DNA from: Mobula hypostoma
Taxonomy: Eukaryota
NCBI RefSeq assembly: GCF_963921235.1
Contig: NC_086108.1
Location: forward strand, 40,860,001-40,924,000
Length of the DNA stretch: 64,000 nucleotides
Direction of reading: 5' to 3'
Part shown: positions 1-64,000 of the stretch, in pieces
Position numbering within the stretch: position 1 is the stretch's first letter
How the letters are laid out: the number at the start of each line of letters is the position of its first letter
Position numbers and translations under genes: made by a program
The notes under the pieces: generated by a model
Told to the model about the DNA's origin: nothing
Databases searched by the model: none
The model's input: only the letters and a program-made list of their open reading frames with translations

Positions 1-2902
1 CAGTCGACATGGTTGAGGTGGGTCACAAAGTCACATTTCTGTGTTGTATGTTTCCATGATTCTGTGATTCTACGTACAATATAAGAAACAACATGCCAAT
101 TGCCAAAAACACCCAAAGATCAGCCAAGTAAAATAAGAGTGGGTTAAAAATATGACTTGAACTGCTGAATTTCTGTGGGATATGTAGAGGGTAACAGGTT
201 GGGATGGGGGGTGACATGACATTTGAATGATGAGTGAGGCTAACCACATCATACACAAGCAAAGAAGCTGTGAGACTAAGATTTTTGCTTTTGGGAGGAT
301 TACTTCGGTATGGTAATCTATTTATACAATAGCATTTCAGATTGCCTGCTTGAATAGTGCAAATGCAGCTTGTGTGGTTTAGGAGGAGGAGGGACTTGAC
401 CTGTAATGGTATTTGAATTAAGTCGCCTAGGTCACCATGCATGTGGGAGGGAGATAAATAAAATAGTACAGAATAGCAACAAGGTCATGGCTGAACTCAA
501 AGTGCAAGCTTCTGTACTCTCAGTCGAGAGTCATGGATAGACAGCAGCCTCATTCTCCAGACTATGCAATCATTGATCAAGGGAGTGTCAGTATGCAGGC
601 ATATCACATTGTGTACTAATGATTATGTTAATTGAATTTTCAATGCTGATCCCACGTAATGCCTTGAATAATTGCTTTTTGAAGTATATGAATATGGCCA
701 TCATTATTTACAAGCGATCCTCAGGAATGAGATAACAAATGAAGTGGAGACCAAGGGTATAATGTTAATCGAAATGCTCAGAGAACTCTCTACTCAACTT
801 CAGTTCCAGCCACAAACTATTTAACTTCTTGGGAACCAAGGGATTAGGCAGATGGCACACTGAGTCAATTGCTTATCCGCAAGATGACCCACGTGACAAT
901 ACAGAAGTCCATTTATGACTGGTTGCAGTGTCAGTCCAGGATTGCACTATCCAATAGATTCATCTGCAAAGGTGTGCAGCTGTACATCCTGGAGCGAAGA
1001 GAACATGTACATAAAATCAGGCATGATCCTTTTAATTTGTATGCACTTCAAGCTGTCAACGAGACTGGATTTTGTTCTAATTTAAGACTAATCTGCCAAG
1101 AGACAGCAGCACTAAAAAAGAACACTTTTTAAATCCCCAGGTCCACAAATCTCTGAATGGCAAGCACGGCAAACAAATGTGGGCAGAATTAGGATTGACG
1201 TTATTGAGCTTAGCTCACTGGATTGTCAGGTTTAAGGGCAGAATGTAGAACAGGTATGCACACCTGACCCAGTAAACCCTCTGTCCTCTGAGCTAGAAGA
1301 GGCAGTGTAGAAATAAACTAACAGAGGGTGAAAGCAAACGAGACAAATAAGGAGGGACCACAAAAAGGAATGTGAAAAAGCAGAGAAAGGCGTTTGTGAG
1401 AAAGAAAGAACATGGATGAGTGGAGCAGAGGCTCCTTAGGGAGCAAGGATGGACAAAAATAAAACATTGCATGTTGCCATCTGTTAAGTATGATTCTCTC
1501 TGGCTTGTTAATAATTGTCCGTAATTCCGCCTGATGCAAAGGAGCCCATATGGAATTGCAGTGTATTATAAGCACACTAAAATGAACCTTGGATACTGTG
1601 GAAGAGTTAATAATATCTACTTACTCTAAGAACTGCATATCAGAGGAACTTTGAACAAGGGTATTTGTTCTAACACTAAGAATGAAGGGTGTGACGATGC
1701 CACTGTGTCTTCCAAACTTTTGAATTATTTGTATAATTATATGCAAATAAACACACTGCTTGTTCCCTTTTAAAAAAGTATGTGAATATACCTTTCAGAG
1801 TTATCCACTGTTTTACAGCACAGTTTTACAGATTCAGTCTGGTTACTAACACTTAGTCCATTCGACCAGCTCAAATGTGTACTTGTCTGATGTGCAACTC
1901 ACAACTTTTCAAGCTAATTCATTACCACTCAGCGACTCTTGAATAATAGTTGACTCTGCCTCTGTCAGGAGTAGATCCATCATCACACATTAATTCACTG
2001 TCCACAGTACATCTCTCACTGTGATTATTTGATCAGCAAGCACAATCCTGACACGATTTCTGATATGAAAGGTCCTGTTTTGATGACATTTTTCCAGGTG
2101 CTGTTGCTAAGACTCTGACTCAGCACAAATTTGAAATGCTTTTCCATTCTCTTTTGTTTCATCTACTGCCTCTAATTGAGGGTGCATCAAACTTAATCAC
2201 ATTCAATAGGGATGATGCATTAACATCTCTGCTGGAGTAGAGCGCAGAAATTTACAGTACTTAAACAAGAAAAAAGCCAATATATGACTCAACTGGAATC
2301 GAAAGGAATATAAAAACGCATGCTTCTTCAAAGCTTCTTTTCATACCTGTACAAATCTCTCTTCTGCAACATTGGAGGTAAGCTGTATAGAAATATCATC
2401 TGATCCTCAGCGCTATTCCTTTACATAAAGTTTTCTCAAAAATCAAATTGAACTGCAGTCTATTGCCAGATACTAACTGAAGATTAACCTTGCTCTTCAG
2501 TGCAATATAAACACTCAGCCAGTCAGGTGGAGAAAGAATAATAAGGTTAAAGCTTTAGTTTGATGATTGGTTCTGATACAGACTTGTTATTGGAAGTGTT
2601 CAATTTATGAAAATTTATTGTGCTGCATTTATTGCAGATGCTGAAGCTCTAAAAGAAAATCCGGAAAATGCTGGAAATATTCATCAAATCAGGCAGCATC
2701 TGTGGAGAGAGGAACAGTTAATGCTTCAAGATTGGGGCCTTCATTCAACGCATGATAAATTCGCTGAAGCATACCTAGTCAGAAAATAAAATACATTCCT
2801 TTTTAAAAATTATGTCAGGCTCCACCACTACCCTCCCCTTTTTGGCAGAATTGGCCCTCACCCTCAACAAATTTTCCTTCAGTTCCTCCCATTTTCTCTA
2901 GA

Positions 2903-3328
2903 TCTCCAACCTGATGGCATGAATATTGATTTCTCCATCCAGTAATTTTTCCCTCCCCCTTCCTTCTTCTTCTATTGCCCACTCTTGCCTCTTACCTCTT
3001 CTCAGCTGCCTATCAACTGCCCTTGAGTCCCTTTCTTCTTACCATTCTCCTATGGTCCACCCTCCTCTCCTAAAATTTTTTTCTTCTGCAGCCCTTTATC
3101 TTTCCAACCCACCTAGCTTCAAACAATCATCTTCCAGATATCCTACTTCCCTGCCCCCCCACCTGTTTATTCTGGCCTCACCCCCCTTCCTTTTCAGTCC
3201 TGAAGAAGGGTTCCAGACCAAAACATCGACTGTTTATTCATTTTCATAGATGCTACCTGACCTGCTGAGTTCCTTTAGCATTTTGTGTGTGATGCTCTGG
3301 ATTTCCAGCATCTGCAGACTTTTTCATA
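2903..3328 (+). mobile_element. Neptune-type Penelope-like element 3' end / solo pseudo-LTR, decayed
   Basis: Starts with the ORF C-terminus (ctccaacctgatggcatgaatattgatttctcc = LQPDGMNIDFS), then a pyrimidine-rich pLTR, a decayed hammerhead (cagtc-ctgaaga...aaaac-atc-gactg, 3195-3232) and ...atttccagcatctgcaga. Homologous to the pLTR at 18895-19341. Confidence 0.8.
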
Positions 3329-3984
3329 TTTATGACTCTACTTCCATATCTGATTTCAATCCACTTTGTGTTATTGAACACAGGGAAATAATTATTGATA
3401 TTTTGATAAAAATAGTCATAGGAATGTTAAGTCAGCCACTTGCATAACTGCTGCAGTGGTGTTGCTTTCCATTTGGGGCAAACAAAAGATATTGATATAA
3501 TTCCTTGCTTCTCCTTGTTAATATACTAACAATTCACAAAACTCTGGAAAATTGCCTTTATTTTGGAAGATCTGTCTATGTCTCGCATGTGGCTTACTTA
3601 ACATCCTTTCCTTGACAGCACTTGGAACTCTATATGCCCACTTCAAAAATCCTTGATTGGCTGCTAATTAATGGTCATGATTATAGACAGATTTTAAACT
3701 TTCACTTAACCACTTGTCCAGCCTAGTCTGTCCTCTCAAAGTGTGTCCAGAGACTAGGTTTAACATCTAATCTTGCTGAGTCACCTGGGAATTCTCAGTG
3801 GCTGTTATCAGAAAACCCTCATTTAAAAGGTGCACAGTGAAAGTGCAACTTCCCCTCCCAATATTCTTTCACTTTTTCATTCTTCACTTCTTACTTGAAA
3901 CTCGTTTATTCTGCATTAATGTTGCACTTGAGACTACCCTCCCATCTGTTGTCCTGTGTTTGAGATTTCTATTCTGAATTATTT

Positions 3985-4270
3985 ATCATATGTACATCAA
4001 ATATACAGTTAAATATAGTATATCATTTGTGTTAACACCCAATAAACCAAAGGATGAGCTGGGAGCAGCCTGCAAGTGCCACACACATTCCAATGCCAAC
4101 ATAGCATGCCCACAATGGTCGGCAGGACAACACAGAACACAACAAAATGGGGCATGACAAGAAATTAAACAACAACTGCAAAAAGAACCCCTTTCCTCCC
4201 TCAACACTGACCCTCCAGTCTCCAGGCTTCGGCAAGCAAGCTTCGACTTCAGGACTTCCAATCGATCTTT
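3985..4270 (-). repeat. Interspersed repeat fragment (probable LINE 3' UTR / SINE), related to 45030-45480
   Basis: Shares the block tacatcaaat...gctgggagcagcc.gcaagtg...cacattc...gccaac.agcatgccca with 45040-45115. Confidence 0.45.
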
Positions 4271-4299
4271 GGGCTTTCATCTTCAGTTTGAACATAGAA

Positions 4300-4790
4300 G
4301 CTATACTCAATGTTCTCTCCTGTGACGCATGTAATATTTCCATAGATAAGGTAGATAGTCAGAGCCTTATCCCTAGGCTGGGCAAGTCTAAAATTAGAGG
4401 GCATAATTTTAAAGTGAGAAAGAAGAAGCTGAAGAGAAGTCTGAAGAATTTGTTTTTCTAACAGAGGGTGGCGGTTATTTGGAACAAGCTACCAGAGGAA
4501 ATGATGGAGGCAGTAATGACAAGTACTTAGATAGGAAATAAACAGAGGGATTTTGGCCCAATATGGCCAAATGGGCCTAATGTGGATAAGCATCACAATC
4601 GGCGTGGATGAAAGACTTGCAGGGCCCATTCGGTGCTGTGTTGCTTCAGAACACTACCTACATAAAATTTTTTTAAAGTTATGTGGTGAATGACAGCAGG
4701 TACAACTGTAACAGTGATTTTAGCTTCAATAGGCATCTTGAGCAACATGGATGAGCTAGTTTGAAGAGCCTGTTTCCATGCTGTATAACC
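4300..4790 (+). mobile_element. Degraded CR1 LINE 3' fragments
   Basis: IDKVDSQSLIPRLGKSKIRGHNFKV resembles the CR1 ORF2 C-terminus (DRVD...TRGH.LK). Followed by 3' UTR-like gggcc...gtgctgt motifs. Confidence 0.65.
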
Positions 4791-4924
4791 CTATGAGTAA
4801 ATGAATTGATAAAAGTTTGCTTTGAAAAATGTTTTGGTGCAGTTCTCAACACATCTGCCTGGAATTCTCCTGGTTTCCCTTTGACCAGATCCCAGGTGTC
4901 TGTACAAAATGCACTTACAGAATA

Positions 4925-5305
4925 TGACAGGTGATTGAAATCTACCAGATTCTGAAAGGCCTGGTTAGAGTGGAATTGGAAAGGATGCTTCATTCGTAGG
5001 AGAGTCTAAGATCTGAGCGCACAGCCTCAGAATAAAGGGTGTCCCTTTAGAAATAAGATGATGAAGAATTTCATCAAAGAAAGTGGCAGATCTGTGGAAT
5101 TCATTTTCACAGAAGGCTGTGGAGATCAAGTTATTGGGTGTGTTTAAGGCAGAGATTGATAGGTTTTTGATTGGCAAAGGTACTAAGGGTTATGGGGAGA
5201 AGGCAAGGGAACGGGATTGAAAATAATCAGCCATGACTGAATGATGGAGCGGTCCCATTGGATCAACTGGCCTAATTCTGCTCCTAAATCATATGGTCTT
5301 ATGAA
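4925..5305 (+). mobile_element. CR1 LINE 3' fragment
   Basis: gattgaaatctaccagattctgaaaggcctgg...cacagcctcagaataaaggg...aaggctgtggag, ending ggcctaattctgctcctaaatcatatggtcttatg (CR1-type 3' tail). Confidence 0.8.
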
Positions 5306-5951
5306 CTTTCAGAGTCTATTTTTTTTCTTTCTTCCCTTGCTTTCTTGGACTATTCACAGGTTTCACAATGTAAGAATGCTCCTCGTGGAGGTAAAACCTC
5401 TAATTTTTAAAAGCTTTTCTGATCCTAGTCACCAGATATTAGGTACTCTAGGGTAGACTTTAGATGCAACTGAGATTCTGGGAAATTCTACCTACGATAA
5501 TAACTGTAGAACACAGGAGCATTGAACAAAGATTGATCACTCTAGTTCTATCAGTAATGATCTTTTTACACATAGCACTATGCTTGATGATGTCACTGTG
5601 GGATATATTTGCATAATTGCATTCAAATTCATCACAGATAGGGTATTGCAACAATATGTTTTATTCAGATACGAGAAACCTATTTCTCAATGCCAACCAA
5701 CTGCTAATGCAAAGCTACTGCCACAAACAGCACTTTAGTCTATTGGTCACACATGTTAGCCTCCAACTTCTAAGCAATTTAAAGGCAACCAACAATTATG
5801 GTATTGGGAAGGGCTTTTACTCACCTCCAAACAACCCAAGATTCACCCTCACAAACCAGTGCAGACCTCCCTCAGTCTACTAGGACATAATGTCCAGGAA
5901 ATTGGTCTTAAGACCAATTTTAGTGTTGCAGCCCATCTTTGCAATAATTAC

Positions 5952-7794
5952 AACAGACACAAAATGCTGGAGGTGCTCTGCAGCATCTATGGAAAAGAGT
6001 GCAGTCAACGTTTCAGGCAGAGACCATTCAGCAGGACAGGAGAGGAAAAGGATGAGCAGCAGAGTTAAAAGGTGGGGCGGGGGATGGAGAAACACAAGGT
6101 GATAGGTGAAACCAGGAGGGAGGGTTTAAGTAAAGAGCTGGGAAGTTGATTGGTGAAAAGGATTGGGGGTTGGAGGAGGGGGAGTCTGATAGGAGAGGGC
6201 AGAAGGCTATGGAAGAAAGAAAAGTTGAGTGGGGGAGCACCAGAGGGAGGCGATGGGCAGGCAGGAGATAAGGTGAGATTGGGAAAGGGGGATGGGGAAT
6301 GATGAAGGAATGGGGAAGGGGTGGCCGTTACCAGAAATTTGAGAAATTGATGTTCATGCCATCAGGTTGGAGGCTGCCCAGATGGAATATAAGGTGTTGT
6401 TCCTCCAACCTGTGTGTTGTCTCATCACGACAGTGGAGGAGGCCATAGATAGACATATCAGAATGGGAGTGGGAAGTGGATTTAAAATGGGTGGCCACTG
6501 GGAGATCCTGCTTGTTCTAGCAGATGGAGCTTAAGTGCTTGGCAAAGTGGTCTTCCCAATCTATGTCGGGTCTCACTGATATACAGGTGGTGATACCGGG
6601 AGCACCGGACACAATATACGACCCAATAGACTCACAGATGAAGTGGCACCTCACCTGAAAGGACGGTTTGGGGCCCTGAATGGTAGTGAGGGAGGTGGTG
6701 TAGGAACAGGTGTGGCACTTGTTCCACTTGCAAGGATAAGTGCCAGGAGGGAGATTAGTGGGGAGGGACGAATGGACAAGGGAGTCACGTAGGGAGCTAT
6801 CCCAGCGGAAAGCAGAAAGTAGGACACATGTGCTAGGTGGTGGCATCCTGTTAGAGATGGTAGAAGTTTCAGAGAATTATGTGCTGGATGCAGAGTCTGG
6901 TGGGTTGGAAGGTGAGGACAAGAGGAACCCTATATCTGGTGGGGTAGTGAGGGGTTTGTGTTGAGAGCAGACGTGCATGAAATGAAAAAGATGCAGTTGA
7001 GGCCAGCATTGATGTTGGAGGAAGAGGAACCCCTTTCTTTGAAGAAGGAGGACAGCTCCTTTGTTCTGGAATGAAAAGCCTCATCCTGAGAGCAGATGCA
7101 GTGGAGATGGAGGAATTGAGAGAAGAGGATGGCATTTTACAAGTAACAGTGTGGGAGGAGGTATAGACCAAGTAGCTGTGAGAGTCCGTGGGTTTATAAT
7201 AGGCATCAGTGGATAAACTGTCACCAGAGATAGAGACAGAGAGATTGAGAAAGGGGAGAGAGGTGTTGGAAATGGACCAGGTAAATTTGAGGGCAGGGTG
7301 GAAGTTGGAGGCAAAGTGGATGAAGTTGATGAGTTCTGCACGGGTTCGGGAAGTAGCAATAATGCAGTGGTCAATATAGCATAGGAAAAGTGCAGGACGG
7401 CCACCAGTACGGGCTTGGAACATAGACTGTTCCACGTAGCTGACAAACAGGCAGGCATAGCTGCGACCCACGCGAGTGCCCATGACTACACCTTTTGTTT
7501 GAAAGAAGTTGAAGGAGCCAAAGGAGAAATTATTAAGAGTGAGGACAAGTTCTGCTAGACAGAGGAGAGTGGTGATGGAGGGAACTGGTTGGGTCTGGTG
7601 TCCAGAAAGAAATGGAGAGCTTTGAGGCCTTCCTGGTGGGGAATGAAGGTGTATAGGGACTGGACATCTATAGTAAAAATAAGATGATGGGGGCCAGGGA
7701 ACTTGAAATTATTGAAAGGATCCAGAGCGTGTGAAATGTCTTGGATATAGGTAGGAAGGGACTGAACTAGGGGGGATAAAACACAGTTGAGGTA
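5952..7794 (-). mobile_element. Neptune-type Penelope-like element, 5'-truncated and degraded (RT, GIY-YIG, pLTR)
   Basis: ORF pieces IFTIDVQSLYTFIPHQEGLKAL, MGTRVGRSYACLFV, YIDHCI, YYKPTDSHSYL and PCKWNKCHTC match the 19558-22662 ORF. pLTR at about 5952-6330. Confidence 0.92.
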
Positions 7795-7819
7795 CTCACC
7801 CCATAGCCCTACTATCCCA

Positions 7820-8983
7820 ACGCATCTGCTCTCAGGATGAGGCTTTTCATTCCAGAGGTATCCTCCCTCTTCAAAGAAAGGGGGTTCTCTCCCTCCACCA
7901 TCAACGCTGCCCTCTTCCATTTCATGCACGTGTGCTCTCACACCTACCACCTGCTACCCCACCAGGGATAGGGTTCCTTCTGTCCTCACTTAGCATTCCA
8001 CTAGCCTCCGTGTCCAGCACATAATTTTCCGCAACTTCTGCTATCTCCAACGGGATCCCACCACTAAGCACATCTTTCCGTCCGTCTTATTTTCTGCTTT
8101 CCACAGGGATCTCTCCCTATGCAACTCCCTTGTCCATTCTCCCTTCCTCTCTGATATCCCTCCTGGCACTTACCTTTGTGAGCAGAACAAGTGCTACACC
8201 TACCCCTACACTTCCTCCCTCACTACCATTCAGAGCCCTAAACAGTTCTTCCAGGTGAGGTGACACTTCACCTGTGAGTCTGATGGGGTCATATACTGCA
8301 TCCAGTGCTTCCGGTGTGGCCTCCTGTATATCAGTGTGACCTGACATAGATTGGCAGACCGCTTTGCTGAGCAGCCACGCTCTGTCCACTAGAAAAAGTG
8401 GGATCTCCCAGTATCCACACATTTTAATTCCACTTCCCATTCCCATTCCCATTCCGATATGTCTATCCATGGCCTCCTCCACCATCATGGGCCAAACTCA
8501 GGTTGGAGGAACAACATCTTATATTCCGTCTGGGTATCCTCCAACCTGTTGGCATGAACATCGATTTCTCAAACTTCCAGTAATGGCCCCTCCCTTTCAT
8601 CATTCCCTATCCCTCTTTCCCTTTCTCATGCTTTCGTCTTGCTTGCCCATCGTCCCCCTTTGGTTCTCCTCCTTTCCTTTTCTTTCTTCCATGGCCTTCT
8701 GTCCTCTCCTATCAGATTCCCCCTTCTCCAGCCCTGTATCAACTTCTCAGCTCTTTATTTCACCCCTCCCTCTCCTGGTTTCTCCTACTATCCCGTGTTT
8801 CTCCCTCCCCCCCTCCCCCCACCACCTTTTAGCTCTAATGCTCATCTTTTTTTCTGGAGTCCCGCTGAAGGGTCTCGGCCCAAAACATCGACTGTTTACT
8901 CTTTTCCATAGATGATGAGTTCCTCCGGCATTTTGTGAGCGTTGCTTGGGTTTCCAGCATCTGCAGATTTTCTCTTGTTTGCG
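7820..8983 (+). mobile_element. Neptune-type Penelope-like element 3' part (thumb, Cys linker, GIY-YIG, pLTR), inverted relative to 5952-7794
   Basis: cgcatctgctctcaggatgaggc (RICSQDEA), PCEQNKCYT, VIYCIQCFRCGLLYI, GMNIDFSNF*, then a pLTR ending ccagcatctgcagattttctcttgtttgcg. Confidence 0.92.
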
Positions 8984-10115
8984 ATTATTGGTTACTTCGC
9001 TCCCCTTGACAATATAGACTGGGTGGTTTTACCTGCAGAGGAATGGACATTATCCAGGAGAGGGCTCCATAAATGGACTACTCCAATAGCAATGGGCTGT
9101 ATGAGGAACGTGCAATATTAAAGAATATATTACAGTCTTGGGTCTTCACACATATCACTCATGCTTCACTCTCATTGTCATAACATTATTGAGTTACCAT
9201 AATTGTGCCAATGGTTTGCAACTTTGGGCCCTCTCTGTTTTTCTCATTACATTTAGTTCGAATTCTAAGCACACAAAGAGCATGTTCATTAAACTGCATC
9301 GTATGCATCTGCTCAGAACACCATGAGAAACGAATGAGACCTTAAATCCTAATAGCTTTGCAGCTGCTCGTAAAATATCATATGCTCACCAAAAGCACAT
9401 TATTGTTCTTCATAGGAAATCAGTTTTGAAAAACAAAGCAGTGCAATCATTGAAAACTTTCAGCAAATAAATCATTCTGTGATGACAAGGTTGCTAATAT
9501 ATATCATGGAAGGATTTGTGAAGCTTTCTATGCACACTTGCCATACTCACAACAGAATGCTTAGAATACCACGGGCATAAAACTTGAACCTCATAATTAT
9601 AAATGCAAGCAAGAAGCCCAACCAATGAAAGCATAGCTATTAAGATTCAAATTCCTGTTTAACACTGGAAGGCCTTTAAACAGTAGAATCAAGTAGCAAG
9701 AAGGAGCTCGTTCTATCTCACGCAGATCTTCCAAGGATGCATTAGTTACACTTTGCATCGCTTTTCCCAAGACCTTCATGCTTTTTTCTTAATCAATTAT
9801 CCTGCCCTATTTGAAAGTACACTCGGTGACTGGTTTATTAGGTACGTCTGAACTCCTTCTCGATGGTGCAACTATCTAATAAGTCAATCACGTGGCTGCA
9901 GCTCAACACATTAAAGCATGCAGACATGGTGAAGCGGTTCAATTGTTTATCAGACCAAACATCAGAATGGAAAAGAAATATCACCTAAGTGACTCAAACT
10001 GTGGAGTGATTGTTGGTGCCAGATAGGGTGTTTTGAGTGTCTGAGAAAATGGTGACCTCCTAGGGTTTACACACACAACGGCATTGGATACTGTTGAGGG
10101 GGGACAAAGAGGAGA

Positions 10116-10622
10116 GTGGTAGTGATAGGGGACTCGATAGTTAGAGGTGCATATAGGAGGTTCTGTGGGCGTGACAGAGAATCCAGGATGGTTTGTTGCC
10201 TCCCAAGTGCCAGGGTCAAGGATGTCTCTGATCGATTGCATGACATTCTGAAGTGGGAGGGTGACCAGCCAGATGTCGTGGCGCACATCAGTACCAATGA
10301 CATAGCAAGGAAGAGTGAAGAGGTCCTGGACAGTGAGTATAGAGAGCTTGGTAGGAAGTTGAAAAGCAGGATCTCGAGGGTGGTAATCTCAGGATTGCTA
10401 CCTGTGCTAGGTGCCAGTGAGGGTAGGAATAGGATGCTCTGGAGGAGGAACAAGTGGCTGAGGAACTGGTGTAGGGGGCAGGGTTTCAGATTTCAGGATC
10501 ATTGGGACCTCTTCTGGGGCAGGTGGGACCTGTACAAGAGAGACGGGTTACACTTGAACCACAAGGGGACCAATATCCTTTCAGGGAGGTTTGTTAGTGC
10601 TATTGGGGAGGCTTTAAACTAG
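10116..10622 (+). CDS. CR1 ORF1 C-terminal SGNH/GDSL esterase domain (5'-truncated)
   Basis: VVIGDSIVRG (block I), HISTND (block III), RDGLHLN (block V). Stop TAG at 10620-10622. Confidence 0.9.
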   Translation: MVVIGDSIVRGAYRRFCGRDRESRMVCCLPSARVKDVSDRLHDILKWEGDQPDVVAHISTNDIARKSEEVLDSEYRELGRKLKSRISRVVISGLLPVLGASEGRNRMLWRRNKWLRNWCRGQGFRFQDHWDLFWGRWDLYKRDGLHLNHKGTNILSGRFVSAIGEALN

Positions 10623-10624
10623 AT

Positions 10625-13250
10625 TTGCAGGGGGATGGGAACCAGAGTGCCAGAGCTGACAGTGTGGCTGGGGTGAAAATAAATGATGTTGAAAGTTTAA
10701 GCAAATCCGCTGATAGAAAGGTTGTGAGTGGTGGTAAAAATCTTCTGAGGTGTATATCTTTCAATGCTAGGAGTATTGCGGGGAAGGCGGATGAGTTGAG
10801 GGCGTGGATTGACACGTGGAATTATGATGTTGTAGCAATTAGTGAAACTTGGCTACAGGAGGGGCAGGACTGGCAGCTTAATATTCCAGGTTTCCGATGT
10901 TTCAGATGTGATCGAGGCAGAGGAATGAAAGGTGGGGGAGTAGCATTGCTTGTTAGGGAAAATATTACAGCAGTGCTCAGGCAGGACAGATTAGAGGGCT
11001 TGTCTACTGAGTCCTTATGGGTGGAGTTGAGAAACAGGAAAGGTATGGCCACATTAGTGGGATTGTATTACAGACCACCCAATAGTCAACGAGACTTGGA
11101 AGAGCAAATCTGCAGAGAGATAGCAGGCAACTGCAGGAAACATAAAGTTGTGGTGGTAGGGGATTTTAATTTTCCATACATTGATTGGGAATCCCATACT
11201 GTTAGGGGTCTAGATGGTTTAGAGTTTGTAAAATGTGTTCAGGAAAGTTTTCTAAATCAATATATAGAGGGACCAACTAGAGGGGATGCAATATTGGATC
11301 TCCTGTTAGGAAATGAATTAGGGCAAATGACAGAAGTCTGTGTAGGGGAGCACTTTGGTTCCAGTGATCATAACACCATTAGTTTCAATTTGATCATGGA
11401 CAAGGATAGATCTGGTCCTAGGGTTGAGGTTTTGAACTGGAAGAAGGCCAAATTTGAAGAAATGAGAAAGGATCTAAAAAGCGTGGATTGGGACAGGTTG
11501 TTCTCTGGCAAAGGTGTGATTGGTAGGTGGGAAGCCTTCAAAGGGGAAATTTTGAGAGTGCAGAGTTTGTATGTTCCTGTCAGGATTAAAGGCAAATTGA
11601 ATAGGAATAAGGAACCTTGGTTCTCAAGGGATATTGCAACTCTGATAAAGAAGAAGAGGGAGTTGTATGAAATGTATAGGAAACAGGGGGTAAATCAGGT
11701 GCTTGAGGAGTATAAGAAGTGCAAGAAAATACTTAAGAAAGAAATCAGGAGGGCTAAAAGAAGACATGAGGTTGCCTTGGCAGTCAAAGTGAAGGATAAT
11801 CCAAAGAGCTTTTACAAGTATATTAAGAGCAAAAGGATTGTAAGGGATAAATTGGTCCTCTTGAAGATCAGAGTGGTCGGCTTTGTGCTGAACCAAAGGA
11901 AATGGGGGAGATCTTAAATAGGTTTTTTGCGTCTGTATTTACTAAGGAAGCTGGCATGAAATCTATGGAATTGAGGGAATCAAATAGTGAGACCATGGAA
12001 ACTGTACAGATTGAAAAGGAGGAGGTGCTTGCTGTCTTGAGGAAAATTAAAGTGGATAAATCCCCGGGACCTGACAGAGTGTTCCCTCGGACCTTGAAGG
12101 AGACTAGTGTTGAAATTGCGGGGGCCCTGGCAGGAATATTTAAAACATGGACTTCAGTAAGGCCTTTCACAAGGTCCCACATGGGAGGTTAGTTAGGAAA
12201 ATTCAGTCGCTAGGTATACATGGAGAGGTGGTAAATTGGCTTAGACATTGGCTCGATGGAAGAAGCCAGGGAGTGGTGGTAGAGAATTGCTTCTCTGAGT
12301 GGAGGCCTGTGACTAGTGGTGTGCCACAGGGATCAGTGCTGGGTCCATTGTTATTTGTCATCTATATCAATGATCTGGATGATAATGTGGTAAATTGGAT
12401 CAGCAAGTTTGCTGATGATACAAAGATTGGAGGTGTAGTAGACAGTGAGGAAGGTTTTCAGAGCCTGCAGAGGGACTTGGACCAGCTGGAAAAATGGGCT
12501 GAAAAATGGCAGATGGAGTTTAATACTGACAAGTGTGAGGTATTGCACGTTGGAAGGACAAACCAACGTAGAACATATAAGGTTAATGGTAAGGCACTGA
12601 GGAGTGCAGTGGAACAGAGGGATCTGGGAATACAGATACAAAATTCCCTAAAAGTGTCGTCACAGGTAGATAGGGTCATAAAGAGAGCTTTTGGTACATT
12701 GGCTTTTATTAATCGAAGTATTGAGTATAACAGCTGGAATGTTATGATGAGGTTGTATAAGGCATTGGTGAGGCCGAATCTGGAGTATTGTGTTCACTTT
12801 TGGTCACCAAATTACAGGAAGGATATAAATAAGGTTGAAAGAGTACAGAGAAGGTTTACAAGGATGTTGCCGGGACTTGAGAAACTCAGTTACAGAGAAA
12901 GGTTGAATAGGTTAGGACTTTATTCCCTGGAGCGTAGAGGAATGAGGGGAGATTTGATAGAGGTATATAAAATTATGATGGGTATAGATAGAGTGAATGC
13001 AAGCAGGCTTTTTCCACTGGGGCAAGGGGAGAAAAAAACCAGAGGACATGGGTTAAGGGTGAGGGGGGAAAAGTTTAAAGGGAACATTAGCGGGGGCTTC
13101 TTCACACAGAGAGTGTTGGGAGTATGGAATGAGCTGCCAGACGAGGTGGTAAATGCGGGTTCTTTTTTAACATTTAAGAATAAATTGGACAGATACATGG
13201 ATGGGAGGTGTATGGAGGGATATGGTCCGTGTGCAGGTCAGTGGGACTAG
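10625..13250 (+). pseudogene. CR1 ORF2 (APE endonuclease + reverse transcriptase), disrupted
   Basis: Endonuclease motifs NARSI, ISETWL, YYRPP, VGDFN, LDLLL, SSDHN; RT motifs MDFSKAF, SGVPQGSVLGPLLF, KFADDTK; C-terminal TRGH. Frameshift near 11850 and a deletion at about 12146 (IFK joined directly to MDFSKAF). Confidence 0.95.
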
Positions 13251-13574
13251 GCAGAAAATGGTTCGGCACAACCAAGAAGGGCCAAAGGGCCTGTTTCTGT
13301 GCTGTAGTTTCTATGGTTTCTATGGTTTCTATGGTCTCTCGAGTTTACAGAGAATGGTCTGAAAAACAAAAAAACATCCAGTGAGCGTCAGTTCTGAGGG
13401 CAAAAACACCTTGTTACTGAGAGAGGTCAGAGGAAAATGGCTAGACTAGTTCAAGCTGACAGGAAGGTGAGAGCAACTCAAATAACCATGCCTTATAACA
13501 GTTGTGTGCAAAAGAGCATCTCTGAATGCACAACACAGTGAACATTGAAGGGCAGCAGAAGACCACAAGCTCAT

Positions 13575-13825
13575 TGTGTATTTAATATTTCAACAATATT
13601 TTTGTAATGTTTAAATCATCTCATATATATAGGTTGATTAAACATTCTTGTTCATTTAAGTAATTTATTGCAGGTTAAATCTATAAATATGTGAACCATA
13701 TGTCATTGTGCTACCACATGGTATGTGTGCGCTTCACTTAAAGTAAACTCAAAGTTATACCTGCATTTTGGACTCCCATGTCTTCCTTAGAATTAGTTTA
13801 ATGCTTTGAAGTTACAGAACTTACA
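13575..13825 (+). mobile_element. Probable solo LTR (Gypsy-like, TG...CA) inserted in the Tc1 derivative
   Basis: tgtgtatttaatatttc...gaagttacagaacttaca. Similar to the reverse complement of 44355-44547, where the LTR start follows a polypurine tract. Confidence 0.55.
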
Positions 13826-16800
13826 TGCAGTGGCCACTTTATTCAGTATATGAGGTACCTAATAAAGTGACCACTGAGTTTATACACTGAATCTTCTTCT
13901 ACTAGCCTTGTAGACATCATATTTAAGATCATGACACTTATTCCTTCATGTTTCTTCCTTTATTTCACGTTTTCACGTGCCAATAACCTTAAAACTGTGA
14001 TTCCCCAGTGCAGGAGTCTTTTGTCATTCAAAACAATTCCTTATCTTATAAAACAAATATCTTCTTAGCCTTCTTTGAACCTTCTGATCATATGCTTCCT
14101 CTGAAGTAATCCTGAATTATACTTTTTTTGTTTTTTACTGTACAGAGATCAGTTCTATGCTGGACTCATTCCCTGTGTGTCCCTAGTGATCTTATTTTCT
14201 ATATGTGGAAAAGAATGCTCAGCTCATAATATAGGGAGCCACATTTATTTATTTGGAAGCAGCGTGATACATTGTGGACTAGGAAAGGTTTACATCCTCC
14301 TCGTTCTTCAGCGCCTACAATTTCCTCAAGCTTTGGAAGTCAAATTTGAGGACTTAAATCCTGCCCTGATGATGAGCAGAATGAATCATTGGAAAGGTTG
14401 CCATGGCACCACGAACTGTACTTCTGAGTCAAATTTTATTGGTACAAATGCCACACATTGGCAACAGCGACACGCTGACTCAACTTGGAACATTTCACAA
14501 GATAACAGTGCGGACAAATTTTAGGTTTGGAAAACTTTTGGACTCATCACTCACTCAACGATTTGATATTGTCCTGATATGCAGTAGCCCAGTATAATTC
14601 AATCAGTTGTATACTTATCCCTTCACCTATATGTAGTCAGGACATACTGGACAGGGCTGCACTAACTTGATTCATGCATGATCCCCATGTTCTTTTGCTC
14701 TCGTCACCATAAAAATAACCTTAGTATTTTGGTTTTGATCCAATAACATAGCTCTCTTCCAGTGTGATACTGAGCTGATAAAAAAAATGAATGCATTACA
14801 AGATGCAGTGTTTGCAAGTGGGGCTAAATAAGGCTCTTTAGATTTTACAACTTGGATATATTTACTGAGTCAGAAATTGGTATAAATGAAGCAGAGAATT
14901 TTTTTTATCTACGTCCACAAAATCTCTGTGCTCAACCCCTGCAAAGAAGTTTTAAGTCACTGATTACAGTTCTGTTAGGCCTTGCTGTTGATGGAAATCT
15001 TAACCCTTTCTACAATTAACCGGGTGCATACACGCATTTATATAGTTCAATATAATATCATCATCCAAATAGTATCAAGGTTATAGTATTCTGTGATAAC
15101 ATGGGTGATTGATCAGACAGGAATCTGTGAGGTACTGATCAGAAATGTAACTCATACCAAATTTTGGTTTGATGATCCAAGCTGGATGTGGCTTTGATCT
15201 TCTTGCATTGTTTTATAAGTGGAAACATGAATGACCAAATCAAGCTGAAGGTAATTCCCCTTCTGATTTTGACATGGACAATGTTTTAAAGACAACTCAT
15301 TAGGCAGCTGAAATCAATTTGTGCTAAATCAAGTTGAAATCGTGAATAGAGCCCAAGGCTCCACCCATTGCTGCTTCAATTAGCTTAATATAAAATTGGT
15401 TTAGCTAAAGCCCAAGAGTCTTTCCAAGTCTTTATTTGACTGAAACATAGAGAAATTTTCAATTACCAAAGTTGAAAAAAAATTGTAAATGTGTAATTGA
15501 AATAAAAATTGAAGGTTCAATTCAGAAACTGAAAACCTATATGAAAAATAATCAGTAACTCTGCTCCTTTATGGAGATGCAGGCAAAGACCCCTTTGTAG
15601 TATCTGTTTGTCAGCAAAGTTCACTGCACACAGATCAATGAGCCAGACCCATCAATGGGATGTTAGGTGCAGGACCAGTGACTTGGACTGCAGTTCCTCC
15701 TGAATGGTTCAAGATAACGTTAACATCCAGTATGTTAACATCATAGCCATCTAGGATAACTCACCAGGAAGACAGCAGCCATATTCTTATTCATACTTGA
15801 GCATCTCTAACCTTTGACATTTGCACAGAAAACTGGAGCTAAGTTTGTTGGCTTAAGCTAAATAGAACTATGCCTCAGAGAAATGCTATGAGCCTACTTC
15901 AAGAAAATGGCAAATGGTTTCATTTGTACTGTTGTACCCACAACTTCCATGTTGAAACCATACAAAAGTGATTTGGAGATTATTCTTGGGCAAATATGTC
16001 ACTTATCAAAAAGAAATGTCTGAATACATTTTGATGAGAATATGTTTTTATTCATGAGTTTAAGACAGTAATCTGTTTTGCGATCTATAGAAATATTACA
16101 TTTTTGGAGCCTTCCACCGTCACCTACTACGTGGATGAAGTTGATACATTACAGTACTCTAACTGTACTTCATTGCTTTTTAACAGCTTGGGGCATTGTG
16201 AAAGGTAATGCATCAATGCAAGTTTGTATTTTACATTGCCTATACCAGACCACTAAAATAATGCTTGAGGGACCTAATTAATTGGAGGACATTTAAACTC
16301 TGTTACCACATATTGTACTAATGTTCAATATAAGATTCAGACAAATTATTTTCATGGTAACCAAACCAACCACCTTCATTATTTTCTGGTGAAGGTGCCA
16401 AATCTGTACTAATTACAACAAATTTTTATTCTTATGCTTAGTGAAAGCCGATCTAAGTTAGCCCAATAACAAAACGTGTTCTATTTTTCCAAGTTCCTTC
16501 TCTGAGTCTGCAACAATGGGTTCAAAGGAAATTTGATTCAGATAGATTGATAATCTTTCCATGTTAAATTTAATGCTATGGTCTTGGTGTGATTATGTGA
16601 CATGTGAAATAAACATAGATTCTTGCAGACGTTTCTGGAGTTAATTGTGTTGCTTTTGTTGAAAATCTACTGATCCATTTTCTATACATCCGCCTTAAAA
16701 AGCAGAGATTAATTTGGCACAGCCTAATCACAGAAATCGCTTTTAAGTTTCTTATATGTTATAGGGTTGGCCAGTAAAGCACACAGGGTTCTTAACATTT

Positions 16801-17764
16801 CTATTCTTGGATATCTGTTTAATAATGAACACACTGGTGTGCATTCAAATGTTATTGCATTGAATAGAGAGAAATGTTTCTCTGCACAGAGCTAGCAACT
16901 ACATTTTCCTAAAGAATGTATCCTATAGTCAGCAAAATACAGCCCATAACATATTGTAATAAATCATTCACAATAAATATGGATGTAACAGTGCAGAGTT
17001 ATTTTAGTCAGAAGTAATTGTTCCATCTGGAGAGCTGATGCTGTTTGAATTTCTCTAATATAGCTTACCACCCTCAATCTATTCAACCACAATCAAACTG
17101 ATGAGCTCCAGACTTTTCAAAACCATTTAGGTTGCAATTGTCAATTCACCATGTCTGTTGCCAGGGGAAACCATAAGGTATTTTGTACTTCTACCCGCCC
17201 ATGTTGTTGGAAATACCAGCAATCTCCCAAATAATTGAAAAGTATTTTACATTTATGAATCTGCAGAGTAATATTAGAGTTATGTCATGTAAACTGATGA
17301 GCAATTATAAAGACACGTTTGCATTATTTACTCTTTCCTCTTGTAACAGATCCAAAAACTGGGGCATTGTGCACTGAAACACATTTGTTCGATAGAAGCG
17401 GGATCCGATTAGTTTTTGTGGCTCAGAAAATGTGTTCACTCATGTGGAAATGAAAATAATATAGTCAAGTCACTTATCACTTAATTCCCTGGCCTTAAAC
17501 CATGCTCTAATACTCTGAAAACACCCATAGTCCAGCAAATAGGAACTAATGAACATTTTGGAGCAATTACCTCACCCTCTTCTGCTCAAGAATTATCAGG
17601 TGATGGCTATCTAAGATGATCAAACATTAAATAAAGTCAAGTCTGGTTTACAGACAATAAATAGAATATTTTTGCAATCTATTATTTCATAATCTCTTTC
17701 ACCCAATAGCTTCAAGTCAGAGTGCCACTGTAGGATTATCACATATCAGTCTACATTTTCAGAA

Positions 17765-18205
17765 GACCATAACACCATAAAACATAGGAGCAAAATTATG
17801 TCAACAAGCCTTCTCCACCATTCATTCATGGCTGATTTATTTTTCCTCTCAACCCCGTTCTTCTGCCTTCTCCACAGAACCTTTGACACCCTTACTATTG
17901 GAGAAACCTATAAACCTCAGCTTTGAGTATACCATGTGCCTTGGCTTCCATAGTTGTTTGTGGCAAAGGATTCCACTGATTCAGCAGCATCTGGCTAAAG
18001 AACTTCCTATTCATCACTGTTCTAAAGGGATGTGCTTTTATTCTGAGGCAGTGCCATCTGGTCTTAGACTCTCCCATTTTTTGAAATATCTTCTCCATTA
18101 TATTTAGGCCTTTTGATGTTCTGTAGATTTCAACGAGATCCCCCTTCATTCTTCCAATGAGTGCAGGCCCAGACCCTTCAAATACTCTTCATTTGATAAC
18201 TGTTT
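17765..18205 (-). mobile_element. CR1 LINE 3' fragment
   Basis: MKGDLVEIYR...GESKTRWHCLRIK...RKFFSQ; tail aagaccataacaccataaaacataggagc. Confidence 0.85.
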
Positions 18206-18992
18206 CATTCCCATTTCTGGGAAGTTCAACTGTTAGCAAACTCTGACAGCTTTTAATAAGCCATGTCTTATGGTGCTAACAGACTGACAATGTGGTGTTA
18301 TTGGGTGTGCTGACTTCCAGCTAACAAAGTACTTTAAAACACAGTTCATTTATATTCAGTGATACACGTTTAAGTCCAAACAACATTCTTAAAATGCATT
18401 TAAAAGTCACCAAATTACAAACCATTTCTGAAACTCAAAGTACTTCTAAATTACAAAGCACAAAGAATAAACAATTTTCAAGATACAGGTACAATTCCAT
18501 AAATTAAACAGACGTACCCTTACCAATGATGCAGACAAATGAATCATCTGCTGCAGAAACTGAAGTCAGAGGAATGGACTTTAGTTCACCCCATGTTTCT
18601 TCCATGGTACTTGATGTTCCTTACCCCATTTCTCCTAATAAGCCTGAACTTCTGTCTGCATTTATACACTTTCTCTTTCACTTGAGTGACTTCGCATGTA
18701 TATGATATTTCTTCGGATACCCTTTATACACAAATAGTTTAAAAGCATCTTGGAGACACAGATTTCAGCTAGTTATCATTAATGTTCTGAAGCTAAGTTC
18801 CTTGAGTACATAAAACTCCCAACCATAAACACATCAGTTATATTTGATATGCTAAATGATATTATCCACCTAGTCTGCAAGCTTCCTTGAACTAAAACAA
18901 CAGGAATTCTGCGGATGCTGGAAATTCAAGCAACACACATCATAGTTGCTGGTGAACGCAGCAGGCCAGGCAGCATCTGTAGGAAGAGGTGC

Positions 18993-19027
18993 AGTCGACG
19001 TTTCAGGCGAGACCCTTCGTCAGGACT
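18993..19027 (-). ncRNA. Minimal type I hammerhead ribozyme motif in the 3' pLTR
   Basis: Minus strand reads AGUC-CUGACGA-AGGgucucgCCU-GAAAC-GUC-GACU: stem I, CUGANGA box, stem II, GAAA box, minimal palindromic stem III and a GUC cleavage triplet. Confidence 0.8.
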
Positions 19028-19320
19028 AACTGAAGGAAGAGTGAGTAAGGGATTTGAAAGTTGGAGGGGGAGGGGGAGATCCAAAATGATAGGAGAAGAC
19101 AGGAGGGGGAGGGATAGAGCCAAGAGCTGGACAGGTGATAGGCAAAAGGAGATACGAGAGGATCATGGGACAGGAGGTCCGGGAAGAAAGACAAGGGGGG
19201 GGGACCCAGAGGATGGGCAAGAGGTAAATTCAGAGGGACAGAGGGAGAAAAAGGAGAGTGAGAGAAAGAATGTGTGCATAAAAATAAGTAACAGATGGGG
19301 TACGAGGGGGAGGTGGGGCC

Positions 19321-22300
19321 TTAGCGGAAGTTAGAGAAGTCGATGTTCATGCCATCAGGCTGGAGGCTACCTAGACGGAATATAAGGTGTTGTTCCTCCA
19401 ACCTGAGTGTGGCTTCATCTTTACAGTAGAGGAAGCCGTGGATAGACATGTCAGAATGGGAATGGGATGTGGAATTAAAATGTGTGGCCACTGGGAGATC
19501 CTGCTTTCTCTGGCGGACAGAGCGTAGATGTTCAGCAAAGCGGTCTCCCAGTCTGCGTCAGGTCTCGCCAATATATAAAAGGCCACATCGGGAGCACTGG
19601 ACGCAGTATATCACCCCAGTCGACTCACAGGTGAAGTGTTGCCTCACCTGGAAGGACTGTTTGGGGCCCTGAATGGTGGTAAGGGAGGAAGTGTAAGGGC
19701 ATGTGTAGCACTTGTTCCGCTTACACGGATAAGTGCCAGGAGGGAGATCAATGGGGAGGGATGGGAGGGACAAATGGACAAGGGAGTCGCGTAGGGAGCA
19801 ATCCCTGCGGAATGCAGGGGTGGGGGGGGAGGGAAAGATGTGCTTAGTGGTGGGATCCCATTGGAGGTGGCGGAAGTTACGGAGAATAATATGTTGGACC
19901 CGGAGGCTGGTGGGGTGGTAGGTGAGGACCAGGGGAACCCTATTTCTAGTGGGGTGGTGGGAGGATGGAGTGAGAGCAGATGTACGTGAAATGGGGGAGA
20001 TGCGTTTAAGAGCAGAGTTGATAGTGGAGGAAGGGAAGCCCCTTTCTTTAAAAAAGGAAGACATCTCCCTCATCCTAGAATGAAAAGCCTCATCCTGAGA
20101 GCAGATGCGGCGGAGACGGAGGAATTGCGAGAAGGGGATGGCGTTTTTGCAAGAGACGGGGTGAGAAGGGGAATAGTCCAGATAGCTGTGAGAGTCAGTA
20201 GGCTTATAGTAGACATCAGTGGATAAGCTGTCTCCAGAGACAGAGACAGAAAGATCTAGAAAGGGGAGGGAGGTGTCAGAAATGGACCAGGTAAACTTGA
20301 GGGCAGGGTGAAAGTTGGAGGCAAAGTTAATAAAGTCAACGAGTTCTGCATGCGTGCAGGAAGCAGCGCCAATACAGTCGTCGATGTAGCGAAGGAAAAG
20401 TGGGGGACAGATACCAGAATAGGCACGGAACATAGATTGTTCCACAAACTGAACAAAAAGGCAGGCATAGCTAGGACCCATACGGGTGCCCATAGCTACA
20501 CCTTTAGTTTGGAGGAAGTGGGAGGAGCCAAAGGAGAAACTATTAAAAGTAAGGACTAATTCCGCGAGACGGAGCAGAGTGGTGGTAGAGGGGAACTGAT
20601 TAGGTCTGGAATCCAAAAAGAAGCGTAGAGCTTTGAGACCTTCCTGATGGGGGATGGAAGTATATAAGGACTGGACATCCATGGTGAAAATAAAGCGGTG
20701 GGGGCCAGGGAACTTAAAATCATCGAAAAGTTTAAGAGCGTGAGAAATGTCACAAACATAGGTAGGAAGGGATTGAACAAGGGGTGATAAAACTGTGTCG
20801 AGGTATGCAGAAACGAGTTCGGTGGGGCAGGAGCAAGCTGAGACAATAGGTCGGCCAGGACAGGCAGGTTTGTGGATCTTGGGTAGGAGGTAGAAACGGA
20901 AAGTGCGGGGTGTGGGAACTATAAGGTTGGTAGCAGTGGATGGGAGATCCCCTGAGCGGATAAAGTCAGTGATGGTGTGGGAGACAATGGCCTGGTGCTC
21001 CTTAGTGGGGTCACGATCGAGGAGTAAATAAGAGGAGGTATCCGTGAGTTGTCGCTGTGCCTCGGCAAGGTAGAGGTCAGTACGCCAGACTATAACAGCA
21101 CCCCCCTTATCGGCGGGTTTAATAATAAGGTTAGGATTAGTACGGAGGGAGTGGAGAGCAGAGCGTTCCGAAGGAGTGAGGTTGGAATGGGGACAAGGTG
21201 CGGTGAAGTTGAGACGGTTGATGTCCCGTCGGCAATTAGTGATAAAGAGATCCAGAGCAGGCAGAAGACCAGAGCGGGGTGTCCATGAAGAAGAGGAGGG
21301 TTGAAGACGGGAGAAGGGGTCATCGGTGGGGGTGGCAGAGTCCTTGCCGAAGAAGTAGGCTCGGAGACGGAGATGGTGGAAGAAGAGTTCCGCATCATGG
21401 CGAACACGGAACTCGCTGAGGTGTGGGCGAAGGGAGACAAACATGAGGCCCTTACTGAAAACAGAGCGTTCTGCCTCCGACAGTTGAAGGTCAGAGGGGA
21501 TGGTAAAGACCCGGCACGGATGACAGCTGGGATCAGAGGGGGGAGGGGGGAGGCTAGGGGTGTCAGTAGAGAGGGGAGGGTTGGGGTGAGAGGAAGATGG
21601 AGCCTCTGAGGGCCCAGGAGCTGACGGTGGGATCTGAGGAAGACGGGGCTGCGGAGTGGTGGTGGGGGAAGGGGAGACGGGAGTCACAACAGCAGCACTT
21701 GAAGACCCGGCCTGGAGCTCAAGGCTGGAATCTTGAGAGCTGGGATCAGAGGGGGGAGGGGGGAGGCTGGGGGTGTCAGTGGAGAGGGGAGGGTTGGGGT
21801 GAGAGGAAGATGGAGCCTCCGAGGGCCCAGGAGCTGACGGTGGGATCTGAGGGAGACGGGATTGCAGAGTATTGGTGGGGGAAGGGGAGACGGGAGTCAC
21901 AACAGCAGCACATAAAGACCCGGCCTGGAGTTCAAGGCTGGCGTCGCAGTTGGTGATTGCGCAATCGCTGTGAAGGTGTCCATGGTCGTTGCTGGAGTCC
22001 GGGTTTTGAATATGCCCTGAGGTGTTGGAGCCGGCGAGATCAATGGCAGGGGCCGCAATCTGAAGTTCATGCCTGCTAGTTTCAGGGCCAGCAGGCTCTG
22101 GAGTCCGTAAATGTAGGACCTTGCGATCTTTGCCTAACATGACAAAGTCAAAAAAACAGCGATTGCAGGCGTGAATCCGATGGAGGATGAAATAACGGGT
22201 AGGACCATTACAGACGGCGAAAAAAGTGTCCCGAAGGTGTGGAAGGGTCTGGGATAGGGACACCAAGTACCTCCTCATGGCGGAGAGAGTCTCCTTCAGA

Positions 22301-22584
22301 GTTTGACGGGAGAAGCGGCGAGAGGCAGAGTCAATAAAATGTGAGTACCTGGGATCCTCAGAAGGTCCAAATTGAGAGGCTTGGAAACGAATCCTAAAGC
22401 CAACTGGAGTAAGTTGGCGATGGAGGCACGTTCCAAGAAAGGATATATGGCTGTGATAGCGAGTCTGAGTCAAAGTATGGTCGAAAAGTTGAAGAGCCGA
22501 AGAAATTACAGATGGGGAGCAGTGAGAGATGGTTTCACTGAACTCCCGTCGAAGAGAGGATCTAAACTTCTTCGGTGTAGGCAT
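19321..22584 (-). CDS. Penelope-like polyprotein: N-terminal domain, Pro/Ser linker, RT, Cys linker, GIY-YIG endonuclease; one premature TGA at 19558-19560
   Basis: First ATG at 22584 (MPTPKKF). Motifs IKPADKGGAV, FYLLPKIHK, GRPIVS, MDVQSLYTSIP, GVAMGTRMGPSYA, LRYIDD, PFLDL, YYKPTD, CKRNKCYTC, VIYCVQCSRCGLLYIGET. The frame continues past the TGA as RRLGDRFAEHL...LEEQHLIFRLGSLQPDGMNIDFSNFR* (TAA at 19321-19323). Confidence 0.95.
21525..21941 (-). repeat. 213-bp in-frame tandem duplication inside the Penelope ORF
   Basis: Copies at 21525-21728 and 21738-21941 encode two SLELQAGS..AAVVTPVSPSPT...DTPSLPPPPSDPS units. Confidence 0.95.
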
Positions 22585-22718
22585 CACCGGAAGACGCTTC
22601 GCAGTAGTGAATTTAAACGCAAACAACAGGAATTCTGCAGATGCTGGAAATTCAAGCAACACACATCAAAGTTGCTGGTGAACGCAGCAGGCCAGGCAGC
22701 ATCTGTAGGAAGAGGTGC

Positions 22719-22754
22719 AGTCGACGTTTCAGGCCAAGACCCTTCGTCAGGACT
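22719..22754 (-). ncRNA. Minimal type I hammerhead ribozyme motif in the 5' pLTR
   Basis: AGUC-CUGACGA-AGGgucuuggCCU-GAAAC-GUC-GACU. Differs from the 3' copy only in loop II. Confidence 0.8.
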
Positions 22755-23609
22755 AAGTGAAGGAAGAGTGAGTAAGGGATTTGAAAGTTGGAGGGGGAGG
22801 GGGAGATCCAAAATGATAGGAGAAGACAGGAGGGAGAGGGATAGAGCCAAGAGCTGGACAGGTGATAGGCAAAAGGGGATACGAGAGGATCATGGGACAG
22901 GAGGTCCGGGAAGAAAGACAAGGGGGGGGGACGCAGAGGATGGGCAAGGGGTATATTCAGAGGGACAGAGGGAGAAAAAGGAGAGTGAGAGAAAGAATGT
23001 GTGCATAAAAATAAGTAACAGATGGGGTACGAGGGGGAGGTGGGGCCTTAGCGGAAGTTAGAGAAGTCAACTAAGCAACTTAGCTTTGTTTGTATGAAAC
23101 AAGCCAAATTAAACAAATCATTGTCTTACTCTGCATTCTTAAGTGGGAATAAAGCATCTGTAGTGAGGTAGTATCTGCTTCTCACAGAATGTCTACTATA
23201 TACAGAGCTTGTTTGCAATGCTGTGTTTTTAACTTCAAGCTGATTAGTGCTTTCCATTTTCATTTTAAGAACTGAATACTGACTTCCTTCTATAACTAGA
23301 AGTTAAACAACTGCTATTGGAAGTTTACTTACAAATGTTTGATCTTACAAGTGGCAGCTATTGTGCTTAGAAAGGGAGCTTGGCGAATATGATTCAGAAA
23401 GGGAATATCCATCGGAATGGTGTAGTCTCAATATTCAGTAGACCGTGCTGCTCAGTTAATATCTTTCTGAGTAGGATACCCAGGGATCTGGTCAAATATG
23501 GAGAATTGCCATGTGCATCCAAACATGACCTACAAAGCCCTGAAAAGGACAGAAAGAACTTTGGGGCTGCTCTTTCTTAGAATATATTTAAAAGCTATTT
23601 TCCTCTGCA

Positions 23610-24130
23610 CACAAGAACATAAGAAAGTAGGAGCAGGAGTAGACCAGTTGACCCCTTAAACCTGTCCCATTTCCAGTATGACTGTGGTTGATCTATGCAG
23701 ATATCAAGTCCTTTTCCATGCTTGTTTCTCACCATCCTCTATCCCTTTGAAAGATTTATCCATTTCCTTTGTAAGTGTATTTAATGATATGGCCACGACC
23801 AAATCTGGGGGCTGAGAGTTCCAGAGATTCACTACTGTAGGAGAGAAGAACCTTCTCTTCATCTTAGTTTTAAATGAGCGGCCCCTTATATTGTAGTTAT
23901 GTTCGCTTGTTTGTGACTCTTCCACTAGTGGAAATATTTCAACATCTACAGGGTCAAGCTCCTTTAGATTCTTACATACTTGAATAAGGTTATCTACTAT
24001 TTTTCTAAACTCTAAGTTACGCAGATCCAATTTGTCCAGCCATTCTTGAAAAACAGCTCTCTCAAACTATGGGATTAACATAATGAATTTCTTTTTACCT
24101 CCAGTGCTGCAATACCTTTTGCTAGATAAA
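23610..24130 (-). mobile_element. Old CR1 LINE 3' fragment
   Basis: LEFRKIVDNLIQVCKNLK...RRFFSPTVVNLWNS; tail aagaacataagaaagtaggagcaggag. Confidence 0.75.
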
Positions 24131-24892
24131 GAGGCCCAGCATGTTTTCTCCACTATCAGTTTCTCCCTTCTCTTTCTGTTCTTCTGCTTTAGATATTAAG
24201 GCCCTGTTATGGATTTAGTCTGTGGCAAGCTCACCTGTATTGGCAGCTCTTTAGAATGACCACAATTAGAATCAATACTTTGGCCACGTGGTGGGTAACT
24301 ATAGTCCTGTCTCAGTCTGCATGCATCGGCCTTCATGATTTCCTGTTTGCACCACCCAAGGCCAGTTGCAGTATTCGTATCTGCCACAGTGACCAGGCAG
24401 CCCTTAGCTTAGCATACATCAGGAATCACACCTATCTTTGTCGTGCATAATTTGACCATTTTCCATTTAAACTCACTGAGTCTTTGCTAAATCTTGGTTT
24501 CAGAACCACCTCCTATACGTAATTCATAACCTGAGCTAGTCCGTTCCATAAATAGCCCTTTAAAAAAAAAACGCTGAACGCTGGATTCATCCAAGCAGGT
24601 ATTATGGGCCTCAACATTAATGTTCCAAAGCAAATAAATAATTTGACTGCTGTGTGTTTAATAATGATTTATGCTGCTTTAACTACAAATTGCCTGAATT
24701 GTTCCTTAAAACCCAAAGATTGCTGGCAATGAAATAACAGTTACTAAGGCCTAATGGAAGCAATGCAATTAATAGAATGCAGCGCTGCTGTGAGGTCAGT
24801 AGGGAGCTAACTTGTGCTCACGTTTCCATGTGGGAATAGCTAATCTCATTTCGGTACTTCTTCACATGGAAGAGGGAAGGTGGGAAGGAAAA

Positions 24893-25225
24893 CAATCAGA
24901 ATTAGAATCAAATCAGAATCAGATTTAATATCACCAGCGTATGTCATGAAATCAATTAAGTTTACAGCAGCAATACAATGAAATACCTGATGAATAAATA
25001 TAGAAAAAAACTGAGTTACATTAAGTATGATAATGGATTTCAATACTTAAGTTTAAGTAAGTAATGCAAAATAACAGAAATCAAAAAGTAGTGAGGTAGT
25101 GTTCGTGGGTTCAAAATCGGGTGGCAGAGGGGAAGAAGCTGTTCCTGGATCACTGAGTGTCTGCCCTCAGGCTTCTGTACCTCCTTCCTGATGGTAGCAG
25201 TGAGAAGGGTGTCCTTAATGATGAA
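24893..25225 (-). mobile_element. Rex1/Babar-type LINE 3' end
   Basis: IIKD...LLPSGRRY-like sequence (ctgctaccatcaggaaggaggtacagaagcctg); 3' end ggtgatattaaatctgattctgatt with a (TCTGAT)n-like tail. Confidence 0.7.
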
Positions 25226-26978
25226 GTCAAAGTCATTGTGGGGCGCATTGGCATGTGTCACAGTCACTATGTACAATGAACAGTGACTGGCCATCTTCTA
25301 CCTTCTTGCCCAGCAGATTATGTTGAGGTTAAGAAAAGCTGAGAGGGGTGGGGTAACATTTTAAATTTCAGCAAAGTAAATGAGAAAATGATTACTTGCC
25401 CAATATTCATTACCAATATAATTCAATAGAGTTCAAACAACAAGCTAATTAAGAGCCAGCACTGAGAGCCAAGTAAATTCTCTGATGAATGTTTATTAAA
25501 TGTGTCATTATCTGAATTAATAAATATTGCAGCCTGATTCACAGACCAAACAGGAAGGAGTGGAATGCAAAAATAAACCGTTGTTCAAAGGAAACTTCAG
25601 GACAGGAGCCCAAATGCCTCCATTTTATTTAAGATTATAACTTGCTGTGAATATGCAATTAGGCTTTTGGTTCTATTATTAGCACTTATAGTCAGTCAGT
25701 ATTTCCATTAAAATACTTCCTGCTGTGTAAAGAACATACTGAGAACACAACTTAATCAGCCAATCAGTACTCATCTCAGCAGAGGCATCCCCAAAAATTA
25801 ATCAGACCACCAGCCTGTGGGTTTGATTCTGTATAACATTACTGATATCTGAACTGCTTGAAATTCAAGTACAGCGTGCTCCATTGAAGGAAGGTTTGAG
25901 CTTTTCCTGTTCGCTTTTGTTATACTTCTGCTTGCTTATGTTTCCCTCTGGCCAGTAACATCAATACTGAAGTACACTCATTTCATTGAGACTCACTTTT
26001 TCATTGACAAAATATAAAGATACTTTGTCTGGAATGTTGTTGCGACTTCCTTCTGGAACAATAGAAATCTAAATATAAAAGAGGGCAGTATTTGCATAAT
26101 TTTGTACTCCATTTTCCCAGGCAACCCCTACTTTCTTCCCACTACAGTTGGATCCCCACCACTTGTCTGAACAGGTAACACTGACCGCTGCTGCCCAGGA
26201 GTGAAAAGTCAAAATCGACCTCCAGCCCTATTTCTTTTGTAAGTCATCAAGTTAACATTTTTTGCTGATCTCCATTTTAGACAATATGAACATGAGTCAG
26301 TCAAGGAAGTGGTCTGTGCAGATCTCTAGGGACAGTAAAAAAATAAATGGAAAATATAACAGTGGGAAATGTTGATTATTCCTTTTCTGTGTTTTACCCC
26401 ATTAACATGTGTGTTGTACTGGAAGATTTATTCCCTGGCACTGCATCGTTGTTCTTCAAATATTTTATCGCACCTTGCAGTTTATTATAAGATATCTTGA
26501 TATACATGAAAAATGGTGAAAATAATTCCAATGTCCCCAATCCATCCTTCTTAAAATGTTTGGATTTATTCACCCATTCATTTCAGTCAAGTCCAACCCA
26601 GTTTGTTTTTTTTAAAGTATACCAATGACATGACCTAACACTCTGTTAAACTTAACAAATGCACAGCAGCAAGTGATGTTTGCTTGGGGCAATAACAAAG
26701 GGATCCCTGTACTCCCTGTGCCAGCTCCCCAGCCTGAATTATGAGAGGGTTCCTATCCTCCTCACATAGGCAAACAGAAGATTTAACCTTAATGCTGGGG
26801 TTTCTGTGTGTGGAATTACTACATCGAAGCATTTAAGGGCTCCTGGAGGTGATCCTGGTGTCAAATGGAGAAAACAAATCAACATTTAAGCCAGCACAAC
26901 AAAAGAAAATCTGGGGTGGTGATAGACAACTTCTGCCTCATTCTTACCAACTTCACACTCATCTCAGGTAGCTTAATT

Positions 26979-27297
26979 CAGTGGTCCCCAACCTCCGGGC
27001 CGCGGACCGATACATTGCAGTGAGGAATGCAGCGGTGCTGCGGTGGCCGGAACGCACCCAGCACATCTTTAAGAAAAAGCTGAAATAAACAAGCTAATCA
27101 ATTAGGTGTCGCCCGGCACATAAATGTCAGCCCAGATTAGAGCCACGACATTTACGTGCTGGGCGGCACCTAATTAATTAGCTTGTTTATTTTGGCTTTT
27201 TTCTTAAAGATGTGCTGGGTGCGTTCTGGCCACCGCTGCACCGCTGCATTCTTCACGGCAATGTATCGGTCCGCGGCCCGGAGGTTGGGGACCACTG
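26979..27297. mobile_element. Palindromic non-autonomous hAT (Charlie-like) MITE
   Basis: Termini cagtggtccccaacc...ggttggggaccactg, inverted arms of about 150 bp around an 18-nt loop, and a perfect 8-bp TSD GCTTAATT (26971-26978 and 27298-27305). Confidence 0.93.
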
Positions 27298-30200
27298 GCT
27301 TAATTCATTCATATGAATGAGATCCTCACTTGTCGGCAGATGAATTTACAACACTATTGCACATAGTATAATATCCAGAATAACAGATGGGAGTCATGTA
27401 TTAAAAGAACAGCCCAGCAGCTAAAGAAAACTGCAATCATGCAATTCAAACTTTCTCAATCAGGTTCAATAGCCTTTTGCTCGAGTTCCAGGTATCAGTG
27501 CGGTATATACAATGCAGTGCAACCCAAAATCTAGTCAACACATTACAACTTATGACCAAGCAACGTAAGCAAATATTTTTAGAAACACAGACTTCAGTTT
27601 CAAGCACGTCTTTGATTTCCATTTAACTTTAATGTTTTGTTGGCAGCGCAGCAAAGAAACATTCCATAGCTCAACCAATTAAAATTTACTGCTCATTCCC
27701 TGGTTCAACTTTACAGTTAGCTTGCAGATGTACAACAGGATTACTTCTGAACAAGACTTATCATCTCAAGCCCTCGATATAAAAGAATAGTCTGCAAGAA
27801 CCTCTATTTAATGACACTTTGGAATCCCAGTCACAGCCAGGTTCAAGTGTAATTTTCTGATTTCTCTCTTACTAACTTTGCATAGCGACATTCTTCACTT
27901 GTAATACATTTATACCCAGCTAACATTTTAGCAAATCTTTTATCTCCAGAGAGAATTCCTTGTGATTTTCTCTGGATGGAAAGAAATTCCTTGAACTGCG
28001 ACAGACTCTGAAATGATCAGAGAGACCTGCCGGAACAAGGAAGACAGAGGGCCAGTTGACGTGTCGTACAAAAGCTGAGGGTGTACCAGTGAAGACAGAG
28101 AAGCTGCGAGGAGAGCCCCAGGCATTGCACCTCCTCAGTGTTCTCGTACACAATTAAGTTCCATCCAGCCTATTCATTTTTCACTTTAAAGGCTGTTCTC
28201 TGTTGTTGCATGGAAGGTGTGCCCATGGCCATCTTGTAACACTGGAGTCACATTCCTAGCTGAGAAACTAGTCTCGCTGCAGCCCATTAAGAAATCTGTG
28301 ACTCGAAGCTTGCATAGTGCTGCTTGCTCTTCCACCACAGCTGAAAAACGATTTGAAGATTATAGCTGCTTCCTGCGTGGAGATACTGTTTCCCCCCTAA
28401 CGACCATTTCCCATCGATACCCACAGAGGCCTACCTTCTTAACCACTGTTTTAACGGTTTCTCACCACTTCCGCCTCTTGCACTCTCTGCAGATACTGCT
28501 GTGTTTGTTTTGGTGGCTGCTCATAATGATGTCCAGGTGAAGCTGCCGAAGGAGATAATATCTCAGAGGACTAGTCGGGAGAAAACTATTTTGATTCTGG
28601 CAAGTGTCATCTAAAGCAGTAACGGAAGCATTAAATAAAAAGGCAGAGCAATTCATTTTAACCAGAGGGGCAAGTAGAGTTCCAATTTATTTTTTCATGG
28701 ATGTTGGAGCACATTTACTTATAGCCTTAAGAATTTTTGCTTCTTATGAAGGCATGTTTTACCAGTTCTATCATAGTCATAAATTTGTAAAGCTCAGAAA
28801 CAGGTCCTTTGGCCCCTCACATCCGTGCAACCTTTTTAGTCCATTTCCTTTGCTGCATAAAGACCATATTCTACGCCTTACCTTTGTCACGCAGTCTATC
28901 AGATATAACAGTTTCATTCCAAAGTAAAGTGGTTTGAAATTCAGAGCACTGATATTTCAGTCTCACTTTGCTCTGGAAGTGAAGGTTGGATAGGCCTTGG
29001 CTCAGCAACTGGTTGAAGAAATTGAATAGTAGCAGAACGTAGTGAAAAAGGAGAAGCAAACACTTGCTTTGACTTCTTTACTATCCGGCCCCTGTAACCA
29101 CCCCCATTCCTTTGTCAAACTGCTAATTGCCCTCTCCTTCAACTCATGAAATGTGCTCCTTGAAGCAAATCACACTACCTGCGATGTGTGCACTCCAGAT
29201 GTTCCTCCCAGCTGCAGGAGCAAAACATTGGGCTGAAAGTAAGGATCTCAAGGTGGATCAACAAGAAAAAATAGAGATGTTCCAAAGAAGGCAGCATTCC
29301 ACAGCATCTTTTGCACACAGATCTGATGCACAGAATACATACAGTAAATATAAAAAGATGAACATTATCCACGATATACTTATTTATAAGTTTCTGTTTG
29401 TAAAAAATTTTAATCCACAGCCACTTAAGGCTGTCAAATAATATTATTATGTTAATAATATGGCAGAATATACTATTAAATATTTTGGAAATATTTTTAT
29501 GGTCTTAGAGGCAAATTAACGGTAAAGATAACAATTTCTAAATTTACGAGTGTCCTACTTTTCCATGTTTGTAAATGTGAATGCATTAGTGATGAATGTC
29601 ATATGATTTGCGGTTCAATTTGTTTTTTTTTGTTATTATAAAATATATTTGATTTGGCAATTGCTCAAATTTGGTTACACAGAATGTATGAAAATGCAAA
29701 TAACACACTGAACTGTGAATGTAGTTTTCAGAAATGGTAAAAATACTTCTATAGATTTTGTTTTAATCTTATTCATCAACATTTCAACGCATTTATAATT
29801 CATAATGGGGCTTTGTTATGCTGATTTTTTTAAAAATCAGGAACACATTGCACATCTTGTGAGTAATCTGGCATTAGTTTTCTCCTTGTCAACTCATACT
29901 GATTTAGTGACTTCTGTACAGTAATAAGATTGTGAACATAACTTTTAAAAAGAGGTCCATTTTCACCACAAAAGGCCCGTTCAGAAACCCTATCAAGGTT
30001 AAATTTCTTCTGTTTTTAAACGTATTGCTTTGTTTGAACAGTGAATGCTGATGAGTCTGTTGGTGGGAACTGACATGGAGGAGTTAATCAGGCCTGACAG
30101 GATGAGTGAGATGAATTAGTATGCTCCGGTGGTCATGTCATTTCAACATTGTACAATAATTCAGTTCCTTTTGCTTGGTTTGGTTCAGTGACTCTGAGGT

Positions 30201-31424
30201 TGCTCCCCAATGTCGTCATTGACATTCTCCCTTAAAACACAAATATTTCATGCACAAGAACTCAGATAGGTCAGTGAAAGAAAAACATTTGAGAGAAGTT
30301 GTAGCTTTTCCTAGCAAAAGTGCTTGCAAGAAGACTGTTAACAAAATGTAATTGCTGAAAAATTAACTCGGGCCTCTTTGAACCAATCTTCCTGCTGTGG
30401 AGAACAGAATTGGCTGTTCAGTTCTGTATCAAAGTCATAAAGTCAAGCTGGTCATAAGTCATTGCAGTATAAACAGAGGCCATTTGGCTCTTCGAGTCCA
30501 TGCTAGCTTACAGCTGAGCAACCTAACCCATTTCTTTCCTCCACTCTTTTCCACAGCTCTCTAACTTACTCTCCCTCCAATTCTCTTATGAAAGCACTGT
30601 TTCTATCGATTCATCAGGAATGGGTTCCAGTTCATCCCTGCCTCTAAGTGATCACTTCATCGTACCCACTTTCCAGTCATATATATATTTTCTGCTCCTT
30701 ACTTCCAATCTCTATCCCTTGAACATTGATCCCACTGCTATTGGGAACAGTTACTGGACATCCTAACTTATCATGTCCATAAAAGTATCCACTTTGGACA
30801 CTTTTTAAACTGAATGTTCAAGAGTTGGAAGTGACTCAGTACTGGACTATTAACCAAACTACAAACTTGATTAGGGAATGGATGCACAATGATCACACCT
30901 CTTCACGTTCGTGACTTTGAGGTCACGAAGACCTGTGCATCAGATATTTTGTTACTGGCATTTTAAAGACACAGTGCCTCAAAAGTTAGTAATGAGCAGT
31001 TTTGCAAGTATTGCAAATGAGGTATATCTGTTGGCTCTATACTGTAGGAGGTTAGGGGAGATCTAGGTTCAATAATAATGAAATGCAGTTCGGTAAAATC
31101 AAGTGACAAGCATTATCTCTAAGCTTGCAATTCCCTATCTTGATACCTCTGACTGTCACAAGTGGTAACCAGGGACTTCATGCCAACTCAGTGAGACTAA
31201 GTGCAGTAATCCCGTTTTACAGGGAATTCCATGACCTTAACTGCCTGGAAAGGAAAAGAGGCAAAGGCATCTTTCAAACATACATACACCTTGCAGTACC
31301 TACTCCTTGCTGTGCTAAAACTTAAATGAAGCCTTGAACATCATTTCTCCACTATCAAGGCAATTTCTATCCTTTCTTCACATCAAGTGGTACCCAGTGT
31401 TCTGGTGTAGCAAACAAGATTAAG

Positions 31425-34400
31425 GCCATAAAACTATAAGATATAGGAGCAGGATTAGGCCATTTGGTCCATCGAGTCTGCTCTGCTATTTCATCAAGGC
31501 TGATCCAATCAAGATTCTAACAACCTCTGCCTTTTATATAGCCAATGATTTGGCTTCCACAACCACCTGTGGCAAATAATTTCCAGATTCATCACTTTCT
31601 GGCTAAAGAAATTCCTCCTCATCTCTGTTCTAAATGGATGCCCCTTATTATAATGCTGTATCCTCTAATCTTTGACCCTCCCCCCATCACAGAAAACATC
31701 CTCTCCCCATCCACTCTATTGAGGCCTTTCAACATTCGATAGGTTTCAATGAGATCTCCCCTCATTCTTCTGAACTCCAGTGTGTACAGGCCCAGAGCCA
31801 CCAAATGCTCCTCATGTGATAAGCATTTCAATCCTGTAATCATTCTCGTCAACCTCCTCAACCTTCTTCAATGTTAGCACATTCTTTCTTAGATAAGGGA
31901 CCCAAAACTGCTCACAATACTCAAAGTGATGCCTCAACGGTACATCCTTGCTTTCACATTCCAGACCCCTCGAAATGAATGTCAACACTGAATTTGCTTT
32001 CCTCACCACTGACTCAACCTGCAATTGAATCATTAGGGAATCCTGCACGAGGACTCTAAAGTCCCTTTACACCTCACATTTTTGAATTTTCTCTCCATTT
32101 AAAAAATAATCTATGCTTTTATTTCTTCTACCAAAGTACATGACCATAAACTTCCCAACACTGTATTGCATCTGCCACTTCTTTGTCATTCTCCTAAACT
32201 GTCTAGTCTCCTAATCTGTAGCCTCTCTACTTCGTCAAAACAATTTGCCCCTCCACCTATCTTCATATTGTCTGTAAACTTTGCAACAATCCCATCATCC
32301 AAATCATTGACATATAACGGAAAAAGAATCGGTCCCAAGACCCCTGTGGAACATCACTAGTCACCAGCAGCCAACCAAAATGAGGCTCCCTTTATTCCCA
32401 CTCTTTGCCTCCAGTCAATCAGCTGTTCTTCTATCCAGGCTCATATCTTTCTTGTAATACCATGGACTCTTAACTTTGTAAGCAGTCTTGTGTATTGACC
32501 CTTGACAAAGGCCTTCTGAAAATCCAAGTACACAACATCTGCTGATTCTCTTTTGTCTATCCTTATTGTTAATTCTTCAAAGAATTCTAACAGATTTGTC
32601 AGGCAAGATTTTCCCTTAAGGAAACCATACTGATTGTGGCCCATTTTATCATATGCCTCCTAGTACCATGAAACCACATCCTTATCAATCATCTCCAACA
32701 TCTGCCCAGCCACTGAGGTCAGACTAATAATTTTTTTTCTTCTGCCTCTCTCTTTTCTTGAAGAGTAGGATGGCATTTGCAATTTTCCAGTCCTCTGGAA
32801 CCATTCCAGAATCCAGTGATTCTTGAAAGATCATTATTAATGCCCCACAATCTCTTCAGCCACCTCTTTCAGAACACTGGGCTGTACACCATCTGGTCCA
32901 GTTGACTTATCTACCTTCAGACATTTCAGTTTCCCAAGAACCTTCTCTAGTTATGGTAACCACACACTTCAAGCCCCCTGACAGCTGGAACTTCCGCCAA
33001 ACTGCTAGTGTCTTCCACAGTGAAGGTTAATGCAAAATACTTATTCAGTTTATCTGCCATTTCCTTGTCCCCCATTACCACCTCTCCTGCATAATTTTCC
33101 AGTGGTCCAATATCTACTCTTGCATCTCTTTTACACTTCATATATCTGAAGAAACTTTTTGTGTCCTCTTTAATATTATTAGTTGGATTACCTTCATATC
33201 CAATCTTATCCTTCTTTATGACTTTCATAGTTGTTTTCTGTTTTCATAAGCTTCCCAGTCCTCAAACATCCCACTAGCTTTTGCTCTATTATATGGCCTC
33301 TCTTTTGCTTTTATGTTGGCTTTGACATCTCTTGTCAGCCACGGGTGCATCATTCTGCCTTTAGGATACGTCTTCTTCTTTGGGATGCATCTCTTCTGCG
33401 CTTTCTGAATGGCTCCCAGAAATTCCAGCCATTGCCGCTCTGCTGTTCTTCCTCCTAATGTTCCCTTCCATTCAATTTTGGCCGGTTCCTCTCTCATGCC
33501 TCTGTAATTCCCTTTACTCCACTGTAATACTGATACATCTGATTTTAGCTTCCCCTTCGCAAATTGCAGAGTTTCTATAATATTTTGATCAACAAACTCT
33601 TCTCAGGCTTCCAGCTGGGTACAGGTATCAATTTTAAACGATGTTTCAGTGACATAATCTACCATCTTCATCAGGGAGGATGCCTGGGCATGTCTAGTCC
33701 AGTGGTATTTATACCCCTGTCGCCCATCCCTCCTGATTGGTTAGTCCTTATTCCATCAGGTTTCTGCTGTCCCACCTTGTTTACAATTGATTTCCTCCTG
33801 AGATACTGGGACAAGGACATGTGCTTACGTTCAGCGGTGGATTCTCCGGCGGCAAAATCTATTCTACAATGAGCTAGCTAAGCGTTGATTAAGGAGCTCA
33901 TCCATTACATTAGATTCTCTCTTGACATCAACATGAGCAGGCAACTGCCTCGACACCTGGAATTGTCAGCCCTCTTGCCTCCTAGTGATTGGGAGTACAT
34001 CGACATGTCCACCGCAGCTCAGGGTGATGTAGTTTAATGAATGGAACACTACGAAGCAGGTCAGGAAATACAACAAACTGTCCCAACATAATGCAGCCGT
34101 CCCACCATTGGACTCAGAAAGGACTGTCATTAGTCAAATTGAGCAAAACATCAATGGTCAACTAGATTGGTCTTCGCTAAGAGGCTTAACTTCGCTCCAG
34201 TCCCCAGAGCTACACCCTATCAGGACTCCATTGGTAGAGTAGAGCAAGCAATCCGAAAACTCCCACCGGATACAGCGGAGGAGGTAATGATGGAGGTCTG
34301 TATGACCCTTAAAAGGGCTGCTTTGCCGAAACCAAACACTACAACAGGAGAGAGACTGGCCCTCCAGGCATAACAGCGAAACCCAGCCATCATGATTTTA

Positions 34401-37400
34401 GCAGCGGACAAAGGAATTGCAACGGTCCTGATGTCCAACAGATTCTGGACAATCCTGCCAACAGAGTTCTACTACGGGATGCCACGGATTTGATTGTGAG
34501 GATGACCTCCACTTTATTGAAGGTATCTGAACCTCCAGCAGACATCTGCAAGACACTTCTGCCTCAGGCACCATTACCACCAAGACTTTACAGGCTCCCT
34601 AAGCTACACAAGGAGAGTTCCCCCTGAGGCCTATCATCAGTAGGATAGATTCCCCAACTTACTGTCTTGCTAAGCATTTAAATGACCATGCTGCCGCCCC
34701 CCAGCTCTTTACTGGGGGCTGTGAGCATCACATCATGAATTTGAACAACTTCGTAAAAACAATAATCACATCCACCTGACCCTGGAGGACATAATGGTCA
34801 GTTTCAACATAGTGTCTCTGTTTATGAGAGATTCTATTAAAGGCAGCTTGGTTCTCGTGTGGTCAAGGTTTGGTAAGGGTACCTTTGACCTCTTTGAGCA
34901 CATCCTTACATCAATATACCTTCTCTATAAGGGAAACTACTATGAACAAACAGATGGAATGGCCATGGGATCACCCTTGTTGCCAGCTATTGCTATTTTC
35001 TACATGGAGGACTTTGAGGAAAGGGCTCAGCGTTCGTCACCCTTACACCCCAAATGTTTTTTCAGATACGTTGATGACATCTATGTAGTGTGGCCTCATG
35101 GACTCCAGGCACTCCAACAGTTTCACAACCATCTGAACAGCATACATCCAACATTCAATTTACAGTAGAGATGGAGAAGAATGGTTGCCTCTCATTCCTC
35201 GACATTCTAATATGATGGAAATCAGACAGTAGCCTCAGACGTTGTGTCTATTGGAAACCCTCTCACATGAACTTTTACAATACCTCAACAATAACAGCCG
35301 CCATCAAGCCTCCCAATGTAGAGTGGTTCTTTCTACTTTGATTAACCATGTGTGAACTATTTTGGACCTGAAGAGTCTCCACAAGGAAATAAGATGATTA
35401 CGCATGATATTCCTATAGAATAGCTACAAGGTGAAGGAAATCAATCAGGCCCTTAAAAGGGACAATGGAAAAACCAGGAAACCTAACAATGAGGAGGAAC
35501 CTGTCACTACCAACTGTCTTGCACAGTTTCTGGAAGATTTGCCAAGATCCTGAAGGAATACTAGATTAATATAATCCACAAGTACGTACATAAGGAAGCT
35601 CAGATCACAGCTTATGTGAGTCAAAGATGACCTGGAATCAGGAGGGCTGGCATTTACAGGATCCTCTGTGAATGCAGAGCAGCATGCATTGGCCAGACAG
35701 GATGCACAGTGGACATCGACATCAAAGAGCACAGGAGGTATATCCGTTTGGGTTATGCAGAGAAATTGGCAGTGGCAGAACATTTCATTCACAATGGCCA
35801 TAAGATTGACTTTGACAGTACAAAACTACTGTGCCATACCAATGGCTTTTTGGGACTGCTTAGTGAAGGAAGCCATTGAAATAAAACTAGAGGAAACAAA
35901 TTTTAACAAAGATGAAGGTCTCACTCTAAGTAAGAACTGGAATTCAATTGTAAACAAGGTGGGACAGTGGAAACCTGATTGGATGAGGACTAACCAGTCA
36001 GGAGGGTGTATAAATTCCACTGGACTAGACATGCCCAGGAATAACTCCTCATGAAGATGGCAGAGTTTGTCATGGAAATGTTGATTAAAATTGATATTTG
36101 TACTTGGCTGGAAGCCTGAGAAGAGTTTATTCATCATTTATGCTGGAAAAGCACCAGATCCTTTTTTCATATTAAGACTACCAAAGGTTTCCTTTACCTT
36201 AAGCTCTTTAAACAATTCCGGTTCATTGAACAACACCCAATCTTGAATAATTGATTCCCTAGTGAGCTCATTGATGAGCTGCTCTGAAAAGCAATCTCCC
36301 AGGCATTCTACAAATTCCCCCTCTTGGGATCCAGAACCAACTTGATTTTTCCAATCTACCTGCATATTGAAATCTCTTATAACTGTTGTAACATTGCCCT
36401 TCTGATATGCATTTTCTATCTTCCATTGTAATTTGTCAACCACATCTTTACTACTACTTGGAGCTCTGTATATAACTCCCATCAAGGTATTTTCACTCTT
36501 GCAGTTTCGTAGCTCTACCCACAACAATTCTACACTTTCAGATCCTATGCCACTGATTTCTAATGATTTTAATCTCATCCCCCTGTTAAATTAGTTTAAA
36601 CTCTCCCAAACAGCTCTAGCACACCTGCCTGAAAGGATATTGGACCCCCTCGGGTTCAAGCGTAACCAGTACTTTTTGTACCGGTCTTACATTCCCTACA
36701 AAAGATCCCAATGATCTAGAACTCTGAAGCCGCCCCCCCCCCCCGCACCAGATCGTCAGCCATGCATTCATCTATCAAATCAGCCTATTTTTACCCTCAC
36801 TGGCATGTGCCACAGGCAACAATCCAAAGATTGCTATCCTGGATGTCCTGCTTTTCAGCTTTTTAGCTATTTTCCTAAAATCTCTCTTCAGGACCTCCTC
36901 ACCTTTCCTACCTTTGTATGTCATTGATGCCAATATGTAGCAAGATTTCTGACTGCTTCCCAGCCCCTTTAGAATGCCGTGGACACTGTTCGAGACATTC
37001 TTGACAATGGCACCCGTGAGGCAACATAACATCTGGGTGTCTCTATGGCATCCACAGAATCACAACTCTATTCTTCAAACTGTGGAATCTCCTGCCACTA
37101 CTCCTGCTCCCCTCTTCTATGCTGAGCCACAGTGCCAGAGATCTGATCACTGCGGCTCCGCCCCCCCCCCCCCCCCGGTAGGTTGTCCCTCTCAACTATA
37201 TCCAAAGTGGCATACTAATTATTGAGGGAATGGCCACAAAGGTACTCAACACTGGCAGCCCCTTCCCTTTCCTTCCCCTAACAGTCACCCAGTTACCTGC
37301 TTCCTGCAAACTAGTAGTGACTACCTCCCTATAGCTCCTGTCTATCACCTCCTCAGTCTGCTGTATGAGCCGAAGGTGATCGAGCTGCAGCTCCAGTTTC

Positions 37401-37530
37401 TTAATACGTTCTCTGAGGAGCTGCAGCTCGGTGCACCTGGTGCAGATGTGGTTATCCAGGAGACTGAAAGTCTCCCAGAATTCTCACATCTCACACACAA
37501 AACAAAACAGAGCACCTGGAGTCATTGTCC
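31425..37530 (-). mobile_element. Old near-full-length CR1 LINE (ORF1 zinc finger/coiled coil + esterase, ORF2), split by a Penelope insertion
   Basis: ORF1 HICTRCTELQLL (about 37380-37460) and KLKSRTSRIAIFGLLPV; ORF2 LWVELRNCK, IYRAP, NQYGFLKGKSCLTNLLEFFE, VVYLDFQKAF, GLYTLEFRRMRGDLIE; 3' tail near 31430. Confidence 0.9.
33586..36170 (+). mobile_element. Poseidon/Penelope-clade Penelope-like element, degraded, with inverted pLTRs
   Basis: RT motifs ADKG, LPKLHK, LRPIISRIDSPTY, MVSFNIVSLF, GMAMGSPL, FRYVDD; GIY-YIG remnant (GIYRILCEC..IGQT) and KEAIEIK...NFNKDEG. Inverted repeats at 33586-33795 and 35939-36136. Confidence 0.92.
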
Positions 37531-38144
37531 CTGCACTAACTCTGCCTTAACAGATGAGGAATGGAAAACAAAGAGAAAGAAGAAACTTATCAGATACTTA
37601 TTCCATCCAAGCCTGATTTTGCCTAAGACTGATGAGCCAAAGCCACTCCAACACAGGTTCACTCACACAATGTCCACTCCACTTGCCCCTGCCTTGTCTA
37701 TTTTTGCACTTCCTAATGAAGCCCATTCACGGATTGAGCACATTCTGCTCTAAAAACTACCGCAAAGTACTACCTTTTTTAAAGTTCAGCTGCGGCCCTA
37801 AATATCATTGCTTCTTCTTGTGCTCCCACTGACTAATTGGGCACAGTCAAATCCTAACTCCTAAGAAATATAGTTGTCACTGCTAATGAAAGTGACGTAT
37901 GAACTCCACCATGTTGCACCCCATTCTAACTATTGTCCTCCTTCATGTGATAGATGTCTGTGAAGGAGGAACAGATGCATCTCTCTTTATATCCAAGCCT
38001 TTTCTCAGCTGCAGAAAGATAAGGTTGTGAGAGTAGATGATTTTAAATCTCCACATATTGACTGAGACTTCCATACTGTAAAAAGCGCTGGATGGGATAG
38101 AATTTGTCAAATGTGTTAATCAATGCATTATAGACTCTATAATA

Positions 38145-39884
38145 TAGAGGAGAAAACTAAAGAGTGTGACCATTCAGCCCCACGAGTCTGCTCTGCCATT
38201 CCATCATGGCTGATCCCAGATCCCACTCAACTCCATAGACCTGCCTTCTTGCCATATCCTTTGATGCCCTGACTGATCAGGAAACTGTCAACTTCCGCCT
38301 TAAATATACCCATGGACTTGGCCTCCACTGCAGTCTGCAGCAGAGCCTTCCACAGATTTGCTACTCTCTGGCTAAAAAAAATTCCTCCTTAAATCTGTTC
38401 TAACACATTGCTCCTCAATTTTGAGGCTGTGCCTTCTTGTTCTGGGGACCCCCCACCACAGGAAACATCCTCTCCACATCCACCCTATCCAGTCCTTTCA
38501 ATATTCAGTAGGTTTCAATGAGATCCCCCACATTCTTCTAAATTCCAGTGATTAGATTCAAAGATTCAAGAATCAAAAAACTTTATTGTCATTCTAACCG
38601 TACATCAGCTCTGCAGGGCAGAATGAGACAGCGTTTCTCAGGAGCGGTGCAATCATAACATACTAAGTGCAACACTAAATAATAAGCATAACAATAAATA
38701 GTAAAAACACAACAGCACATGTCAGTTAAAATCAAGTTATAAGTGTCCAGTGCAAGTTAAAAGTGTCCAAAGCAGAGTCAGGTGGTGCGGCTATTTAGCA
38801 GTCTGACTGCCTGTGGGAGGAAGCTGTTTAGTAGCCTTGTGGTTTTAGTTTTGATGCTCCTGTAACGCTTGCCTGATGGCAGAAGAACAAACAGTTCATG
38901 GAGAGAGTGTGAGGGGTCTTTAATGATGTACCGTGTCTTCTGGAGGCATCGACTCTGAAAGAGGTCTTGGACAGAAGGTAGGGAGACCCCAATAACCTTC
39001 TCTGCTCCCCTAACCACCCTCTGCAAGGCTGTTTTGTCGACAGCACTGCAGCTGGAGTACCAGGTTGTGATGCAAAAGGTCAGCACATTTTCAATCACGC
39101 CTCTGTAGAAGGTAGTTAAGATGTTAGTGGGGAGTGATGCTTGTTTAAGCTTCCTCAGAAAGTACAATCTCTGCTGGGTCTGTTTCACAATCCCAGTGGT
39201 GTTCCTGGACCAGGTGAGATTGTCCGAGATCTGCACCCCAAGGAACTTGATGTTTTCCACTCTCTCCACTGTGGAGCCGCTGATGCTGAGGGGTGTGTGC
39301 TCAGGCTGAGACCGTCTGAAATCGACGATCATCTCCTTGGTTTTGGTGCAAACCAAGGCCCAAAGCAGCAAATGCTCCTCATATGTTAACCCCTTCATTC
39401 CCGGAATCATCCTCATGAACTTTCTCGGGATGCTCTCCAATGACAACACATCCTTTCTGAGATATGTGGCCCAAAACTGTTGACAATACTCCAACTGTGG
39501 CCTAACTAGTGTCTTAAAAAGGCTCAACGTTATCTTGTTTTTATATTCTATTCCCATTGAAATGAATGCCAACATTGTATTTGCCTTCTTTACCACAGAC
39601 TCAACCTGTAAATTAACCTTCTTGCAAGAGGACTCCGAAGTCCCTCTGCACCGCTGATGTTTGAACCTTCTCCCATTTAGATAATGGTCCACACTATTGT
39701 TCCTTTAACCAAAATGCATTATCACACATTTCCCAACACAGTATTCCACCTGCCACTTTTTTGCCTATTCCTCCAACTTGGCTAAATTCTGCTGCAATCA
39801 CATTACTTCCTCAGCACCACCTACCCCTCCACCTACGTTTGTATCATCTGCAAACTTTGCCACAAAGCCATCAATTCTATTATC
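38145..39884 (-). mobile_element. CR1 LINE 3' part, interrupted by a Rex1-type LINE
   Basis: KVNLQVESVVKKANTMLAFI...LVRPQLEYCQQFW...MKGLTYEEHL at 39355-39700 resumes at 38150-38550 (LEFRRMWGDLIE). Confidence 0.88.
38553..39352 (-). mobile_element. Rex1/Babar-type LINE 3' fragment (post-RT region)
   Basis: KTKEMIVDFRR...KFLGVQISDNLTW...QQRLYFLRKL...DPSHSLHELF.LLPSGKRYRSI...NSFLPQAVRLLN; 3' end caataaag...(TTGAATC)n-like tail. Confidence 0.92.
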
Positions 39885-41787
39885 TTACGACGGGATCCAG
39901 AATTATCCCTATGAACTGTGCTTTTGAAGAGAGAGAGAGAGAGGTGTCCAAGACAGACACCTTGTTATTAAGAGAGAGAGAAACACAGAAACATAGAAAC
40001 ATAGAAAATAGGTGCAGGAATAGGCCATTCGGCCCTTCGAGCCTGCACCGCCATTCAGTATGATCATGGCTGATCATCCAACTCAGAACCCTGTACCAGC
40101 CTTCCCTCCATACCCCCTGATCCCTTTAGCCACAAGGGCCATATCTAACTCCCTCTTAAATATAGCCAATGAACTGGCCTCAACTGTTTCCTGTGGCAGA
40201 GAATTCCACAGATTCACCACTCTCTGTGTGAAGAAGTTTTTCCTAATCTCGGTCCTAAAAGGCTTTCCCTTTATCCTCAAACTGTGACCCCTCGTTCTGG
40301 ACTTCCCCAACATCGGGAACAATCTTCCTACATCTAGCCTGTCCAATCCCTTTAGGATTTTATACATTTCAATAAGATCCCCTTCAATCTTCTAAATTCC
40401 AGAGAGTATAAGCCTAGTCGATCCAGTCTTTCGTCATATGAAAGTCCTGCCATCCCAGGAATCAATCTGGTGAACCTTCTTTGTACTCCCTCTATGGCAA
40501 GAATGTCTTTCCTCAGATTAGGGGACCAAAACCACACACAATACTCCAGGTGCGGTCTCACCAAGGCCTTGTATAACTGCAGTAGTACCTCTCTGCTCCT
40601 GTACTCGAATCCTCTTGCTATGAATGCCAGCATACCATTCGCCTTTTTCACCACCTGCTATACCTGCATGCCCACTTTCAATGACTGGTGTATAATGACA
40701 CCCAGGTCTCGTTGCACCTCCCCTTTTCCTAATCGACCACCATTCAGATAATAATCTGTTTAACCTCACATTTATCCACATTAAATTGCATCTGCCATGA
40801 ATTTGCCCACTCACCTAATCTATCCAAGTCACCCTGCATCCTTTTAGTATCCTCCTCACAGCTAACACTGCCGCCCAGCTTCGTGTCATCCGCAAACTTG
40901 GAAATGCTGCATTTAATTCCCTCATCTAATTCATTAATATATATTGTAAACAACTGGGGTCCCAGCACTGAGCCTTGCAGTATCCCACTAGTCACTGCCT
41001 GCCATTCTGAAAAGGTCCCGTTTATTCCTACTCTTTGCTTCCTGTCTGCCAACCAATTCTCTATCCACATCAATACCTTACCCCCAATGACTGCTCACAG
41101 TTTGTTTGGAATTTCTGCAAGGACACTGGCAGCTTCTAAGTTCCTACAGAGAGAGAAGGGAGGAGCTACTTGATGGACAGCTGGTGTTCAGCACAACAGT
41201 ATTTAAAGCAGCATAATTGCTTGTTTCACGGGGACACGCAGACACACAAAGGTGTGGTGAAGTTACCACTATCCTGCCCAGGTGCCCACGAGTGTGGGAC
41301 TGAGGATTGATTCTGAGGGATCGATCTATGATTATTAGTGTATGAAAGAGCGACCTTGTGGAGTCTATGAGTGTGCTTAACCCTCGCCTGGGTTGGTAGA
41401 CTATCACTTGAAGATGGTGCTCTTAAGTTGGTCATGTTTAGCTAACTTGGAAGTTTGGGAGGACAACGGGACGAATTGATGGCATCGGTTTACTCGAACA
41501 AACACAGCACCTCTCTCTCTCCATCACTACCCAACTCAATACCACGAACTGAACTGAACTTTACTCATCATCGTAAGACTGTATCCATTTACCCCTAGGC
41601 TTGAAGAAACTTGCTTTTTTTATATTTCCACACATATATATAATCATTGCTAACCTGTTTGATTTATCTGATTTTATATTACTGTATTGTGTTGTTACTA
41701 ATAAATACCATTAGTTAACAGCAATACAAGACTCTAATGTGTTTTCCATTTCTGCTGGTTCTTTAACCCGTCACGGGGTACGTGACA
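39885..41787 (+). mobile_element. Probable solo LTR (Gypsy-like), interrupted by a CR1 at 39981-41087
   Basis: Termini ttacgacggg...gtcacggggtacgtgaca (CGTGACA end), AATAAA near 41700, (GA)n runs near the 5' end. Confidence 0.6.
39981..41087 (-). mobile_element. Relatively young CR1 LINE 3' part
   Basis: WIENWLADRKQRV...SGILQGSVLGPQLF...KFADDTK, LYKALVRPHLEYC, TRGHSLRI; (CATAGAAA)n tail at 39981-40010. Confidence 0.95.
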
Positions 41788-41929
41788 AAATACAGCCTAA
41801 CTACTCTAACTCAAGACTACTCCGACAATGACTGCTCCATTAGATGGTGCCTCTCTTTTGTAGAGACGGGGTTTTAGAAGCTCTTTGTCAGACCTGTGTG
41901 GGAACACTCCTGTTGCGTCTGTGCAGTAC

Positions 41930-43922
41930 TCCAATCAACGACCAAGAATGAGATGCATAACAAGTATAGGCAGCAAGGAACAAATGACGCACTTGAGGAG
42001 TATAAGAGATGCAAGGGAACACTTAAGAGGATAAATCAGGAGGGCAAAAAGAAGATTGCTCTGGCAGGCAATGCTACGGTAAATCCCAAAGCCTTCTACA
42101 GATCTATACAGAAGAGCAAAAGGAGAGCAAGATTAGCCAGTTTGAAAATTAATGAGATCATCTATGCATGCAGCCTAAAGCAATGGAGGATATCATAAAT
42201 GGATTTTTTGCATCTGTATTTACTCAGGAGTAAGACACATAGTCTATAAAACTGAGGTAAAACAGCAGTGAGGTCATGAACCATGTACAAATTAGAGAAG
42301 AGGAGGGTTTTGCAATCTTGATGCAAATGAGGCTGGATGATACCCCAGGGCCTGACAAAGTGTTCCTTCTGACCTTGTGGGAGGTTAATTCAGAGGCTCA
42401 AGGGCCTTGGCAGAGGTACTTACAACATCCTTAGATATGGGCAAGGTGCCGAAGGACGAGAGGTTAGTTGGTGTAGTTTCATTGTTCAAGAAAGGCTTTA
42501 AGAATAAGAAAGGGAGTTATAGGCTGGTGAGTCTGATGGCTGTAGGGGGTAAGTTATTGATTAGGGATAGTCAGCATGGATTTGTGTATGGTAGGCAATG
42601 TTTAACAACTCTCATGGAGTTTTTGAGGATGTTACCAGGAAAATTGATGAAGAAAGACCATAAGACACAGGAGCAGAATTAGGCCATTTTCTCCATTGAG
42701 TTTGCTCTTCCATTCCATCATGGCTGATTTATTATCCCTCTCAATCCCATTCTCTTGCCTTCTCCCTGTAGTCTTTGATGCCCTGACTAATCAAGAACCT
42801 ATCAGAATCTGCTTTAAATATACTCAGTGACTTGGTCTCCACAGCCATCTGTGGCAATGAATTCCAAAGGTTCACCACTCTCTGCGAAAGAAATTCATCC
42901 TCACCTCTATTCTAAATAGACATCCATCTATCCTGAGGCTTTACCCTCTGGTCCTACTATAGGAAATATCCTCTCCACATCCACTCTGTCTAGGCCTTTC
43001 AACATTTGACAAATTTCAATGAGATCCTCTCTCATTCTTCTGAACTCCAATGAGTACAAGGCCAGTGCCATCAAGAATTCCAACTGATTTGTCATGCGTG
43101 ATTTGCCCTTGAAGAAACCATGCTGACTTTGGCCTACTTTACCATGTGTCTGAAAATAGCCTGAAACCACACCCTTAATAAAGGACCATTGAAGTCAGTC
43201 TAACTGGCCTATCATTTCCTTTCTTATGCCTCCCTTCCTTCTTAAAAAGTGGAGTGACATTTTCAATTTTCTGGTAATCTGGAGCTATTCCTGAATCTAG
43301 TGATTCTTGAAAGATCATTGTTAATGCCTCCACAATCACTTCAGCTACCTTTTCCAAACCCTGGGGTGTAGTTCATCTGGTGACTCATCTACCTTCAAAC
43401 CTTTTAGCTTCCTAAGCACGTTTTGTACCAATAGATCCACTCCACCCCCTCTGCCTATCTGCCTCTCTTTTTGATGCAATGTACATTCTTGGATGCTAAG
43501 CTCCCAACTATGATCCTCTTTCAGGTTAACTTAGTGATGCTCTCAGCGTCATACCTGCCAATCTCTGTTGTACTATTGTACAAGATCATCTAACTTATTC
43601 CATATATTGTGTGAATTCAAATACAGATTCATCACCCTTTTTGATTTTACCTTCATGTTACACTTCAGCTCAACACTGCCTGCAATTTTGCCCTATCATA
43701 TGTCTACACAGACTTTAGCAAGACCTTTGACAAAGTCTCACCCAGGAGGCTGATCAATGAGGTTTAGTTGCTTGGCATTCAGGATAAGGTAGTAAATTGG
43801 ATTTGACTTTGGCTTTGCGGGAGTAGCCAGTGAGTGGTAGTAGATGATTGCCTCTCTGCCTGGAGGTCCGTGACTTGTGAAGTGCTACACGGATTAGTGT
43901 TAGGTTCATTGTTGTTTCTCAT
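41930..43922 (+). mobile_element. Old CR1 ORF2 fragments (plus strand), interrupted by minus-strand CR1 pieces at about 42655-43700
   Basis: NPKAFYRSI, PGPDKV, SQHGFVYGRQCLTTLMEF, then DFSKTFDKV at about 43705. Minus-strand pieces QSQHGFFKGKS and YSLEFRRMREDLIE lie between. Confidence 0.75.
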
Positions 43923-43925
43923 CCA

Positions 43926-43991
43926 CAGTTCCGTGCAAAAGTCTTAGCCACATATACATCTAGGGTGCCTAAGAATTTTGCACAGAACATG
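43926..43991. mobile_element. Miniature Tc1-like inverted repeat (TIR-only hairpin)
   Basis: cagttccgtgcaaaagtcttagccac pairs with gtgcctaagaattttgcacagaac. Confidence 0.55.
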
Positions 43992-44354
43992 TGATTAGGA
44001 AAGAGGAGTTAGAATGCATGGTAATTATGGGAAAGATTGAAGGGAAGAAAGCAAGAGGAAGGCAAAGACAAATGATAATGGAGACAGCAGCCAGAGAGCT
44101 GGAAATGAATAGCAAATGAATTGATCCACTTGACCTGAAACAGGTGTGTGTGGGCCATGGCGGTCAAAGCTCAAGCTGGGCACGGCACCTGATGGTGATG
44201 ACTGTAGTAATTTGATGTCTTGCACAAAAAAAATTATGATATATGTGAATGATGATAAAATGATTCTGATATGGGTCTCTTTTGTGGACTGAGAGTGGGA
44301 AGGGAGAAAGGAGAGGGGAATCGTGGATGGGAAAAGGGAAAGAAATAGTGGAGA

Positions 44355-44630
44355 TGTGTGCTTACTTCATTTTCACTTTATTTAGGTGCATACTTATGAT
44401 GTGGTAGTGTGATAACACATGTTATTCACATACTTTTATATATAACAAGTAATGAATTACGTTTGTATATAAACAACAAAGAATGATTAATCAAACAATA
44501 TACTTGCAACATTACTCAAACATTACAGAAATATTGAATACATAACACTCCTCCCTGCTTAGCTATAAGGTCTAACTCAATATAGACTGCATCTCAACGC
44601 AAATGTAGCATGTTACTCACTCATCATACA
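44355..44630 (-). mobile_element. LTR retrotransposon fragment: polypurine tract plus start of the 3' LTR
   Basis: Minus strand gctaagcAGGGAGGAG|TGTTATGTATTCAATATTTC; similar to 13575-13825. Confidence 0.6.
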
Positions 44631-44639
44631 TATTTGCCC

Positions 44640-45000
44640 TTGAATGGAAAATCCTGGAAAATGTAATGGGTACAGCCCAGTCCATCATGGATAAAACCCA
44701 CTGCTCCATTCAGCACACCTACATGGAGCACTGTTGCAGGAAAGCAGCATCTATCATCAAGGGCCCCCAACACCTAAGACATGCTCTCTGGGCACTGTTG
44801 TCATCAGGAAGAAGGTACAGGAGGCTCAGAACTCACACTACCAGTTTGAAGAACAGTTATTACCCCTCAACCATCAAGCATTTGAACCAGTGAGAACAAT
44901 TTCACTTTCCCCACCACTGAACAGTTCCCACAACCTCACTTTCAAGGACTCTTCAGCTTATTTCTTGATATTTATTGCCTACTGATTTATTATTATTAAA
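44640..45000 (+). mobile_element. Rex1/Babar-type LINE 3' fragment
   Basis: CRKAASIIKGPQH...LLSSGRRYRRLRTHTTSLKNSYYPSTIKHLN. Confidence 0.8.
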
Positions 45001-45484
45001 TTGTGTATTTTTCATGTCACTCAAGTATTACTGAAGTATTAAATATACATCAAATGTGCTGGGGCAACCCTTAAGTGGCCCTGCACATTCTGACGCCAAC
45101 AGAGCATGCCCACCATGCTTGGCAGAACAACAAAGAACATACTCAATAACAAAGCAGCAACAGCAAAACAAGCCTGATTCCTCGCTCTCAACACACATAC
45201 ATCATTCTCAAATCCCACGACAGGCTTTCTCAACCAGCCTCCAGTGGATTCGTGGATTCACAGGCATTGGGCCTTTGGCTTCTACAGCAGACTCACAGAT
45301 TCAGGGCAGTGGCCATTGGGCCTTGACTTCTGAACTTCTGATCGACCTTGGTGCCTCATTCTGGCTTTTTGATCTACCTTTGTGGTTCAGTCTTTTGCAT
45401 TGTCCCAAACTTGCCGACGTTGAGGAATGAGGACCATGGATGAGGAACTGAACTCCAGGCCTCAACCTCCAGTCTTGCCGATAG

Positions 45485-46900
45485 AGTCATACAGTCATAG
45501 AAAAGTACAGCAGAGAAACAGGCCCTTCAGCCCATCTAGTCCATGTTGGACCATTTAATCTGCTTGCTCCCATCAACCTGCACTGGGATCATAGCCCTCC
45601 ATACCTCTACCATTTAGGTATCTATCCAAACTTCTCTTAAATGTTAAAATCAAGCTCACATGCACCACTTGTGCTAGCAACAGAATCCACACTCTCACAA
45701 CGCTCTGAGTAAAGAAGAATCCCCTCCTGTTCCCCTTACACATTTCACCTTTCACCTTTAAGACACAACCTCTGGTTGTAGTCCCACCGAACCTCTGTGG
45801 AAAAAGCCTGCTTGCATTTACCCTACCTATACCATTCATAATTCTGCATTCCTCTATCAAATCTCCTCAATCTTCTATGTTCCAAGGAATGAAGTCTGAA
45901 CCTATTCAATCATTCCTTATAAATCAGCTCCTCCAGACCTGGCAAAATCCTTGTAAATTTTCTCTGTACTCTTTCAACCTTAGTTGCATATTTCCTGTAG
46001 GTCGGTGATTAAAACTGCACATCCACTGTAAGTCTGCACCATCCAGGCCTATTCCACTAATGAAGTGCCAATCAATGTTAGGAGAGCTGAACTCACCCAT
46101 GACAACAACCCTATTATTTTTGTACCTTTCCAAAATCAGTTTACTTATCAGCTCAGTGTCCCCATGGCTATTGGTTAAGTTGGGGGGATTGGGTCTCTGG
46201 AATACTATTAATAGAGCGATTGTTCCCTTCCTGTTTCTGACTTCCACCTCAGTAGAAAATCCCTTTTTTCAATTGTGATAGTATCACTGATTACCAATGC
46301 CACGATGTCTTTTCCCCTTTACTCCCTCCCTATCACTTTTGAAACATCTAAATCAGCCAGTCCTGCCCTAATGACAGCCAAGTCTCTGCAATAACCTTTC
46401 CCATGCACTGATCCATGCTCGATGTTCATCACCCTTGTTCTTAATACTTACATTCATGTAAACACATTTCAACCCATTCAACTAACTGCTTTCATACCCT
46501 ATGCACTGCCAATCCATCCTCTACATTCTCTCTACACACCACATCTACCAACTTCTCCTTTCATCTAAGTCTCTGTTTTCCATCCCACTGCCAACCTAAT
46601 TTGAACCCTTCCCAAACAACTCTAGTAAACCTGCCTGCAAGGACATTAGTCACTCTTGAGTTCAGGTGTACCTTATCACTTTTGTACGGATCATACCTTT
46701 CCCAAAAGCAATTCCAATAATCCACCAATCTGAAATCCTGCCCCTGCACTCTCACTTTGGTCATGTGTTTGACTGCCATATAATCTCTTTCCTACCCTCG
46801 CTGGAATGTGGCACAGGCAAAAATCTAGAGATTACTACCCTTGAGGTCCTTCTTTTTCACTTCCTTTCTAACTCCCTATATTCACTCTTCAGGACTTCAT
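45485..46900 (-). mobile_element. Old CR1 LINE with large internal deletions (ORF1 esterase, endonuclease, 3' end)
   Basis: WNCFWERYDPYKSDKVHLN, EVRNRKG, VVVMGEFSSPNIDW, NASRLFPQ...TTRGC.LKV. Confidence 0.8.
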
Positions 46901-47789
46901 CAAGTTTTGTATCCCCAGACTGAGCTGAGCCTGATGCTGTGGCCTGCTGTGGTTGCTCTGGGCTCTCTGTATGAGGGATCCATGACGTTTACTCAGATCT
47001 GCGCTGAACCGAGCCTGATGTTGTGGCCTACTCCAGCTGCTCCGTGCTTTGTGTCTAAGAACTCACTTTGTGCTGAATGCTATTTGCTTACTTTGACTGT
47101 TTGCATGATTTGTTTTTTTTTTTGCACATTGGGTGATTCACCTCTTTTATGAGTATTTTTGGGTTTCTTAGTTTTTTGGCTGCCCATAAGGAGACAAAGC
47201 TCAAGGTATATACACTTTGATAATAAATGTACTTTGTCCTTTGAACTCTGAACTTTGATCTTTGCCACAGGTACAAATATTTGCTATGACTTCTGCCTGC
47301 TCGTTCTTCCTTTAAGAATTAATCTGTAAAAATATGGCCTAGAACTGGAAATGAAAGGCTGTATCATGAGGTTTTTTATTCAGTCTAGTCATAGTATTCT
47401 TTTTATTTAAGGACAATAAAGTATTTCACACATTGACACCAAGAATCTTATTGAAACCATTTTATCCAGCTAACTTTAATAGATGAGATCTGTTATTTAT
47501 CACTCTCATGGAGTGAAGCTGAGATGGAACTGAAATTTTCCGTTAGTCTCATTGGTAAAGTAAGCATGCTAATATGAAAGGCATTTGGTTGTTATGATCA
47601 ATGGGCCCACTGTTGAAAAAACAGCAAGTGTTATTCACATTTTTGTTTTCCAAAATTTTAAAGAGTGCCTTCCACCTCTTCTAGCCTGGCAAAGATTTCT
47701 CTCCCTGAAGTCAGTTTGTAGTCAATCACTGTACAGCAGCTGTTTTCCAGGTGAGAACTCCATCAGTATACACTGAAGTATTAACCAAT

Positions 47790-49590
47790 TAAGACCATAA
47801 GAATTAGGCCATTTGGCCAATCGGGTCTGTTCCACTACTCAATCATGGCCGATCCTTTTCACGCCTCTTCAGCCCCACTCTCCGGCCTTCTCCCTGTAAC
47901 CTTTGATGCTGTGGCCAGTCAAGAACATATCAATCTCTGTCTTAAATACACCCAACAAACCTGGCTTCTACAGCTGTCTTTGGTATGAAATTCCAAAAAT
48001 TCACCAAGAAATTTCTCCCCATCTCTGTTTTAAATGGACGCTCCTCTATCCTGAGGCTGGGCCCACTTGTCCTGGACTCTCACACCATGGGAAACATCCT
48101 TTCCATATCTACTCTGCTTAGGCCTTTCAACATTTGAAAGGTTTCAATGAGATCCCCCATCATCCTTGTAAATTCCAGTGAGTACAGTCCCAGAGCCATC
48201 AAATGTTCCTCATATGCACCTTTAGGTCTTTCAGCTTTTTGAGCTCCTCTCTGTTGTAGTAGTAATTGCACTCACTTCTCTTTCCTCACACCCTTCAACA
48301 CCTTGCACAGTGCTAGCGTCTTCCACAGTGAAGAATAATGCAAAATACTCATTTACTTCATCTTCCATCTGTCTTATCGCCCATTATTATTTCTCTGGCC
48401 TCATTTTCTAGCGGTCCTATATCCACTCTCATTTCTCTTTTATTTTTTATATACTTGAAAAAGTATTTTTTATCCACCTTGATATTGCTTGCTAACTTGC
48501 TTTCATATTTCACCTTTTTCAATTTACTTTGGCCAACTCCTCTCGCATACTACTGTAATTTCCTTTACTCCACTGAAATACTGCCACGTTGGACTTTACA
48601 TTGTCCCTATCAAATTTCAAGTTGAACTCAATCATATTGAGATCACTGCCTCCTAAGGGTCCTTTACCTTAAGTTCCCTAATTGCCTCTGGTTCATGACC
48701 TAACACCCATCCAGTATAACTGATCGCCTAGTAGGCACAACAACAAACTGCTGTAAAAAGCCATCTTGTAGCCACTCCACAAATTCACTCTCTTGTGATC
48801 CATTACCAACCTGATTTTCCAAATCTACCTGCATGTTAAAATCCCCTATGACTATCATAACATTGCCCTTTTGACGCACCTTTTCTATTTCCCATTGCAT
48901 TCTGTAGTCCTCATCCAAGCTACTGTTTGGGGGCCTGTATATGACAGCCAACAAGGTCCTTTTACCCTTGCAGTTTCTTAACTCAACCCACAAGGATTCA
49001 ACATCTTTTGATCTTATGTCACATCCTTTTGATAGTTTGATTCCATTCTTTACCAGCAGAGCCATGCTACCCCCTCTGCATACTTTCCTATTCCTCCAAT
49101 ACAACGTGTAACCTTGGACATTCAACTCCCAGCTACAACCATCCTTCAACCACGATTCAGTGTTGGCCACAACATCATACCTGACAATCAGTAAAAGTGC
49201 AACAAGATCATCCACCTTATTTCTTCTACTCTGTGCATTGAGATATAACACTCTGAGTATTGTATTTGCTACCCTTTTTGATTCTGCATCCCTAGTGCAC
49301 TGATACTCACCCTGCTGGCTGCAATTTTGTCCTATTATCTGCCTGCCCTTCCTGACAGTCTGACTGCACACTATCTTTGCTTTTTTACTATTCATTCTTC
49401 CTGAGTCCCTTCACTCCAGTTCCTATCCACCTGCCAAATTAGTTTAAACCCTCCCCAACAGCTCTAACAAACCTGCCCGTGAGAATATTGATTCCCCCTT
49501 GGGTTCAGGTACAACCCGTCCCTTTTGTACAGGTTTTATGCCCACTCCGACCCCGAGAAGAGATCCCAATGATCCAAGTACCTGAAGCCA
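47790..49590 (-). mobile_element. CR1 LINE with deletions (ORF1 end, APE endonuclease, 3' end)
   Basis: YLNAQSRRNKVDDL...TESWLKD...YRPPNS...IGDFNM; GLYSLEFTRMMGDLIE; junction gggtttaaactaa at 49439-49451. Confidence 0.88.
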
Positions 49591-51532
49591 TGCTCTGTTG
49601 CCGATTGGGATGCCGGAATAACACCAATCGCTCACAAAATCCTCCTTTTAAACAAGCGCTACTGATCTGCATGAAACCTTCTGTCTGCACTGCTTCCGAT
49701 GTTGATTGGGATGCCAGAATGACGTTTAACTCCAGACTCTGACCCAGTGCTCCATTTCAGAGACGAGACTCCCTCACAGACCCATGGATGATCATATACA
49801 TCCGTTGACAGTTCAGATTGATAAACTTGGCTTCCAGTCCAGGTGAAGGATCTTGATGCAATGTCAACTGCCCCTTTCCCTTCACAGATGCTGCCTGACC
49901 TGCAGAATTCCTCCAGCATTGTGTTTGATACTTCAGGTATTATTAATCAAGGATTTCCGAAGAATAGAAGTACGAAAGATGTCAAACTTGAAGACCTGTG
50001 GTTTCTTTAAAAATTCTCAGGTTTACCCAGATTCCTGTTGCAGCAGGGGTGTACGTAGAGATGAGACAGCAAGAACACGCCCTCTTCTACGTCAGTGGCC
50101 CAGTCCAGCTGCCTATAATTGCTGCCCAATTGCAGCCCAGATACAGAGAATCAATCACACTTCTTGAGAGTTCCAGTTTCTGGATGTGTGGATTCAGTGA
50201 TATAGTAAGAAAGCGCTGAGGCCCTGGTCCCCAAAGTTATCTCGAAGACCCTTTGGTGAACAATGTCCTGCATCCAGCTTCACTGGCTGTAAAAGCTGTG
50301 AGCGATTTTTTAATGGTTTTTGAATGATGCTTAGAGATGTTTGAGAGCTATTAAAATTGCAACAAGTATCTTTTAAGATGAAGGAGGTTAAATAAATATA
50401 ACATTGGCTAAACCACCTGAAGTGAGCATAATTATGCCTGCTACATTAAATCAAAATAATTTGACTAATGTTACACAACTTCTCCCTCACCAACTAATTC
50501 AGTCTCGCCACGTTCAATTAAATCAATGGGAGCTCACTGTATATCTCAGCAAATCTGGTGTGCAGCAACAGTGTGAACAGACTGACCCACAGTGAGGAAT
50601 GTTTCAGTAAATTTAAGAGTACATGTTGGAGAGGTTCTGAACTTAATGCCGTTTAAATGGTTAAATACCAATGGTTCTGTTTAGCACTGCTGACATTAGC
50701 CAGAACACCCTCAGACTGGGCGCTCACGTACGTGCAGAGTAGACATTTTTTTTCAAAGTGCTCCTCCAGAAGTGATCAACTTTAAATGCTTGCGTATGCC
50801 TCTGTTTAATAACGTTTGTAAAGTCCTTTGAGCTTTGGATGTAGACCTAATGAACCTGAGCAAGATTCAATCCATATGTTCCCTTAAGACATTTTTCAAA
50901 CGTGGGGCCAAAAATTTTCCACTTCAGTTTTCCTCTTCATCATTTTTCTCACCATTTCCAGAGCAAACTTGTTAACAGTTCTTAAACTTTTGGATAACTA
51001 GCTTATTTCTATTGAGCAACTTCTCAGATCTATTTCTCCTGCGTTCAAAAATCACCAGAGAATAACTTGGGATCTATTTTTTTGGATTTTAATCAGCGCA
51101 GTTCTGGGATATTTTGGAAAAAAAATAGGTTTCCTTTCCTCCTTAAGTACCTCACACCAAGGTTTTTCAGCATTCCCTTCTCCCAGCCCCCCTACCTTTT
51201 GACACTCAGCACCACCAAACATGAGAACAGAAAGTCAGTACCAAGGGATCAAGTTTGAGGCCCCATTCTGAAAGGCACCAGCATATCATAACATGATGAA
51301 TCACATCGCTTTACAGTGAACTAGCTTGAATGGTATTATTTTTTCTGCTAAAGCTGAAAATGTCCTCTAAAATGAAAGCCATCATTGGAAATCAATATCT
51401 TGGATGATTATTTTCCCTAGATTAATCAAAAGGAGCAGAATTTTGAAAATACCACTTGGTAGGCAAAGCAATACATATATTTCTTGGAAGAGAGTATCAA
51501 CTGACCACACAGTATGGGACAATGATTTAGGA

Positions 51533-51614
51533 CAGGGGTGCCCAACCCTTTTTTCATGCCACGGGGCAATACTATTAAGCAAGATGCCCATGGACCCTAA
51601 GCTGGAAACCACTG
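51533..51614. mobile_element. Tiny decayed hAT-Charlie-like MITE
   Basis: caggggtgcccaacc...aagctggaaaccactg termini; TSD not convincingly preserved. Confidence 0.4.
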
Positions 51615-54600
51615 ATCTCAGGTGAATAACTACAGCAAAGAGTTCACTGTAAATTCATTAGAAAATTCATTGTACACAGAAAATAATGTCTAAGAAGAAC
51701 AAATAACCTTCAAGAACATTTCCATTAAAATAGGATTTTTTTCCTTCTAGAAAAAAAGCAGGGAAAATAAGAATAAATATAAATCTCAGTTACTTACAGC
51801 AATATAGTTACTACTCTTGATAGACAAAGTGAATACCCAATCATCTTGATGCTGGCTGGATTTAGGGTTGTAATTCCATGCAGGGTTCTCTGAAGATATT
51901 TTCCTTATATAATGGTCTTGTGAAACAAATGTCATTCATATTTATAGCAATACATCTTCCAAATATCTAATCTGTAAACGTCACATATGCAGACAGTCAC
52001 TCTTGATGAGTGTTTGTAACGCAGAGTTGCAGGAGTGAGTTTTACCTGCAAAGCAAGGCGATGCTGTATTGCTGCACAATATCCATTCTCAGAAGACAAA
52101 GTATCGTGGGTGCAAGTGATCGTTTTACCTTCCCTCAGCCCCACCCACACCTGAGAGAGAATTTGTGCCGTATGTGATAGAAGCAACTGGAGCCTTTGGC
52201 ACTCCTCTCCATTTTGTGTGAATTAGATTGGCGGCAGGGCTAGGTCTGAAACAACCCAAAATTCAGTAGTTTGTGAAATTTGCTCTCACTTTATAAAGAG
52301 TTCAATCATTCTTACAGCTTTTATTCTTCAACATGTCGAGTACAAAAGTAAGCAAGAAGCTGTTGTAGCTCAAACACAATTCCATATTTATACTATTAGG
52401 TGCACTGTCACAGAAAATCAAGACTATTTAAGTAGACAGCACAATGATTCAATATTTTCATTTAATCTCCCTGAGTTTATAATAATAAATAGGTCAATTT
52501 CATCAACTGATCCAGAAAATCATTGCTGAGCCCATTTCTTGGGCATCATTTTTCATGAAGGATCCGAATTTACAGTACTGTTCTTCAAAACTCAACTCCT
52601 TCAGAATTGCTGTCACCTCTGGTGTTGAGATTGGCACTGATGTGTACTGGCTTTGTGATTGTGCCAGCTGCAGTTTTATAGTCAGTGGCATTATCTAAAA
52701 ATAGTATGCCTTTAAACTCTTCCATTTGTTGGTATTTGTGAAAGGTTGCTGGATGCTGCAAGAGATTTCTTGATTTTTGTTTTAAATATGTTGCAAGGGA
52801 TTTGCAATAAATTGGTTATATTTATCCCCTTTTATAAATGCTATATATGCCCTACAAGCACGGTTGCTATTCCCAGGAGACTACCTATCCCACGGGGCAA
52901 TGCTTTTAGACTCATGTCTCTTACTTCCTTCCAGTGTAATTGCAAAGGAAGTGACTAGAATTTAATCTTTAATTTTTTCGGTCTTGTCATTAGCCTTGAT
53001 TATATTTGGCTTCATACTACACAATAAAACATGTTTAACCTTATAGTTTCTTGTCAGCAGGTTTCTCAAAATCTCACAAAGTAGTTTGAAGAGAGAACTA
53101 TTTGTGATGGAGTCGTGGGCTCCCAGACTAATACAGTACAGACACAGGCCATTCAGACCATCACAACCATGACAACCATTAAGCATCTATCTGTACCAAT
53201 CCCATTCATTAGCACATGGCCTACGGTCTTCTATACCTTGAAGATTCAAGTGCTCTTTTAGATACTTCTTAAGCTCTGTGGGGGTAACTGTCTCCATCAA
53301 GCAGCTGTCTGTGCCCGTTCTTTGCTCTGATAATGGAGTTGTCTCTTGTTTTGGGCAAGTGGGTGGTTACATATCTCACTTATCATCTTATTTCATGGCA
53401 ATACTTGAATATAGTCACTGTTGTTCATTTGACTGCAACATTAGTTGGAACTTAGCATTTGTGATTCTTTATTCTTTTACTTATTATTCAAGGGTAAAGA
53501 TTAATATTCCCTCTGCAATTATCCATGCAGCTCAGCAGTTTTTTGAGTTGGATCAAGTCTTCTTTCACTTTCTTTTCTTCAAGCATGAAAACAATTTCAG
53601 CTGTGTTAATCTCACTACATCATTTGGAAGTCCAAATCTTGGAATGATCTTTGTTGGCATTCTCTGAAACCTCTCTAGTGTTTATAAGCCCCTGTGTTAA
53701 GCTAGTCAATTGGTACAATACAAAGAGATACGGGAGCTTATTGTTACAACAAGGGTCTATTTAAAATGAGTGTTATACCATCTGATACCATCACACAACT
53801 GAACAAGTTCTTTTGTTTGAATTTAATTCAGAAGGTTTAACATTTTCATTACATTGGGGCAGCCAACATCAAACTAGTTTGACAACATACCACTAATGTG
53901 GGATATTTTTAACCCAAGAATTGGAGGTTGCAGGTTACCAGTTATTGTGAAAAAACACACACACGGAGATCAGATCTCCGAAGTCCATTCATGAAATGCC
54001 TATGAACATTGTCAGATGGAAACAGTGGCTGAGTAGTTGGAAGAAAAATTAGAAATACCAAGGTCTGGAATTCCAGTGTGGGCACACTTTGAGAACTGCA
54101 GACTGTTGCAATTTTGAAAATTATTATTTTCCTTGAGGTTCTGCTCAAACTTTTTTGCACATCAGCAAACACAAAGCCTGCCTTAAGCCATGCAATTGAA
54201 CAGCACATAAGATGTAATTTTAAAACTTCCCCTCGGTATATTTAACCTGGTGCAGGTTAATTAGTTCAAGTGAAAATTCTTTTGTCATAAAATGTGTGTA
54301 TTTGTTCTGAGTTATTTTGTCATCATCTGTCAACAGGAATTCTAAATCTCTGAAAATTACTTCAAAAATCCACGTTGAACCATTTGCTCATCACCTTGGT
54401 TTACAGAAATCAGTTCTTTAGTAAATTAAACAAGATCATATTCAAAAGCTTTTAAAAATTCCCTTTGCGCTTGGGAAGACAGCTTCAGTTGAGAGCTCCT
54501 TGAAGGCTTACAAATGAGTGCAATTAATGGAAACTGAGTACAACTGATTAATTTGATCTGAGTCAAGAATACATTTTGTGAGAAAACTCATTTAGGCACA

Positions 54601-55273
54601 TAGTTTTTAAAGCTAGCACAGAAGTTGTGGAAACTTAGTTTGGATGCCAGATAATTTGATTTGGAAATTTTGTTGTATTTTGTTTTGATGTGATCAATTG
54701 TGGGGAAGTTACACTGAAAGGAAACTGCAAGATTCTGGAAACTCAAGGCCATCTTATCTAGATTCCAAAAAGCCAACTGCCATTTTATTGAACTTTAAAG
54801 ATAAACCTCAACCTTGACCTGAATACTGACAATGGTCAAAGGGGGCTTAACTTTCCTGCGAAGCAGAAGTGCCCTTTTTTAACTCAGGGTTCCCCTCCAC
54901 TAAAGCTAACATGGTTCTCTACCACAGCTCTAATTCTCGTAAATCTGCTCCTCCCTCTCCTTCCAGCTAGGACAAGAGTAGAGATCCTAGGTCCTCACCT
55001 CCCCCCCAGCACCCTCCATCCAAACTTGCATACACCTGTCTGATCTATTCACCTGTCTGTTTCTGATAAGGAGAAGCTAATATATATATATTACTTTCAT
55101 CAAAGTTAGCAATCTTTTTCTAATGGAATAAAGCAATACCTTTTATAGATGCTCTTGGATCACAATGTGAATACTATTTTTTGTCTGCTTTGTGCAGTTA
55201 GCTTACATTCCAATGCAGAAAATGCTATCTTGTCTGCTGTAAACATTATCTTAGAAACTCAGTAAATATTGTT

Positions 55274-55789
55274 ATAGTCATAGTCATAGTCATACTTTAT
55301 TGATCCTGTGGGAAATTGGTCCTCGTTACAGTTGTACCACAGGTAACAAACAGCAACAAAACCATAAATAGCCAAATAGTAACATGCAAACTATGCCAGG
55401 AAATAAGTCCAGGACTAGCCCACTGGCCCAGGGTGTCCGACCCTCCAAGGGAGGAGCTGCAAAGTTTGATGGCCACAGGCAGGAACGACCCCCCATGATG
55501 CTTCGCGCTGCATCCCAGCGGAACGAGTCTCCGGCTGAATGCACTCCCGTGTCCACCCAGCACACCATGCAGTGGATGGGAGACACTGTCCAAGATGGCA
55601 TGCAACCTGGACAGCATCCTCAGGCACCACCGCCAGAGAGTCCAGCCCCATCCCCACAACATCACCGGCCCCATGAATGAGCCTGCCGATTCCGTTGGTG
55701 TCTGCCACCCTCAGCCTGCTGCCCCAGCACACAACAGCAAACATGATAGCACTGGCCACCACAGATTTGTAGAACATCCTCAGCATCAT
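55274..55789 (-). mobile_element. Rex1/Babar-type LINE 3' fragment with apparent A-to-G hypermutation
   Basis: MLRMFYKSVVASAIMFAVVCWGS...HPLH...SFLPVAIKL; 3' end gatcaataaagt followed by (ATGACT)x3. Confidence 0.88.
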
Positions 55790-55930
55790 CCAGTAGTTTT
55801 TCTTTGATGACTGAGTTACAGAGGAAAACTCTCATAAAATCCAAAACTTTGTTCCTTATATAGCAGGTGGAACATAACATAATTCTGTGCAAAGAATCAT
55901 GGAAGCTGACAAAAGAGCAGTACTGAGATA

Positions 55931-56040
55931 GCAAACATGAGAAAATCTGCAGATGCTGGAAATCCGAGCAACATACAGAAAATGCTGGAAAAACTTAACA
56001 GGCCAGGCAGAATCTATGGATCCAGCATTTTGTATGTGCT
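55931..56040 (-). repeat. Short Penelope pLTR-end-derived repeat
   Basis: aaaatctgcagatgctggaaatcc...aaaatgctgga...caggccaggcag.atctatgga matches the pLTR end at 22621-22710. Related pieces at about 2630-2760 and 49830-49930. Confidence 0.65.
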
Positions 56041-57999
56041 GTACTGAGATGTCAATTTGTCTTTGGGCAATGGTACAAAATGTGTCCAGGTTATTAATCG
56101 ACTGCTGACCTCCCATTCTGAGATGAGACAGGTGGCCAGAAGGGACTAAAGAGCATTCGATGTTTCAGTGCTCATTTACCACAAACAAACAAAGATGCTT
56201 TTATTTATTCCTTGTGTTTACACTAGCTCTTCACAGGAAAATCCTAAATTAATCCCATGGTCCTCCTGGTTCCTCACAGCACAAGATTTCCTCGTAAAAA
56301 TCAATTGCTATTTTCCCTAACAAAAGCTAATTTTAAACATAGAGCAGTTGAGTGTTTAATCCAAACATTTAGAACAACTCTCAGATCATTATCAAATGGG
56401 AATTTGTTAACATAGTTACAAGCATAATTATTGTTTTCCTGTTTGCATCTTCAGGAGTTTCTAATCAGACTGGGCCTAACAACCTGAAGAGTGTTACTTT
56501 GTTAAAGTGGTTTGTGGTTTCTGAAGAGGATTGAACTGAGAGCAAAGTGTACAACTCACTAAAGATATATAATTTCCTCATTCGTTAGAAAGTTATTTTG
56601 TTTGCCGGGTAACATCTTCACCTTTACCTCCAGAGACGCTGAAGGATCTGATTCTTGGGAACAATGGCCAGCATGGCAAGCAAGGTGTTAGTTTAATTTT
56701 GGAAAGTAATACGTGTACACATATTGTTCCTGTGACAATCATCCGTTACAAAATACAATGACACATCTCACACAGGTGCAGTACAGAAGGCAGAAAGGGG
56801 AAGTTGCACAATGGATTGATGCGATGAAATCTTAAACGAACAAGAACCAATAGCTCCCCTTGAGACACACTGACTGAAGTGAACCGCATAGTATGCAAAG
56901 AGTATACACGAGCCAATTCAGTGGTTTGCTAAATAATAAATTGGTGATATTCAGACCAAAAGTGTGGGCTCCAGATGTGCCTATTCAAAGAACAGTGAAT
57001 ACATACCAAGGGTGAGGTAGCAGCCTTTATCCATCTAGTGTATGGATTTAATTTAATTTACAAAAATAACCATTCATTGCATATCCTAGCAGAAGGTAGT
57101 AACAGCTATGTCTAACTCTTTTAATGTGGGAACTTACATCTCAAATGCCAATAATACTACCATTCCACACAGTAAAGATTTACCAATATATAATTTTGCT
57201 TAGGAAGATAATTAAAAGTCCGTATCATCTGTACCCTTAAGTCCATGTTTTGCATCTCTGTTTAGTGTTTTAAATTACACTGTAAAATACATAAAGGCAA
57301 ATCTGTGGGATAGAGTTTCCACTCTGATGGCAGCAGGCAATTCTTGCTTAAATTATCTCCGTTTCCTAAAGTGTTTTTCTTCCCTCAGGTTTGTGTCCTA
57401 ACATATTTGCATATTGGTAAATAGAAGATTTGGTAGGAGCTTGCTCAATAGGCCAGTATTAAGTATTTTTTACAATTTAAAAATGCTTAAAACATTTTTA
57501 GGAATGATAATTTTGTAGGGTTTGATTACTGATGCTGGAAGTAATTTTACCATAACAAATAAGCACATTAAGTCATTGTATATATCTATATTTAATTACA
57601 AAAAATACTTTCTTTTAAGTACATGGATCTGCTACCTGATTAGATTGGGATGTGTAATGAGTTCCGTCTAACTTAAAACAAATCTAAGCTTACTGGGGTC
57701 TTGTACCCAGATGTTCCAATTTAATGCTTGGAGCCATTTCACAGCCTGCAAATAAAAGCAATTCCTAATGGAGAAGAGTTCTGTGACTTCAGTGATACTT
57801 ACGCCAACTGCGCCAATAACAGGAACAATTGTGAAGAGAAACCCAGAATAATGGGTTAGGAATTTCCGTGCCTCTGCCGGTATAAAAATGTGTTAAAGTG
57901 TGTTAGCATATTTATTTTATGGGGTTCGAGACCTCTGCTAAAATTGCAGAACAATGAATTGTAGTCACGTATGTTAAACGCTGCTTTACTGATTTTGAG

Positions 58000-58295
58000 G
58001 TGGACGGTGGCCATGACCTCAGGTTCTGTCTGTGGGGAGTTTGCGCATTCTCCCTGCGGCCATATTGGTTTCCTCCCACATCCTAAAGTTATGCAGCTTA
58101 ATTGCAGTTTAATATAAGTTAATTGGCATTATAAATTCCCCCTCGATTTAGGTGAGTGGCAGAATCTGGGGAGAGTTGATGAGAACAGGGGAGAATGAAA
58201 AATAAAATTAATCAGTGTAGGGCCAATTGAATTGGATGGAAAACAATCTGTGAGTCAAAGGAATTGTGTCCATGCGGTATTTCTCCATGACTTCC
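58000..58295 (+). mobile_element. Old V-SINE/HE1-like SINE
   Basis: ctgtctgtggggagtttgcgcattctccc...tttcctcccacatcctaaag...gttaattggcattataaattcccc central domain. Confidence 0.65.
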
Positions 58296-59370
58296 AGATC
58301 CCAATTTCTTTAATACAAGGTATACTAACAATTGTACTCCTGGCTGCCCATTCCTAATCTCCATTTGATTACCATTTTCATTTATTTCATTAATTGTTTC
58401 AGCATTATATTTAGATAATTATACACAGCAACAGAAGCAACTCTGCAAGATGGATCTATGCTTCTTGGTCATTTTTACCCATTTTATTCTCATAAACACT
58501 TTAAAAGAATCACCCACTATATTGAGCTAGGATGCTGTGCCACTTCTAAATGCAGTGCATGAAAGAGACACCATAGCAAACTTAATATAAGATGATCTGT
58601 GAACCAATAGGTTCTTTTTTAAATTCAAAGTATTTTCACTAAAAAAACAGAGATTCATCATGTACTTCCTCTATAATATTTGTGATTTAGTCTCAAACTT
58701 TTGGCTTTGGCAACATAAAAAATAAATCGTTTTCACTTTAGATACTTGACTCTCATTCAGCCTTCTATGTAGTGTAGCCAAACATATCCAGAACATCATT
58801 CTCAGCTGGATGCCACCTAGTGGCAGTAATTCAAAGTACCCCTTCACCCGAGCAGAACCATCACACCTACAGTAGTTGTACTTATTAGCATTTGTGAGCC
58901 GAATTATTTTTGGAGATAATACAATTGGTAAAATAATTATAGGTGTTGCACAATTGAAAAACCACAACTTAAGCATGTAGCTAATGGACTGCAAGTTGTC
59001 TGGGTTACAATTTCACATCATTCTTGAGTGCATATGTGCAACTACATCACATTTAAAATGCCATTTAACTCTTTCTTTTATTAAAAGGAATGTTTGTCAT
59101 AGCTAAGTTACATCTGCCCAAATGAAGATTGATTGCATATAGAGGAAATGTTTTCATACACTGGAATAGTTTGATGCTGAATTTGGACATGAAGCAAAAG
59201 TTTCAGGGTATTGTTTTCTCAAAACCATGTGAGAACAATTGTAATTGAGTGGAATATGATTATGAAGGTTGACAGGTCAAATCATGTCAACGCAGAAATC
59301 TGATCAGGCACATCAGACTGTAAGTTTTTTTCCGTGCAAGTATGTTCTCAACGTTGGCTCCACTCACTTA

Positions 59371-59690
59371 AGGTGGCACTGTGCTGCAAATGGTCGAGCT
59401 GTTGCTTCAGAGCTCCGTTGATTCAGATTCAGTCCTGAGTTCTGTCCTTGGATGAGTGGTGGCTGCATGTTCCCCATGTGACAGTATGGGTTTCCTCCAG
59501 GTGCACCAGATTTCTCCCATACCCCAAAGATCTCCAGGTTGATCAGTCAATTGGCCCCTGTAAATAGCCTGTAGTGTAGGTGCATATTGACCTGATGGTA
59601 ATATGATGCAAACAGATTAAAGCAAATGGGATCGATCTGTGAGCCAGCACAACTCAGTGGGCTGAGTGGTCTCGCTTTTTGTGTAAGAAA
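59371..59690 (+). mobile_element. Old V-SINE/HE1-like tRNA-derived SINE
   Basis: tRNA-like head ggtggcactgtgctgca...gattcagtcctg, then tgggtttcctccaggtgc...tcccataccccaaaga and a CR1-like 3' end. Confidence 0.65.
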
Positions 59691-61394
59691 ATATGGCTTC
59701 ATTCACTATAAACATTCATTGAAGCTGTTGCAGGAGGCATTAGCTGTGTTTCTGCCTATTATTTGGTTCTGTCAGCCCAGCCATAGTTTAATAGCAGTGT
59801 TCCCTGATCTGTTGCCAGCCCTGCACTGTGAAATAAACACAGGCAAGCTACTTTACTTTCTCTCCTTTACTTCTACCCTCCACAGCTTGGGAGAGGCATG
59901 TGCTCTCACAGCACAGGAGTATTTAAACAAATGCATGAATTACTAAGGTATTAAAAACTATGGGCCGGTTGCTTTAAAATGGGATTTCTGTGGACAGCCA
60001 ATTGATGGTTAGTATGATGTTGTGGACTGAAGGGCCTGCTTCTGACTCCATACCCTTTTCACTTTATAGTCAGTCAAAGCTAAACCCCTCCACTTAACTC
60101 TAATGCCATGGACTTCGGTTCAAGTATGCCTCATTTCCAACCCTCGTCCTAAACCACACCCCACTTACAATAAATTTCTAGAGGTATCAGGTACCTTCAT
60201 AAAATTGAAGTCTATGAGAACCGGGATGGAAAATTCTCCAGTTGTCAGAGTCATGGAGAGCACGGGCTAGATGGGTGTGGGTTTTGGAAGTTATTTATCT
60301 CAATCCTAAAACATCTTCACAGCGTTGTCTAGGCCCCAAGTGTCAGCTGGCCTATTGATGACCTTCCATTCACTATCAAGACAAAGATGGGTAGGTCAAT
60401 GGATGACATTTGTCCTGCTTTGCAGATAACTCAGGTCCAAAGATTCACCCAGAAAGAACAGGCACAATGCTCTTGGATCTCCTAGTTTGTAACGGAGGAC
60501 ACTCCCCACCACTGAAGGCATGTAGCGACAGTGGCAGCTTCTGAATCATCCCATCCTGTTGAGCGGAATTCCCTTGCTTAGTCTATTGTGGGTTCTGCAC
60601 CTGACAGTTCCTTCCAGTGAAAGGAAAATAGTCACTTATTGGAAAATGAAGTCATGAATCTATGTAATTACAGCAGGATTTTAACTTTGTGTGTTGCAAT
60701 TGTCCTCTTTAGTGTTTAACAGAAGTCTGATAAGATGTTTGAGTGTACAGTTACTGCAAAAACCAATACACAAATTGTTAATAATTTATGTGATTAGTCA
60801 TATTCCATTGGATGATGAAACTCTGCCAGTAATAAAATACGAGTAAGACACTGTAAATCAGTTGCAAATGAGCAAAAAGAAAGAAAAGGGAGAGGTAGAC
60901 AGAGACTATAAATTGTATAGCTGAATACACATTAATCACTTCCTGCTCTTGCTTATTTCCTGTTTTCCTGTTTATGCTATTATATAAGTAATTTTTAATT
61001 CCCAGCCAAGGGCAGTTCCTTTTTATTTTACCTATAATCTGTTTAGATTATATTGAAGGACAGGGAATGAGAAGGTTATATGAAACTAGTAATTGTTTTG
61101 TTTATGATAATGTTCAGTACCAAATGGCTGAAATGGTTTTAAAGCAGATTATGAATACCTTGAGTTGCTGTTAGATCTCATGCCTTAATCCACAATGAGT
61201 AAAAAAGCAAATGTTAAGTGAAAACATCAACAATTCTCCAAATGTTAAGCAGTGATGTGAGTGGCTTTCTGAAGATTAAAATTAAGATTACATAAATTAT
61301 TCATACAGTAAACTCTTCTGCAGTGCATTTTACTTAATCAATATTCACTCTAACATGCTGGTGGTTTTATTGCAAGGCAAGAGCAGTGATAGAT

Positions 61395-61845
61395 GAAAAT
61401 CAAATATCTGGAGATGCTGGAAATCTGAAATAAAAACAGAAAAATGCTGGAAACTCTCTGCAGATCAGGTAGCAGCCATGGAAGGAGAAGCATTTAACAT
61501 TCTCGTTAGAACTGAAAAAAAAACAAGCTAATTTAGGTAGCAAACGGGACAGAGAGGGGCTGCTGAAATAAAGAATATTTAATTTCTCCCTGAGCGTGAG
61601 ACTGGATGAACAAGTGTGATGTTTAAGATCAGATTTAGCTTCATGTGTTCATTGCAAATGGTCAGACTGTCAATAGTACAGAATATACAGAAGGAGAAAA
61701 TTGAGAAAGGAAAAACTGAGCCAAAATAATTGTGGGCAAAAATTGCCAGTTTTCCTGTGCACAGAAAGAAAGAAACGATTATCTAAAATTGGAGAATTTA
61801 ATATTATGTCTTGCAGGCTGCAGCGTTCCCGGACAGAAGATGAAT
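61395..61845 (-). mobile_element. Ancient Neptune-type 3' end plus pLTR remnant
   Basis: Minus strand encodes ...GTLQPARHNIKFSNFR*; the pLTR end gatgctggaaatctgaaataaaaacagaaaaatgctgg lies at 61410-61450. Confidence 0.5.
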
Positions 61846-62754
61846 TGTTGCTTGTCATATTTATTGTGCATGTCCACAAGAAAATGAATTTCAGGGTTGT
61901 ATATGGTGACATATATGTATTTTGGCAATAAATTCACTTTGAACTTGTTCACAATCCTATCAGCAGGATTGGCAATGTGAACAGTAGTGCCCCCTACACT
62001 GTACCATGTTTTCCCTGTTCATTCCACATGTAAAATAATGCAAGAGAAGGGCACTTTGCATTTTTTCACTTTGAGGAATATAGTCCAGTTTAAAGGCATT
62101 TTCATTATTTTGGAAAAGGTATTACAGCAAAGAGGATGGAGGTTGTCAATCTGTTTGGTCAGGGTCAAGTGGGGTGGGAGGTTAGTGTACTTACAGAGGC
62201 CGAGGGGATATTATATGGCCTAGTAGATGTTCTTCTAGCAAGCCATCAGGAGATACTCCTTCCTTTTGGTCAAGGTAGAGTGGGACATGTTCCTGCTGTG
62301 AGCTGTGACCACCACAGTTAATTGTCCACCATCACTTTTATGACCATCCTCCAAGCAGCTGAATGCAAGTAAATGGCTCATCTTGAACCTTCAACTTCCA
62401 AAGACAAATCCAGTGTAGCAGACCTCCAGCATCATGTAGTCTGCACATTCTACATATTTCTTGAATGATATAACTGTGATTTGTACTGACTTAGTTGTTT
62501 GTGGGCATAGGAATGTGAATGAATCCATTCCTTATGCATTGAAATAGATCGGGCTGGGTGTGCACCACATCCCCTCTTTATCACTTGGAAATAATGCAAT
62601 GGGAGGAGCTATGGAATAATAAGAAGCTATGCTTCATTAAGGTTTTCTCAATTCAGATGTTTCAAAGATGCTTAAGTAAACTAGAAAATATGTAAAAACT
62701 TTAATGACATTAACTCAATATATCATAAATTCAAATGTACCTTCTCATAAAGAA

Positions 62755-63130
62755 AAGATCCTTCTTTTTCTTACCTCCTCCCTCTATTTCCACGTCTCCC
62801 TCTATTCTTTTATCAACTGCTCTTCCTTCCTTCTTTTATCTCTCCTTCCCATCACTGCCATTCTGCTTGTCGTTATTTTTTTTCCTTTTACTGATTTTTC
62901 CTCATTTCTCCCTCTTTCTATCCTTTTCTGTCACTCCCTGCTGTCCCCTTTCTCTTGCTTTCTCCCGCTATGCTCTCTCCAAAGCTTTCCCTAGCTCCCA
63001 TCCTTTGCCTATCCTCCCTCTGATTCTTGTTTCCTTATTTCCATCAGCCTCCTTTCTCCATATTCTAATTTCACACATTGTCTCTGTCTCCATTTCCCAG
63101 TTTCTCTCTCTGTAACTTGCCTGACCCCAC
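62755..63130 (+). repeat. Pyrimidine-rich low-complexity tract
   Basis: Strong C/T bias on the plus strand, which produces the spurious F/L/S/P-rich ORFs in the track. Confidence 0.7.
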
Positions 63131-63799
63131 CTCTTTCTGGTGGGACAATCTTGCTAACCTGCTATTTCCTCATTGCCCTACAAGTTATTCCCTGCTAGGT
63201 CTTTACCTAGTTCTTCTTTGGAGGACTGACTCTTTGCTTTTACTATCCTGTAAGCAGTGGACTGTAAATCATAGCCACTCTCTGGGCAAAGTGGTTTTCT
63301 TCATATACCCTTTGCATCATCTGGCTTTAACTTTAACCATTTTGTGTCTCTATCACTCCAAATCCTTTCCTGTCCCTTTATCTCTCTTGTTATTTTATTC
63401 TCTTCCTCTTCCCCTGAAGGACGTGCCACACCACAAATACACTCTAACCCTGGATGATTCTCATGCTAATACAAGCAGTCTCCATGTAAGAGAGGTTTAG
63501 TTTCAGAGCTCACAATGATGGGATTAACTCAGTCCCTGTGCTATCTGCTAAACTGAAGAGAGTATGCAGAACCTAATTCTCGGATTGAGCAATGTGGTTG
63601 TCTCAAAGCACTTGCCCTGTCTCAGCATCCAACCTGCACCAAGGATCAGAATCATAGGAACATGGTCTATAGCATGTACTTGTCCACATTTATATATCAC
63701 CAGCATTTTGTTCTGACTGTTCATGAACTTGGAGGGGCTACCAGAATGTTTTAGGATATTAGGTTTTTGGTCTTTTTAATGGTCCAAAGTCATTTACTG

Positions 63800-63992
63800 C
63801 CTTTCTCTTCCTCTCTCATTCCCTTTCTATCCCTCTCACTCTCTTTCTATCCCCCTCCCTCTCTTTCTATCCCCCTCCTATCTTTCTCCCTTCTCCCTCT
63901 CTCTTTCAGCATACTTCTGTTGCATTACTCCTTGGCCTTCCTTCTCTCCCTTGTTATTTCTACTCATTCCTCATTTCCTCTCTTCCCTTTGC
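63800..63992 (+). repeat. CT-rich low-complexity / short tandem repeat
   Basis: ctctttctatccccctcc repeated at about 63841-63880 within a polypyrimidine tract. Confidence 0.75.
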
Positions 63993-64000
63993 ATTCTCTA

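Follow-up and report, generated by a model that had tools for sequence, protein, structure and literature searches.

CR1 is an abundant LINE of sharks, reptiles and birds, and the question of how ORF2 is translated in two-ORF LINEs has, to our knowledge, an answer in just two cases, L1 and SART1, each of which uses reinitiation. Coronaviruses use the slippery heptamer U_UUA_AAC, and it is with this signal that the present work is concerned.

In the sections of the sources cited here, CR1 is described as the dominant transposon of chicken (PMC2734521) and as present in all amniote lineages (PMC4316615). Among the closest described elements are the CR1s of subgroup 7, whose type IVB ORF1 joins a zinc finger/leucine zipper to an esterase (Metcalfe and Casane, 2014, PMC4120745); neither "frameshift" nor "overlap" occurs in the available text of that paper. 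The legend of Figure 1 in PMC5911963 states that a -1 frameshift is needed for ORF2 of the Dictyostelium elements TRE5-A and TRE3-A. Excerpts on recoding describe U_UUA_AAC as a standard eukaryotic -1 site (PMC5009743) and describe, in arterivirus nsp2, a -1/-2 frameshift with a C-rich motif to which nsp1beta and PCBP bind (PMC7939443, PMC5009743). No report of a CR1 frameshift was found in the literature searched, a search that the classic CR1 papers lie outside. Here we analyze a 64,000-nucleotide stretch of the Mobula hypostoma genome (the window), in which an earlier note, made from the sequence alone, had proposed that CR1 ORF1 and ORF2 are joined by such a shift.

Results

The CR1 copy in the window

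The window element, on the forward strand, combines an esterase ORF1, an ORF2 coding for an APE endonuclease and a reverse transcriptase, and a CR1-type 3' end, features that fit an esterase-type CR1. The 3' part of ORF1 (10107-10622; open frame 10098-10622) encodes an SGNH/GDSL esterase domain (PF13472, E 8e-11), ends in GEALN-stop and is 72% identical to residues 141-311 of the protein P0019. This copy has neither the 5' UTR nor the initial ~140 codons of ORF1; relatives at 60-72% identity carry CxxC motifs at the ORF1 N-terminus, the same region that is missing from the truncated window copy. ORF2 opens in the -1 frame relative to ORF1 (10598-11917) with a linker and the APE endonuclease (~10754-11371; PF03372, E 1e-17, and PF14529), breaks near 11851-11866, and beyond a deletion of ~100 codons at 12141-12147 continues as reverse transcriptase (12144-13250; PF00078). 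At the 3' end (13262-13334) a predicted hairpin (-17.1 kcal/mol, z -1.8) is followed by three TTTCTATGG repeats, resembling the hairpin and short terminal repeat, an octamer in amniotes, that an excerpted account gives for the CR1 3' UTR (PMC4316615), except that the unit here is 9 nt, not 8. A quick esterase tree groups the window ORF1 with turtle, squamate, frog and bird ORF1s (SH-aLRT 97), apart from L2-like esterases. Because it is 5'-truncated and its ORF2 is broken, defects that the earlier note had not pointed out, the window copy cannot be active: it is a dead insertion recording the signal of its family, and the frameshift claim therefore concerns the CR1 family and not the copy at 10107-13334.

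The junction itself is as the earlier note had read it. The heptamer T_TTA_AAC lies at 10613-10619 (+) in the X_XXY_YYZ register of ORF1 and adjoins the ORF1 stop TAG at 10620-10622 (+), which is TAG or TAA in relatives. The -1 frame reads F-K-L-D-L-Q-G-D-G-N-Q and is that of ORF2, carrying the endonuclease. The ORF-track start at 10625 is TTG, and the first in-frame ATG, at 10925, is codon 104 from the heptamer, past the endonuclease motifs NARS (10763-10774, codon 50) and SETW (codon 76).

TTTAAACTAR occurs three times on both strands of the 64 kb, and all three copies, 47-56% alike in the esterase, stand at CR1 esterase ORF1 ends; any canonical heptamer precedes only 31 of the window's 6686 stop triplets (0.46%). 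On the reverse strand, copy B (49439-49448) belongs to another CR1 subfamily and its decayed esterase ORF1 closes with T_TTA_AAC TAA, the -1 frame starting F-K-L-I-W-Q, and copy C (36591-36600) has T_TTA_AAC TAA with a G-run at +11 in a decayed, internally deleted CR1. Copy D, also on the reverse strand (46596-46605), reads T_TCA_AAT TAG at its junction, a heptamer that has decayed by one base from a canonical form; this decay, together with an insertion of 1 nt immediately before it, rules the copy out as an in-frame fused subfamily.

Conservation of the heptamer

Conservation was examined in DNA of relatives, retrieved with motifs that lie well away from the junction, with L005, which ends before the junction, left out and duplicate loci of one contig counted once. 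A canonical heptamer was found at the stop or one codon before it in 10 of 13 CR1-like junctions (all but copy D, L113 and L012) versus 0 of 14 other esterase loci; L131 and the bacterial SGNH loci, which are outside the 14 controls, also have no heptamer directly before the stop. The forms present were T_TTA_AAC, G_GGA_AAC and T_TTT_TTA. The junction is T_TTA_AAC TAG in the DNA of L001 and in 16 of 17 copies of the G001 family, T_TTA_AAC in L036, L139 and L141, G_GGA_AAC TAG in L002 (930 codons open in -1) and T_TTT_TTA-GTG-TAA in L031 (996 codons open in -1), so that the heptamer is kept in divergent families. Its XXX block switches between T and G in DNA, and to A as judged from protein ends; the form A_AAA_AAC was not seen as DNA among the junctions examined. 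In genome contigs, the scan with an RT alignment returned 79 loci of 500 relatives, and that with the esterase alignment nothing. Viral contigs scanned with the esterase and with alignments A1, A3, A4 and P0139 gave nothing related, and two junction-pattern matches there, being without esterase or endonuclease, were taken as chance.

At the protein level, the longer ORF1 homologues end in L-N-stop in 31 of 36 cases and I-N-stop in one, the named L-N ends coming from rays, skate, sharks, sturgeon, frog, turtles, lizards, snake and swallow; chance codon use would give T_TTA_AAC in ~1% of L-N ends. More distant relatives end in Gly-Asn or Lys-Asn, and the residue before changes as X_XXA_AAC requires. 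Tails were counted in 100 of 150 cluster representatives, the 50 lacking a full C-terminal tail having been dropped, and comprised 43 LN, 10 GN, 3 KN and 9 internal KN; the other 35 include an L2-like clade and broken copies, together with CRG, CSG and LGRV ends inside the GN clade. The preceding residue is compatible with X_XXA in 42/43 LN, 10/10 GN and 12/12 terminal or internal KN tails, and a residue without a T-ending codon precedes LN in 1/43 and GN in 9/10, counts that come from related, not independent, sequences. Single-class tests of codon compatibility were weak (p 0.02, 0.11 and 0.07). In a quick tree, GN/KN and GN/LN switches, and a change from Q to F before LN, occur among close relatives. 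F-K-L is also read at the junction by four proteins, one of them from turtle, that derive from gene models or shifted copies.

These patterns indicate that the heptamer is conserved beyond coding need. A rival account is that only the proteins are conserved, an x-L-N C-terminus of ORF1p and an F-K-L-x-x-Q-G N-terminus of ORF2p fixing the bases through their overlap. Conservation of the initial -1-frame residues counts for this account, as does the fact that L-N in frame 0 with F-K-L in frame -1 would force T_TTA_AAY. We nevertheless consider it very improbable, as the residue changes (LN to GN or KN, F-K-L to G-K-L) always keep a slippery heptamer, and the G-run stands in a different codon phase in L002 and L141. 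The distance from the catalytic DGxH to the LN/GN/KN end varies from 24 to 39 residues, so this end is not a fixed place of the esterase fold. The account would, moreover, still need -1 translation through the heptamer, where there is no start codon.

Reading frame and start codons of ORF2

ORF2 is open in the -1 frame without a start of its own in the window copy, L001 and the G001 family, and open in -1 with AUGs in L002 and L031. The -1 register is kept in 9 of the 16 G001 copies with an endonuclease match, the rest carrying private indels. Those refuting conditions of the earlier note that this analysis could address did not go against a frameshift. The -1 register is not universal: ORF2 is in +1 in L036 and in the decayed L141 and copy B. 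L036 is otherwise intact (ORF1 of 418 codons, ORF2 of 937), and its alignment with two -1-type sister families has a non-triplet gap, which MAFFT did not place at the G-run; a one-base loss is the likely but unproven cause of its register. A -2 shift is ruled out for L036 and L141, as it lands on TAA.

The start codons bear on a different explanation, in which ribosomes start anew close to the ORF1 stop, by termination-reinitiation or without an AUG, and make a separate ORF2p, the conserved block being a reinitiation signal. The stop is adjacent and conserved, and an in-frame AUG precedes the endonuclease in four of eight linkers (copy B, L002, L031 and L141), which could thus initiate normally. 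In excerpted accounts, ORF2 translation of L1 and SART1 depends on ORF1 translation (PMC2881922, PMC10275272), and initiation in L1 is AUG-independent (PMC5009743). The other four linkers, however, have no AUG before NARS, and no AUG or near-cognate start occupies a shared position, either upstream of the endonuclease, where the earlier note had thought a conserved AUG would count against a frameshift, or among the first -1-frame codons near the ORF1 stop. A TURBS-like UGGGA is not found at a conserved upstream distance, and reinitiation gives no reason for the XXX block to switch from TTT to GGG with AAAC constant. Reinitiation, or AUG-independent initiation as in L1, is an unlikely explanation, if the strongest of the rivals to a frameshift.

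The downstream G-run

A conserved AGGGGG box at 10629-10634 (+), starting 10-11 nt past the heptamer, is a candidate unstructured stimulator. Among nine XXXAAAC junctions, GGGG starts at +11 in six, at +9 in one and at +13 in one, and is broken in one; such a run within +9 to +13 in 8/9 junctions compares with a background frequency of 0.5-5% per 9-nt window. The run is an invariant block in three sister families, and its length ranges from G4 to G11 among G001 copies. Its conservation at +11 fits the earlier guess of a G-rich stimulator that is not a pseudoknot. Folding of the window copy gave no stable downstream structure (z +0.9 to +1.6), single-strand z-scores of the junctions were near or above zero, and no stimulator structure or consensus pairs came from local folding, consensus folding of five junctions or Rfam. 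No G-quadruplex was predicted for the window copy, and a search in five elements for a long-range partner of the G-box gave no shared position. L031 is the only junction that folds well (z -2.1/-2.7).

The sequence around the G-run also invites the idea of a splice acceptor (CAG|G with branch-like sequence upstream) through which splicing would connect ORF2 to an AUG further 5', and CAG does precede the run in 6/10 junctions. This seems far-fetched, given a pyrimidine fraction of only 0.35-0.65 in the upstream 20 nt, the lack of an AG in L141 and a heptamer register that splicing leaves unexplained. Among the rows listed for DNA or putative RNA contigs there is no joint or loose end at 10630, although contigs cannot show absence.

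The contigs, from runs X1, X2 and X15, show neither expression nor absence of splicing. Among the 40 of 73 variants listed, none falls in 10613-10621, and positions 10611, 10612, 10622, 10624 and 10626 vary; G>A at 10622, in about 14-30% of contig depth, turns TAG into TAA and keeps the stop. The raw reads of run X21 did not contain the element (2 reads). In a further account, the fusion arises by polymerase slippage or G/T-run indels, in RNA or DNA, and not by slippage of the ribosome. The variable G-run of the G001 copies, the one-base offset of L036 and L141, and two ray gene models (P0034 and P0039) that read ORF1 into ORF2 in frame could all be taken that way. Yet no run within the heptamer exceeds 3 bases, the variants listed include no indel of at least 5% at the junction, and what is conserved is an XXXYYYZ pattern and not a long run, making this origin, too, highly doubtful.

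Discussion

We infer, with a probability of roughly 80%, that a programmed -1 frameshift in esterase-type CR1s yields an ORF1-ORF2 fusion, in keeping with the gag-pol-like product proposed in the earlier note. Most ribosomes would stop at the end of ORF1 and release ORF1p, and some would slip back one base at the heptamer to make an esterase-endonuclease-reverse transcriptase fusion, with the predicted junction peptide E-A-L-N-L-D-L-Q-G-D-G-N-Q. Slow decoding at the adjacent stop may act as the pause, and the G-run could be an unstructured stimulator, either bound by a protein or contacting the mRNA entry channel of the ribosome.

A broader view is more speculative, and we put it forward as possible rather than probable: CR1s of jawed vertebrates and other animals may make reverse transcriptase only as a Gag-Pol-like fusion, using a new kind of stimulator (adjacent stop plus a G-box at +11 that lacks structure) recognized by the ribosome, by ORF1p as feedback or by some protein that binds G-rich RNA. 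Other esterase LINEs may fuse by stop-codon readthrough, such that esterase-type LINEs, in contrast to L1, would generally depend on recoding to join ORF1 to ORF2. In one other esterase LINE group, frame 0 is open after TAG in 7/7 loci.

If the frameshift is real, CR1 produces its enzyme fused to ORF1p and in a set ratio, annotations that begin ORF2 at an internal AUG lose the endonuclease, and assays of CR1 mobility have to include the native junction. The frameshift would also add a deeply conserved frameshift site of nuclear genomes with an apparently unstructured stimulator.

Among known systems, CR1 subgroup 7, as excerpted, shares the esterase ORF1, the APE-RT ORF2 and the vertebrate hosts, and the heptamer-bearing group reaches beyond it to more distant esterase LINEs. 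TRE5-A and TRE3-A are likewise two-ORF APE-type non-LTR retrotransposons; they belong to another clade and have an unrelated ORF1, and the passage describing them gives no slippery site or experiment, whereas CR1 has a defined heptamer-stop-G-run signal conserved in vertebrate and other animal CR1s. With retroviral gag-pol and coronavirus 1a/1b, CR1 shares an in-register heptamer that links a structural ORF1 to an enzymatic ORF2 lacking a start codon. It differs in being a non-LTR retrotransposon, in having its stop adjoin the heptamer, and in that secondary-structure folding, which covered stem-loops, found none about 5-9 nt downstream except in L031. The arterivirus site offers a tentative analogy, of position only, in a short unstructured motif 11 nt past the shift site in place of RNA structure; the CR1 motif is G-rich, and in CR1 a shift of -2 would run into a stop. 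L1 and SART1, in the excerpts available, resemble CR1 in having a bicistronic LINE RNA with ORF2 dependent on ORF1 translation; their ORF2p is a protein of its own, obtained through coupling or reinitiation, whereas the CR1 product would be a fusion.

The junction in the window

The window is animal DNA with many decayed LINEs, among them a CR1 copy that is nearest, of the named sequences, to proteins from ray, skate and shark (59-68% identity). Sequence and domain matches place an SGNH esterase ending ...GEALN* in frame 0 at 10098-10622 (+) and, in the -1 frame at 10598-11917 (+), a reading of F-K-L-D-L-Q-G-D-G-N-Q into an APE endonuclease; the junction itself reads T TTA AAC TAG (10613-10622). 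All the junction details in the earlier note were borne out, namely a heptamer in register, an adjoining ORF1 stop and ORF2 in the -1 frame, as was its placing of the first in-frame ATG about 100 codons in, past the endonuclease motifs (with codons numbered from the heptamer: NARS 50, SETW 76, the ATG 104). On such a junction most ribosomes would terminate at TAG, releasing ORF1p, and some would slip -1 on the heptamer, giving an ORF1-ORF2 fusion with the junction ...A-L-N-L-D-L-Q-G....

The window copy is a dead element: some 140 codons of ORF1 are missing, and ORF2 loses its frame near 11851-11866 and about 100 codons at 12141-12147. As in CR1 elements, its 3' end consists of a predicted hairpin followed by three TTTCTATGG repeats. 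Its flanks (10020-10075 and 13335-13560) may be the halves of one Tc1/mariner-like DNA transposon fragment, with the CR1 copy inserted between.

The window has three instances of TTTAAACTAR (10613+, 49448-, 36600-), all of them where a CR1 esterase ends; the other copies are 47-56% identical to the one at 10613 over the longer esterase matches. In a fourth copy (about 46600-) the sequence is T_TCA_AAT TAG. Any canonical heptamer precedes 31 of the window's 6686 stop triplets, and with the codon use of the window element an x-L-N end would be spelt T_TTA_AAC by chance about 1% of the time.

Junctions of related elements

Loci were fetched with mid-esterase peptide motifs, with reverse transcriptase motifs, and with esterase profiles, which take in the ORF1 end, run on the contaminated assemblies behind them. 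About 700 stretches with CR1/L2-type reverse transcriptases in genomes of prokaryote species (L030-L108) are contaminating eukaryotic host DNA; the assembly G001 held 17 copies of one CR1-like family. Junction DNA was available for 13 CR1-like cases (four in the window, loci L001, L002, L012, L031, L036, L113, L139 and L141, and the G001 family), nine of which have XXXAAAC immediately before TAG or TAA (eight T_TTA_AAC; G_GGA_AAC in L002). L031 has T_TTT_TTA one codon ahead of TAA, and three have no heptamer at the stop: the fourth window copy, L012, and the decayed L113, with a heptamer 34 nt before it. In 14 further esterase loci (L003, L004, L006, L007, L137, L138, L147, L151, L152, L153, L155, L158, L171 and L177) no heptamer directly preceded the stop.

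The -1 frame is open from heptamer to endonuclease in the window copy, L001, L002 (930 codons), L031 (996 codons) and the G001 family, which retains T_TTA_AAC in 16 of 17 copies and the -1 register in 9 of the 16 with an endonuclease match. The contrary cases are L036, L141 and a second window copy (49439..49448, -), where ORF2 takes the +1 frame; the last two are decayed. L036 (G003:C2) is otherwise intact (ORF1 418, ORF2 937 codons) and contains 8 runs of 6 or more. A gap of non-triplet length and unsettled position sets it apart from its sister families, and its register likely reflects a one-base loss or an assembly error. For frame readout, L139 ends too early and the window copy at 36591..36600 (-) is deleted at that part. 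Of the eight linkers that could be read, four lack an AUG ahead of the first endonuclease motif; the others have AUGs at 6-9, 16, 52 and 62-79 codons, and hence share no AUG position.

Contigs from three public runs were aligned over 10430-10830. Among the variants listed (40 of 73), none fell in 10613-10621 while both flanks carried some, and TAG was changed to TAA at 10622; in these contigs the similarity of another subfamily starts exactly at 10613.

ORF1 protein ends

L-N ends 31 of 36 longer ORF1 homologues and I-N one, and three others run on into F-K-L, the -1 frame; named hosts of L-N ends were rays, skate, sharks, sturgeon, a frog, turtles, lizards, a snake and a swallow. Full C-terminal tails were present in 100 of 150 cluster representatives (LN 43, GN 10, KN 3, KN plus a short extension 9, neither 35). 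TTA, GGA and AAA, each followed by AAC, are exactly the X_XXA_AAC codon pairs for Leu-, Gly- and Lys-Asn, so that the preceding residue must own a codon ending in T, G or A, respectively. It does in 42 of 43 LN, 10 of 10 GN and 12 of 12 KN ends, these rows being related sequences and single classes weak alone (p 0.02-0.11); Gln, which has no T-ending codon, precedes nine of ten GN ends and no LN end. A quick esterase tree intermixes GN and KN ends in one branch (SH-aLRT 99) and places an F-L-N end among Q-G-N ends, and from these sequences the heptamer type evidently switched more than once. The ORF1 end lies 24-39 residues past the catalytic DGxH motif, a variable distance, and is thus not a fixed place of the fold.

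This switch of XXX, block-wise and in register, bears on the other explanations. Reinitiation at ORF2 would leave it unexplained and seems unlikely; so would a constraint on the protein only, which we consider very improbable, and splicing or polymerase slippage, each slightly more improbable still. We assign a probability of roughly 0.8 to -1 frameshifting on the strength of the observed anatomy and conservation, from which we infer the slip, together with its rate and the parts played by stop and G-box. Judged by sequence, the CR1 ORF1/ORF2 junction carries a real, deeply conserved recoding-type signal.

Other esterase LINEs end ORF1 differently. In a separate group with a TAG stop (L151, L152, L153, L155, L158, L171 and L177, from G017 and G018), frame 0 is open past the stop in all seven loci and reaches the endonuclease in six, and most show, some 6 nt past the stop, a small stem of the GGCA..TGCC type, an arrangement that looks like stop-codon readthrough. 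L2-like and other esterase ORF1s (L003:3987, L004:1894, L007:1642, L138 and L012) have TGA followed by CT (CTG, CTC, CTA, CTG, CTT) with frame 0 continuing, which we take to resemble the UGA-CUR readthrough context. The L2-like esterase element L006:2049 has its ORF2 in frame 0, where an AUG follows TAG by two codons; this is the ordinary reinitiation layout and could serve as a control.

Candidate stimulator

Folding of the RNA after the heptamer had been proposed as a check in the earlier note, which saw no clear pseudoknot; the absence of a stable structure stands for local, pseudoknot-free folds, with downstream folds no better than shuffles in the window copy and eight of nine other junctions. 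No consensus pairs were found across five junctions, and no Rfam match at the junction. Among the nine XXXAAAC junctions, six have GGGG starting at +11, one at +9 and one at +13 (background 0.5-5%), and G-run, heptamer and stop form an invariant block in three sister families. Although the G-run also codes for a conserved Gly, it sits in a different codon phase in L002 and L141, an indication that the signal is one of nucleotides. The G-box may be a stimulator acting as linear RNA. L031, the only T_TTT_TTA junction, has, instead of the G-run, a stable stem-loop (z -2.1 to -2.7) that begins some 11 nt past the heptamer, which suggests that the two may substitute for one another.

Other features of the window

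A 1035-codon open frame at 19558-22665 (-), in a strongly skewed region, has a weak reverse transcriptase match (PF00078, E 2.7e-5, below the curated cut-off) and is probably a young LINE of another clade. An ALKBH8_N match (PF09004, E 2.6e-18) lies at 38778-39704 (-); this domain is known at the C-terminus of some LINE ORF2s.

Comparison with known systems

A full-text literature search found no paper on frameshifting in CR1, and 'CR1' is absent from 300,000 of the 449,034 characters of a recoding review (PMC5009743). Kajikawa 1997, Kapitonov and Jurka 2003, Haas 1997 and 2001 and the Repbase notes lie outside that search and may contain an earlier mention of the overlap or the slippery site, which leaves the novelty provisional. 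Other papers drawn on were (PMC2881922, PMC13405545, PMC5006619, PMC3905857, PMC4120745, PMC10275272, PMC2734521, PMC8665684, PMC4255032, PMC4316615). The CR1 junction would represent a known mechanism in a family for which we found no report of it, in an unusual, unstructured context. The Dictyostelium elements TRE5-A and TRE3-A are said to need a -1 frameshift (PMC5911963). According to the review, 3' stimulators that begin 12-15 nt from the shift site, a minority, act as linear RNA with trans-acting factors (Atkins 2016, PMC5009743). The arterivirus motif is 11 nt away from its shift site (PMC5009743 and PMC7939443), the same position class as the CR1 GGGG, mostly at +11, but is C-rich where the CR1 motif is G-rich.

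Follow-up and report, generated by a model that had tools for sequence, protein, structure and literature searches.

A 5′-truncated non-LTR retrotransposon copy of 522 bp, lying on the minus strand at positions 55274-55795 of the Mobula hypostoma DNA analysed here (a stretch of 64,000 nucleotides from contig NC_086108.1, referred to below as the window), bears a dense tract of A-to-G changes on its sense strand. The most probable explanation, to which we give a probability of roughly 0.85, is that an RNA hyperedited by ADAR was reverse-transcribed into the germline genome. Taken alone, the window copy would amount to a single striking example. It is best supported by evidence from beyond the window, from a Penelope-like family of the same genome in which edits are confined to hairpins, are mirrored between arms and can be compared with an unedited parent locus; such cases would make an RNA-level mechanism testable genome-wide.

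In contigs of organisms C and D, position 55270 is followed immediately by 55796, each flank being covered by over 160 letters, and the insertion is therefore 55274-55795, flanked by a 3-bp target duplication, GTT on both sides when the window is compared with this empty site (Table 1). The initial annotation had ended the element at 55789; its end has to be moved to 55795, and the edited tract within it occupies 55321-55706. The window copy carries the marks of retrotransposition, namely an empty site, a target duplication, 5′ truncation and a 3′ tail. Because contigs of both organisms A and B reach into the LINE tail, the insertion seems older than the split of these two, the overlap of 23-24 letters being shorter than the 31 letters that we require for a bridge. 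The copy is dead, having lost its stop codon and suffered a 5-nt frameshift deletion.

Table 1. Features of the edited LINE insertion, in window coordinates.
Feature	Position	Strand	Basis
Non-LTR insertion (Rex1/Babar-type): end of RT ORF, 3′ UTR and tail	55274..55795	-	empty site; family identity 85-87%
Target-site duplication GTT (+), tail side	55271..55273		sequence versus empty site
Target-site duplication GTT (+), 5′-end side	55796..55798		sequence versus empty site
(GACTAT)3 tandem tail, unedited; common to family	55274..55291	-	sequence and sampled copies
Unedited 3′ terminus with AATAAA, 0/10 A changed, P = 2e-4	55292..55320	-	sampled-copy alignment
Hypermutated tract, 49 A>G / 108 A (about 45%)	55321..55706	-	two copy-set alignments
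Family stop TAG changed to TGG by one A>G	55420..55422	-	alignment to family
Private 5-nt deletion (frameshift), in 0/29 sampled copies	55621..55622	-	sampled-copy alignment
Unedited 5′ part, 0/12 A changed, P = 0.005 at tract context rates	55707..55795	-	sampled-copy alignment

The open reading frame of the family (L020:485-1873) matches RVT_1 (E = 5e-25) and PF09004. Among the 120 homologues listed, the closest named relative of its reverse transcriptase is a stingray protein (91%), followed by teleost proteins at up to 78%; the identity of 76-78% to teleost proteins, despite a ray-like host, might reflect horizontal transfer. In Rex1/Babar LINEs, as described in PMC6274825, a conserved 3′ UTR and an oligonucleotide tail come after a non-LTR RT ORF, and the family matches this architecture with its RVT_1/PF09004 ORF, its 3′ UTR and a (GACTAT)n tail found in most of the 29 position-sampled copies. 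The name Rex1 is absent from the 120 homologues listed, and the seven longest family copies examined have no more than about 2.0 kb in common; an AP endonuclease domain, which such elements often lose through truncation, would lie further upstream. Judged by architecture, the label Rex1/Babar appears to fit. The family is large, with 10,483 genome-wide matches to a degenerate 25-letter motif, and a k-mer family search mostly retrieved the family itself. Position-sampled copies deviate by ~2.6% from their own majority (356/13,440 sites), and the copies nearest to the window copy, among the best 40 of 4723 genome candidates scored, are 85-87% identical to it.

The window copy was compared with two reference sets, the majority of the 29 best hits (chosen by likeness to it; 499 columns) and 29 copies sampled by position (30 motif loci minus one duplicate). 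Relative to the best-hit majority it shows A>G 49, G>A 9, T>C 3, C>T 2 and C>A 1, with no other changes; relative to the position-sampled majority the numbers are 49, 10, 3, 3 and 1, respectively. Both sets agree on A>G: 49/127 A are changed (~40%), next to T>C at 3/140 T and no A>T or A>C. The excess of A>G over T>C (49 versus 3) has P = 1e-11, and the background of A>G in the 29 sampled copies is 55/3517, with 0-4 per copy (P = 4e-54 against the window copy). Between 46 and 49 of the 49 A>G changes are private to the window copy; at 55508, one of the edited sites, family members vary (11/29 sampled copies have G), and sites 55532 and 55706 recur among the best hits. Ordinary family copies (L032-L061) themselves have A>G (55/3517) in excess of T>C (24/3702), or 36 versus 24 without recurrent sites, and at 55335-55343 of the window two adjacent T>C changes combine with a G>A, all private to the window copy, into a short near-palindrome in the 3′ UTR.

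On recount, the base composition that the initial annotation gave for the minus strand of 55441-55740 (G 111, A 45, T 71, C 73) proved exact, and the corresponding 300 columns of the family majority contain 82 G, 74 A, 72 T and 72 C. The annotation had recognised that a G-rich subfamily consensus, or symmetry of A>G and T>C, would speak against its reading; the majority with A 74 and G 82, and the counts of 49 and 3, are neither. It was also correct that TA is missing from 55418-55746, where the family majority has 10 TA steps and where each of the 21 sampled copies (of 29) that cover the interval has 9-12. The TA-free gap (55416 to 55747, 331 bases) is the longest of the 64-kb window. As TA reads identically on both strands, its loss removes TAA and TAG stops from all six frames, thereby giving the pile of overlapping ORFs, just as had been proposed.

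Within the tract, the fraction of A changed is 17/25 (0.68) after U, 16/24 (0.67) after A, 11/37 (0.30) after C and 5/22 (0.23) after G; when combined, 33/49 are edited after U or A versus 16/59 after C or G (P = 4e-5), so that the neighbour bias, whose absence would likewise have spoken against the annotated reading, is present. In the coding part of the tract these figures are 9/9 after U and 12/16 after A. The effect of a 3′ G is borderline (14/21 versus 35/87 for other 3′ letters, P = 0.05), and the triplets edited include UAG (3/3), AAG (3/3) and CAG (6/8). Human ADAR1 is described as favouring 5′ neighbours in the order U>A>C>G, along with a 3′ G (PMC3113232), and the 5′ order in the window copy matches this preference. 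The three codon positions were hit alike (14/33, 13/27 and 10/18), and 27/37 coding changes are non-synonymous; selection on the peptide as their cause was considered and rejected. The ancestral residues given in the initial annotation were right, the family reading TNRINKLIRKAS, HPLHNV, RHRKSFLP and AIKLYNS. The copy at 38778 that it used for comparison does end in AVRLLNS, but belongs to another family, with no nucleotide match; this is a 308-aa reading frame of a different non-LTR family (38778-39704), with a TA-free stretch of 219 bp at 39163-39382. The 5-nt deletion in the window copy possibly arose by slippage after editing: had the A run at 55617-55626 been edited beforehand, the site would have been a tandem repeat of perfect 5-bp units, one of which the deletion takes away, and a similar A run at 55321-55324 is edited in the window copy.

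Other processes can be weighed against this spectrum. In integrated viral DNA of Bigelowiella natans, TpA is converted to TpG or CpA according to strand, almost at TpA only (bioRxiv 10.64898/2026.01.13.699255). The window copy resembles that system in its local A:T>G:C hypermutation and its loss of TA in mobile DNA, with TA being the most changed context and the core of the tract having lost every TA. In Bigelowiella natans, however, the process acts on DNA, on both strands and at TpA only, while the window copy changed on one strand, with TA becoming TG 17 times and CA once and with 32/49 changes outside TA. Had GC-biased gene conversion acted once the copy was in place, T>C, A>C and T>G changes would be expected, of which 3, 0 and 0 were observed; the strand asymmetry refutes this process. 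Either of these DNA-level processes, TpA hypermutation of repeats or GC-biased conversion, therefore has a nearly negligible probability.

Another candidate is an error-prone polymerase of the Pol eta or iota type, placing G opposite template T, or a dNTP imbalance at second-strand synthesis. The motif of Pol eta is one-strand A>G after T or A. It resembles the A>G after T or A of the window copy, and a small excess of G>A on the same strand could suit purine misinsertion. This excess at non-CpG sites (6/114, with 1.2 expected; P = 0.0015) is unexplained and also counts against the ADAR reading; the edited Penelope-like arms lack it. The polymerase explanation is nonetheless highly improbable, since A>T and A>C are both 0 beside A>G 49 (P = 0.006 even with only 10% transversions among errors at A), and since both ends and the tail of the window copy were spared. 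APOBEC editing of the window copy was rejected, with G>A 10 versus A>G 49 on the sense strand.

An assembly or sequencing artefact has a very small probability as well. The interior G alleles are known from the assembly, and the contigs listed from 4 of the 24 runs include none that carries them, nor did the search of runs list any RNA data set for the locus; in run X1, the contigs listed match the flanks with 0 differences, and the interior G alleles are not seen. However, read contigs are collapsed under the thousands of family copies, so that they indicate presence and not absence, and the X1 contigs reach only 24 and 16 letters past the junctions into the element, and one X5 contig covers 23 letters of the tail, all below the 31 letters required for a bridge. 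The systematic trace error that is described is G-to-A (PMC2873906), and the pattern recurs at many loci, on different contigs, and is bounded by the ends of arms. Comparison of the flanks with other organisms gave no matching excess (window C/read T 7, window T/read C 13, among 40 of the 75 differences).

The window copy is rare. It was the sole genome-wide match to a motif with G at three TA sites, and allowing one mismatch added two ordinary copies, which carry 3 and 4 A>G. An edited motif at a second sense position again matched the window copy alone in the genome, the antisense mirror of the edited motif had 0 matches genome-wide, and a second Rex1-type family (its copy total uncounted) gave 0 edited-motif matches. 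No second copy of this kind turned up among the 10,483 family motif matches, which leaves the window copy a singleton in its family. When 663 kb of sequence were scanned generically for clusters, the only hits were the loci already selected, the window copy itself and, in an old diverged copy, a single C>T window (7951-8051). The genome scan for further A-to-G copies that the initial annotation proposed, carried out with edited motifs, yielded none in the LINE family, and at least 22 loci in the Penelope-like family.

The source and the pairing partner of the window copy were sought in the same way. The non-A>G variants of the window copy are private, and a motif with three of them, used as a mark of the source locus, matched the window copy alone. 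No inverted family copy lies within 184 kb around it (about 95 kb on one side and 88 kb on the other), the nearest family copy being on the same strand, and no antisense partner was found among the genome motif matches and in these 184-kb surroundings. Self-folding as the duplex was rejected (z -0.59 for the edited and -0.32 for an unedited copy), and a stable terminal stem-loop is absent from two unedited family copies. With neither an inverted copy in 184 kb nor a self-fold, editing did not occur on a local hairpin, and the duplex would therefore have formed elsewhere, at the source locus or in trans. A tail-to-tail inverted pair in the region C1:2405364-2406782 (L046, L191) was rejected as the source, as it shares CpG-type variants only; these two copies of the Rex1-type family lie about 385 bp apart and are unedited. 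Elsewhere in the window, 26973-27303 is a near-palindrome of 331 bp, 89% self-complementary.

The Penelope-like family served as a control. A nearly full-length element lies within the window at 18887-23068, with an ORF at 19558-22665 (minus strand, 1035 aa) that is interrupted near its end and scores 24.4 bits for RVT_1, below the cut-off. Penelope-like elements have one ORF that joins RT to a C-terminal GIY-YIG endonuclease, and their terminal repeats (pLTRs), direct or inverted, contain a hammerhead ribozyme. The ORF in the window terminates in GVIYC..YIGET, which we take to be a GIY-YIG endonuclease motif, and the family may have a hammerhead-like core; an Rfam search of the family gave no hammerhead match. 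The element contains a 456-bp direct repeat (97%), and at 21521-21941 a G-rich direct repeat of 213 bp in the ORF is surpassed in the window by just one longer stretch free of TA. Many family members have tandem and inverted arms.

The unedited Penelope-like motif matches 62,057 times genome-wide. Its sense-edited form picked out 32 loci, with 36 matches in all, and the antisense-edited form 9, giving 41 motif-selected loci. With the search motif excluded, A>G amounts to 93/854 in the 32 sense-selected arms, where T>C is 14/1621; in the 9 antisense-selected arms T>C reaches 181/453 and A>G is 0/171, and 26 unselected copies have A>G 17/1552 and T>C 44/2876. Outside the motif, 15/32 sense-selected loci are significant (P < 0.01), six fall short with 1-2 changes and 11 have none; seven of the nine antisense-selected loci carry 9-64 changes per arm, the other two being false positives. 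At least 22 of the 41 loci therefore bear clusters of the A>G type. On the edited strand of the antisense arms, the rates by 5′ neighbour are U 19/27 (0.70), A 66/102 (0.65), C 50/106 (0.47) and G 46/159 (0.29), with 3′ A and 3′ G equally favoured; in the sense arms, 5′ G (23/128) is slightly above C (19/134). Together with the A>G asymmetry and the 5′ neighbour bias of the window copy, these controls support the initial annotation's proposal that an ADAR-edited RNA was retrotransposed.

Edits in this family are confined to sequences that can form a double strand. At L085, 16/46 A are edited where the arm is pairable and 2/75 where it is not; at L094, the figures are 11/31 and 0/22. Both are inverted repeats, as are L105 and L108, and in all four a single genomic strand carries the A>G changes of the two arms; at L085 and L094 an extra sense arm is unedited. 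In the window copy, by comparison, the tract is bounded and its partner was not found. At 10 other loci (L086, L090, L095, L098, L103, L145, L147, L149, L150 and L152), mirrored arms share 46/55 edited positions on opposite genomic strands, several within one target duplication, and 9/55 are discordant. The editing thus predates the inverted copy, pointing to fold-back copying after editing. At L107, L109, L110, L112, L113 and L156, one arm is edited (up to 64/127 sites) and the neighbouring arms are not; such loci may represent 5′-truncated three-arm templates or two RNA templates. Penelope-like transcripts are described as containing several copies, with reverse transcription beginning internally (PMC11167929).

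Some edited Penelope-like copies share one background haplotype and many edits, as would be expected if edits were inherited from an edited master element, or if the window copy came from a G-rich subfamily. Yet the copies that share this haplotype (L147, L155 and L156) carry edit sets that overlap but differ, which looks like the product of separate RNA molecules. Moreover, no sister above 87% identity to the window copy was seen among the best 40 of 4723 candidates scored, and genome-wide motif scans at three places returned the window copy or ordinary copies only. Descent of the window copy from such a subfamily or master is scarcely credible.

The most informative comparison is between a Penelope-like parent and its daughter. 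The daughter, a 5.1-kb composite within an 8-bp target duplication (C80:32622014-32627144; L164:3014-8144), contains a 1.27-kb loop of which exactly one other full-length copy exists in the genome, at the unedited parent locus C36:112764648-112766576, showing that this DNA was copied from the parent. Relative to C36, 52/92 A are changed in the inverted arm of C80 and 0/441 in the loop (P = 3e-47). For the C80 event this settles which way the change went and rules out both an error of the polymerase and an imbalance of nucleotides, the insertion having copied 441 loop A with zero A>G. Upstream of the loop, C80 has an edited arm that appears to have been the pairing partner, and the parent at C36 lacks that arm; the last arm of C80 is unedited in its parent-derived part and departs from the parent only past position 7964, which suggests a template switch.

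The C80 composite raises a puzzle. Its missing upstream partner at C36 and the unedited, parent-derived part of its last arm mean that RNA pairing requires a composite locus, and a lost intermediate, pairing in trans, or rewriting of the C80 locus itself in place can each explain this. A general form of the last possibility is that an unedited insertion was later rewritten in place, through gene conversion or repair from the cDNA of an ADAR-edited transcript of the same locus. We consider this improbable, given that the 184 kb around the window copy contain no inverted partner, that no young inverted arm matching the edited stretch lies within about 5 kb of six solitary edited Penelope-like arms (L088, L092, L100, L146, L148 and L154), and that mirrored arms with the same edits on opposite strands are impossible from a local hairpin. 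A narrower version, in which the reverse transcriptase of a retroelement copied an ADAR-edited hairpin transcript and the cDNA replaced the same locus at some composite loci, is doubtful, though less remote. If true, RNA editing would recode germ-line DNA at its own source, and the C80 composite would be the test case.

Returning to ADAR editing before reverse transcription, the hairpin-confined marks of the Penelope-like copies and the pattern of the window copy together indicate that inherited DNA at times receives sequence copied from edited RNA. In the window copy, the insertion borders, the strand-specific A>G tract, the neighbour pattern and the rarity are observed; in the Penelope-like copies, the limitation of edits to pairable arms, the direction of change and the greater age of the edits relative to the inverted copy are observed. 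We infer ADAR as the enzyme from this signature, and we likewise infer the RNA duplex and its partner for the window copy, mobilisation in trans and the need for an unedited 3′ end. A transcript with the LINE 3′ end would have paired with an antisense copy over about 390 nt, and ADAR would have hyperedited the duplex, converting about 45% of A to inosine. The edited RNA would then have served as a template for target-primed reverse transcription in a germ-line cell, with the protein of an intact element supplied in trans; inosine would be read as G, and the edits would be retained on the sense strand of the new 5′-truncated copy. The spared 5′ part could be the unpaired portion of the RNA, and the 3′ end may have been spared because an intact priming signal is needed.

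In plant mitochondria, C-to-U edited transcripts are retroprocessed into the genome. There, as proposed here, reverse transcription writes edited RNA into the genome, although that process is organellar and site-specific and proceeds by gene conversion, whereas ours would be nuclear and promiscuous (A-to-I) and would make a new insertion. A-to-G hyperedited retroviral genomes are described for RAV-1 (Felder 1994) and avian leukosis virus (Hajjar and Linial 1995) (PMC8586724). As in those cases, an edited RNA would have been reverse-transcribed, with A>G landing in integrated DNA; those, however, are exogenous LTR viruses in infected cells, whereas non-LTR and Penelope-like elements in inherited DNA are concerned here, with pairing arms and a parent visible. 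Knisbacher and Levanon reported APOBEC G-to-A editing of genomic retroelements, with other clusters negligible in their screen of endogenous retroviruses in 123 genomes (PMC4866542). Both phenomena give strand-biased clusters of a single transition in single retroelement copies, arising during retrotransposition, but APOBEC acts by C-to-U on minus-strand DNA of LTR elements, while the A>G changes described here appear to be RNA-level and double-strand-dependent. A-to-I hyperediting of RNA is documented in the elephant shark (Porath 2017, PMC5625713). Transcript hyperediting shares with our cases the inverted repeat arms as substrate and the depletion of 5′ G (PMC5625713, PMC4982230); it is normally seen in RNA only, and the edits here sit in DNA. 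Counting against the ADAR reading, ADAR1 restricts L1 yet did not edit transfected human L1 RNA (PMC5224506). A review by Goodier (2016) describes a role for ADAR in suppressing retrotransposition by mutation as undetermined (PMC4982230). In an A>G-rich endogenous MMTV, the changes did not show the ADAR context (PMC12548423). In the literature searched, which included few subscription journals and no supplements, we found no report of ADAR-type genomic copies of non-LTR or Penelope-like elements.

On ADAR editing of retrotransposition-competent germ-line RNA, the review thus gives no verdict (PMC4982230), and the cell study saw no editing of L1 RNA (PMC5224506). The present reading would mean that RNA carrying many inosines can be reverse-transcribed and passed on to descendants, with a frequency of roughly 1 in 10,000 LINE family copies and of at least 22 loci per 62,057 Penelope-like motif matches. 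The simple screen used here could be applied to any animal assembly, and the copies that it finds would form a dated record of germ-line ADAR preference. The edits would also act as a molecular barcode, identifying for each arm of a complex insertion the RNA molecule and the paired region from which it came, and this barcode bears on how the inverted arms of Penelope-like elements are formed.
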